Source: Octopus vulgaris
Lineage: Eukaryota
NCBI GenBank assembly: GCA_951406725.2
Contig: OX597834.1
Span: 15,066,001 to 15,130,000, forward strand
DNA length: 64,000 nt
Reading direction: 5' to 3'
Made by a program: the position numbers and the translations under genes. Shown in pieces: positions 1-64,000 of the stretch; positions within the stretch are counted from its first letter, which is position 1, and each line of letters opens with the position of its first letter. A model generated the notes under the pieces. The model worked only from the letters and a program-made list of their open reading frames with translations, searched no databases and had not been told where the DNA came from.

Positions 1-1342
1 TCAACATTTCTTCATTCAATCAGTGTATAACGAAATTGTTTTTTCTTGCTAACCCCTCTGAATTGCACGAAATTCTGGAAAAGAATTATTGGACATACCT
101 GACATGCATAAAAAATCACCTGAGATTTGTATTCTACTTATATTTACTGGTATTTGATTTTTTAAATATTTATAACCAAAGTCTTTTAATACCGAGTGCT
201 TTATTGATAACTGCCATATACATGTGTGTATGTATATAAAAATTTGATAGCAGCGCATTCCCAGCTTGTGTTGAAATAAACTAATTCGCTAATAAAATTA
301 TTATATTTAATTTGTTTTAATATAATGTAATATATTATCACTAATATTCTTTAATATTTTGGTATCAAAACATGTCATTAATTAATTAGAGGTGTTATGG
401 TAATGGTGATATTATATTATCTTGTGCGGTGTGGTTAGTAATGCTTTTCGACCATTCGGGCTACATCAACAAATTTACCACACAAGCTCTGTAATCAGTG
501 GTACTGTTTAACCCACTTCCTTTAAAATTCTTAGCTCTGCGCCTAAATCGGAAACCGTTCTTGGAAGAAGTCCCTCAAACTCAAGCATGCCGAACAATTC
601 GTAAAGATTCTAAGGCAGAGAACGTAAAATTGCGTGCTTCAAATTTTAGGGTACAAGTTGCTATGTCGTCATACAATAGAAAATTCTATAACTCGCAACT
701 GATGAGACATGCATAGGGTGCGAAATTTATAATATTTTTCGAATCAGAATCGCAAGTAATGGCAAATATGTGTTAGTCTGCCGAGGCAGCAAACTGTGTG
801 TTGACTAGTTTTATCAACTCGACTTGAAAATAAACGAGATTATATCATCATAGCACATAGACACGATGTTTGATATGCTAGAGGTTGCATTGCTTTTTGA
901 TTAAGAATTGGCGGGAAATATTATTTCATATGGTGTCTACCAATTACGGAATTGATTCAATTTTGTACCTTGAAGTTAATTGTTGAATATACACGTGATA
1001 AATAGAAGGTGTTTTACTTTACAATATATAACTCAAAACCTCTCAGTCTTTCTCTCCCGCATTCTCACTCTCTCCATCTCGCTCTCTCTACGCACAATAC
1101 ACGCAAACACACACATACACGCATATATACTTTTGCATTTAGAATTGTATATGCATATATATATATATATATATATGTGTGTATGTGTGTGTATGTGTGT
1201 GTGTATACACATATATATGCATAGAAAGATGTGTATGCATACACACACGCGCGCGTACACACATTTCTCTTTATAAGCATGTACGTGTGTATTATGTATG
1301 TATGTATAAAAGTACGTAGTTAGTATGCATATATACATATAT

Positions 1343-1426
<84 letters not shown>

Positions 1427-1695
1427 AGGCATAGCTGTTTTATGTAAAACAAACTAAGTTGCTGTGTACATATACTAATTCCTCCTGTTTACACTATCCA
1501 TTTTCTATGTTGACAGAAACGACGAAATGTTTACATATTTACATAGTCGTGTTCCCCCCCCCCATTTAGAATAACGAATAACTTCCATTGAGGGACACCT
1601 AATAAAAGATAACACAAACACAGAGTGATTTCAGGGCATATCAAACGAAATATCACGATACGATAAACGTGAAATCGATCATGTTCCAATAATAC

Positions 1696-1836
<141 letters not shown>

Positions 1837-1838
1837 TA

Positions 1839-1895
<57 letters not shown>

Positions 1896-3096
1896 TGTAA
1901 ATGATTCAGGAAACATACCTATGGTCAGGTATATATATATTTTCACTATGTGTGAATGTTTATTAGCGATGTGATATATTTATGTGAAATTTCATTATGA
2001 TTGGCCAACAGCTCTGTTTAAGCCCGCGGTTATAATTCTCCTTAATGTTGTGTCTCGGATTTATATAAACTTTTAATTGAATTTTCTCCGGTTAATCAAT
2101 TTATCTCAGGTGTGAGGAACAAATCGAATTCCTATACGAACACCTGCATTTTGCACACACACACGCATACACACACACACACGCACACACAGAGGCAGAC
2201 ACGTGTGCTCACAGACATACATATATGCACTCATGTATATATATACATATGTAGAGAGAGAGAGAGAGAAAGAGAGACAGACAGACTGACAGACTGACAG
2301 ACCTAGACACGTAAAGAAAACATACATGTGCGCGTATGAACGTATATCTATATGTGTATATGTGCATGTGTGTTTATAGTCGTATATATATATATACAAT
2401 CATATACACATGGAAATCCATATATACCTATATATATATATTTATTTATATATATATATTTATTTATGTGTGTGTGTGTGTGTGTGTCTGCAGGTGTATA
2501 TGTATGTGTAACTTTACTGATATTAAGTATAAGTATACACACATTTGTGTGTGTATTCATGTGAACATCAACATGTATATACATGCCTATGTATAAGTAT
2601 GCACCTATGTGAGTGCATGTTTGTATGCATATATTATCAGACCTTTATAATAACCACTAACGATATTGCAAAACACAACATGGCGATAGGAATACATATT
2701 CTTAATTCAAGAGTAATTCATCGAAAAGCTAACGGGAATGACTCTACATATACACATACACATCCACACGTATACATTTTGCCCCTTTCTAATCTGTTAA
2801 ATACCGTAAATATATTTTATCATGCATTACACTGTGTCTAATAAACCACACATATTCATACACATATGTGGTTGTGTGTGTGTGAGAGAAAGATTCCCAA
2901 CCAAATGCTTCCGTGTTCACTCCCACTGAATGGTACCTTGGGCAAGTGTCTTCTTGTATAGCCTCAGGCTTTTGGAGTGGATCTGGTAAAGAGTGGGTTT
3001 GAAAGAAGCCCGTTGTATATATATATATACACACACACACACATATATATATATATGTATACACTCGAGTAGATAGTTAGATAGATAGATAGATAG

Positions 3097-3143
<47 letters not shown>

Positions 3144-3194
3144 TAGATAGATAGAGAGAGAGAGAGAGTGAGAGAGATAGACATACAGACAGAC

Positions 3195-3272
<78 letters not shown>

Positions 3273-3970
3273 GATACGCATAATTAACACTAACGAAATT
3301 AACCGACATCGCTATCGTTGCAGACAGACTGTGAAATCAAAAGTTATTCTTAGAAAACCAGTGGAGGTTTTGGGCTACCTTGTCGTGGCTGCACTTGTAA
3401 TCTTTCTCGTATGCATATATACACACATGTATACAGATATATACCTAAGAACTATTGAATTTGCGCATGTATATTTTGTCTGTTTTTAATCTCTCAATAC
3501 ATGCAGGAAAATGTGACATCCACTCTGTTCCACTACCTTTGATTTTAATTAGAATAAAAGAACTTTGCCACATTGTTTTATGTAATATTTAACAATCAGT
3601 GCCGCTGTCTGTGTATGTGTTAAGAATTAACTAAAAATCGAACAAATTATGTCTGGAATTAGAATTACATTAAAGCAGCTAATTTTATTATATATATATA
3701 AAAAAAAAAATAATCGACAGTGGTTATTATCTATGTAATTGATTTGTAATGACTACCACAACGAAGAACGTCTATTTCAGTGTTGTCTCAATTTGGAAGT
3801 GATTAATGTCGAAGAATATATCTTTTGTGAGATTCCGCTGCATAATATTATGATGGTATAAAATTAAATAATGTAAAACATATAGGCAAAGTAATATAAT
3901 GAAGTCAGTTGCAGGTCTCGTCTCAGACTGAAAAATTAGATGTTGCAAACAACGTATATAATTATATTAA

Positions 3971-4077
<107 letters not shown>

Positions 4078-4120
4078 GTTATTATTATTATTATTATCAT
4101 CATCATCATCATCATCATCA

Positions 4121-4157
<37 letters not shown>

Positions 4158-4159
4158 AT

Positions 4160-4575
4160 GTTTAACTTTTGCTTTATATTTGTACAAGTTGGCTCCAAGT
4201 CTCATCCAGAGATCTCAAGAGACAACAGGTTGGAAGTTCATGTTGTTGATATGCTTAGTGTGCCATATATTTTTTTGGGGGGTGTTGTACTAGTGAATGT
4301 CCAAAAAACAAAAAAAAACAAAATAAAGTATGTATGTTATTATTCTTATTATTATTATTATTATTATTCTATGTTTGACTTTTGCTTTACATTTGTAGGA
4401 GTTGGCTCCAAGTCTCACCCAGAAACCTCAAGAGACAGCAAGTTGGAAGTTCATGTTGGTGTTATGTCTAGGGTGCCATATATTTGGTTTTGTACTTAGT
4501 GTTGTACTAGTGAATGTCTAAAAAAACATACGAAAATTATGTTTGTTTGTTTGTTTTAAAACTTGAGATTACATA
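4160..4575 (-). mobile_element. Two tandem 3'-end fragments of an (AAT)n-associated LINE (R4/Dong-like); third copy at 20448-20640
   Basis: Unit ...CTCTTGAGGTTTCTGGGTGAGACTTGGAGCCAAC...AAAGCAAAAGTCAAA-(AAT)n, with each copy flanked by (AAT)n. Clade assignment is inferred from the target preference of Dong elements. Confidence 0.55.
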
Positions 4576-4834
4576 GAAAAAAAATTATGTATTATTATTA
4601 TTATTATTAAAGACGGCGCACAGTATCGAATATCATGCAGTTGATTGAAGATATTGTATCTACCGAGGGTTTGTACTGTCTGTCAAATAACAAATAACGA
4701 TATCACACAGGCAGTAATTTATGCAATATCTGTGCAGTTCCAAGTAATGCCAACTTTTGCAATACGCCTAGATTGTAGGACATTTCTAAAGTTTCCAGAT
4801 GTTTCTTCAGGTTGGGTGGTATTGATCTCAAGGC

Positions 4835-5037
4835 TCCGATGACAATGGGGTCATCCTTTATATCTGAATATTATTTACATTTGACGAATATCTGTCCTCA
4901 TCTTGTTTGCTGTTAACACAACGTTTTGGCTGATATAACCTCCTTGTTTGTTATGTTAACAACAAACAATATGAGGGCAGATATCCGTCAAATGTAAATA
5001 ATGTTCAAATATAAAGGATGACCCCGTTGTCATCGGA
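4835..5037. repeat. Inverted repeat, 84-bp arms, 35-bp spacer
   Basis: 4835-4918 matches the reverse complement of 4954-5037. Confidence 0.95.
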
Positions 5038-5206
5038 AAACCTATTTGCAACTACGGAATCAGTTCCACAACGCGGAATCTTGGGAAAGTGATTTTAGAT
5101 ATAGTTCTGGGCCCATTGATATCTTGTGAGCGGGTTTGGTACAGAAAGACTGTGTGGAAGCCCATCGGGTAAATACCTATGCAAGTACATATGTATATGT
5201 GTGAAT

Positions 5207-5237
<31 letters not shown>

Positions 5238-5383
5238 TATATATATATATATACATACACATATACACACACGTGTATGTATGCATGTGTCCATGTATCT
5301 ATGTATGTACAAATAGGTAGAGACAGAGGGGTATATATTTAACTTGCTAGAGAGATAGATAGGTAGGTAGGTAGGTAGGTAGG

Positions 5384-5538
<155 letters not shown>

Positions 5539-6063
5539 GTTGTTCTGACGCAATATATATAGAATAACCGCTAGTACATTATACAACAACTACAATTCCA
5601 ACCAATCAATCATTAATTAGTCAGTGATTGATTGATTGGAAGCAAAAAAGTCAGTCCTTTTTGCTTTTCCTTAATCCCCTGATTTTAACTGACTGATTGA
5701 TCTTAAACCTCGGTGTCGCTAATTATATAATTATACATACAGCATATTATACACACACTAAGTAGAAAGCTGGATCTGGCATTGGATATACAAACTCATC
5801 ACGTGTTTCACATGTGACAATATATATTTATAAAACGCCGCCTCAGTATATTAATTTAAAATGTTCGCACAAGTTCGGCAGCTTCTAAGGAGGACGTAAG
5901 TCGATTATATCGACCCCAGTACAACACCGTTACCCTAAGAGGTACTTATTCCATCCAGCCGAAAGGATGAAAAGGTAACATCAACTACGGCGATGATTAT
6001 GATAATGATGATAGAGTTGATGAGTATTGTCACGAATACAGCAACGACTACGACGACGATGAC

Positions 6064-6114
<51 letters not shown>

Positions 6115-6604
6115 ATCTGTGATGGTTATTAGCAATAAATCTAAGAAAACAAACATACTAAAAGAGCAATCGCCATCAAGAGTAAATATATAAATATATG
6201 ATAGAGTAAATATAAAATTAAATAGTTAAGTAATTAGATAAACAAACGTACGAGTAAATAAACAAGACACGGGGAAAATTATTTGATGTAATTGTTTCAT
6301 GTCATTTTTTAATGATTGACAGGGAACATACGGGTACTGGGATGGCATCGGTGTGAAATTATAGAAACGAGTGTACTTACAGCATAAAATGTAGTCAGAG
6401 TATCTATGCATACAACCATACACACACATACACATACACATATCAGTATATATATGTATATACATACATATATATATAGAGAGAGAAAGAGATAGATACA
6501 AACATATATATATATATATACATATATATCTATATACACTCATATTTTTGTGTATCTATATGTGTTTAGATATTTATGTGGGTATATATATATACCCATA
6601 TAGA

Positions 6605-6753
6605 TATGTGGTAAGTAGCTTGCTTACCATCCACATGGTTCTGGATTCAGTTCTACTGTGTGGCAACTTGGCCAAGTGACTTCTACTATAGTTTCGGGCC
6701 GATAAAAACCTTATGAATAGATTTGGTAGACGGAAACTGAAAGAGGGCCCGTC

Positions 6754-6844
<91 letters not shown>

Positions 6845-7180
6845 CTCCTTGTAGGCAATAAAGAAATATATATAAATATATATATATGTTTCTATGTCTG
6901 TATTTGTCCCCCCCAGCATCACTTGACAACCGATGCTGGTGTGTTTACGTCCTTGTAACATAGCGGTTCAGCGAGAGAGGCCGATAGAATAAGTACTAGG
7001 CTTATAAAGAATAAGGTCTCGGGTCGATTTGTTCGGCCAAAAGGCTGTGTATATATATACGACGGGCTTCTTTCAGTTTCCGTCAACCAAATCCACTCAT
7101 AAGGCTTTTGTCGGCTCGAGACTATAGTCTCCAGCATGGCCGCAGTCAAATAACTGAAACAAAGACAGGAATAAAAGAAT
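6605..7180 (+). mobile_element. Family A SINE with internal inverted self-fragment
   Basis: Colinear with family A; 7048-7127 is the reverse complement of 6686-6765. Confidence 0.85.
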
Positions 7181-7202
7181 ATGTATATATATATATATAT
7201 AT

Positions 7203-7237
<35 letters not shown>

Positions 7238-7260
7238 TAGATATAGATATAGATATATAG

Positions 7261-7393
<133 letters not shown>

Positions 7394-7534
7394 ATATATT
7401 TATATATTTTTTCATTTTCTCATTTCATTAAAATTTTCTTTCAATCGAGCATTCTGCATTTTTACAATTTTTCCTTGCCTATATATACATATATATAGAT
7501 ATACATATATACATATACATATACATATATATAC

Positions 7535-7589
<55 letters not shown>

Positions 7590-7919
7590 CATGTACACAC
7601 ATACATATACACATTTATATATATTTAAACACAAAGAAATCGGCGGCCAAATGACAACAAACGAATAACTACTTTTCATATCAAAATCTTTTTAGCAAAA
7701 CCAAAACCCGACCGCTTCGTCACAAAGAAAAAAAAGCGCAACGAAATAAATGTTGTCTATTTCAATTTGAAATTGAATTAATTGTCATTAACTGACATTA
7801 AAATTTAATATAACTGTCAACATGGGAAAATTGTATTTTCATTTGATTTGTGTTTGAGGTTCTTCCATTTTGCCTCGTTTATTTGTCCATTTTTTACTAT
7901 AACTATTACAAGTATTTGT

Positions 7920-8004
7920 ATTATAATTATTATTATTATTATTATTGTTGTTGTTATCATTATTATTGATATTATTATTATTGTTATTGTTATTATTATT
8001 ATTA

Positions 8005-8086
<82 letters not shown>

Positions 8087-8296
8087 CATTATTATCATTA
8101 CTATTGTTATCATTATTATTATTAAATTATTGTTATTATTATTTTCGTTATTATTGTTATTGTTATTCTCATTTTTATTCTTATTTTTGATTTATGTTAA
8201 CATTATTATCGCAATCACCATTATTATTATGGCTATTGTTATTGATAGTATTTTTATTTTTATTATTACTGTCTTTATTCTATCGTCCTTATTATA

Positions 8297-8360
<64 letters not shown>

Positions 8361-8364
8361 GTTA

Positions 8365-8395
<31 letters not shown>

Positions 8396-8525
8396 CATTA
8401 TTATTATTATCATTCTCATTATTATTATTATTATTTTTATTATTAATATTATAGTTATTATTATTATTATTACTACTACTATTACTATTATTATTATTAT
8501 TATTGTTATTATTATTATCATTATT
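7920..8525. repeat. Degenerate (ATT)n tract; similar tracts at 3960-4156, 15492-15853, 20280-20440, 46030-46411 and 51855-52108
   Basis: Directly visible. Confidence 0.95.
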
Positions 8526-9346
8526 ACATGCGTAGTGTAGTTCTGTCAACATGAGTAGTTGTAATTTTTTTTTTCGTTTCTTCGCTTTACGTTTTGGTTC
8601 AAATACATTTTTTTAATTATTTTATATCTTTAGTTTTGTGTAGTGTGTGCGTTGTATGTTTTGTTTTGATGTAATATTTCCGTTGTTCGGTTTTTTTTTA
8701 TCAAACTTTTGTTTGTCTTCTTTTGTATCATGTATTAATATTTCTACCTGCCTGTGCATTTTCATTTATTCATTTATCCATTTATTTTGCGATTTGGTGC
8801 GATTTTAGCAAGATTTTCAATTATTAAGGAATGAGAAAACATGGCTGCTTAAGTTCACAGAAAAATGTTATAAACGCTGCACTAAATAACTTAAATGAAC
8901 CAGCAAAGCAGCTGACTGTAGTTTTATGTATTTTCGTGAAATGCTAACAATAGCATCCAAATTTCCCTCAAATGTCACAGGACATAAGTGTCATATAAAG
9001 GAATGGGCACCTGATTTCATTCATTTGTGGTTAAATCAATCTAGAATGTTCCCTTGGGATTGTTTGTTGTAGATGCTACTAGAATCTATTGGCATTCAGA
9101 TATTCAAGATTGACAGTGAGTATTGGAAATCGTAGTCAAATTACTTTTCAGTAATTATTCTACACCAGAAAGCATTGACACAGATTCGATACCGTAATCC
9201 TGGTTACCGTAAGCTTGAACAACTTGAGATTATTCTTGAAAGTCTTTAAAAACCGTATGAGAGTCACGACTGTGTCTTTTCTGGTCATAATTCAGATTGA
9301 TTAAACTTAATCATCAACATCGTCCGTCACTTGACTCAGCTATACC

Positions 9347-9578
9347 TATTTCTTTATTACCCACAAGGGGCTAAACATAGAGGGGACAAACAAGGACAGA
9401 CATAGGTATTAAGTCGATTATATCGACCCCAGTGCGAAACTGGTACTTAATTTATCGACCCCGAAAGGATGAAAGGCAAAGTCGACCTCGGCGGAATTTG
9501 AACTCACAACGTAACGACAGACGAAATACCGCTAAGCATTTCGCCCGGCGTGCTAACGTTTCTGCCAGCTCTCTGCCT
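9347..9578 (-). mobile_element. tRNA-derived SINE, family B (Nin-like central domain), Tx1-type tail, with 17-bp TSD
   Basis: A-box-like GAGCTGGCAGAA, B-box GAGTTCAAATTCC and core GCCTTTCATCCTTTCGGGGTCGATAAATTAAGTACCAG. TSD CTTGACTCAGCTATACC at 9330-9346 and 9577-9593. Confidence 0.9.
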
Positions 9579-9749
9579 TGACTCAGCTATACCGCAGCAC
9601 AGAAAATGCAACTAAGTCACTGATTGTGCTATTAACTACATGTATATCTTCCCTAGATCAGAGGATAAATGGAAGCTAAGATCTATTTCGTTAAGGTCTC
9701 TTATTAGCTTAAACTGCAAATGGGAAGACACAATTTTCCAGAAGATAGT

Positions 9750-10427
9750 TCCATTTCGTTTTTCAGCATCATAGCTCTACAGACAATAAATGTGAAGAAA
9801 GGAGAAAGAAAGAGCATTTCACAAATTTATGTGAATCATATAAACACGTAGCAGATAACGTAAGGCTCCTAAACAGCCACAGGGACTATATGATAATGAC
9901 ACTAAATTGCACCAACCGCCAAGATGATGACTGTATTACAGCATTGTGGAAAGACTGTTTCTTCTAAACACCCGAAACAAGCAAGGAAAAGTAAAATACT
10001 CCTATACACTGAAATATGTGAAGTTTTAGTAGATATATCGGATTCGCCAGGACAGCTTTCCAGCGACGCTTTTGCAAGCACCAGCGTCCCAGGAAGACGT
10101 TTTGTCACGTCCCTGGCCAGCCATGTGTGGCACCTTAAAGATCAAGTGATCATACATGTTATCAGGAGGAAGATCATTGAACATCTAGGCTCATTTATTA
10201 ATGGGAGCGGGGGCTGCAAAATCTGCATCGCAGAGAGAACCAAAGTTCTTTAAGATTGTGCTAAGATTAGCGCGTTAAATAATTATAAGAGATTTTCTCA
10301 AAATTTGTTCATTTCAAGCGCTACCTACTGGAAAATTTTGTCTTCCCATTTGCTGTTTAAGCTAATAAGAGACCTTGACGAAATATATCTTAGCTTCCAT
10401 TTATCCTCTGATCTAGGGGAGATATAC
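9750..10427 (+). mobile_element. Decayed Penelope-like element (GIY-YIG endonuclease C-terminal remnant plus 3' region)
   Basis: ORF 9924-10253 ends TSLASHVWHLKDQ...KIIE...NGSGGCKICIAERTKVL, matching the Penelope GIY-YIG pattern T.LS.HIW.LKD...W.I...C.LC..EK..I. The left boundary is approximate. Confidence 0.7.
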
Positions 10428-10678
10428 CCGGCCTGAACTTTTTTCTGTTAGCCGTTTGTTTGACATTTTTGTCCTTGCGTTTCTCCGCCTCCGTGAGGTG
10501 GAAAGTGAAATTTGATTTTTGTATAGTCTGAAAAGCTGTCCACAAGTGTGTAGCTTTCGTGGACAGGAAACCATTGGTCACTCTATGACTAGACGGTAAA
10601 TTTATGTTTCAAAACTTACTGCATTATTCTTTAGAGTATGTATTTTTATATTCTGATACATGCTATATTGACAATCAA

Positions 10679-10709
<31 letters not shown>

Positions 10710-10713
10710 AACG

Positions 10714-10788
<75 letters not shown>

Positions 10789-11671
10789 CATATATTTATA
10801 TATAGGTATATGTGTGTATACGACTGTTTTCTACGCAGTTCCCGTCAACGAAAGTAACTCACAAAGTATTGATTAACTCGGAATTATAGCAGAAATATTT
10901 TCCCAGATATACACAACCAACCCTGTCCCGATGATATATGCACTATAATTGTTCAGATAGACGCTTATATGTTATGACTACAAACGTGCCTCCGTGGGAC
11001 GTACTAGACTCATACCAAAGATATTCCATGACAGAGTCCACACGGTGCTATTCAACGAAAATAACAGCAACAACTACAACAACAACAACAACAACAATGC
11101 CGTTATGTTTCTGAATGCACCCAGGTACAATAAGTAGAAGAGTCTAACAAACAGAAAAATAGATTCTATCTTCACAGCTGCAAATATCAAAAACTGTAGT
11201 AAGTATCATCAGTATTTATATCATTTCGAAACATATTTTACTTCCCTTTGTCGCTTTGATATTCGACCACGCGTATGATAATATGTATAAAGGGCTTTAC
11301 AAACGAAATTATAAACCGTATCATGATGGCGGTTTATCTAAACTTGGATCTTAAATTCGAATCCAGTGCAAAAATGTTTTTCTGCAATTCTCAGCAAAGT
11401 ATTCTGACATTGTATTGTAGATTACCTCAGTGAATATCAATAACCGATCACCGAGTGAAGTTCTATACTTTGCCACAGATATCTATATGACACTGTTTAT
11501 CGATGCTGAAGCAGAACTTGATATTACATACAAATATCATCATACATTGCAAAGACAGTCTTTTTTTTTCTCGTTGAAGTCGATATAATATTTACATACA
11601 ATATATAATATTATAACCGATAGTGTCAGGTGCATCGGCAACTAGATAACGAAGAATTATAGGACATACTG

Positions 11672-11757
<86 letters not shown>

Positions 11758-12028
11758 GTATATATATATATACATATAGGTAAATGTATGTATTTATATA
11801 TCATTACGTATATTTCTCCGGCTGTGTAAAAGAAAATTGTTAGATGTCACTCAACTTGTGACTTTGTATGGCTTGTTCATCATATAATTTTTTTTATTAT
11901 TATCGATCGAAACACACGCCCGGATACGTAAACACGCACAGATACACGTAAGATAAAAGAGCACAGGCGTGATACGTGTAGGTATATGTGTACTCACATA
12001 CACGCGAGCCTTTATATGTATATCTACA

Positions 12029-12065
<37 letters not shown>

Positions 12066-12240
12066 TTATATATATATATATATTATATATATACATATAT
12101 ATATACATATATATATATGTGTGTATGTATATATATGTATATATATATATGTGTGTGTGTATATATATCTGTATGTATATATATTCGTGTGTATCTGTTA
12201 GACAACAGTATATTTATAACATATATATATATACACACAT

Positions 12241-12287
<47 letters not shown>

Positions 12288-12945
12288 TACATGTATATCT
12301 ATATGTGTGTGTATTTAAATACTCACATACCTACATATATATATATATGCTTGTATATACACATATATATTTATAAGTGAATATATAAATAAATGTATAA
12401 ATGTCTGTGTATATATATATATATATATATATGTGCGTGTGTATATATATATACGCCCGAATAAATATCATTCTTTCCCCTACGCATACACACATACACA
12501 TATACACACACACACACAAACACACACACCCTTATTTCGCTTTCAAGTGTAGATTTCAGCCCCAGGCTGTCTTATCATATTTAGTGCAGAGATGTCACTG
12601 AAAAGTCTACTATTTGCTTTATGATCATCGACCGAACTACTAAAATTTCGAATGGGTCATTAATCAGCGAATAGACGTATTTGTTTTAATACTTATTGAC
12701 TCACCAACGCTACAGTATTACCAACACTATCACTGCCACTAACGCCACCATTAATACTAGCATTATTTTGACTACTGCTACTACTACTACTACTACTACT
12801 ACTACTATTACTACAACCATACGACTTCTTAGTTTAGACTTGCGAATGAGATGGAGGTGAGGAGACACAAATGGAGACAGGGTCAAAGAAATATATGTGT
12901 ATGTGTGTGTGTGTTTGTGTGTGTGTGTATATATGTGTATGTATA

Positions 12946-12995
<50 letters not shown>

Positions 12996-13147
12996 CATAT
13001 ATATACATATATATACATACATATATACAGGGAGAGAGTAAGAGCGAGATGTATGTGTATGTATATATGTATATATGTATAAGTATATGTATATATGTAT
13101 ATGTATATATGTATATGTATATATATATATATACATATATATATATG

Positions 13148-13230
<83 letters not shown>

Positions 13231-13377
13231 TTATATATATATATAATTATATACAAAATAGTGAAAGAGAGACAGGTAGGAATAGACATGTGAATCTATA
13301 TGAAAAGACCTCGTTGAAAATACAGACATACATTCATATATATACATGTCTGTTTACATATATATGCATATATATGC

Positions 13378-13409
<32 letters not shown>

Positions 13410-13777
13410 GTATGTATATGTGTGTATATATATATATTAGTTATATATATATAAATATATATCCATATATGTATTTATATCTATGTGTGTGTGTATGTAT
13501 GTATATATGCATAAAGAGAAAGGTAGATAGACTAACAAACGGACGGACAGACATTTAGATAGCATGAATTGTGCATTGTTTTATCTGCGATGATCTCTGA
13601 TTTAGATTTCTATCCTTACGGTACGATCAGACATGATTATAGCACTGGCTTCCTATTGAATTCTTGAACATTCTCCGTGACTAAATAACTAACACAAAAA
13701 CACTAAAATGACTTCAGTATATCGATCGTATATTTCATACATCCATATCGATACATTACGATTTGTCTTGTGTCGCG

Positions 13778-13864
<87 letters not shown>

Positions 13865-14069
13865 TATATATCAAAATAAGCAGCAAGGATGTCCAGAGGT
13901 AATGCATACGAACGGTTCATGCCATTGCATGAAACGATCGTACTGCATTACCTCTATATATCCTTGCCGCTTATTTTGATTTAAGCACTCTATTTGGAAA
14001 TTGTATAGATTATAACGAACTCAATTATTGTGCCTCAACTTAAGTGCCGTATTCATCTGAATCTATCTA

Positions 14070-14117
<48 letters not shown>

Positions 14118-14123
<6 letters not shown>

Positions 14124-14287
14124 TAATCCAAACAAGAAAGCACAAAAAAACACAGCAACGCGAGGACGTGGAGCAAATATAGTATTGTTGGACGCTCAGG
14201 AAAGAAGGAGGCTTTAACATTTCGAGCGGAGCTCTTCGTCGGAAACATAGGAGAAGGAAAGATCCAGAGAAGGGAAGGCAGAGGAAA

Positions 14288-14290
<3 letters not shown>
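14118..14290 (-). mobile_element. Short Penelope-type (pLTR-like) repeat P1 with minimal hammerhead motif
   Basis: Minus strand 14246-14213 reads GTTT-CCGACGA-A-GAGC-TCC-GCTC-GAAA-TGT-T-AAA. Flanked by (TA)n. The 3' half recurs at 58566-58660 (+). Confidence 0.6.
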
Positions 14291-14318
<28 letters not shown>

Positions 14319-14319
14319 G

Positions 14320-14510
14320 TTTCAATTTACAAAAAAACAAAAGACGAAGACTGGTATGTAAACAACAAACAGGTGTATTAGTTTGACGCTAGCGAAGGTG
14401 AGAAACTCATTTACGTTTCAAGCTTACGTTCTTCAACATAAGGGAACACTAGAAAATAAACAGAGAGAGAATAAAAAAGCTTCAGTGGCCATCTGTTGAT
14501 CATGGCAATG
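14320..14510 (-). mobile_element. Short Penelope-type repeat P2 with degenerate hammerhead motif
   Basis: Minus strand reads TATGTTGA-A-GAAC-GTAA-GCTT-GAAA-CGT-A; homologous to 58376-58555. Confidence 0.55.
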
Positions 14511-15491
14511 ACTGGAGGTAGAGGTAGGTATATACGTATATACGCATACTTTTATTGGCACCGAAGCAAATAAAACTTACTATAAAACACAATATTTGAA
14601 ACAAGTTACAATCGAAAGAAATAAGCGATGGCAAATTTTTTGCTAAACTGTGTTGAGTATTCCACGTTCCCGTTTACATAACTATTTCTAAATTTGTGTT
14701 TGAGTGCAACTGAATGTACCAGTAAGCAACTTTAAGGTATTCGAAGTTGAGACCACCAACATCTTGAGGATATTATTTTCTATTTCGATATATTGTATTA
14801 TAACTCTATAATATATTTATAACATTTTTTTCATGGCTTATTCTGCTATAAAATATTCATAAATCTTTTTCTAGAAAGTCTATCTTTCGCATTTTTTTAT
14901 TATTATATTCTGAATCTAACAGATTTAGCGTCAATCTAACGTCCTCAGAGATTCCTTGGCACCAGAAAAGCGGGATTTTGCTTTCTGTTAACTCTCTGAT
15001 TAATTTTCGATAAACAACGACTCTTTTTGCTTATTCTCAAAATTTCCTTCGTTATTTCCTGAGAAAATATTACGTTGTCATTTACAAAAAAACAATCCAT
15101 CTTATCAGTTTTGTCGTTTTATGCTGTGCCTTCAGTTTTGTGAACTTTTTCCACATTTTTACCCTTCATATTCCCATCTGTAATTATTTCTTCCCCATCG
15201 CACGGTGAAAGTGCGTACACAAGCTCAGTATAGTTTAAAAGAAAGTGTTTGCTAATCTATTTGTGATAGTAAGACCTTGAAAAATATTTTCTTCCTGAAC
15301 CTGAGATTTATGGATATATCTCTTATCTTTTTAAATTCTGAGTTCAAATCCTCTGTACATCAACTTTGCCCTTCATCCTTTCTGGCTCGATGAAATACCG
15401 TGCCATTGAAAGATGGGGTTGAATAAAATCGACTAGCTTTTTGCCCCTAAAAGTACTGGCGGTGTGTCATTAAAGCTAGTGGCGTTGAAAC

Positions 15492-15584
<93 letters not shown>

Positions 15585-15597
15585 ATTATTATTATTA

Positions 15598-15676
<79 letters not shown>

Positions 15677-15677
<1 letters not shown>

Positions 15678-15780
15678 GAGTGAGAGAGCAGTGCATGCCA
15701 TCAAAATGACACTGGGGTAAAATATACGAAGCCCAATATACTCATCATGACTACCCGCCTGATAAGGGTACACCAGGCAC

Positions 15781-15855
<75 letters not shown>

Positions 15856-16452
15856 TATGGCTAGAAGGATATTGAGTTTAACTTCATAACCAGCTGATCT
15901 AGCAAGCGGGGCCTCATATCGGTGAGGGGGGTGCCGGTTCGCATTGATGCCGTCGAGAGGTAGGCCCCGAAACGGCGCGCATTCTCTCCTGATGACTCCA
16001 TACACTTGCTGGCTTCCGGTATACGGAGCGTTTGACTGGTAGCACTTGCATGTGCAAGTTGTTTGCAAGATATTTATTATTGAGTGAGAGAACAGTGCAT
16101 GCCGTCTTGCTCTAAAGGTCCCTAAATAAGGGTTGTTTAAGGATGTTGAACGAAACACTCGCGTTTCCAAGGGTGAATTATTCAAACCCCAAAGAATCCC
16201 TCTCAACACATGGCTATGATGCTCCTCCACAACGTCTGCTCGTGATTAGAGATGCACATATCATCAGCCACTAAGGGACATGCTCAACTGGTTAAGATCA
16301 AACAACTGACAAGTAAATCTGTGGTATTTGAGCAGAATATTTGCTGTAACCCATCTTTTATACCATGGACAAAACAATGTACATGATAACACTTCCAATC
16401 AGTTAAGATCAGAAGACACGAGAGCCACTGCCTGGTACTGCATCAGGGCATT
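15677..16452 (-). mobile_element. Cluster of (AAT)n-tailed retroposon 3' fragments; homolog at 52112-52217 (+)
   Basis: GGCATGCACTGCTCTCTCACTCAATAATAAT end at 15677 and again (one mismatch) at 16080. 15677-15780 is the reverse complement of 52112-52217. Confidence 0.6.
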
Positions 16453-16456
16453 TGTT

Positions 16457-16528
<72 letters not shown>

Positions 16529-16530
16529 AC

Positions 16531-16588
<58 letters not shown>

Positions 16589-16589
16589 G

Positions 16590-16659
<70 letters not shown>

Positions 16660-16774
16660 CACAATAATTATTATTATTATTATTATTATTATTGTTATTA
16701 TTATTATTGTTGTTGTTGTTGTTGTAATATAAATGTTTTTATTACTATCAGCATTAGCAGAAGCAGTAAAAGAA

Positions 16775-16854
16775 ACAGCAGCAGCAGCAGCAGCAGTAGT
16801 AGTTGTAGTAGTTTTAGTAGTAGCGGCAGCAGTAGAGGCAGCAGCAGCAGTAGT

Positions 16855-16892
<38 letters not shown>

Positions 16893-16997
16893 TAGCAGCA
16901 GCAGCAGCAGTAGTAGTAGTAGCAACAGTAGTTGTAGTAGTTTTAGTAGTAGTAGCAGCAGCAGCAGGCAGCAGCAGCAGAGCAGCAGCAGCAGCAT

Positions 16998-17051
<54 letters not shown>

Positions 17052-17139
17052 CAGCAGCAGTAGCAGCGGCAGCAGCAGTAGCGGCAGTAGCAGCAGCAGC
17101 GGCAGCAGTAGCAGCAGCAGTAGTAGTAGTAGTAGTAGT

Positions 17140-17198
<59 letters not shown>

Positions 17199-17205
17199 TA
17201 GTAGT

Positions 17206-17294
<89 letters not shown>

Positions 17295-17298
17295 TAGT

Positions 17299-17330
<32 letters not shown>

Positions 17331-17349
17331 CAGCAGTAGTAGTAGTAGT

Positions 17350-17414
<65 letters not shown>

Positions 17415-17427
17415 CAGCAGCAGCAGC
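16775..17427. repeat. ~650-bp compound (GCA)n/(GTA)n tract following (ATT)n at 16453-16725
   Basis: Directly visible. Confidence 0.97.
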
Positions 17428-17977
17428 GTCATTATCATTCTACACACCATCAGTACTAACTTCGTTTATTCCAATGTCACCAATATTGTTATCTTTATTC
17501 TTTATTCAGGGTTTTTGGTTATGGTCCTCGATATAAACATTTTTCAAGGATTTTTTTTTAGCGTTTACATACAACACAGATAATAAAATAAATTAGTTCC
17601 CATGACGGAAATAGAATATATTTCTCATTTACCATTATCTGCAATGTGCGGTTCCAGCAATCCTACAGCAATATGAGAATGCCCGTTTTAAAGAGAGCAC
17701 TACGTATCGGAAATGGGAAAGGCTGTTTGAGGTTGAGCTTTTTGTTTATATCGTTATGTGGAAAGATAGGAGTAAATGCGTTGCCATTATAAAGATGAAC
17801 TTGTTATTTATATCGCATTGAAATCATCTGAAATTGAATTATTGTATAAAGAAAATAGAAATGCACAATCATAAATATGCACAACAAGCACACACAAAAC
17901 AGACGCGTATATGTATACATGCATACATACGTACGCATATATATATATATGTATGTATATATATGTATATATATATA

Positions 17978-18032
<55 letters not shown>

Positions 18033-18089
18033 ATAATACATAGGGCAATAATATTTCTAGCACAACGCTTTCCTATTTGGAAGCCTCTT

Positions 18090-18144
<55 letters not shown>

Positions 18145-18570
18145 CTGTGTGTGTGTGTGTGTGTATATTTCTTCTATTCTTTTACTTGTTTCAGTTATTT
18201 CAATGCGACCATGCTTTCACCGTCTTTCACAGTCGAACAATTTGACCCCAGGAGTTGTAAGCACACTACATATTTTATCGAGCTCTTTTGCCGAACCGCT
18301 AAGTGTCGGCGGGGGGGGGGCGCACACACAGATGCAGAAATACATATATGTATATAGATATATATATAGATATGTATAGATATATATATATCTTTTTTTT
18401 CAAGAAGAACCGAAACATGTAAAATCTCCCAGAAAATTAAAATTTATCTTATACAATGGCGTTTTCAAACTTTTTTTATAAAAGTACATATATAATTGTT
18501 GAAGGCGGTGCCCCAGCATGGTCACAGCCAAACAAATGACACAGGTAAAGGGTAATGTATATATATATAG

Positions 18571-18635
<65 letters not shown>

Positions 18636-18653
18636 TATGCTTACATGCATACA

Positions 18654-19482
18654 TGCGGTGGGTTAATTGTCGCCATTTTATTATTTTTAATTTTGCACAT
18701 GCGCATTGTATGCTTTGTTTCTATTTTGTCGACCACTCCTTATAGTATGAGAAAAAACATCACCGTGATACAATTCATTTGAAATTTTAAAGCCATATGT
18801 TGCACTGCTTGGTATTCGCGCCGGAGGCTCCAGTATGAGCGTTTCAGGGTGTTTGAGTGTCAATATGAGATCCGTGCATATACCGAGAGTGATAAAAATC
18901 AAACAGCCAATCAACATCATGGTGTTTGGAGTGATCACTGTTGATAGTGACGTCATGGCTTCATTCATCTTCCAGCACAGCCTCACACACAACACGGAGG
19001 CCTATATCAAGTTCCTGGAGGAGTTTGAGCAAGAGATTGGGTCAAGAGGGTGTCTGCTGGACTCTGCACCATGCCACACAATCAGGAGAACCCAGTCATG
19101 GCTGTTAGACAATTTCTACAACTACACCACTCCTAACATCTGGCCAACTAACTCCCCAGACTAAAATCCCTCTTGATTATTATATATGGGGCACAGTTGA
19201 GCGAGAGATCAACAAAACTCCTTGTATCACTAAAGATGAACCGAATGCAAGGATTATGGCAGCATTCACCAACTTAAACAAGCAGGCCGTCGAGAAGAGT
19301 TGCAGGCGATTCTGAAGTCGTCTGGAGGCGATGGTTGAAGTCAATGTGGATTGTTATTGAACAAATTTACTCCTTAGTATTTGAAGACATTTTTATGTAA
19401 TTTTGGTAAAATACATCTGTTAAAACGAGATGTCAATGTAATTTTCATTTTCGAGTAATTTAGACAACAATACATTCACCGC

Positions 19483-19488
<6 letters not shown>
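18654..19488 (+). mobile_element. Internally deleted, decayed Tc1/mariner transposon, DD37D (maT) type
   Basis: Transposase remnant MVFGVIT...DSAPCH...IWPTNSPD*NPLDYYIWGTVE...RF*SRLEAMVE, with 37 residues between the 2nd and 3rd D after one frameshift. Degenerate TIRs: TGCGGTGGGTTAATTGTCG at left, CAATACATTCACCGCACCCTATA at right. Confidence 0.85.
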
Positions 19489-19534
<46 letters not shown>

Positions 19535-19712
19535 AAGAACACCTTTTATCAATTCAAAATGAATAATTGAATTACACCATCTAGAAAATAATTGAATTGA
19601 TAAAAGGTGTTTTTTTCTAATATTTTATATATATATTATATTGTGTGGAATTTGATTTAGTATTTCTAAATTGAAGTCTTTTTCCTTGTAAGTTTGGATT
19701 TTATTCCCTCAA

Positions 19713-19747
<35 letters not shown>

Positions 19748-19774
19748 TGTATGTATGTATGTATGTATGTATGT

Positions 19775-19850
<76 letters not shown>

Positions 19851-20279
19851 GTAGATAGAAAAGAGAGAAACTGGAAAAGATGACTACAAATTAAATAATT
19901 CTGTAGCCAGCAAATAGATATATATTGCGTTTATATTTTATATATTATAAATTAATATATTGATTAATTACACATACTTTATCTTTCTAGGCTTCAAAGT
20001 AATAAGATGAAAGATTATATAATTTATGTCTGCGTAACGTGTCTGCGTGTTTGTGAGCGTGTGTGTGTGTGTGTGTGTGTGCGTGTGTGTGTGTGTGTGT
20101 GTTTGTGAATGTACAACTTGTGGGTCTTAGTTATTTTTGCTGACATATATAAAATGTCGTTGAAGCTGTGTACGAATTTTTCTCTTTAAACAAGATTAAT
20201 CATAATGTTCTCTGTCATAAAGAGAGAAACTTTAACGGAACATATTTAAAGTTGGATTCTAAGAGGGCAGTAGGCACGC

Positions 20280-20318
<39 letters not shown>

Positions 20319-20354
20319 CATTATTATTATTATTAATTATTATTATTATTATTA

Positions 20355-20400
<46 letters not shown>

Positions 20401-20637
20401 CATTATTATTATTATTATTATTATTATTGTTATTATTACTATATATATTTGACTTTTGCTTTATATTTGTACAAGTTGGCTCCAAGTCTCACCCAGAGAC
20501 ATCAAGAGACAACAGGTTGGAAGTTCGTGATGTTGTTATGCCTAGTGTGCCATATATTTGATTTTGTATTTTGTGTTGTACAAGGGAAAGTAAAAAAAAA
20601 ACAAAAAAAAACGAAAATTATGTTTGTTTTAAAACTT

Positions 20638-20675
<38 letters not shown>

Positions 20676-21195
20676 GTTATTATTATAACCCTCTCCAGTT
20701 TTGGGCCAGCGGCCCAATTAGCCCCTCACCGCAGCTAGTTTAAAAGTCCACACAGAGAGCGTCTTGTAAGCTAGTGCATAATATATGCGAAGACGCATGG
20801 CCTAATAGCTAGGCGTAACGCACTCAAGATCGTGAGGTCGTAGTTTCAATACCAGCACCGGCTGCGCTTTGTGGTCTGGCTCAAAATATTGCATTTCAGA
20901 TTGCTCCAGATACCATCAGCTGTAAATGCGTACCACTGCGACGGACCGGCTTCCCGTTCAAACGGAATGCAGACCTGCCACCCGCCTAGCTAATATGTTG
21001 GCATCATTCGAATGCTAAACTGATGCAAAGTACATCGTGACCAGCGATGTATAACAACCTCCGATACCATGGTGCATCAAATGATCACGTGATACCTATA
21101 AATGTGAGTGTGTATACACACAAGAACAACAAAAACCAAGGCAGGACGAGTATCTCAACTCCTTTATATTCGTTTAGATCACCAGTGAACTAAAC

Positions 21196-21267
<72 letters not shown>

Positions 21268-21276
21268 TATATGTAT

Positions 21277-21437
21277 AGGCGCAGGAGTGACTGTGTGATA
21301 CCAAGCTTGCTTCCTAACCACAGGCTTCTAGGTTCATTCCCAATGCGTGGCAACTTGGGCAAGTGTCTTCTGCAATAGCCTCGAGCCGACCAAAGCGTTT
21401 TGAGTGGATTTGGTAAACGGAAACTGAAAGAAGCCTC

Positions 21438-21479
<42 letters not shown>

Positions 21480-22080
21480 GAAAGAGATGCTGAGGCCCCC
21501 TTCGGTCATGACTGACCATGGGATTGCACCTAGAAAGTTACCCTCCCAGGCACAAGTCCGGGCAAGGTTGTTTATGGAAGCCCAGCAGTCGCTCATGCAC
21601 ACCAGCCTCCCTTCTCTACGTCACCGATGTTGTCCAAGGGAAAGGCAAGGGCCGATACAGCTTGGCACCATTGACGTCGCAACTCATTTCTACAGCTGAG
21701 TGAACTGGAGCAACGTGAAATAAAGTGTTTTGCTGAAGAACACAACACGTAGTCCGTTTCGGAATTCGAACTCACAACTTCACGATCGGAAGCTCGACGC
21801 TCTAACTACTGATATATAGATATATATATATAGAGAGAGAGAGATATATAAGCTGTGTGTATTTGAATGTCTGTGTTTGTACCCCAAGGTCTGTGTTTGT
21901 CCCACCAACTTCGCTTGATGTTGTGCTAAAGTCCCCGTAACCTAGCGTTTTGGCAAAACAGACCGACAGAATAAGTACTAGGTTTACAAAGAATGAGTCC
22001 TGAGGTCTGGTTGATCGACTACAGGCGGTAATCTAGCATGGCCATCATCAAATGACGGAAACAAGTAAAAGTAGAAGAAA
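21277..22080 (+). mobile_element. Family A SINE with another SINE nested in its internal (TA)n
   Basis: Head at 21277-21440, 3' half at ~21850-22080. Confidence 0.8.
21490..21811 (-). mobile_element. tRNA-derived SINE, family C (Meta/CORE-like central domain)
   Basis: Head TCAGTAGTTAGAGCG...GAGTTCGAATTCC, then TGTGTTCTTCAGCAAAACACTTTATTTC...CAGCTGTAGAAATGAGT. Homolog at 43838-44137. Confidence 0.85.
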
Positions 22081-22133
22081 GAATATAGATAGTATTCCCT
22101 ATAAAACGAATGACTTTAATATTACGTAAAATC

Positions 22134-22318
22134 AAGGCGACGGGATGGTAGAATGGTTAAGCCGCCGGGCATAATGCATAGCAGCATTTCGTCTGTCGGC
22201 ACGTTCTGAGTTCAAATTTCGCCCAGGTCGACTTTGCCTTTTATCCTTTTGAAGTCTATAAAATAAATATCAGTTGAATACTAGGGGTCGATTTTCCCTT
22301 GTGTCAAAATCTGAAACC
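22134..22318 (+). mobile_element. Family B SINE, alternative tail, diverged
   Basis: Same head and core, ending CCTTGTGTCAAAATCTGAAA. Similar diverged copies at ~5870-5990(-), 15340-15460(+), 29740-29905(-), 39380-39585(-), 44710-44865(+), 60549-60730(+) and 61060-61265(+). Confidence 0.75.
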
Positions 22319-23415
22319 AGTATTACGTATAATCCGTTAAGGCGCATGTCTTAATGGTTAAGCTAATCATTTCACGATCTGAAGGTCTGATTTCGATTCC
22401 CGACGGCGCGGTGTCCTTGGTCAAGTCACTTTATTTCATACTTCTACAAAAATGAGCTGTACCTGTTTTCCAAAGTGCCAAACGTATCACAATTGGTATC
22501 AAGCTGAATCTCCCTGAGACGTACATCAAGGATATTTTTTACTGTGGAGTACCCGTCCCCTTGCCTACTATATGCACTGGCAGGCTGTTCTGTTCATCGG
22601 TTCAACTGTAACACACTTCGTCACAACAAACACAGTGTCACCCATATATAATCAGTAAACATAGAATTATATTATTTAAAGATGCGCAGCCTCATTATAT
22701 CTACATATAGTTTTAATGCTTCCGGAATGAAATTGATCTTTAACATTATAGGTGATAATTAAGAGAAATGACGTCGAGATATGGAAATGATGTTTGTTAT
22801 ATTATAGGAATCGCATCTCGTATTTGCAAGCCGTTGAAATGTAATTCAGGCGTTAGTGTAAATATGTAATTATTATGTAGATGTCAGTAATTTAGATACT
22901 ATTTATGTCATTAAGTATTATGTATACTAATTATATTTGAGTGACTTCAACGAGGATTGAACGAGGAAACTACGGAAGTGGCGGTTTTTCATCGCCGCAT
23001 TTGCTTATAAGGAGAAGTTGGAGAGGGCTGCGATTAATATTTGGATGTTTGATTTTATTCTTTTATTTGTTTCAGTCAATTGGCTGCGACCATGATGGAG
23101 CACGGACTTGAACAATTCGACCCCAAGAAGTATTGCTTTTTCTTAAAACCTAGTACTTATTCAGTCGGTCTCTTTTGCCGAACCGCTAGTTTACAAGGAG
23201 GTAAGCAATCCAGTACCCGTTGCCAAGCACGGGTTACAAACACAGACACAGACACACACATAGCTATATACATACACACATACACACATAAATATATATA
23301 TGTATATATATATGTGTGTGCTTGTGTGTGTGCGTGTGTCTGTGTTTGTGTGTGTGTATGTGTGTGTGTTTGTGTGTGGTGTGTATGTGTGTGTGTATGT
23401 GTAAAAAAGGCTGAA

Positions 23416-23562
23416 TTAAATTCGTCCTTTTTTTTTAGCTTTCCACAAAAAGAATTCTAAAATAGATTCTTCATATTTTGATGGTAGTATGCTACCATCA
23501 AAATATGAAGAATCTATTTTAGAATTCTTTTTGTAGAAAGCTTAAAAAAAGGACGAATTTAA
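23416..23562. repeat. Near-perfect 147-bp palindrome
   Basis: Centre ...GATGGTAGTA|TGCTACCATC... at 23489/23490. Confidence 0.95.
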
Positions 23563-23921
23563 ACTGGCGTACAATTGCGAATATGGAAATAATACCTGTA
23601 TATGGTGTGTTGGGAATTTATGGAAAAGAAACCACATAAAACTCAACAATTTTAATGAAAATGGAGAAGAGAAGATGCTGAAATATATAAGAGAATTTTA
23701 ATTCAAGCAGACGATCGTTTCGTATAGCGAATGCTAAGCAATACAGCATGCCATTTCCAAATTTCTTGCAGATTGAGTTGCATCATGGTGCTGTTATTCT
23801 CACAAACGGTGCCCAACTGATCCTACTATACTGTGTAATCGACAAAATCGAAAGCAAACAATACACATACGTGTAATTAAAAATATAAAATGGCGACAAT
23901 TTATCCATCGCACGCTGTATG

Positions 23922-24027
<106 letters not shown>

Positions 24028-24036
24028 GTATGTATG

Positions 24037-24083
<47 letters not shown>

Positions 24084-24112
24084 GTATGTATATGTATGTA
24101 TATATATATATG

Positions 24113-24167
<55 letters not shown>

Positions 24168-24799
24168 GTATATATACGTGTGTGCGTATGTATGTATGTA
24201 CTGATGGAAATATTAAATGACTAAAAAACTTGCGTTAATTAGTAATTTACAAACACGAAGCTACACAGGCATATACAATTAGGCCATATAGAAACGCACA
24301 CATACACACACACAAACATAGATAGACACATGCATATGCATATAAAAGATGCTCACACAAACACATACATAAATCGATCTTTTTTATGTTTTTTGCTTTC
24401 GAACAACTTAATTGATTGCGTGTATTGATCTGTCTAAAGATATATTCACACATACAGAATACTACCTCTTAGAATAGGTGTATAGATAAATAATTATAGA
24501 TAAATAGTTTTACGGGTTTTCGTCTTTTACTGTTATATAATATTAATTCATATTTAATTGACATCATGCTAAATACAAGAATATTTAATGAACCTGTACA
24601 TCGACACACTTACACATACACACATATAGACAGATATTTAGCCAGACATACAGTCAGACAGATTGATAGACAGACGGATAAGCAGATAGACATAGAGATA
24701 TAGGTAGATAGGTAAATAGGTTGTGAGTTAAATAAGTAGATAGATAGACAGACAGATAGACAGGCAGATAGATAGACAGACAGATAGATATACAGATAT

Positions 24800-24860
<61 letters not shown>

Positions 24861-24867
24861 TAGATAG

Positions 24868-24898
<31 letters not shown>

Positions 24899-24923
24899 AA
24901 TAGATTAATAGATAGATAGATAA

Positions 24924-25018
<95 letters not shown>

Positions 25019-25020
25019 TT

Positions 25021-25165
25021 TACATTATTTACATTTGACGGATATTTGTCTCCATCTTGTTTGTTGTCAACAAAACGTCTCGGCTGATATACTCTCTACC
25101 CTTCATTAAGAGTCTTGGTGAAAGTTCAAAACTGCGTTCTCGTTTCTAAGGAAATTTTTGATATT
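25021..25165 (-). mobile_element. Short Penelope-type repeat P3 with decayed hammerhead motif
   Basis: Minus strand reads TTAATGA-A-GGGTAG..TATAT-CAGCC-GAGA-CGT-T. The same family is at 4870-4943 (CAGCC-AAAA-CGT-T-GTGT). Confidence 0.5.
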
Positions 25166-25182
25166 ATTATTATTATTATCAC

Positions 25183-25213
<31 letters not shown>

Positions 25214-25231
25214 TTCATCTTCATCATCATC

Positions 25232-25352
<121 letters not shown>

Positions 25353-25785
25353 GTGTCATAAGGTAAATATTTAACGTCTGCTTGTAAGAGTAGCTTTGGA
25401 TGCAGCCCTCAGGCTTAATGAAATGCACAGATGATGTATGAATATATGTGTGAATGTGTGTGTTTGGTGCGTTTTGCTCGAGTCTGTGTACATTACATCC
25501 ATACCTATGGACATCTATTATTTTATTAAATAATGAAGACAGAAATGAAAACAAAACTGAGATATCAAATACTCTGTACGTGTGTGTGTATGTGCATGTG
25601 TTAATATATATATATATATGTGCGAGTGTGTGTGTATCTACATATACGCTCACATGTGCGTATATACAAAGTTATTTATATAACTTAATATACATACATA
25701 TGTATATATATATATGTGTGTGTGTATATACATACATGCGAATTTATCACAATGAATATGTATGTGAATATGTGCACACAGGTAC

Positions 25786-25862
<77 letters not shown>

Positions 25863-25871
25863 TTTATGTAC

Positions 25872-25923
<52 letters not shown>

Positions 25924-26077
25924 CATATAACATATATATGCATTTATATGCAGATACATATATATTTATGAAATATATGTATATACATATAATCTATGGT
26001 ATACGCTCGCACACACATACGCACACACGCAAACAGGCACATAAATACATACATACATACATACATACATACATACA

Positions 26078-26210
<133 letters not shown>

Positions 26211-27149
26211 TACATTACTTTTTTTAATTATTAAATAATGTGGACATATTCAAGACTTTTATGGGCAGCAGCAAGTGATAAATATTTATATCATTAGGAA
26301 CCGTATGAATCAAGAAAAAAAATCGAAACCAATTTAACATATTCAACTAGAAATTGCAGCTGTTTTGATAATTGATGTTTTTACTCGATATTAACTGAAT
26401 TCATAATCGTTACATTTAGATTTTAGATAGAAATATTGCTGATGCGTCTATCTATAATTTTTCTTTGCAATTTCTTAGCGGTTTCGTTATTAACGTCCAA
26501 CCATTAAACTACAGAAATAAAGAAAGTCAAATGTAAAGATAGTGAAGATATATAACGATCTAAATTGTATAAATTACGCTGGGTGACTGCGGGAAATCTA
26601 TTCAATTTTGATACATCCATATCATGTTTGGTTTGTTTGTTCCACATCTGCTGTCTCCTTCCTGGGCAGGAAATATTTTCCCGTTGTTTAATTTGAAGGT
26701 TATTAATGAATTATTGAAATGTTCTGTTATTAGATTACTGATGTCTGTGTAAATGGTAGAGAGATTTCTCTGCGTCCGGTCGATGTGTGATAGGAAACTT
26801 ATAGCGAATGTTTACCAGAGTATATATATGTATATGTATGTATATTTGTATGTGTGTGTGTGTCTGTCATTGTGTTTGTGTCATTGTGTCCGGGTTTGCT
26901 CCCACCACTACAGCTTCATTACCGGTGTTGGTGTGTTTACGTCTCCGTAACTTATCGGTTCGGCAAAATGGACCGATAGAATGAGTACCATGTTTTAAAA
27001 TAAAATAAATACCGGAGTCAATTAGTTCAGATAAATTTCCTCAAGGCGCTGCCCCAGACTGGTCGCACTATAATGACAGAAACAATTGAAAGATAAAATT
27101 TAAAGGCGAAATACCGTCCACGCTGTGTTCTGTATGTATGATTTATAAC

Positions 27150-27347
27150 CTACGTATTTGATACGGTAAAACACTCACGGAAATATTAGATGCACCTCAT
27201 TTTCTGCAAGGTATATTCAGGAATAAAAGATTTTAGTTCATTAAATCATGTAATGCACACCCAACGTCCTACATAGGAGTCTGGGTGATTTTAGAAGACA
27301 ACTTTTGGGGAAGAAAAGTGCGTCCTATATGCCACAGAATACGGTAT
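27150..27347. mobile_element. Decayed pogo/Tc2-type MITE (second partial copy from 28769)
   Basis: The right end read on the minus strand, TACCGTATTCTGTGGCATATAGGACGCAC, matches 28769 TACCGTATTTGATGACATAAAAGACGCAC. Internal similarity continues ~100 bp. Confidence 0.5.
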
Positions 27348-27439
27348 GTGTGTCTGAAATACTCAGAAAGTTATAGATTAACGCTAATTGGTAGCCAAAT
27401 GTGTAGTCTCTGCTTTGCAGAGAGAAATATGAGAGTCAT

Positions 27440-27848
27440 GAGCTGGCAAAAACGTTAGCACGCTGGGCGAAATGCTTAGCGGTATTTCGTCTGCCGCTAC
27501 GTTCTGAGTTCAAATTCCGCCGAGGTCGACTTTGCCTTTCATCTCTTCAGGGTCGATAAATTAAGTACCAGTTACGCACTGGGGTCAATGTAATCGACTT
27601 AATACCTATATGTGTCCTTGTTTGTCCCCTCTATGTTTAGCCCCTTGTGGGTAATAAAGAAATAGGTATTTCGTCTACCATTACGTTCTGAGTTCAAATT
27701 ACACCGAGGTCGACTTTGCCTTTCATCCCTTCGGAGTCGATAAATTAAGTACCAGCTACGCACTGGAGTCGATGTAATCAACTTAAACACTTTGCCTGTC
27801 CTTGTTTGTCTCCTTTATGTTTAGCCCCTTGTGGGCAATAAAGAAATA
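27440..27848 (+). mobile_element. Family B SINE head-to-tail dimer, Tx1-type tails, 14-bp TSD
   Basis: A full unit followed by a second unit starting at GGTATTTCGTCT. TSD AGAGAGAAATATGA at 27419-27432 and 27849-27862. Confidence 0.9.
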
Positions 27849-29172
27849 AGAGAGAAATATGAAATTGTACCACCCGTGTTGGAGTTGAAAGAATTGCGAT
27901 GGTAATTTTCATGTAATGTGAAGCTTGAATGACCTTATTTTTGAAGCAATGCGGATAGATATGCGTATTGAGTAGTATTTCTCGTCTGTTGTCAACGTAT
28001 GTGGTTGACACGGCTTGGAAAGACAACTGCCTTCTCGTCTCTCAAAATGCGTAAAAGCTAAACAAAAATTTATTATAAAATAGGCGCAGACTTGGCTGTG
28101 TGGTAGAAAGCCTGCATCCCAACCACATGGATCCGAGTTCAGTCCCGCGTGACATCTTGGGAAAGGGCGTTTTACTATATCTTCGGGCAGACGAAACCCT
28201 TGGCAGACATATATATATATATATATATATATATCTGTGTGTGTGTGTGTGTCTTAGTAACTGTGTTCATCCCCCATCACTGCTTGACAACCGGTGTTGG
28301 TGTGTTTACGTTCTCGTCAATTAGTTGCAAGGCAAAAGAGTCCTATGAAATATGTTGTCAACATAAGTGGTGGCTGCAATATGAACAATACAATGTATCA
28401 ATGGACAAGTCCTTGTAATGTAAACTAAGGTGGAATACTGTCAGCATTTTTTGGTAAGGTTTTCTTTTCAGTTATTCTACAGAAAGTATCGCCAGCATTG
28501 ATCTTTGTTACTACGTTTCGTATACGAGATGTCAGATACAAACAAAAAAAAAAGCAGAGCTGGCTATTAATTTTATAGAATATCTGTAGAGATACGCTTA
28601 ACAAAAAGTATAAAAGCGCACGGCTACCGCAGTAGGACACGGTGTTGACTGATGAAATCATTTACTATATTACAAAGTATATTTTGGTTGCAGAACGAAG
28701 TACCAGATACCTAGAAGTCATTTGTGTCAACGTTTTATCCTGTGCGTCTGATATATAGTTTTATAGTTTACCGTATTTGATGACATAAAAGACGCACGGT
28801 TTTATCAGAAACACCATAATTTCAGCAGGGCATATTCAGAAACAAGATTTTTAGTTCGTTAACGCGTTTGATGTAACTCCCAACTTCGACCTCGACGGAA
28901 TTTGAAATCAGAACATAAGGACAGATGAAAAGTATTTCGTTCGCTGTTTTAATGATATGCCACTTTATGACCAACAACACAAAATAACGTTTGTCATCCA
29001 TTATAAAGTTCAAATGCTGTCTGCCCTTTTTGCGCAACTCTGATGGACATTTCTGTAATATAGGTGGGTTTGAAAGGTTCTGAAAGATAGAGATTAATAG
29101 TAATTAATAACCATGTGTGTGCTTAATTTTGGAAGAGAGTTATGTGAAATTCTATCATCTCCGTATTATACT

Positions 29173-29345
29173 AGGCGCAGGAGCGGCTGTGTGGTAAGTA
29201 GCTTATTTACCAACCACATGGTTCCGGGTTCAGTCCCACTGCGTGGCACCTTGGGCAAGTGTCTTCTACTATAGCCTCGGGCCGACCAAAGCCTTGTCAG
29301 TGGATTTGGTAGACGGAAACTGAAAAGAAGCCCGTTGTATATATG

Positions 29346-29383
<38 letters not shown>

Positions 29384-29603
29384 TGTGTGTGTTTGTGTGT
29401 CTGTGTTTGTCCCCCCAGCATTGCTTGACAACCGATGCTGGTGTGCTTATGTCCCCGTTACTTAGCGGTTCGGCAAAAGAGACCGATAGAATAAGTACTG
29501 GGCTTACGAAAGAATAAGTCCAGGAGTCGAGTTGCTCGATTAAAGGCGGTGCTCCAGCATGGCCGCAGTCAAATAACTGAAACAAGTAAAAAAGTAAAAA
29601 GAG
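29173..29603 (+). mobile_element. tRNA-derived SINE, family A (internal (TA)n/(TG)n tract), full length
   Basis: Head AGGCGCAGGAGCGGCTGTGTGG...GGTTCAGTCCC, then CCTTGGGCAAGTGTCTT, an internal microsatellite and tail CTGAAACAAGTAAAA. Many copies in the window. Confidence 0.9.
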
Positions 29604-30510
29604 TAGTGTTTTGTTAATGCTTAATAGTTTAGAAATTGTAGAGTTAAGAGAATTACGTATTTGAACTCAAAAGTAAAGACGGACAAATTCCTGCTATGCG
29701 TTCTGTTCGGTGAGCTTACGTTTCTACCAGTTCGACGCCTTCATAGAGGGGACAGCGTCAGTCGATTACATCGACGCCAGTGTTCAACTGGCGCTTATTT
29801 TATCGACCCCAAAACGATCAAGTGCAAAGCCGGCATTGACGGAATTTGAAATCTGAACGTAAGGTCAGACCAATTGCGGCTAAGCATTCTGCCCGGCGTG
29901 CTAATGAGAGGCAACTTTACGATCAACAATGCAAAATATCAACCCCTATGATGTAAAACTAAGTTGAGATGCTGTCTGCCATTTTTGTGCATGTCAGGTG
30001 TATACTTTTATTATATAGGTGTGTTTCAAAAGTACGTACATTTGCTAGGAGTGTGTTCTATGATAGGAAAAAGTAACGTCAAATTGTACCCCCAAACATG
30101 TATTAAAATAATTTCATGGAGTGAGGCTTGAAAAGACAACGGCCTTCTCGTCTCTCAAAATGCGTAAAAGCTAAACGAAAATGTATTATGAAATAGGCGC
30201 AGGCTTGGCTGTGTGGTAGAAAGCCTGCATCCCAACCTTCTGGATCCGGGTTCAATCCCGCGTAGCATCTTGGGAAAGGGTGTTTTACTATAGCTTCGGG
30301 CCGACGAAACCCTTGGCAGACATATAAATATATATATCTGTGTGTGTGTGTCTTAGTATCTGTGTTTATCCTCCCTCCATCACAGCTTGACAACCAGTGT
30401 TGGTGTGTTTACGTTCTCGTCAATTAGTTGCAAGGCAAAAGAGTCCTATAAAATATACACCAGGCTTAGAACAACAAAAATTAAGTAGGCGCAGAATAAC
30501 AAACATTAAT

Positions 30511-31458
30511 AGGCGCAGGAGTGGCTTTGTGGTAAGTAGCTTGCTAACCAATCACATGGTTCCGGGTTCAGTCCCACTGTGTGGCACCTTGGACAAGTGT
30601 CTTCTACTATAGCCTCGGTCCGAGCAAGGCCTTGTGGGTGAATTTGGTAGACGGAAACTGAAAGAAGTCTGTCGTATATATATGTATATTTATATGTATG
30701 TGTGTGTGTTTGTCCCACCATCATCGCTTGACAATCTATGCTGGTGTGTTTACGTCCCCGTAAATTAGCGGTTCGGCAAAAGAGACCGATAGAATAAGTA
30801 CTAGGCTTACAAAGAATAAGTCCTGGGGTCGATTTCCTCGACTAAAGGCGCTGCTCCAGCATGGCCGCAGTCAAATGACTTGAATCCATGAAGTCGTCGT
30901 TGAAAAGAACGGTGGTCCCCTTGACAACGCTTACGACGTTGATTTCCTTACACTGCCTTCACCACAAGCTTCACGAAGGAGGGAAGGGGGGGAAACACAG
31001 GTGCAGGTGCGAGCATGAACGACAACGTCGCCGCCACCGACACACGAAAAAATTGGAAGAAACCCAGACGACAGCTTCACAGTGAAATACTACTACGGAC
31101 AACTCGACCACGGAACTTTTCCTTTTGAACGGCACAACTAATTCATTCGGTTGTGCAAATTGTCTGCACGGAAAACCTGCCCTGTGTGGCGGTTTCTCCC
31201 GTTTTTGTGTCTCTGTTTTCGGCCTTTTTAGCCATTTCTTCTTTTGAGCATGGCGTCTTCAAGCCATGAAGTCGTTGTTGAAAAGAACGGTGGTCTCCTT
31301 GACAACGCTTTACGACGTTGATTTCCTTACACTGCCTTCACCACAAGCTTCACGAGGGAGGGAAGAAGGGGAGGAGAAGCAACGCAGGTGCAGGTGTGAG
31401 CATGGACGCCAAATCCGCCGCCACCGACATAAGAAAAAATTGAAACAAGTAAAAGAGA
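30511..31458 (+). mobile_element. Family A SINE, tail interrupted by a ~560-bp insert
   Basis: Tail AAATGACT (to 30880) resumes as TGAAACAAGTAAAAGAG at 31441. Confidence 0.85.
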
Positions 31459-31553
31459 ATAGCAATAGTTGGTTCATTCGAGGAAAAAATTCTTCAAGGC
31501 GCTGCCCCGGGATAATGAGTGAAACACGTAAAAGATTAAATATATATATATAT

Positions 31554-31719
31554 AGGCGCAGGAGTGGCTGTGTGGTAAGTAGCTTGCTAACCAACCACAT
31601 GGTTCCGGGTTCAGTCCCACTGCGTGACATCTTGGGCAAGTGTCTTCTGCTATAGCCCCGGGCCGACCAATGCCTTGTGAGTGGATTTGGTTGACGGAAA
31701 CTGAAAGAAGCCTGTCGTA

Positions 31720-31774
<55 letters not shown>

Positions 31775-32004
31775 GTGTGTGTTTGTGTGTCTGTGTTTGT
31801 CCCCCTAGCATTGCTTGACAACCGATGCTGGTGTGTTTACGTCCCCGTCACTTAGCGGTTCGGCAAAAAGAGACCGATAGAATAAGTACTGGGCTTACGA
31901 AAAGAATAAGTCCCGGGGGTCGAGTTGCTCGACTAAAGGCGGTGCTCCAGCATGGCCCAGGCAAATGACTGAAACAAGTAGAAGAGTGATAAAGAGTAAA
32001 GAGA
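31554..32004 (+). mobile_element. Family A SINE, full length
   Basis: Colinear with 29173-29603. Confidence 0.9.
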
Positions 32005-32416
32005 GATATATGGGGTTCGTTCTTGTAAAATGCATGAGAAATAATGTGGATGAAATAAGTTGTGATGCCAATAATGATCGTTTATATTATTGGCGATGGA
32101 TATTCGGGATTAGAATCGATCTCAGATCATTGATCTTTCGATGCGAGGAAGGAAAAACCAAGAAGTATATACTATTTAATAGATATACGTTTAAGACAAC
32201 GGGACGAGCGGTTAGCTGGGGCTGAGACACGCGCGCGCGCACGTGTGTGTGTGTGTGTGTGTATGTATGTGTGTGTGTGGTGCTGGAAGTGGTTAATTGT
32301 AGTATTGGTGGTGGCGACGGAGTTATAGCTTCGTGGTATCACACCCACCGCTACACACACATACACGCACATTCCCATACACAAACACGCACACACACAT
32401 TGACATGCAAACGCAA

Positions 32417-32453
<37 letters not shown>

Positions 32454-32609
32454 CATACATGCACATTCATACATAAATATGCATACATGTATATATATAT
32501 ACACATATATGCATATATATATATGTATATATGTATATATATATGTGTATATATGTATATATATATATGTATATATATGTATATATATATATATGTATAT
32601 ATGTATATA

Positions 32610-32642
<33 letters not shown>

Positions 32643-32781
32643 GCATATATGAATATATGAAAAAAAAAAAAATATATATACATATATATATTATATATAT
32701 ATATATAAATATATGTGTGTGTGTATTATATATATATACATATTTGTAAGTATTATATACGAATATCTATTTCTATATCTA

Positions 32782-32823
<42 letters not shown>

Positions 32824-32852
32824 CATATAAACATATATATATATGAATATAT

Positions 32853-32894
<42 letters not shown>

Positions 32895-32914
32895 ATATAT
32901 ATATATGAATATAT

Positions 32915-32956
<42 letters not shown>

Positions 32957-32986
32957 ACATATATATATATATATGAATATATATAT

Positions 32987-33054
<68 letters not shown>

Positions 33055-33101
33055 TCATGCATGTATATATGTATGCATATATGTATGTTGGTGTTTATGT
33101 A

Positions 33102-33160
<59 letters not shown>

Positions 33161-33358
33161 TGATGATGACGATATATAACAATAGAGTAGACATCGAGAA
33201 CAAAGGCAGTCAGCATCGTTTGATGGCATCGGTTTTGAAATGTCGAAAGAGACGGCAAATATAAAACAACCAAACGTCAGATGAGACAGGGGGAGAAAAT
33301 GGACCATGTGCTTCCAGGCGTAGAAGACAAGAGCAGACAGTCGTGACGACGATGACGA

Positions 33359-33389
<31 letters not shown>

Positions 33390-33502
33390 AATGATAAAGA
33401 TGATCACCATCAACATCAGTATCATCGTCATCATCATCATCATCATTTTCATCATCATCTTCATCAACATCATCATCATCATCGTCGTCGTCATCGTCAT
33501 CG

Positions 33503-33554
<52 letters not shown>

Positions 33555-33992
33555 TTTCATCATCATTTTCATCATCATTTTCATCATCATCTTCATCATC
33601 ATCATCGTCGTCGTCATCGTCATCGTCGTCATCATCATCATTATCATCATCACCACCATCATCATAATCATCATTTCGTCATCATCATTATCAGCATCAT
33701 CATCATCATTATTTTCATCATCATTTTCATTTTTGTGGACGTCGTTACCCTCCTGTCGAATATAGAAGTTATCACAATGGTAGTGGCAATGCTTATGTTC
33801 GTGATGGTGGAGGCTGGTGACCGTGGCGGTCGTGTGGGACGGGGCCGATTGCAGGTGTTTCTGATGCTGGGTTCTGTAGCAATAATCGGCAGATATCTTT
33901 AAAAATATACGTTATGAACATCACACCCATACACACACATACCTACCTACCTCTTTAAGATGTATACCTATCTGTCTATCTCTCTCTCTCTC

Positions 33993-34037
<45 letters not shown>

Positions 34038-34082
34038 TTATATCTATCTATCTAACTAGCTATCTGGCTGTCTGTTTATCTA

Positions 34083-34163
<81 letters not shown>

Positions 34164-34335
34164 TAATTAATTAGTAAGGGTGAGAGAATTAGATACTAAT
34201 TTAATAGTATATCTATTCAACACCAAGTGGCCTAGTGCTCCGAGAAACCTGGATTATTATAATATTTTATAATGTATTATAATATTTTTACAAAATAAAT
34301 ATAAGAGAGTGGTCACTATAGTGACCACTCTCTTA

Positions 34336-34400
<65 letters not shown>

Positions 34401-34672
34401 ATCTATATCCATCTATCTATTTATCCATATATCTATCTATCTGCCTACCTACCTATCTAGCTAGCTATCCATCTGTTTATCTCTCTCTCTCTCTATCTAT
34501 CTTTCTATGTCTCTCTCTCTCTCCCTATCTATCTATCTCTTTATCTATGTCTCTCGCTCTCTCTCTCTCTCTATCTATCTATCTATATGCACGTCAGTCA
34601 CATAGACTCCGTGTAAGTTGGCCTTTTTTTGCATTTACATAAGAAAAATATTTCGTATGTAAAATTTGTGCA

Positions 34673-35575
34673 ACAACTAATTCATTCAGTTGAACAAATT
34701 GTTTGCACGGGAAACCTGCCCTGTGTGGCGGTTTTCCCGTTTTTGTAAATTTGTTTTTCGGCTTTTTTAGCCATTTCTGTTTTGGGCATGGAGTCTTCAA
34801 GCCATGAAGTCGTCGTTCTAAAAGAAGGCTGGTCTCCTTGACAACGCTTTACGACGTCGATTTCCTTACACTCCCTTCACCACAGCTTCACGAGGGAGGG
34901 AAGAAGGGGAGGAGAAAAGCACAGGTGCAGGTGTGAGCATCGACGCCAACGCCGCCGCCACACGAAAACTTGGGAGAACGCAGACGACAGCTTCACAATC
35001 AACTACGGACAACTCGGCCACGGATATTTTCCTTTTGAACGACACACGCACACGCACACATGCACACACACACACTCACACACACGCACACACACGCACA
35101 CACACACCCACACACACCCACACACACGCATGCACACACGCAAACACGCACGCACACACACACGCACACACACACGCACACGCACACACGCACACACACG
35201 CACACACGCACACACGCACACACACGCACACACACACACTCACACACGCACACTCACACACGCACTCGTAAAAAGTCATAGAGTACCATTTAATGACAAA
35301 AATTCAATGAATAGAAGTTATGGAACATCGCAGCTAGAGGCTACTAAGCATTTCCTTGAAGGTGCATGGGTCAGTGGTTAGAGCGTTCAGCCTAGGATCC
35401 TGGGATCTTTTCCTTTTGAACGGCAGTTTTCAACACAATTTCTAGTTAACTAAACACTTTAAAACTTCGTATACTGGTAGAATGTGTCAAAATAAAACAT
35501 TTTTTTCTCTTGGCTTTCTTGAGAAGATTGTAATTTGTAAGATTAACGTAGTTTAATTCTTCGAATTTTAAACAA
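34673..35575 (+). repeat. Unclassified interspersed repeat (linear 369-bp segment 34673-35041; continuation from ~35405)
   Basis: Homologous to 30886-31440. TTTTCCTTTTGAACG occurs at ~31117, ~35027 and ~35407. Confidence 0.7.
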
Positions 35576-35609
35576 TCAAGGAAAAGAAAAAGAAAAAAAA
35601 GGAGAAAAA

Positions 35610-37170
35610 GAAGGACGAGAAGACGAAGAAGAAGAAGAAGAAGAAGAAGAAGAAGAAGAAGAAGAAGAAGAAGAACGAGAAGAAGAACGAGAAGAAGAAG
35701 AAGAAGAAGAAGAAGAAAGAAGAAGAAGAAGAACGAGAAGAAGAAGAAGAACGAGAAGAAGAAGAAGAAGAAGAAGAAGAAGAAGAAGAAGAAAGAAGAA
35801 GAAGAAGAAGAAGAAGAAGAAGAAGGAGAAGAAGAAGAAGAAGAAGAAGAAGAAGAAGAAGAAGAAGAAGAAGAAGAAGAACGAGAAGAAGAAGAAGAAG
35901 AAGAACAAGAAGGAGAAGAAGAAGGAGAAGAAGAAGAAGAAGAAGAAGAAGAAGAAGAAGAAGAACGAGAAGAAGAAGAAGAAGGAGAAGATGAAGAAGA
36001 AGAAGCAGAACGAGAAGAAGAAGAAGGAGAAGAAGAAGAAGAAGAAGAAGAACGAGAAGAAGAAGAAGAAGAAGAAGAAGAAGAAGAAAAAGAAGAACGA
36101 GAAAAAGAAGAAGAAGAAGAAAAAGAGCGAGAAATAGAAGAAGAACGAGAAGGAGAAGAACGAGAAGAAGAAGAAGAAGAACGAGAAGAAGAAGAAGAAG
36201 AAGAAGAAGAAGAAGAACGAGAAGAAGAAGAAGAAGAAGAAGAAGAAGAAGAACGAGAAGAAGAAGAAGAATGAGAAGAAGAAGAAGAAGAAGAAGAAGA
36301 AGAAGAAGAAGAAAAAGAACGAGAAGTAGAAGAAGAAGAACGAGAAGAAGAAGAAGAAGAAGAAGAAGAAGAAGAAGAAGAAGAACGAGAAGAAGAAGAA
36401 GAAGAACGAGAAGAAGAAGAACGAGAAGAAGAAGAAGAACGAGAAGAAGAAGAAGAACGAGAAGAAGAAGAAGAAGAAGAAGAAGAAGAAGAAGAACGAG
36501 AAGAAGAAGAAGAAGAAGAACGAGAAGAAGAAGAAGAACGAGAAGAAGAAGAAGAACGAGAAGAAGAAGAAGAACGAGAAGAAGAAGAAGAAGAAGAAGA
36601 AGAAGAACGAGAAGAAGAAGAAGAAGAAGAAGAAGAAGAACGAGAAGAAGAACGAGAAGAAGAAGAAGAAGAAGAACGAGAAGAAGAAGAAGAAGAAGAA
36701 GAAGAACGAGAAGAAAAAGAAGAAGAAGAAGAAAAACGAGAAGAAGAAGAACGAGAAGAAAAAGAAGAAGAAGAAAAAAACGAGAAGAAGAAGAAGAAGA
36801 AGAAGAAGAAGAACGAGAAGGAGAAGAAGAACGAGAAGAAGAAGAAGAAGAAGAAGAAGAAGAAGAAGAGGAAGAAAAAGAACGAGAAGAAGAAGAAGAA
36901 GAAGAAGAAGAAGAAGAAGAAGAAGAACGAGAAGAAGAAGAACGAGAAGAAGAAGAAGAAGAAGAAGAAGAAGAAGAAGAAGAAGAAGAACGAGAAGAAG
37001 AGGAAGAACGAGAAGATGAAGAAGAAGATCGAAGTTGAAGAAGAAGAAAAAGAAGAATAACGAGAAGAAAAAGAAGAAGAACGAGAAGAAGAATAAGAAG
37101 AAGAACGAGAAGAAGGAGAGGAAGAAGAAAAAGAAGAAGAAGAAGAAGAAGAAGAAAAAAAAAAGAAGAA
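35610..37170. repeat. ~1.55-kb (GAA)n tract punctuated by CGA
   Basis: Directly visible. Confidence 0.98.
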
Positions 37171-37799
37171 CGAGAATAAGGAGGAGGAAGAAGAGGAGGG
37201 TTATTTGAGGAGGGGAGGGGAAAGGGGAAAGGGGGAAGGGGGAGAGGAGGTCAGCAGTAGCAACAGGAAGAGCAGGAGGAGCAGAAGGAGGAGGCGTTTG
37301 AAATTTTCCTAAGTGAAGGAGCGCCAAGTCAGAAAAAATCTTGAAGGAGGCCCAAGTTAAAGAGCCACGCCAGATAAAGCGTCTAATCACTTGTAAAACG
37401 TCTGTCTGCGTTTGTCTTCTTAAATACTATAAACAGTGGAACAAGGATCATTATGGCTGCAAAGTTTCTATCGATCGATTTTTCTTCGCCTGTCTTTGTC
37501 TCTATCTCGGACGCCATCTTGATTTGTGTTATTTCTTTTTAATTTTTATTTCTCTTAATATTTACTTTATACTTGTTGTTGTTGTTGTTGTTGTTGTTGT
37601 TGGCTTAAATGTTAAATGTGTCAGTGTTTTTTTTTTCTTTTTTTTTTTTCTTTTTTTTTGGTTGTGGAGGAGAAAGATTCGGTTGTGGAAAATGGCGGTG
37701 GTGGGTTTGGTTGTCAGCGTGGTGTTTAAGTCTCGTTATTTATCTCCTTTCGTTTGTTAATTTGGGACCCAATTTTATAATGCTTCTGTGATAGTTGTT

Positions 37800-38420
37800 G
37801 TTGGTGGCGGGGTTGGTGGTGGTGGTGGTGGTGGTGGTGGTGGTGGTGGTGGTACTGTTGGTTGTAGTTGCGGTAGTGTTTGCCGTTGTGATGGTGAGGA
37901 TACTAGTGATGTTTCTAGCGTTGGTGTTAGTGGCGGGAGCGATGGTTGTAATAGCGGTGGTGGTGGTGGTGGTAGTGGTGGTGGTGGCGGTGGTGGTAGC
38001 GATGGTTGTAATGGCGGTGGTGGTGGTGGTGGTTTTAATGGTGGGGTTGGTAGCAGTGGTGGTGGTGGTGGTGGTGGCGATGGATGTAATGGTGGTGGCG
38101 GTGGTGGTAGCGATGGTTGTAATGGTGGTGGTGTAGGTGTTGGTAGCGATGATGTTATGATGGTGATGGTGGTGGTGGGGGTAGTAACGATGGTTGTAAC
38201 GGTGGTGGTGGTGGTAGTGGTGGTGGTGATGGTGATGGTGATGGTGGTGGGAGTAGTATCGATGGTTGTAATGGCGGTAGTGGGTGGAGGTAGTTGGTGG
38301 TGGTGATGGTGGTAGTGGTGGTGGTGATAGCGATGGTTGTAATGGCGGCGGTGGCGGAGGGTGATGGTTGTAATGGTGATGAGGTGTTAATGGGGGTAGT
38401 GGTGGTGGTAGCGGTTGTCG
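37800..38420. repeat. (GGT)n tract with recurring GCGATGGTTGTAAT motif
   Basis: Directly visible; about 8 motif copies. Confidence 0.9.
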
Positions 38421-38752
38421 TCTTTTCGTTATTGCGGATATTCTTACTGCTACCTCTGCTACTACTGCTACCATTACTGCAACAGCTGCCTTTAAATTTG
38501 TTTTTTTTCTAATTAGCTCTCCGACCCCAGAACAGTTTCCACCGAACAAATTCACAAGGTGAAGCAATCCAACCAGAGCCATCTCATCGGTACTTCGTAT
38601 ATAAATTATGAAGGACTACATAATCAGATATGTTGTCCGTTCTTATTAAGAAGGAAAAATATATTAAAACGATATCAGGCGTCGTGATGGCTGCCTAGTA
38701 AATATATATATATATGTGTGTGTATGTGTGTATTTATGTATCTATATTTATA

Positions 38753-38817
<65 letters not shown>

Positions 38818-38895
38818 ATGTATATATATATATATTTATATATATATATATATATATTTGTATATAAACACACACACACACATATATATATATAT

Positions 38896-39022
38896 GTGGC
38901 TGTTTGGTAAGAAGCTTGGTTCCCAATCACATGGTTTTCGCCTCTGTAGTGTCTTGTACTATATCCTCGTGTCGACCAAACCTTGTGAACGGATTTGGTA
39001 GACGTAAATTGAAAGAAGTCCG

Positions 39023-39078
<56 letters not shown>

Positions 39079-39262
39079 GCATTTATATATGTGTGTGTAT
39101 GTGTCTCCCCAACATCGCTTGACAACCGATGCTAGTGTGTTTACGTCCCCGTAACTTAGCGGTTCGGCAAAAGAGACCGATGGAATAAGTACTAGGCTCG
39201 ACTGAAGGCGGTGCGGTAGCATGGCCACAGTCAAATGACTGAAACAAGTAAAAGAGTAAAAG
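38896..39262 (+). mobile_element. Family A SINE
   Basis: Colinear with family A, with a small internal deletion. Confidence 0.8.
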
Positions 39263-39304
<42 letters not shown>

Positions 39305-40194
39305 ACATATGTGTATGTGTGTGTGTATGTCTTCGTGTCTGCATTTGAATCCGTGTCTAACACCAATACATAATAATGAGTACAAATTTTGACACAGGAC
39401 TAGCACGTTTGGGGGAAGAAGTTTGTCGATACACCGACCACAGTCTTCAAATGCTTCTTATTTTATCAACAGCGGAACGGTGGAAGGCAAAGTCGACCTC
39501 AGCAACATTCGATCTCAGAACGTTAAGAAAGACGACATTCCACTAAGCATTGTGTCTGACGTACTAACGATTCTGCTAGCACGCCGGCGTAGGCCAAGAT
39601 ATATTGCGAAAAGAGACGAAGAATGGTATGAAAATGGAAAAATATTTTATCAATCCCCGGATAAGATGCCAACAAGACAGTGCTTGACCTGGGGTTAAAC
39701 AGCAGCATCAGCAACAACAATAACAATAATAACAATAATAAAATCGAATGATGATATGGTTAAGTTGTTCATGGTCGGTGGAACATGGAACTGTAGGAGA
39801 GATTAAGGTAATCCGCAGGAGGGATAAAACCAGCAATTTGCAGCATTTGATGTCATACGAAGTGTGGCGATACCATATTACGAGTACAAAAGTACATCTT
39901 AGTTCGTCACGTGGGAGGCTGCAAACGTCGATGACGTTCGATATTTATATTGAAAAGTTTCCAGCCAGACGAACACTGCGAATTGAACCGTTAAAAATTT
40001 TAAATAATGCATAAAATCATTGTTTGAATATTCAATATGAACGATTTTGCTACATTTTAAAGTTACTGTAGAGCGGGAATGTGCTTTATGCGTGAGTATT
40101 CGTGCCTCTTTCTGTGTATCTCTCAATCTAGATAAGCATATAGACATGCACCCCTCTCTCTCTGTCTACCACTCCCTGTGTCTCTCTAATATAA

Positions 40195-40243
<49 letters not shown>

Positions 40244-40336
40244 AACATATATAGACAGGAAGATACATATACATGTATATGAGTATAAAAGTAAATGTGT
40301 GTATAAGTGTGTTTATGTGTGTTATTTGTACACACG

Positions 40337-40392
<56 letters not shown>

Positions 40393-40986
40393 TTCATATA
40401 TGCCCCAGGATCTCAGGAAAGTAGAAACAATTAAGTATTATCTACAAATATTTCTACGACTTCGATCTAACATAGGCTGTTTTTGTTATCACCAGAAAGC
40501 ATGATCCTAAAAATCATGGCCAACCTTGCGGGAAAGAAACGGCTAATCAGAATAACGAGGCCTCAAGATAAAATAAAATCAGAAACGGGCATATCAAACA
40601 TGCATTCCCTATTCAGCTGCCCCACCGATATCATTGTCGTTTCGACACCTGATCAGAAACATAGAATCACGTGGTGGCAACAACGCTAAGAAACACCCCA
40701 GGGAAAGAACAGAAAATCAGGCGTAGCAAAATATTGGAGTAATATCCCCATCGTCGAACGATGAAACTGCCTCAAACGATGAAACTGTGTGTTCAACATA
40801 GCATTGGTGGATATAATTTTATATGCATGTATATAACAGCCATTCTTGGGAACATCATTCTAGTGCTGAATAACAAAAGATCAACCCATTGAGATATTTT
40901 AAAAGTCTGGTACTTATTCTAACGTTCTGTTTGCCGAACCTCGATTTTACCTAAACATCAACAGAACAAAATTGGTTGTCACGTTC

Positions 40987-41067
<81 letters not shown>

Positions 41068-41498
41068 ACAGGCTTCTTCAGAGTTTCCATTTATCAAATT
41101 CATTCACGAGTTTATAAAACATAAGCCCACGTACGCACGCACATACACAAACAGACACACAGACACATATTTATATAAACATGCAGGCATACATGCTTAC
41201 ATATATATATATAGATAGATAGATAGATACATACATACATACATACATAAATACATACATACATACATACATACATACATACATACATACATACATACAT
41301 AGAGAGATAGATGTACTTAGATATATGCATACATATATATATGTATTAGGCAAATAAAGCGATGGGTAGGGTTAAAGTTGTAGTAGAGAGGTGGATAGAC
41401 ACAGAGACAGACTGATAGACTGACAGACAGACAGATAAATAAATACGCAACGGCTCGAAGAAACATGATACACAGCCATATATACACACATACATACA

Positions 41499-41534
<36 letters not shown>

Positions 41535-41566
41535 TGTGTGTGATATATATATACATATACATACAG

Positions 41567-41600
<34 letters not shown>

Positions 41601-41615
41601 GTGTGATTATGCATG

Positions 41616-41652
<37 letters not shown>

Positions 41653-41922
41653 GGTATAGACACAGGCGGGTCAATGTGTATTGTGTATCGTATATATATA
41701 TATATTTATTTGTGAAAGAGACAGGTAAAATTGATTATAAATATTGGTTATTATCTAGATGTGAATATAACATGATCTATGCAGCTGCGAAGTTGTACAT
41801 TTCGCCAATATTCGAATATTGACACAGTTTTCGCATTATGTTCTGCCTCGATGATCTATAAATTAGCTATATTACCGCTGACCGACACTTCGAGTGAAAA
41901 TCTACATGTGTGTTTGTGTGTG

Positions 41923-41996
<74 letters not shown>

Positions 41997-42163
41997 TGTG
42001 TGCATGTGTGTGAATGAATAAGTATATATATATATATATGTATGGGTGTGTGTTTATATACATAGGAATACGTATGTGTGAATTAATATGTTTATATAGA
42101 TATATACATATGTATACACGCATATATATATATATGCATGTATATGTATATATACATACACAC

Positions 42164-42201
<38 letters not shown>

Positions 42202-42207
42202 ATACAT

Positions 42208-42250
<43 letters not shown>

Positions 42251-42304
42251 CGCATAAATACATACATATATATATACATATATATATACACACACACACG
42301 CACG

Positions 42305-42338
<34 letters not shown>

Positions 42339-42818
42339 CACACAAGTATGGATGTATGTATATATGTATGTGTGCATGTAAGCATGTATATATATGTGTG
42401 TGTGTGTATGTGTGTGTATTTGTTTATGTGATTGTGTCTGGGTGTATTAGTGCGCGTTTGTGTGTGTTTGTGTATGTGTATTTGTACGTTTGTGTGTGTG
42501 TTTTCGTATGTCTATATTACGTATGTATATCTGTGTGTGCGTGTATGTGTTTGAGTGTGTTTGTGTATGCATCTGTATGTATTTGTGCCTTTGTGTATGT
42601 ATATGTGTATGTATGTGTACGTTTGTTGTGTATATGAGTGTGTTTTTATGTCTATGTGTGTGTATGTGCGTGGGTGTACAGAGAGAGAGAGAGAGAGAGA
42701 GAGATGGGGAGAGGGAGAGGGGGCAAATAAGGTCATTAAAAGACAGCGAGCATTTAACGGTGAAGAAGAGACAGAAATATAGGTTTTGATAAACACTTGA
42801 AGTGGGAGACAGATAGAC

Positions 42819-42915
<97 letters not shown>

Positions 42916-42947
42916 TTGATAGATAGATAGATAGATAGATAGATATT

Positions 42948-43067
<120 letters not shown>

Positions 43068-43453
43068 ATAATAGAGAAAGATGAGAAAGAAGCGTCCGTT
43101 AGAGACAAGAGTGTATGATGGCGTGTGTGGATTCGGTAAGGAGAAAATCAATGCTATGTTATTTAAAATGTCAAAACGTTTCTTAAATTTACAGTGACTT
43201 CTCTTCAAATATTAAACACAGGTAGTAAAGGAGTAATAAATGTCTCGTTTGTGTTCATTATTCTTAAAATGTTATAATGATTTGTAAAGGGAAACAGAGA
43301 CACGTTTCACAAAGGTTTGACAAGTTTCAACGTTATAGATGGCTTATCGCCTCATTAAACCTTAATGTATCTCGTTGTTTTTCGTTATTCTACTACATTC
43401 CTGTTAGATATTTTAGTATTCAGATTTTAACACAATTTCCTTTTACGAGATTT

Positions 43454-43515
<62 letters not shown>

Positions 43516-43630
43516 GTTTGTTATTGCTTGGCCAATTGTTTCGGTTCTGAGACTATGTGATCGAAGAATAAATGGGACATGTCTGTCTCTCGTATTTAGC
43601 TTTCCATCTTCGGCAAGAAGTGACCCATTA

Positions 43631-43824
<194 letters not shown>

Positions 43825-43837
43825 AGATAGATAGATA

Positions 43838-44137
43838 AGGCGAATGGCTCAGTGGTTAGAGCGTCGGGCTCAAAACCATGAGGATGTTAGTAGACCGGAA
43901 TGTGTGTTGTCTTCTTGAGCAAGACACTTTATTTCACATTGTTCCAGTTCACACTGCTGTAGAAATGACTTGCGACATCACTGGTGCCAAACTGTATCGG
44001 CCTTTGCCTTTCCCTTGGATAACATCAGTGGTATGGAGAGGGAAGGCTGGTATGCATGGGCGACTGCTGGTCTTACTTGCCCGGACTGTGCCTCCCAGGG
44101 CAACGTTTTAGGTTCAAACTCATGCTCGTTCATGAAC
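43838..44137 (+). mobile_element. Family C SINE
   Basis: A-box TGGCTCAGTGG; body colinear with the reverse complement of 21490-21811. Related heads with other bodies at 20790-21094(+) and 22340-22640(+). Confidence 0.8.
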
Positions 44138-44204
44138 GAATGGCTTCTCTCTTTTCTATGTATATATGTATGTGTGTCAGTGGGTGTGTGCGTATAAATA
44201 TACG

Positions 44205-44258
<54 letters not shown>

Positions 44259-45378
44259 TTCTAGAAAGATGAAAGAAAATAGCAACCCGTATGTGATAGA
44301 GATTTAAATGGTAAGATGATGTAATATAATACTAGAATTTTAAGGCGGCGAGCTGGCAGATACGTTAGCACGCCAGGCGAAATGCGTAGCTGTATTTCGT
44401 CTGCCGTTACGTTCTGGGTTCAAATCCCACCGTGCTTTTGTGTGTGTGTATGTGAGTGTATATATATTCGTATATATATGTGCTTTTGTGTGGAGGTGTG
44501 TGTTCGTGTGTGCGTGTGTTTCCATGCGTGTATGAATATGTTTGTGCATGGAAGTTTTTGGGTCAGCGAACACATGGATTTCTTCTGCCATTTAAACGCA
44601 TAACCTATGCACAAATTTGATAATAATGATTCTGCCAGAAAACTACAAGAGTACAAGTCCGGGTAGAATATACCCCAATTTACATAATTTCGTTTGTCTT
44701 TAGGGCCTCTCGTCGTTGCTTCGCGTTCTGAATTCAAATTCCGTCGCCGTCGACCATGTTCCTCATTCTTTCTAGGTCGATATCTTAAGAACCATTTAAG
44801 CTGGTGTTGATGTGATCGATTAGACCCCTCTCACGAATTTGCTGGTCTTTTGCCAAAATTTGAAACAAAGTTGTATGTCTGATGCCTTTAAATATTCATT
44901 CCATTTATATCCAAACAATTACAAATTATTTCTTTGATGAGAATCGAACTTGATGCTTTATGTTACCCATTCTTGGTGCTATATATACTCCTCAGACATG
45001 CTTACAATAATAGGGTAACATACCTCAAGGTTAACATACCTCAAGGATAACATACCTCAGGTAAGTTAAAAATGAAATTCATTAGACATAAATTCATTTG
45101 ACATCAATAAAATTATATTTAAAGAAAGTGTTCCTTGTTATCTATGATTTTCTTCCTTCCGCATCAAGAGTAGGGGGGGGGGTGACGTCGGCGTAAATAA
45201 ATATATTCTGGGGTAATCGGTTAAAAAGTTCCCCCGACCCCTGCTATAGTGGACTCCATTATTTCAAGCAAAATTGTCATTCTTTCGTAAACATATATCT
45301 AAACGTTGAAATTAAAACCGAATTGAAGTGAAAATTCATTCTGTGAATGAATATAAAGGAATACAAAATATATATATA

Positions 45379-45608
45379 TTTCTTTATTACCCACAAGGAG
45401 CTAAACACAGAGGGGACAAACAAGTACAGACAACCAGGTTAAGTCGATTACATCGACCCCAGTGCGTAACTGGTACTGAATTTATCGACCCCGTAATGAG
45501 GAAAGGCAATTCGATCTCGGCGGAATTTGAACCCAGAACGTAACGGCAGACGAAATACGGCTACGCATTTCGCCCGGCGTGCTAACGTTTCTGCCAGCTC
45601 GCCGCCTT
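45379..45608 (-). mobile_element. Family B SINE, Tx1-type tail
   Basis: Full-length match to 9347-9578. Confidence 0.9.
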
Positions 45609-46040
45609 AAAATTCTAGTATTATATTACATCATCTTACCATTTAAATCTCTATCACATATGGGTCGCCATTTTCTTTCATCTTTCTAGAATGAATATTC
45701 AAATAATGAAAATGCTGGAATGGATCATACCCATCCTTACAATGGGTGACATTTTGCCCAAACTAGAGTCATTGTTATGATTAATGTGATGGCTGTTAGA
45801 AGCAAAAGTGGTTTTCAGCATCGAAAAAATATATTTTGTGATAATTAGTTATTCTATTGAAGCGATCTGCTCAAATCCCGTCAGAGATTATATATTTGTC
45901 ATTTATCCTTCAGCGAATCGATCCAGCTGAGAATTTTCCAACTAGTGTATATGTCAAATATATCAGAAATTCTTAATGTTATAACCAGAAAAGGTTGCAA
46001 GTACCACCAACAAAAGAGACTGAAAAACAAAATAATGATG

Positions 46041-46107
<67 letters not shown>

Positions 46108-46166
46108 TGATGATGATGATAATAATAATAATAATAATTATAATTATAATAATAATAATAATAATA

Positions 46167-46198
<32 letters not shown>

Positions 46199-46244
46199 AA
46201 TAATAATGATAATTATTATTATTATTATAATGATAATAATAATA

Positions 46245-46280
<36 letters not shown>

Positions 46281-46319
46281 ATAATAATAATAATAATAAT
46301 AATGATGATGATGACAATA

Positions 46320-46412
<93 letters not shown>

Positions 46413-47108
46413 TTGACAACGGACGTTATGACAAATTTCAGAAATTAAAAGCTTTAATTCTTTTGAGAATTTAAAATTATTGATACTGTTTTTGTAGAAT
46501 AGTAATAAAAAAAAAAAAAATATTCTCTGCTTTTGGATATGTGTGTGTCTGTGTGTATGTGTGTGTGTGTGTATGTATGTATACTAATACGTGTATGTGT
46601 ATTTCTGTATATGTATATATATGTATACGTACGTATAATTCTAATATCTTTTTAAAATGTCTTTATTTTTTAGTGGCGAAACAAGTGTGCCAGATATCCC
46701 AGACAAATGAATTATAAAGCCCGTGCTCAGATAAGCGTATTGGAGAATAGTGTTCTTAATCAAATTTGCTATATATCTCTTATATTTATGACATTACACT
46801 TTATTATATTCCTATGTCGTGTATATTTATGCATATATGTTATTTTTTATTTTTAAAAAGCAATATTACAGTTTATTACATTTATTATATTCCCCTATTG
46901 TCTTTTATTTTAGTTTTATTTTTTTATTTTTTGGTGTCTTTATCTTATTGTATTTTATCAATCTTATACTCAGTATATTAAAGACATACACTCATATATA
47001 TATATATATACACGTACATGTATGTTGTATGTCTCTCTCTCTCTCTTCCTATATATATAGAGAGAGAGATAGATATATATTTAGAGAGAGAGAATTAAAT
47101 AGACAGAC

Positions 47109-47199
<91 letters not shown>

Positions 47200-47373
47200 G
47201 ATAATCTCACATATATTTATATGTAATATACATGTATAAGAATGTATATATACGGACATACCCGTAAATACATGCATTTATGAATTTATAAATATACATA
47301 CGAACACACCCACTCATACACATATACATATGTATATATACGAATATATATATATGTCTATGCGTATGTGAAC

Positions 47374-47410
<37 letters not shown>

Positions 47411-47472
47411 TAAATATATAAGTATATATGTATATGTATATATTTATACATATATATATAAATATATAAGTA

Positions 47473-47516
<44 letters not shown>

Positions 47517-47690
47517 TATAAGTATGTATGTATATGTATATATATATCTATACATACATATTTATATATATATGCATATAGATAAATAACTATATATTTG
47601 TTTGTATATAGATGAGTATATATATATATATATATATATGTCGATACGCAGATGCATCATAGATAGCTAGGTAGATAGATAGATAGATAA

Positions 47691-47767
<77 letters not shown>

Positions 47768-48175
47768 AAGCTATGACAATATAACGTTAGAATCACTACC
47801 GGGAAAACAGTCTTCCCACGCGCAGGGAAACGCACTACACACACAGACATACACACATAATAACAGAAACGAACGACACACACAAACACACCTAGGCACA
47901 AATACTCTCGAAGTATATGTCAATGTAAGTCATTTTGTAAAATATAACTTCATTATTTCATTTAATTTTATATGACTCTCTAGTCTCCCAGACATTATAA
48001 CGCTTACATACAGTCATATAGTTACGTATGTGTGTATCTGTGCGTGTGTGTGTATGTGTGTGCGTGCGTGCGTACGTGCGTCCGTATGTGCGTGTTTCTG
48101 TTGTTGTGTGTAGTGTAAATTTGTCCTTTTATTTGATTATATATACACACAATATTCAGATATACATATGTATAT

Positions 48176-48226
<51 letters not shown>

Positions 48227-48271
48227 TTTACAAATATATCTCTACATATATAAGTAGATATATGCATATAC

Positions 48272-48372
<101 letters not shown>

Positions 48373-48401
48373 ATATATCTCTACATACATAAGTAGATAT
48401 A

Positions 48402-48520
<119 letters not shown>

Positions 48521-49176
48521 CTATATAATTATCTCTACATATATAAATATACATATACATATATATAAATCTCTGTTACCAAATGTATGTGTGTATACGC
48601 TCACACACACAAACACAAACACATTTGTATGTATGTATGTATGTATGTATGTATGTATGTATGTATGTATGTATGTATGAATGAATGAACGTGAAGTGTT
48701 ATTAGATTAAATAAAATAACGAGAAAGTATAATGTTTGCAAAGTGGAAGCAAAATTACGGCCGACAATGGCAATGTTTTGGAAAGATAACAGAAAATATA
48801 ATCTTGACATGATACACGAATATACACACAAACCCATAAATACATATATTTATATATATAATTATATATATTCATATATCTATATTTTGTGTTTGTGTTT
48901 ATATGTCCATGTGTATGTGCGTTCATGGGTGGCGTGTGCGGGCGTATGTTAAAAATTACTAAGTTTGAAAAATTTGTCTTTGTTTAATAAATGTTTTTTT
49001 TTGTTTTTTTTTTGAAGAATGTGACATTTGTATCATAATATAATATAAGGGAATATGCACACACACATACACACACACACGCAAAAAATATACACTCAGC
49101 GCAAACCCGAACACATATATCCATATGTATAATTATGTACGTTCAAGCATCTATATATATATGTATATATGTATAT

Positions 49177-49225
<49 letters not shown>

Positions 49226-49337
49226 CATGCATATATCAATATATATATATAAAAATACATATACACACACAGATATATATATATATATACATATATATAT
49301 GCATATATATATATATGTATATATATATATATGAATA

Positions 49338-49368
<31 letters not shown>

Positions 49369-49945
49369 GTATGGATGTATGTACGTATGTATGTATGTAT
49401 GTATGTATATATGTATGTATGTATATATGTATGTATGTACAAAGTTATGAACGTATAAATATAATGTTTCAATAATTATTGTTGAATATTATGAAGTTAT
49501 AGATACATAATGCCGCCATTTATATTGTTGTCAACATCGTCGTCTCTCTCTTTCCATTTCTTAATCGTTGTTGTTGTCACTCTTCTCGTTCTTGATAAAG
49601 ATATCATTAGTATTTCGTTTTAGATAACTTAATGTTATTTTATTCATTTATTTATTAATGTATATATATTTTTTTCCTGTGTTTCAAACAACTAATTTAC
49701 TAGTAAAGTTTAAATTTTACTTACTTGCCAACTTAATTTGTAATGTGATTTTTTGGCTATTATGTCGTTATTAAATTTATATTTTTTCGTGAATAGGACC
49801 AGAGAGTAATTTCTTTATCGTCTTTTTTATATTTCAAGCCCCTCGCTCCCCCTTCTAAATCACAATTCTCTATATCTCTTTATAACATATATTTAATTAT
49901 AAATGTACACAAACACACACTGTTATACACACACATATATAAATA

Positions 49946-49980
<35 letters not shown>

Positions 49981-49987
49981 CATATAT

Positions 49988-50053
<66 letters not shown>

Positions 50054-50210
50054 GTATGTGTCTATGTATATATACGAATATATATATATAATACACACAC
50101 ATATATATACATATAAATACACACGCGCACAGCTATATTTTCTTTATTCTATTTTTTTGTATTCACCACAATATATAAGTATTGATTCTGTCTCTCTTTC
50201 TCCTTCTCTC

Positions 50211-50274
<64 letters not shown>

Positions 50275-50284
50275 GTCATCCTTT

Positions 50285-50557
50285 TCAATCTGTGGCCCGG
50301 TTTCTGTAGCGTATGTGTTCCCCCCAGCTGGACGGGACGCCAGTCCATCGCAGCATTACTCAAGAAACGCGAAGTGAGAATGAGACAAAGTTGTGGCGAA
50401 AAAGTACAAACAGGGGACACCACCACCCCCTGCTGGATTATCGTGGAGCTTTTAGATGTTTTCGCTCAATAAACACACACAACGCCCGGTCTGGTAATCG
50501 AAACCATGGTCCTCCGACTGCGAGTCCGCTGCCCTAATCACTGGGCCATTGTGCCTC

Positions 50558-50560
<3 letters not shown>
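50285..50560 (-). mobile_element. tRNA-derived SINE (distinct subfamily)
   Basis: Head GGAGGCACAATGGCCCAGTGATTAGGGCAGCGGACTCGCAGTCGG...GGTTTCGATTACC. Homolog at 60740-61025(-) shares TGGACGGGACGCC. Confidence 0.8.
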
Positions 50561-50602
<42 letters not shown>

Positions 50603-51923
50603 TAAAGGTAGGTACATAAACATACATAGATGTTCTTATGCATGCGCATTCACATATTGCGTTTATATGTGCGCTGACGTTTAAACTTAGTTCTTCATAC
50701 TTGTGAATGTGTGTATATATATGTGTCTATATGTGTGTGTGTGTGTGTGCGTGTAGTCATAAGAGTATTCATATATATGTACGTATGTCTGTGTGTTTGT
50801 GTATGTATGTATAGGTGAATATGATATAGAGAGGCAGACGTAAGTATACTTGTAGATATAGACACACATATTGTGCGTCGGTTTGTGTGTGAACATTTTT
50901 GTATAATGCATACATACAAGCATACATACATACATGCATACATACCTACATACATACGTACATACTTACATACATACATACATAAATGCATACATACATG
51001 CATACATATATACATATATACATAAATACATACATAAACACATACATACATACATAAATACATACATATATACATAAATACATACATAAATGCATACATA
51101 CATGCCTACATACATGCATACATACATACATACATACATACATACATAAATACATACATATATACATACATACATACATAAATACATACATGCATACATA
51201 CACACATACACACATACATACATGCATACATACATACATACATACATACATACATACATACATACATACATACATACATACATACATACATACATACATA
51301 CATACATACATACGTACATATGCATTCATATTCAGTCTGTGTTATACAGGAAACCAGATTATTTTAAAATTTGATTAGACATAATTGCTGACGAATTCAA
51401 TTGCAGATGAGAGTAGATTGTCGTCAATTCTAATGACAATTGACAATCTAATATCTATAATAATGTAAACTGTTTCTCAGGAAGATAAATGTAAATCATG
51501 GCCGACATTATAGCTGTGCGGTTAAAAGTTTTAGTAGACAACAACGTTGTTTGATTTTTAGATGGACGATTTGTTTCTTTCGCACGGCAACTTAGAAAGA
51601 TGTCTCCTTCAATGATCTTGTAAGTGAGTACCTCGAAAGTTTGACGTTGATGAGAAATATATATTTGAAGAAAGAGCACAAATTTGTTGAGGTTCCCTAC
51701 GGCTGATTCGGGCGCGTTTTTTTTTTTCATTGATCATTGAAGCGATTACTCCATGACAAAAGGGAGTTTTCTTCAGATGAACGATACGCTAATCTCCAAC
51801 CTAACTTCGTGTTCTTATCAAAAGGCCTCGATGCAACAGAATCCTAAATATAATTAATAATAATTGATAACAACAACAACAACAAAAACAACAATAATAA
51901 CAACAATAATAATAATAGTAATA

Positions 51924-51954
<31 letters not shown>

Positions 51955-51971
51955 TAGTAATAATAGTAATA

Positions 51972-52092
<121 letters not shown>

Positions 52093-52274
52093 TAATAATA
52101 ATAATAATACATGTGCCTGGTGTACCTTTATCAGACGGGTAGTCATGATGGGTATATTGGGCTTCGTATATTTTACCCCAGTGTCATTTTGATGGCATGA
52201 ACTGCTCTCTCACTCAATAATAATAATAATAATAATTAATATGTATTATTTATTACCCTTCAATTATAAAATGC

Positions 52275-52799
52275 CTTATACTCTAGCATCGGGCCCACCA
52301 AGGCCTTGTGAGTGGGTTTCGTAGAGGGAAACTGGAAATAGCCCGTCGTATATATATATATATGTGTGCGTGTGTGTGTGTGTGTGTGTGCGTGCGTATA
52401 TGGCTGCGTGGTAAAAAGTGTGCTTCCTAGCCACATTGTTACGAGTTCAGCCCCACTGCGTGGCATCTTCGCCAAGTGTCTTCTGCTATAGCCCCGGGCC
52501 AACCAATGCCTTGTGAGTGGATTTGGTAGACGGAAACTGAAAGAAGCCTGTCGTATATGTGTATATATATGTGAGTGTGTGTGTATATGTTTGTGTGTCT
52601 GTGTTTGTCCACCTAGCATTGCTTGACAACCGATGCTGGTGTGTTTATGTCCCCGTCACTTAGCGGTTCGGCAAAAGAGACCGATAGAATAAGTACTGGG
52701 CTTACAAAGAATAAGTCCAGAGGTCGATTTGCTCGACTAAAGGCGGTGCTCTAGCATGGCCGCAGTCAAATGACTGAAACAAGTAAAAGAGTAAAAGAG

Positions 52800-52855
<56 letters not shown>

Positions 52856-53080
52856 TGTATGTATGTATGACGTATTTGTGTGTCTGTTTTTCCCCACCAT
52901 CGCTTGATAACCGGTATTGGTATGTTTCCGTCCCCGTAAGTTAGCGGTTCGGCAAAATACACAGATAGAATAGGTACTAGGCTTACAAGGAATAATTCCT
53001 AGTGTCGATTTGTTCGACTAAAGACGGTGCTCCATCATGGCCATTGTCAAATTACTGAAACAAGTAAAAGAATAAAAAGA
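52275..53080 (+). mobile_element. Nested family A SINEs (younger copy ~52400-52800 inside the microsatellite of an older copy)
   Basis: Older 5' part 52275-52350, a complete copy, then the older 3' part 52876-53080. Confidence 0.75.
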
Positions 53081-53144
53081 TATATAGATAGATAGACATT
53101 GATAGATAGATAGATAGATAGATAGATTAGATAGATAGATAGAC

Positions 53145-53209
<65 letters not shown>

Positions 53210-54671
53210 TAGACAGACATAAACACATATATACATACATACATAAACTTTCGATTGTCTAAATTCCCGAATACATAATCAATACATTAGTAAACTCCTG
53301 GCTTTCGCGGAAGAATTGTAATCGCACACGAGGGCCTGATCACGCAGCGAGTGGTTGCGACGCGTAACTCTTATTCTTACCCCCACATTCATATTTTAGT
53401 TTGGCATCTGAGGTAAATATAAAATGTCGGAATCCATTATTCTCATTCATTAGAGCTAGTATTACCTTGGCAGTAGACACAACATCTGAAAACTGAATAC
53501 CAAAGCAAAATATGCTTCAATTTTCTACAGTGTCTATGTATTAAATAATTATTATAAGTTACTTATCAAAAAAAATCTCTCTATAACAAGAGAAATTGTC
53601 TCAATATAAGTAGAACGTAGTCTATAAAGTCGGTAAAATGTTCTGCTGTTTATAGAAAAGTTAAATCTTAAGCCATTAACGCCTACGATTAAAATCAAAA
53701 TGTCGTCTGCACATACGGTGGTTTTATGTTCATAATTCTGATAATTTTTTTCTGCGTTTTACTGAATATTTTTATATTTTTATTGACGTCATTTAATAAA
53801 TGCAAATTGTTTTATGCATTTTTATTTTTAGCTAATAGTCTATACTCAGCAGAGACCACATCAGACGTTTTCCAAGAAAATAAGGCTCCAAAGAGAAAGT
53901 CGATGCTTCGTATCATGAAATAAACGATGCGCAGTGTCTCGTCTGTGGCTGGTCATCACAAATATCTATTACGTAATGTGGAGAGAAAACAGTTCGCAGC
54001 TGTAAGCTTCTGTGCTAGGGTCACCAAACTGTCAAGTGATTCGTTTATTTATTTACAGCTTCCTTGGTGTTGTGAATGCATCTATAAAATATATTTGCCC
54101 CTTCATATTGGGCTGGTCAAGAACAACTATATGAGTGCCGGATACCTGAGGTTAACTATGGGGCTCTATGCGACCCCTCTATATTCTAGAAACAGCAACC
54201 ATATTTCTCATAAATTGCACTGAACCTTCATAACGAAACAGGTATACACCGGCAAGTGTTATTTGAAATGGTATGGTCACATTTGGGACATCTTTTATTG
54301 TGGATATTTTCTATAAGGTTTAATCTGGGGTTAAAACTAAACCAACAAATCCGTTTAGGAAATCAGCGTATAATTTCTACAATAATCTTATAAACTGATA
54401 AGGTGAGTTGAATTTAACCCATGGCGCTAGGTTAGTGTCACTGACAAGCATTAATGTAAATGCGAAATCACTGTGATCTGGCTGTGCCTAGGCACTGAGG
54501 GAGCTTACCTCCCCTAGCAATCATCAAGATAAGTGCTTCTTGTGGTTTGAGGTGTTTTGACTCTTCTTTCTAGCAATACTGGTGCTGCATAGTGCCCTAA
54601 GTCATTTTAGTGACGCATTTATTTCTGCCTTTTGGTTGTAAAATTGTGAATAAACCACCCTTATATATATA

Positions 54672-54747
<76 letters not shown>

Positions 54748-55899
54748 TGTATGTATGTATGTTTGTATGTATGTATGTATGTATGTGTGTATGTATGAAT
54801 GTATGTATGTTTGTATGTATGTATGTATGTATGCGTGTGTGTGAATAATACAGTCTTTCGTACAGTCTCCATTTACCAATATCACTCACTATGTATTGGA
54901 CTACTCGGGACTATTGTAGAAGTCACTTTGCCCAAGGTGCCGCGCAGTAGGACTGAACCCAAATTTATATGGTTACATACTGAGTTTCTTAACCATAGAA
55001 TCACATCCGCAAGCAACACGGCATAAACGATGCTACATATAAATATTCCTAAAAAAGACACGGAAATTACTCTAAACTAAAACGGAAGCAAGTCATTACA
55101 GCAGACCAAAATTAGATACAAATAGAAGATACCATGGAGGCCATAGACGCCATCATGGAATCATTCAAGTAAATACACTGGCAAAGGAAACATGCCTTCA
55201 GTACTTTCACTAAAAAACAAATATACATTTGTTTTTATACATTAATAACAAACATACATCGCAAAAGATAAAGCAGAGTTAAAAATAAAGTGGACCTAAC
55301 AGAATCAATAAAGAAAATCTGGAAAAAAAAAACGTTACAAAATCGATAAATATTGGTTATTGCAAACACCTGTTGTAGTTACAAACAAACAAGCTCTGTG
55401 AAATGGTAAATAAATATAACACGGCCCCTCGAGAAATGCTTAAGACGGAAAAACAAATCTGTTCAAATTTGCTCAGACACAGTTATCTAACTAAATCAGT
55501 ACCAGAGATACCATCGAGAGAATCTAGTCTTGATCATGATAGTGGTAGGCTCTTAAGCAAAACCTATCTTTAAAATTGTGGTGAGGGTCGGTTGGAGATG
55601 GTTCATATTGTAGAAGAAGAATGATATACATGTCGTTGCATTGTGAAATGGAAAAGAAGGGAAGCAGCATAAAGGAAGAACTCAAATAACCAATATATAT
55701 ATATAATATTAATGAAAAATAAAATAGTTTGGAAGTAAAAGAAATGTTTAATTGAACCATAACAAATAAATGCATGTAGGATACAACGGTTCAGAAACGA
55801 AGACAGAAATTTCTAGAAAATCTAGGTATTTGAGTCAGAATATTTTAGAATCAAGGAAATCGACTTCCATGAAATTCCATGAAATTCCATCTCCTTTGG

Positions 55900-56237
55900 A
55901 GAAGTGTCTCCTAATATAACTCCGGTTTTATGAATGCCTTATCAGAGAATTTGGTAGACGAAAACTGTGTGGAAGCTTGTCGTTCGTGTGTGTGTGTGTG
56001 TGTGTGTGTGAGTATGCGTGTGTGTGCGTGCCTTTAAGTCAATGCTTATCATCAATCCACTGCTTGACAACCGGCATTGTTTTTTTACGTCAACATTATT
56101 TAGCAGTTCAGCAAAAGAGATCGATCCATTAGGTACCAAATATAAAATATAAGGTCGATTGTTTCGACTAAAAACCTTTCATGTCAGTGCCCCAGCATGG
56201 TCGGTGTCCAATGACTGAATCAAGTATAATGTAAAGA
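55900..56237 (+). mobile_element. Family A SINE, diverged
   Basis: Family motifs recognisable. Other diverged fragments at ~2895-3015(+), 10820-10890(-), 18175-18305(-), 23055-23260(-), 26880-27095(+), 28082-28350(+), 30195-30450(+), 54850-54995(-) and 57838-58197(+). Confidence 0.7.
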
Positions 56238-56271
56238 CAAGGGAAAACAGATGCCAGGAAAGAATAGTGAT

Positions 56272-56882
56272 TTCAAATTTTGGCACAAGGCCAGCAATCT
56301 CGGAGGCGGGGTAAAGTCGATTACAGCGACCCAAGTGTTCAACTAGCTATTCATTTTATCGACTGCGAATGGATAAAAGGCAAAGTCGACCTCGGCAGGA
56401 TTCGAACTCAGGACGTAAAGACGGGCGAACTACCGCTAATCATTTTACAAGGCGTGATAACGATTCTTATTTCTTTACTGCCCACGAGGGGCTAAACATA
56501 TAGGGAACAATCAAGGACAGACAAAGGGATTAAGCTGATTACATCGATCCCAGTGGGTAACTAGTACTTAATTTATCGACCCTGAATGGATGAAAGGCAA
56601 AGTCGACCTGGGCGGAATTTGAACTCAGAACGTAGCGGCAGACGAAATACCTATTTCTTTACTACCCACAAGGGGCTAAACACAGAGGGGACAAACAAGG
56701 ATAGACAAACGGATTAAGTGGATTACATCGACCCCAGTGGGTAACTGGTATTTAATTTATCGACACCGAAAAGATGAAAGGCAAAGTCGACCTGGGCGGA
56801 ATTTGAACTCACAACGTAGCGACGGGCGAAATACAGCTAAGCATTTCGCCTGGCGTACTAACGTTTCTGCCAGCTCGCCTCC
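56272..56882 (-). mobile_element. Family B SINE trimer (two Tx1-tailed units plus one alternative-tail unit)
   Basis: Three consecutive GTCGACTTTGCCTTT cores. Junctions AAAGAAATA|GGTATTTCG and AAAGAAATA|AGAATCG. Confidence 0.9.
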
Positions 56883-58318
56883 CAACTAGGAAAGAATATT
56901 AAAACAATAATTTAGAGTCTTTTGCTGAATAAATCATATATAATAATGGCACCATAAGAATGATTCACCAAGGCCATCAAGAAAGACATCACCGAATGAA
57001 GAAATGCAAGAATCGAGAAAGGCCTTGGCATTAAGAAATACCAAAATTTCTTGATGAAACACCTTAGAAGCTTCCACAGGGTATTAGCAGCAGTAACAAT
57101 ACGATGGCTGGATGAAAAAGAAACGGTAGCGCAGAAGAGAATTAACACATGGAAATGATATTGGAGGAGAAAATATAATTATTGCCTTCACACAAATATA
57201 TCAGAGACAACCGGTAGTACAGAACGCTAATTTCCATGCAAGAAATATATAAAAACGTTGCAAGAATATGAATCAGAATCGATATAACCTCGAACCAAAT
57301 ATGGTACGTTACAAAAATTCGCTACGATTATTTGGGATGAATCTGTTATTATCGTAAAAACTGATGTATGTATATCCCGCAAATATTTTTATTTAGTACT
57401 CTAACGAAAATATCTGTAGGTGCAGGTGGCTGGGTGGTAAGAAGTATGTTTCCCATGGTCGGACGGAAAACTTGAAGTATTGGACATTTGGACTCAAAAA
57501 GAGTCTACAAAATGTAATAAAAAGTGAGAGGTTTATTGTCTCGTGTATGTGATTTTTTTCAATATTGAACTATGTACGAGGTTTATAGCGTCACTGTGTT
57601 TTAAAAAGAAAAGAAAAAAAAGAATTCTGAACTATGTAAGAGGTTTGTTGCCTCGTGTTTTTTATAAAAAAAAAAAAGAAAAAAGAACAATGTTTTAGAG
57701 AAGCAAAAGTCGGCGGGCGCTTTTCGTCTTCTCCCATCCTTATCATCCTTGCATCATTATCATTCGTCCCATTAATGTCTGTGTCCAGCCCGCAAGCTTC
57801 TATCTGTGTACTGCCCTTGTGGCAAATTAAATGAAATAAAGAAGTATGTTTCCCAACCACATATTTCAGGATTGAGTCCCGCTGCGTGTCACTTTTGGCA
57901 AGCGTCTTCTGCTAAAACCTCGGGCCGACCAAAACATTTTGAGTGTATTTGGTAGGCGAATCTGAAACAAGCCCATATTACATATGCTACAGTTCAAAAG
58001 TTTAAGATCACCTAAATTTATTTTAAATAAACATGTACAAAATGGAAATGACTGAAAGATTCTGGAGAAATATTTCATTAATGTATAGTGTCCAGTTTTA
58101 AAAAAGTATGGGAGTCGATTCATTCGATTAAAATTTCTTCAAGGCGGTGCCCCAGCATGGCCGCAGTCTTATAACTGAAACGAGTAAAGAAATAAAAGTC
58201 AAGAAGGTATAATTTCATTGAAATTTTTTTTATTTGCTCTGACCAAATTATTAAAAGGCAATGGAGAAGATGTCAATTCGCATGCATACAAAAATTCAAA
58301 TGAGCAAAAGATATACGG

Positions 58319-58375
<57 letters not shown>

Positions 58376-58376
<1 letters not shown>

Positions 58377-58555
58377 CGCTAGCCACTACACATTCTTTAT
58401 TTTCTCTTCTTGTTTCTTTCTGTGTTCCTTTCTGTGGAAGAGCGTAGGCCCGAAACGTTGAGGACTTTTTCCTTTCCAACCGTTATACTAACACATCTGT
58501 TTGTTGTCTACACCACCTATCTTCGTCTTTTGCTTTTCCTTGTGAATTCTCCCTA
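58376..58555 (+). mobile_element. Short Penelope-type repeat P2 with minimal hammerhead-like motif
   Basis: 58428-58463 reads CTTT-CTGTGGA-A-GAGC-GTAG-GCCC-GAAA-CGT-T-GAGG. Lies between (TA)n tracts. Confidence 0.6.
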
Positions 58556-58565
58556 TATATATATA

Positions 58566-58655
58566 TTTCCTGAGCGTCAATAATACTTTAATTGTTGCAC
58601 GTCCTGCGTTGGTGTGTTTTTTCTCTTTTTTTTCTGTGTTTTCTTGTTTGGATTA

Positions 58656-58660
<5 letters not shown>
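58566..58660 (+). mobile_element. 3' fragment of repeat P1
   Basis: TTCCTGAGCGTCAATAATAC...TTCTTGTTTGGATTAACTTT(AT)n matches the reverse complement of 14118-14202. Confidence 0.65.
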
Positions 58661-58702
<42 letters not shown>

Positions 58703-59559
58703 TGCCATTAAGGAGAATTGAAACCGAAACCACGTTGTGGCAAAGTGGGCTTCTTAACCACACACCTATGCCTGAATGCAACGCAACAGAACAGGAGGAA
58801 CAGATAGAAGACGAAGGAGAGGAAGAAGAAGAAGTGGAGGAAAGGAGCAAAGAAGAAGAAGAAGAAGAAGAAGAAGAAGAAGAAGAAGAAGATGATGATG
58901 CTGATGATGATGATGATGATGAAGAAGAAGAAGAAGAAGATGATGATGATGATGATGATGATGATGAAGAAGAAGAAGAAGAAGAAGAAGAAGAAGAAGA
59001 AGAAGAAGGAGGAGGAGGAGGAGGAGAGGGAGATGAAGAAGACTATTATAGGTGGAGGACAAGGGGACATCGGTTGACGCCAACAATGTCAATAATGAAT
59101 GAAACAAATTTAATGATGTTATAAACCCCGAGGCCAACAGATCCACCGCCTTGAAAACCCCTCGACCCATCCCTACCACCACGTACTTTCGGTAATTTCT
59201 GACACTTGACGACTTCCTCACAGTGCAGTTTAGAGATTTCAAGAATGCAAGGAGATGCAAGGAGAAAGAGAACTGTTGTGATAGCAGTTGTGGTATTTGA
59301 AGTAAATACTCACTCACTCATCAAGTAGCTTCTATAGAAGATTGAACAATTAGCACTAAAATTAAATAACAATGAACTGAAATAGACTGAAATAGCCATT
59401 CGGCTGTCCACTTCTCACTCGCTGTATATTAGGGGAAGAAAGGAACAGTAGAAATAATTACTACGTAGAATTCTAGTTGCACTGAGGATATGTGTGTCTG
59501 TGTTTGCATGTCCTTATGTGCATGTGTGCTTTGTTTTGTCAGTGCGTTTTTGGTATGTA

Positions 59560-60003
59560 TTTGTGTGCAGTGTCTTTAGGTCACGATGAAAGGTTTCTCC
59601 TTTGAATTCAGTTTGGTTGTCCTCAAAATACTAAAACACCTGATGCCGGTGGAATGTAACAACGATCGAAACACTGTTGATATATTATATTTGCTGGTCA
59701 CTGTTTTTTATTTTAAAATGTGTACTCGGCAATATTTGATACTATATTTTGGAGAATCCTTCCCTCCAGTAAACGACTTTGTGTGCAGTGTCTTTAGGTC
59801 ACGATGAAAGGTTTCTCCTTTGAATTCAGTTTGGTTGTCCTGAAAATACTAAAAAACCTGATGCCGGTGGAATGTAAAAACGATTGAAATACTGTTGATA
59901 TATAGCACTTGCTGGTCACTGTTTTTTTTTTTTGGGGGGTTCATGTTTACTCGGCAATATTTGATACTAAATTTTGGAGAATATTTCTCTCTAGTAAACG
60001 ACT
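59560..60003. repeat. Tandem duplication, 218-bp period, 2 copies
   Basis: TTTGTGTGCAGTGTCTTTAGGTCACGATG at 59560 and 59778; both units end GTAAACGACT. Confidence 0.95.
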
Positions 60004-60739
60004 AATTCTTTAGTCACTAACATTAATGTTCCTGGTTGAGACACACAGACTAACGACCTATCAAAGTTAGCAAAAGTTAATAGTAAATAAAATTTGATTA
60101 CAGTATCACTAAGAGTAAAACATCGGACGTCGGTCGGATATTAACGGAATCTCTTAATACAGATATTGAAAAAAAATATATGAAATAAAGATATTTAAAC
60201 ATGATAGAATCAAAACTACAGCAGTAGCAGCAGCAGCAGTAGAGGCGGCGGCGGCGGTGGTGGTGGTTGTTTTGGTGGTGGTAGTGGTGGCGGCGGTGGT
60301 GGTGTCGGTGGCGGCGGCGGCGGCGGCGGTGGTGGTGGTGGTGGTGGTGGTGGTGGTGGTGTAGGTGGTGGTGGTGGTGGTGATGGTCGTGGTGGTGGTG
60401 GTGGTGGTGGTGGTGATAGTAGTAGTAGTAGTAGTAGGAGTATAAACACAACCCAACCAAAAAAACTATTGCCTGATCATTCAGAAGTGTATCAAATTGT
60501 TATTAAATATAATATGGCATTAAAATAATATTAACATATACATAGTGAAAGGTGGCGAGCTGGCTGAACCGTTAGCATGCCGGGCAAAATGCTCAGCGAC
60601 ATTTCGTCCGTCTCTACGTTCTGAGTTCAAATTTTTGGAGACGATAAAATAATTACCAGTTGAATACTGTTGTCGATTTAATTGATCTCTTCTCTCTCTC
60701 CCAGAACTGCAGGCCTTGCGCCAACATTTGTTTTTGTTT

Positions 60740-61025
60740 GTTACTACTCGAGCCATGCCTTGCTCATAAGGGCCGGTGTCCCGGTTTCCGTGGCGTATCG
60801 GTTCCCCACCTGGACGGGACGCCGGTCCGTCGCAGGTGAGCTGCAATGTGCAGGAAGAAAGGATGAGAGAAACTTGTGGCGAAAGAGTTAGCAGAAGTTC
60901 GCCGTTACCTTCTGCCGGAGCCGCGTGGAGCTCAGGCATTTCGCTCATAAACACGCACGTCGGTCTGAGATTCGACCCGGCGATCCCGAGTCCGCTGCTC
61001 TAACCACTAAGCCATGTACCTCCAC
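60740..61025 (-). mobile_element. tRNA-derived SINE nested in the tail of a family B SINE
   Basis: Head TGGCTTAGTGGTTAGAGCAGCGGACTCGGGATC; homologous to 50285-50560. Confidence 0.75.
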
Positions 61026-61300
61026 GCCAAAATTTGTAATCAATGTATACGTAGATACGATGAGCTGGCAGAATTGTTAACACGCTGGGCATAATGCTTA
61101 GCGGCATTTTGCCTGCCTTAACGTTCTGAGTTCAAATTCTGAAGAGGTTGAATTTACCTTTTATCCCTTCAGGGACGAAAAAATAAATACCAGCTGAGTA
61201 CTGAGGTCGATGTAATTGACTTTGCCCCCTTCCATGAAATTGCTGGGCCTGTGCCCTTATTTGAATCCAACACACACACACACATATAAATATATATATA

Positions 61301-61533
61301 CAGGGTTGGTCAAAAGCCACAAACAGTAGATAAAAGCCTTTTAATTCCAAGATTTATTTATGTTTAACAACTGAATGAATTTAATTAAAACATCTAAATA
61401 TGAAGCAGTCTGAAGATTGTTCAAACTGAAGTCCTTCTTCAGCGACACCATTTTCCCGAACGAATAACTAAAACTGAATATTAAGTATTTATAGGATTTT
61501 GATTTACTGTCGGGTAACTTTTGGCCAAACATG
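61301..61533. mobile_element. Tc1/mariner-type MITE
   Basis: ~40-bp imperfect TIRs: CAGGGTTGGTCAAAAGCCACAAACAGTAGATAAAAGCC versus reverse complement CATGTTTGGCCAAAAGTTACCCGACAGTAAATCAAAATCC. TA on the left flank. Confidence 0.7.
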
Positions 61534-61794
61534 TGTATATATATACATACGTAAATATATGTGTGAATATACGTGTCTGTGTGTGTGTGTGTGTTATGAA
61601 TGTGCTTTCAAAGTGTGTGCACACGACTGCTACTTCCTGCATTAATAATACGAGTTACTCGTGGTATAAGTATGTTCCGACACGTAGCAACATTTACGCT
61701 GTGCAAAGAATTATTAATAGTCGCTAGTGAAATACAGGACACACAAACAGAAACACACACACACACGCACACACAGAAGAACGCACATATATAA

Positions 61795-61840
<46 letters not shown>

Positions 61841-61983
61841 CATTACGTATGTGTGTATGTTGATGCATCTTATTGCGTGTATATATATATATTCTCATAT
61901 ATGCATACGTACACATATATATAATGCAAACATGCGAGTACACGTACCGACACACGTATAAAGAGAACTAAATACATATACAC

Positions 61984-62072
<89 letters not shown>

Positions 62073-62178
62073 CATACATATATATGCATATATATATATG
62101 TTTATATATATATATATATATACATACATATATATGCATATATATATAAATATGTATATATATATATATATATATACA

Positions 62179-62210
<32 letters not shown>

Positions 62211-62269
62211 CTAATGAGTACATCGCACATACTCTCTCACTCTTTCTCTCTCTTTGTGCTTGTGTGTGC

Positions 62270-62318
<49 letters not shown>

Positions 62319-63044
62319 GGCATATATACATTAACATATATCTGTATACTCAGAAATATACATGAGCGCATACAAAGATTAATGCATCGAAACATTCGCA
62401 CGTAACTATACACACACACACACATACACACATACATACATGCACACGCACACACACACACTCACGCACACACACGCACACGCACACGCATACACACATA
62501 TCCTACATTCGAAAAACACTTTCCAGAACAAACACTTATTTCTAAATAAATGATCATTACTTCATCAGGTAGCTAGCGAAGAATATGACAAATGATAGGT
62601 TTTCAATTTTCTGGATATAGAAGACGCTTCTCGGCGTGAATATTTTCTGTCACTTATGTGAAAACAAAAATAAGAAAACTAATTAACTCTTAATGAACCG
62701 TTATCTTGCGGTGTAGAATCATATTTCATGGAGAATTAGTTCACAACTTGCTACTTGATTAATATTGCTTTCGCGAACGAAAGTGTAGGAATAATAATCC
62801 AGATTTCGGCTGAAGATGCTTCCACTCGCCATGACTGGCACGTGCTAGCGTTGAGAGGAAGGAAGTATACGGATATTGAATAACAGCGTTAGTAACAAGT
62901 GTGTACGGATACAAACGTGCAAATGGTGGGGAATATATTATTACACGCTGGTACACAGAAACTCACAGGTGTATTAATATAAGGGAAGTATGTTATGGAA
63001 GTGATAGAGGAAGACAGTGAGGACGAGAGGGAAATAGATTGGTC

Positions 63045-63101
<57 letters not shown>

Positions 63102-63201
63102 GACGACAGACAGACAGACAATAAACAGACAGATAGATAGATAGTTTGACTGATTGATAAGAGGGTAGATAGATTGATATATATATATATATATAGATAT
63201 G

Positions 63202-64000
63202 TTTCTTTATTAGCCACACAGGGCTGCACACAGATAGAACAAATTACAAGGTAGAGCTTTTCTTTTGAAGGTTTAAGAAAGAAAAAAAAAAAAAAAAAAA
63301 AAAAGGAAGGGGAGTTTCGATCAAAAGGGATCGTAAAAGGAGAGAAAGAGGACAAAAAAAAGGGGGGTTTAAAAAAAAGGGGGGGGGAAATTGATCAATA
63401 GGGATCGTTATCACAGAAATGTCAATATGAAGTGTAAAGGGGAGGACAGGTGAGGTTTACCCGTGCAAAGAAAAGCCTACGGAAAAGACCACGGTAACCT
63501 CGGTCAATGATGTCACATTTTATATTTCTTTTTTTTTTTTTTTTGCAAATAAGCAACTCTCTGTTTTCGATTTCTGGGTTCATAGGACTATGCTCAAGGT
63601 GGCTTCGTCATTCATACGTGCCATTCTTGCTACATTCACCCATCTTTTTTTAAAACATTCGCTAGACAAAACTTGCCTCTCTACTCTCACTTTCCTTTTC
63701 AAGTGGTACTTGAAGAAGTTGATGAGAGATTGACCAGAGAGGAAAGTGTTTGTCTCCAATCCTTTCAGACGCGTCCACCAGATACATTCTTTCACCATAG
63801 CCACAAGGATGATGAAAATAGCTCTTCCTTCCCGTTTGAAGGAAGGAGGCGTGACAATATTGACGATAGACTCAGCTGATAAACCGACTCGTCCCACACG
63901 TGACAGCAGTTGTTCGACATAAGCCCACAGGTCGGAAATTGTTGGACACTGAACGAGTGCGTGCAGAACGGTTTCGTCGCTCTGACCGCATCTCGGGCAG
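63202..64000 (-). mobile_element. Tx1/L1-clade non-LTR retrotransposon, 3' end (continues beyond window edge)
   Basis: ORF2 C-terminus with zf-RVT motif, then a ~380-nt 3' UTR with T tracts. It ends AGCCCTGTGTGGCTAATAAAGAAA against a (TA)n/(TATC)n tract. Confidence 0.85.
63580..63999 (-). CDS. LINE ORF2 C-terminal region with CCHC zinc finger (zf-RVT); partial, open to window edge
   Basis: Reads CPRCGQSDETVLHALVQCPTISDLWAYVEQLL...KECIWWTR...RW: C-x2-C-x8-H-x4-C followed by the W-rich region typical of Tx1/L1 ORF2. No internal stop in 139 codons. Confidence 0.85.
   Translation of the reverse strand, partial: CPRCGQSDETVLHALVQCPTISDLWAYVEQLLSRVGRVGLSAESIVNIVTPPSFKREGRAIFIILVAMVKECIWWTRLKGLETNTFLSGQSLINFFKYHLKRKVRVERQVLSSECFKKRWVNVARMARMNDEATLSIVL

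Follow-up and report, generated by a model that had tools for sequence, protein, structure and literature searches.

The window analysed here is a stretch of 64,000 nucleotides of an Octopus vulgaris contig (OX597834.1, positions 15,066,001 to 15,130,000). It holds the 3' end of a long interspersed element (LINE) of a family that we call F1, several copies of a short interspersed element, SINE B, and part of a non-coding relative, E3. The features on which the argument rests are the following.

63580 to 64000, minus strand: 3' end of F1 ORF2 (zf-RVT and C-terminus) in a 5'-truncated copy; by Pfam, the sister copy L034 has endonuclease, reverse transcriptase (RT) and zf-RVT domains
63200 to 63579, minus strand: F1 3' UTR, without poly(A), in full-length alignment with the other 29 fetched copies
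63200 to 63251, minus strand: conserved LINE tail, a predicted hairpin (apical stem AGCC/GGCT) and then an A-rich end; this segment is common to LINE and SINE
63045 to 63199, minus strand: (TATC)n-type microsatellite flank, the F1 target; other copies have the same kind of flank
57456 to 57841, plus strand: 3' part of E3, with the same apical hairpin and a 14-bp duplication, inside the head of another SINE family
9347 to 9578, minus strand: full SINE B monomer with an A-box- and B-box-like head, a core and the LINE-like tail; 17-bp target duplication
27440 to 27848, plus strand: SINE B dimer, the second unit starting from head position 49, with a 14-16 bp duplication around the whole dimer
45377 to 45608, minus strand: SINE B monomer, followed by (TA)n
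56314 to 56876, minus strand: SINE B dimer (56876-56468) that continues as a head-and-core unit with a different tail
Six SINE tails, in the order used below: 9390-9349, 27621-27662, 27805-27846, 45420-45379, 56511-56470 and 56695-56654

Within the window lie the final 800 nt of the F1 copy, which extends about 216 nt beyond the window edge and is 5'-truncated at a point that precedes the RT domain. Given the absence of this domain, the clade of the element was worked out on sister copies. Full F1 copies are about 6 kb long and encode a zinc-knuckle ORF1 and an ORF2 of 1145 amino acids with endonuclease, RT and zf-RVT domains. A protein search returned 27,470 candidates, the best 150 of the 27,470 being 99-100% identical; the best 30 F1 hits are mutually 99.7% alike, and copies and UTRs of older F1-group subfamilies are 82-90% alike. 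The closest named protein among the matches listed, at 65% identity, is from Argonauta hians. F1 has no poly(A), and its tail runs into (TATC)n, a repeat that also lies upstream of four of five full-length 5' ends and of all nine truncation points shown, once as a short run. Beyond the window end (L031, G000:C21:15130200-15130400), the window copy immediately follows the 3' terminus of an older F1-group copy, a (TATC)n run lying between the two, in an arrangement of stacked insertions.

The LINE tail is found at 63243-63202 on the minus strand, as quoted in an earlier, sequence-only reading of this DNA, which had allowed that other copies of the LINE might lack the tail and that a SINE fragment might merely abut the LINE here. 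This is ruled out: the tail lies directly 3' of the F1 3' UTR in 29 of 30 fetched loci, the window locus included, and the 30th locus retains just the final tail bases. The tail therefore belongs to the LINE.

Based on its domains and on the grouping of its RT, the lineage to which F1 belongs is a member of the L1 group of non-LTR retrotransposons. The ORF2 protein is more similar to human L1 ORF2p (E 1e-53) than to R2 (1e-19), and an RT tree with 52 rows assigns the lineage to a 45-row L1-group clade (99/94), apart from RTE, CR1 and R2/R4 outgroups, where the outgroup labels, like the CR1, RTE and R4 types referred to below, are our own reading of protein motifs. The same tree places it in a 33-row group (94/94, drawn open) together with fish, frog and lancelet elements, whose ORF1 is of the zinc-knuckle or ZCCHC3 type; four amphibian L1-like and algal rows fall apart from this group, as does the single row named 'transposon TX1 protein', from an alga. 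A CCHC zinc knuckle in ORF1 is a trait of the Tx1 clade. The zf-CCHC domain was recognised in three ORF1s, with E values of 0.004 (below the cut-off) and of 3e-4 and 3e-5 (above it). Insertion specificity of the Tx1 type is present as well, with repeats or a U2 gene as targets and with target duplications, and sequence-specific insertion of this kind is described for Tx1 in the accessible part of PMC4494074. We call the lineage Tx1-like and consider it likely to be Tx1, a membership judged without a named Tx1 reference in the tree.

At least nine related L1-group, Tx1-like families, all without poly(A), differ in their fixed targets. Nine ORF2 proteins, found by searches seeded with relatives and relics, share 55-93% identity and form one clade (100/100). 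F1, F1c and the older subfamilies are sited in (TATC)n, and F2 stands before (ATT)n in 30 of 30 loci. A tail was obtained from 19 of 21 F5 loci, and all 19 lie before (TC)n; the F4 group occupies other fixed sites with duplications of 16-20 bp, the range seen across the LINE families. A full-length element of the lineage (L232, 1062-6816; G000:C3), present in one copy only, has inserted exactly where a complete U2 snRNA gene (Rfam, 184.9 bits) begins, with a 17-bp duplication that covers the first U2 bases. The element Keno has a U2 target, too; the first U2 bases, which the octopus element duplicates, are not known to be Keno's site.

Several further observations concern the range of targets. 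L233, a close relative of L232, has a different flank. F4c inserts with 17-bp duplications into an unidentified repeat, at one fixed position (L215-L219, L224-L228); recurring targets of other kinds are seen for the L163-L180 and L229/L231 types. In L093, L094, L097 and L098, F2 copies are arrayed head to tail, repeating about every 5.87 kb with 4-12 ATT units at the joints, and two small contigs (G000:C47, C50) are largely F2 arrays. (ACT)n-type repeats, possibly a further target, come after a relic (L269) whose RT region shares about 78% identity with F2. In many of the 20 fetched copies of E3 (L134-L153), the sequence that follows is the head of another SINE family, entered at the same position; a longer copy, L150, contains a zinc-knuckle-like stretch, and no full ORF2 was linked to E3 among these 20 copies.

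SINE B is 232 nt long and non-coding. The box-like words of its head were recognised by eye; ARAGORN reported no tRNA in the window, and Rfam reported none in L184. With 36 tails in 414 kb of unselected sequence and a genome of 2.8 Gb, we estimate about 240,000 SINE tails per genome. Unselected copies are about 91% alike (n=38), and 5'-truncated copies occur. The last 45-60 bases are the part homologous to the LINE 3' end. The same head and core also occur with other tails, of which there are at least two (32 and 20 cases, with 8 unclear), as expected of tail swapping. Many SINE B units lie inside composites whose end is formed by another tail, and these may owe their movement to different machinery. 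The two other tails (L043, L046, L273, window 56314-56467 and others) have a hairpin with a five-base loop, in which the middle pair of the stem is flipped, and (ATT)n is often found at their end; no LINE was seen carrying either of them. In one locus (L133:1573-2677), eight SINE B units are arrayed at 184-nt spacing.

Aligned without gaps, the six SINE tails match the LINE tail at 33, 33, 30, 33, 29 and 33 of 42 positions, and their majority sequence, with one column tied, matches at 33 of 42. The ungapped alignment proposed in the sequence-only reading is real, but its hand count of 34 of 42 is above anything that the six window tails or their majority reach (29-33); a copy elsewhere, L045, does reach 34. 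In 500 dinucleotide shuffles, ungapped scores across the window peaked at 28, and at 30 (2 of 500) in shuffles with the last 12 bases fixed. One 3-base gap lengthens the match to 47-50 nt, and the shared 3' sequence is 79-86% identical over 42-43 nt.

LINE ends were ranked by the mean local score of SINE tails (60 of 123) against the last 90 nt of each LINE. The highest means belong to the L270 type (59) and the L042 type (57), older sister subfamilies that match the SINE tail better than does the window F1 (49); F1c and the L061 type score 52, a relic 45, F1d and F5 41, F2 36 and the F4 group 17-37. Shuffles score 15-20 in this ranking, and about 18 for the five F1-group tails with means of 49-59; the F1-group tails reach z values of 9-18, and the F4c tail lies at chance (z 0.8). 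One CR1-type and two RTE-type ends score 11-12, which is chance, and three R4-type ends appear unrelated to the SINE tail by eye. A better match in a LINE outside the Tx1 clade, a possibility raised in the sequence-only reading, was thus not seen among the CR1-, RTE- and R4-type ends examined.

A small stem-loop is present in both the LINE and the SINE tails, as had been noticed from the sequence, though it is weak alone by fold z: -0.53 for the LINE and -1.25, -0.99 and -0.18 for three SINE tails, with values below -2 in only 6 of 20 tails, the window LINE and SINE not among them. A Watson-Crick stem of 3-6 pairs, ending 0-3 nt before the A-rich end, occurs in the SINE and in each of the 17 LINE tails tested, and the fixed 3' ends lie 12-15 nt past the hairpin. 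Between LINE families the apical stem changes on both sides, reading GCC/GGC in F1 and F2, ACC/GGT in F5, GATT/AATC in the F4 group and GATC/GATC in the U2-targeting family. A stem test gave p values of 0.002-0.24 for single rows and of 0.002 for six lineages combined, which are to be read knowing that the anchor was picked after seeing the data and that the lineages are related. The last 45 nt are 64% alike among the six lineages, versus 49% for the preceding 45, and the two common variable sites in 123 SINE tails leave pairing possible. Covariation is confined to the apical stem: in most tails the minimum-energy fold includes a further, basal stem, but its six pairs, 95% paired, lack any double-sided change, and RNAalifold found no consensus structure in an alignment built on sequence only. 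The apical hairpin is therefore supported by comparison, and its function is something that we infer only.

Insertion sites were studied in 110 SINE arrays, of which 50 were unselected and 60 came from searches favouring certain flanks. Target duplications were found in 30 of the 110, and the 27 that lie outside SINE heads measure 10-18 bp, a length that fits the LINE lineage. A (TATC)n-type repeat occurs within 20 nt of a single array. More than half of the 27 duplications (15, and 3 of 9 among the unselected; background 1.0%) start with the trinucleotide of head position 49, the one that follows the tail in head-to-tail dimers. SINE copies also often sit in their own head, at position 49, and a duplicated head segment was present in 4 of 5 inspected nests, chosen for a head with a SINE start after it. 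Which head-derived trinucleotide comes next can be predicted from the base that precedes the A-rich end (14:5 versus 2:56, Fisher p 1.4e-9), and in dimers and a trimer the duplications start with the array's own following bases.

Which element copies the SINE? Families that target (TATC)n provide the best-matching tails, but the SINE arrays avoid (TATC)n. The SINE's similarity of about 91% lies near that of the older F1 subfamilies and away from the 99.7% of F1. F1 and the SINE differ in both target and age, and these differences make the window F1 an unlikely mobiliser. It was the first of the two candidates named in the earlier reading, this very LINE or a close relative. Nor did a close relative with the required properties emerge. 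Pattern searches with the tail and the head sites brought up variant or truncated SINEs or already known F1 subfamilies and no LINE with the SINE's exact tail or target (21 loci, 3 loci and 9 of 33 places were inspected, the remainder being judged from the matched letters). Protein searches, taking the best 150 candidates each, also gave none with the SINE's tail or target; those seeded with relics yielded F1c and F5 and then, by identities and places, known families only. What survives of the proposed stringent SINE-Tx1 partnership is a link at the level of the lineage, which draws on the tail match, the tail's being part of the LINE, the position of the hairpin and the duplication length.

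Our main reading, to which we give a probability of roughly 0.7 on sequence evidence, is that the SINE 3' end is homologous to that of a site-specific, poly(A)-less L1-group lineage, probably Tx1, and that an ORF2 protein encoded by some member of that lineage, predicted to recognise the tail hairpin, likely copies the SINE; the window F1 would be a relative of the tail's donor and probably not the mobiliser. We propose the following model. A tRNA-type SINE head and core would have acquired its tail from an older F1 sister by template switch or recombination. The ORF2 protein of the lineage would bind the tail hairpin, not poly(A), and would prime reverse transcription at the nick, giving rise to precise 3' ends and L1-type duplications. 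The mobiliser may be another family of the lineage or an extinct one, and the landing site could be set either by another family that has the SINE's target or by steering through read-through RNA.

The last of these options can be taken further, albeit tentatively, in a version that we rather doubt. A Tx1-type ORF2 protein would grip the 3' hairpin, and the few bases of read-through RNA beyond it would pair with the nicked DNA and so help to choose the site. After taking over such a tail, a SINE would inherit its targets from whatever follows its source copies, in this case its own head, which could explain the self-nesting, the high copy number and the avoidance of the donor's microsatellites. 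If true, the Tx1 clade would thereby gain its first SINE partner with a shared tail, and RNA-steered targeting a natural example. A neighbouring explanation, which we judge unlikely, has F1 or the older (TATC)n subfamilies themselves moving the SINE, with read-through RNA past the hairpin setting the site and an enzyme less specific than its own insertions suggest. The F1-group subfamilies are indeed the best tail matches and of similar age, and this explanation is favoured by the trinucleotide shared between duplications and dimers, by the dependence of that trinucleotide on the preceding tail base and by the dimer and trimer duplications that begin with their own following bases. The same pattern, however, would be produced by two partner families with different endonuclease preferences. 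In addition, the preponderance of arrays from flank-favouring searches weighs against it, unduplicated flank bases may be copied RNA, and the confinement of nearly all F1 copies to (TATC)n suggests specificity of the enzyme.

Two other accounts dispense with the tail as a signal. The tail may have been captured once from the lineage, the SINE now being moved by another LINE clade or within composites, so that the tail is a relic. About half of the head-continuing arrays listed end in one of the two other tails, intact frames are found in abundant LINEs of the CR1, RTE and R4 types, and single tails fold weakly. Monomers, dimers and 5'-truncated copies nevertheless end exactly at the tail, with duplications of 10-18 bp, and the CR1-, RTE- and R4-type elements end in simple repeats of their own, which are absent from these SINE copies; we regard a relic tail as quite improbable. 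We attach almost no weight to chance or convergence, by which a T/G-rich stretch before an A-rich end would look alike in unrelated repeats. The shared stretch is short and includes a hexamer resembling a poly(A) signal, but the match exceeds the shuffle maximum of 28-30, the z values of the F1-group tails are high, and the similarity lies at the very 3' end of both elements.

What is the relevance of such a partnership, favoured in our main reading? L1-group elements of animals are the textbook 'relaxed' type, which takes any poly(A) RNA. In a proposal by Ohshima, stringent recognition is ancestral in the L1 clade, reportedly on plant and algal cases only. An animal lineage without poly(A), with a conserved hairpin and with a SINE carrying it, would extend Ohshima's case to animals. 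The lineage also offers a test set, comprising several young families with intact ORF2 frames and with differing targets and stems, in which the rules for hairpin and target could be separated by swaps.

SINE/LINE tail pairs reported in molluscs involve CR1, CR1-Zenon, L2 and Nimb, and no L1 or Tx1 partner is named in the accessible parts of these papers (PMC4824008, PMC11481361, PMC4758252); in the main text of two of them, as available, Tx1 is absent (PMC4824008, PMC11481361). As in the octopus system, one head and core is found there with a variety of LINE-derived tails. In a recent repeat annotation of octopus, 13 L1-Tx1 families are listed as recently active, with no pairings given in the portion available (PMC13282606). 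No SINE with a shared Tx1 tail turned up in the papers searched.

Among Tx1 elements, the nearest parallel is the crocodilian SINEU, inferred to be moved by Tx1-Mar, a member of this clade (PMC4494074). Both systems include Tx1 or Tx1-like families with microsatellite, U2 or transposon targets. Unlike the octopus SINE, which has its tail but not its target in common with its putative partner lineage, SINEU has snRNA heads, poly(A) and a target in common with its partner; no LINE sharing the SINEU-1 3' end was found, according to the accessible text (PMC4494074). The same source, as far as available, counts Kibi, in (TC)n, Koshi, in (TTC)n, and Keno as Tx1 families (PMC4494074). Like the octopus families, these are microsatellite- and U2-targeting elements of the L1 group, and F5 is also found in (TC)n, a likeness of target.

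Stringent pairs within the L1 clade are rare but known from plants and a green alga, according to the parts available of two papers: ZmSINE2 and ZmSINE3 of maize and sorghum share their tail with LINE1-1_ZM, and SINEX-3_CR of Chlamydomonas with L1-1_CR (PMC3472496, PMC3747384). As far as these accounts go, the octopus system agrees with them in an L1-clade lineage whose last 45 nt are conserved, in a predicted hairpin with candidate compensatory changes and in a SINE that is putatively of the tRNA type. While the plant and algal L1s mostly end in poly(A), the octopus lineage is an animal one, Tx1-like, site-specific and without poly(A).
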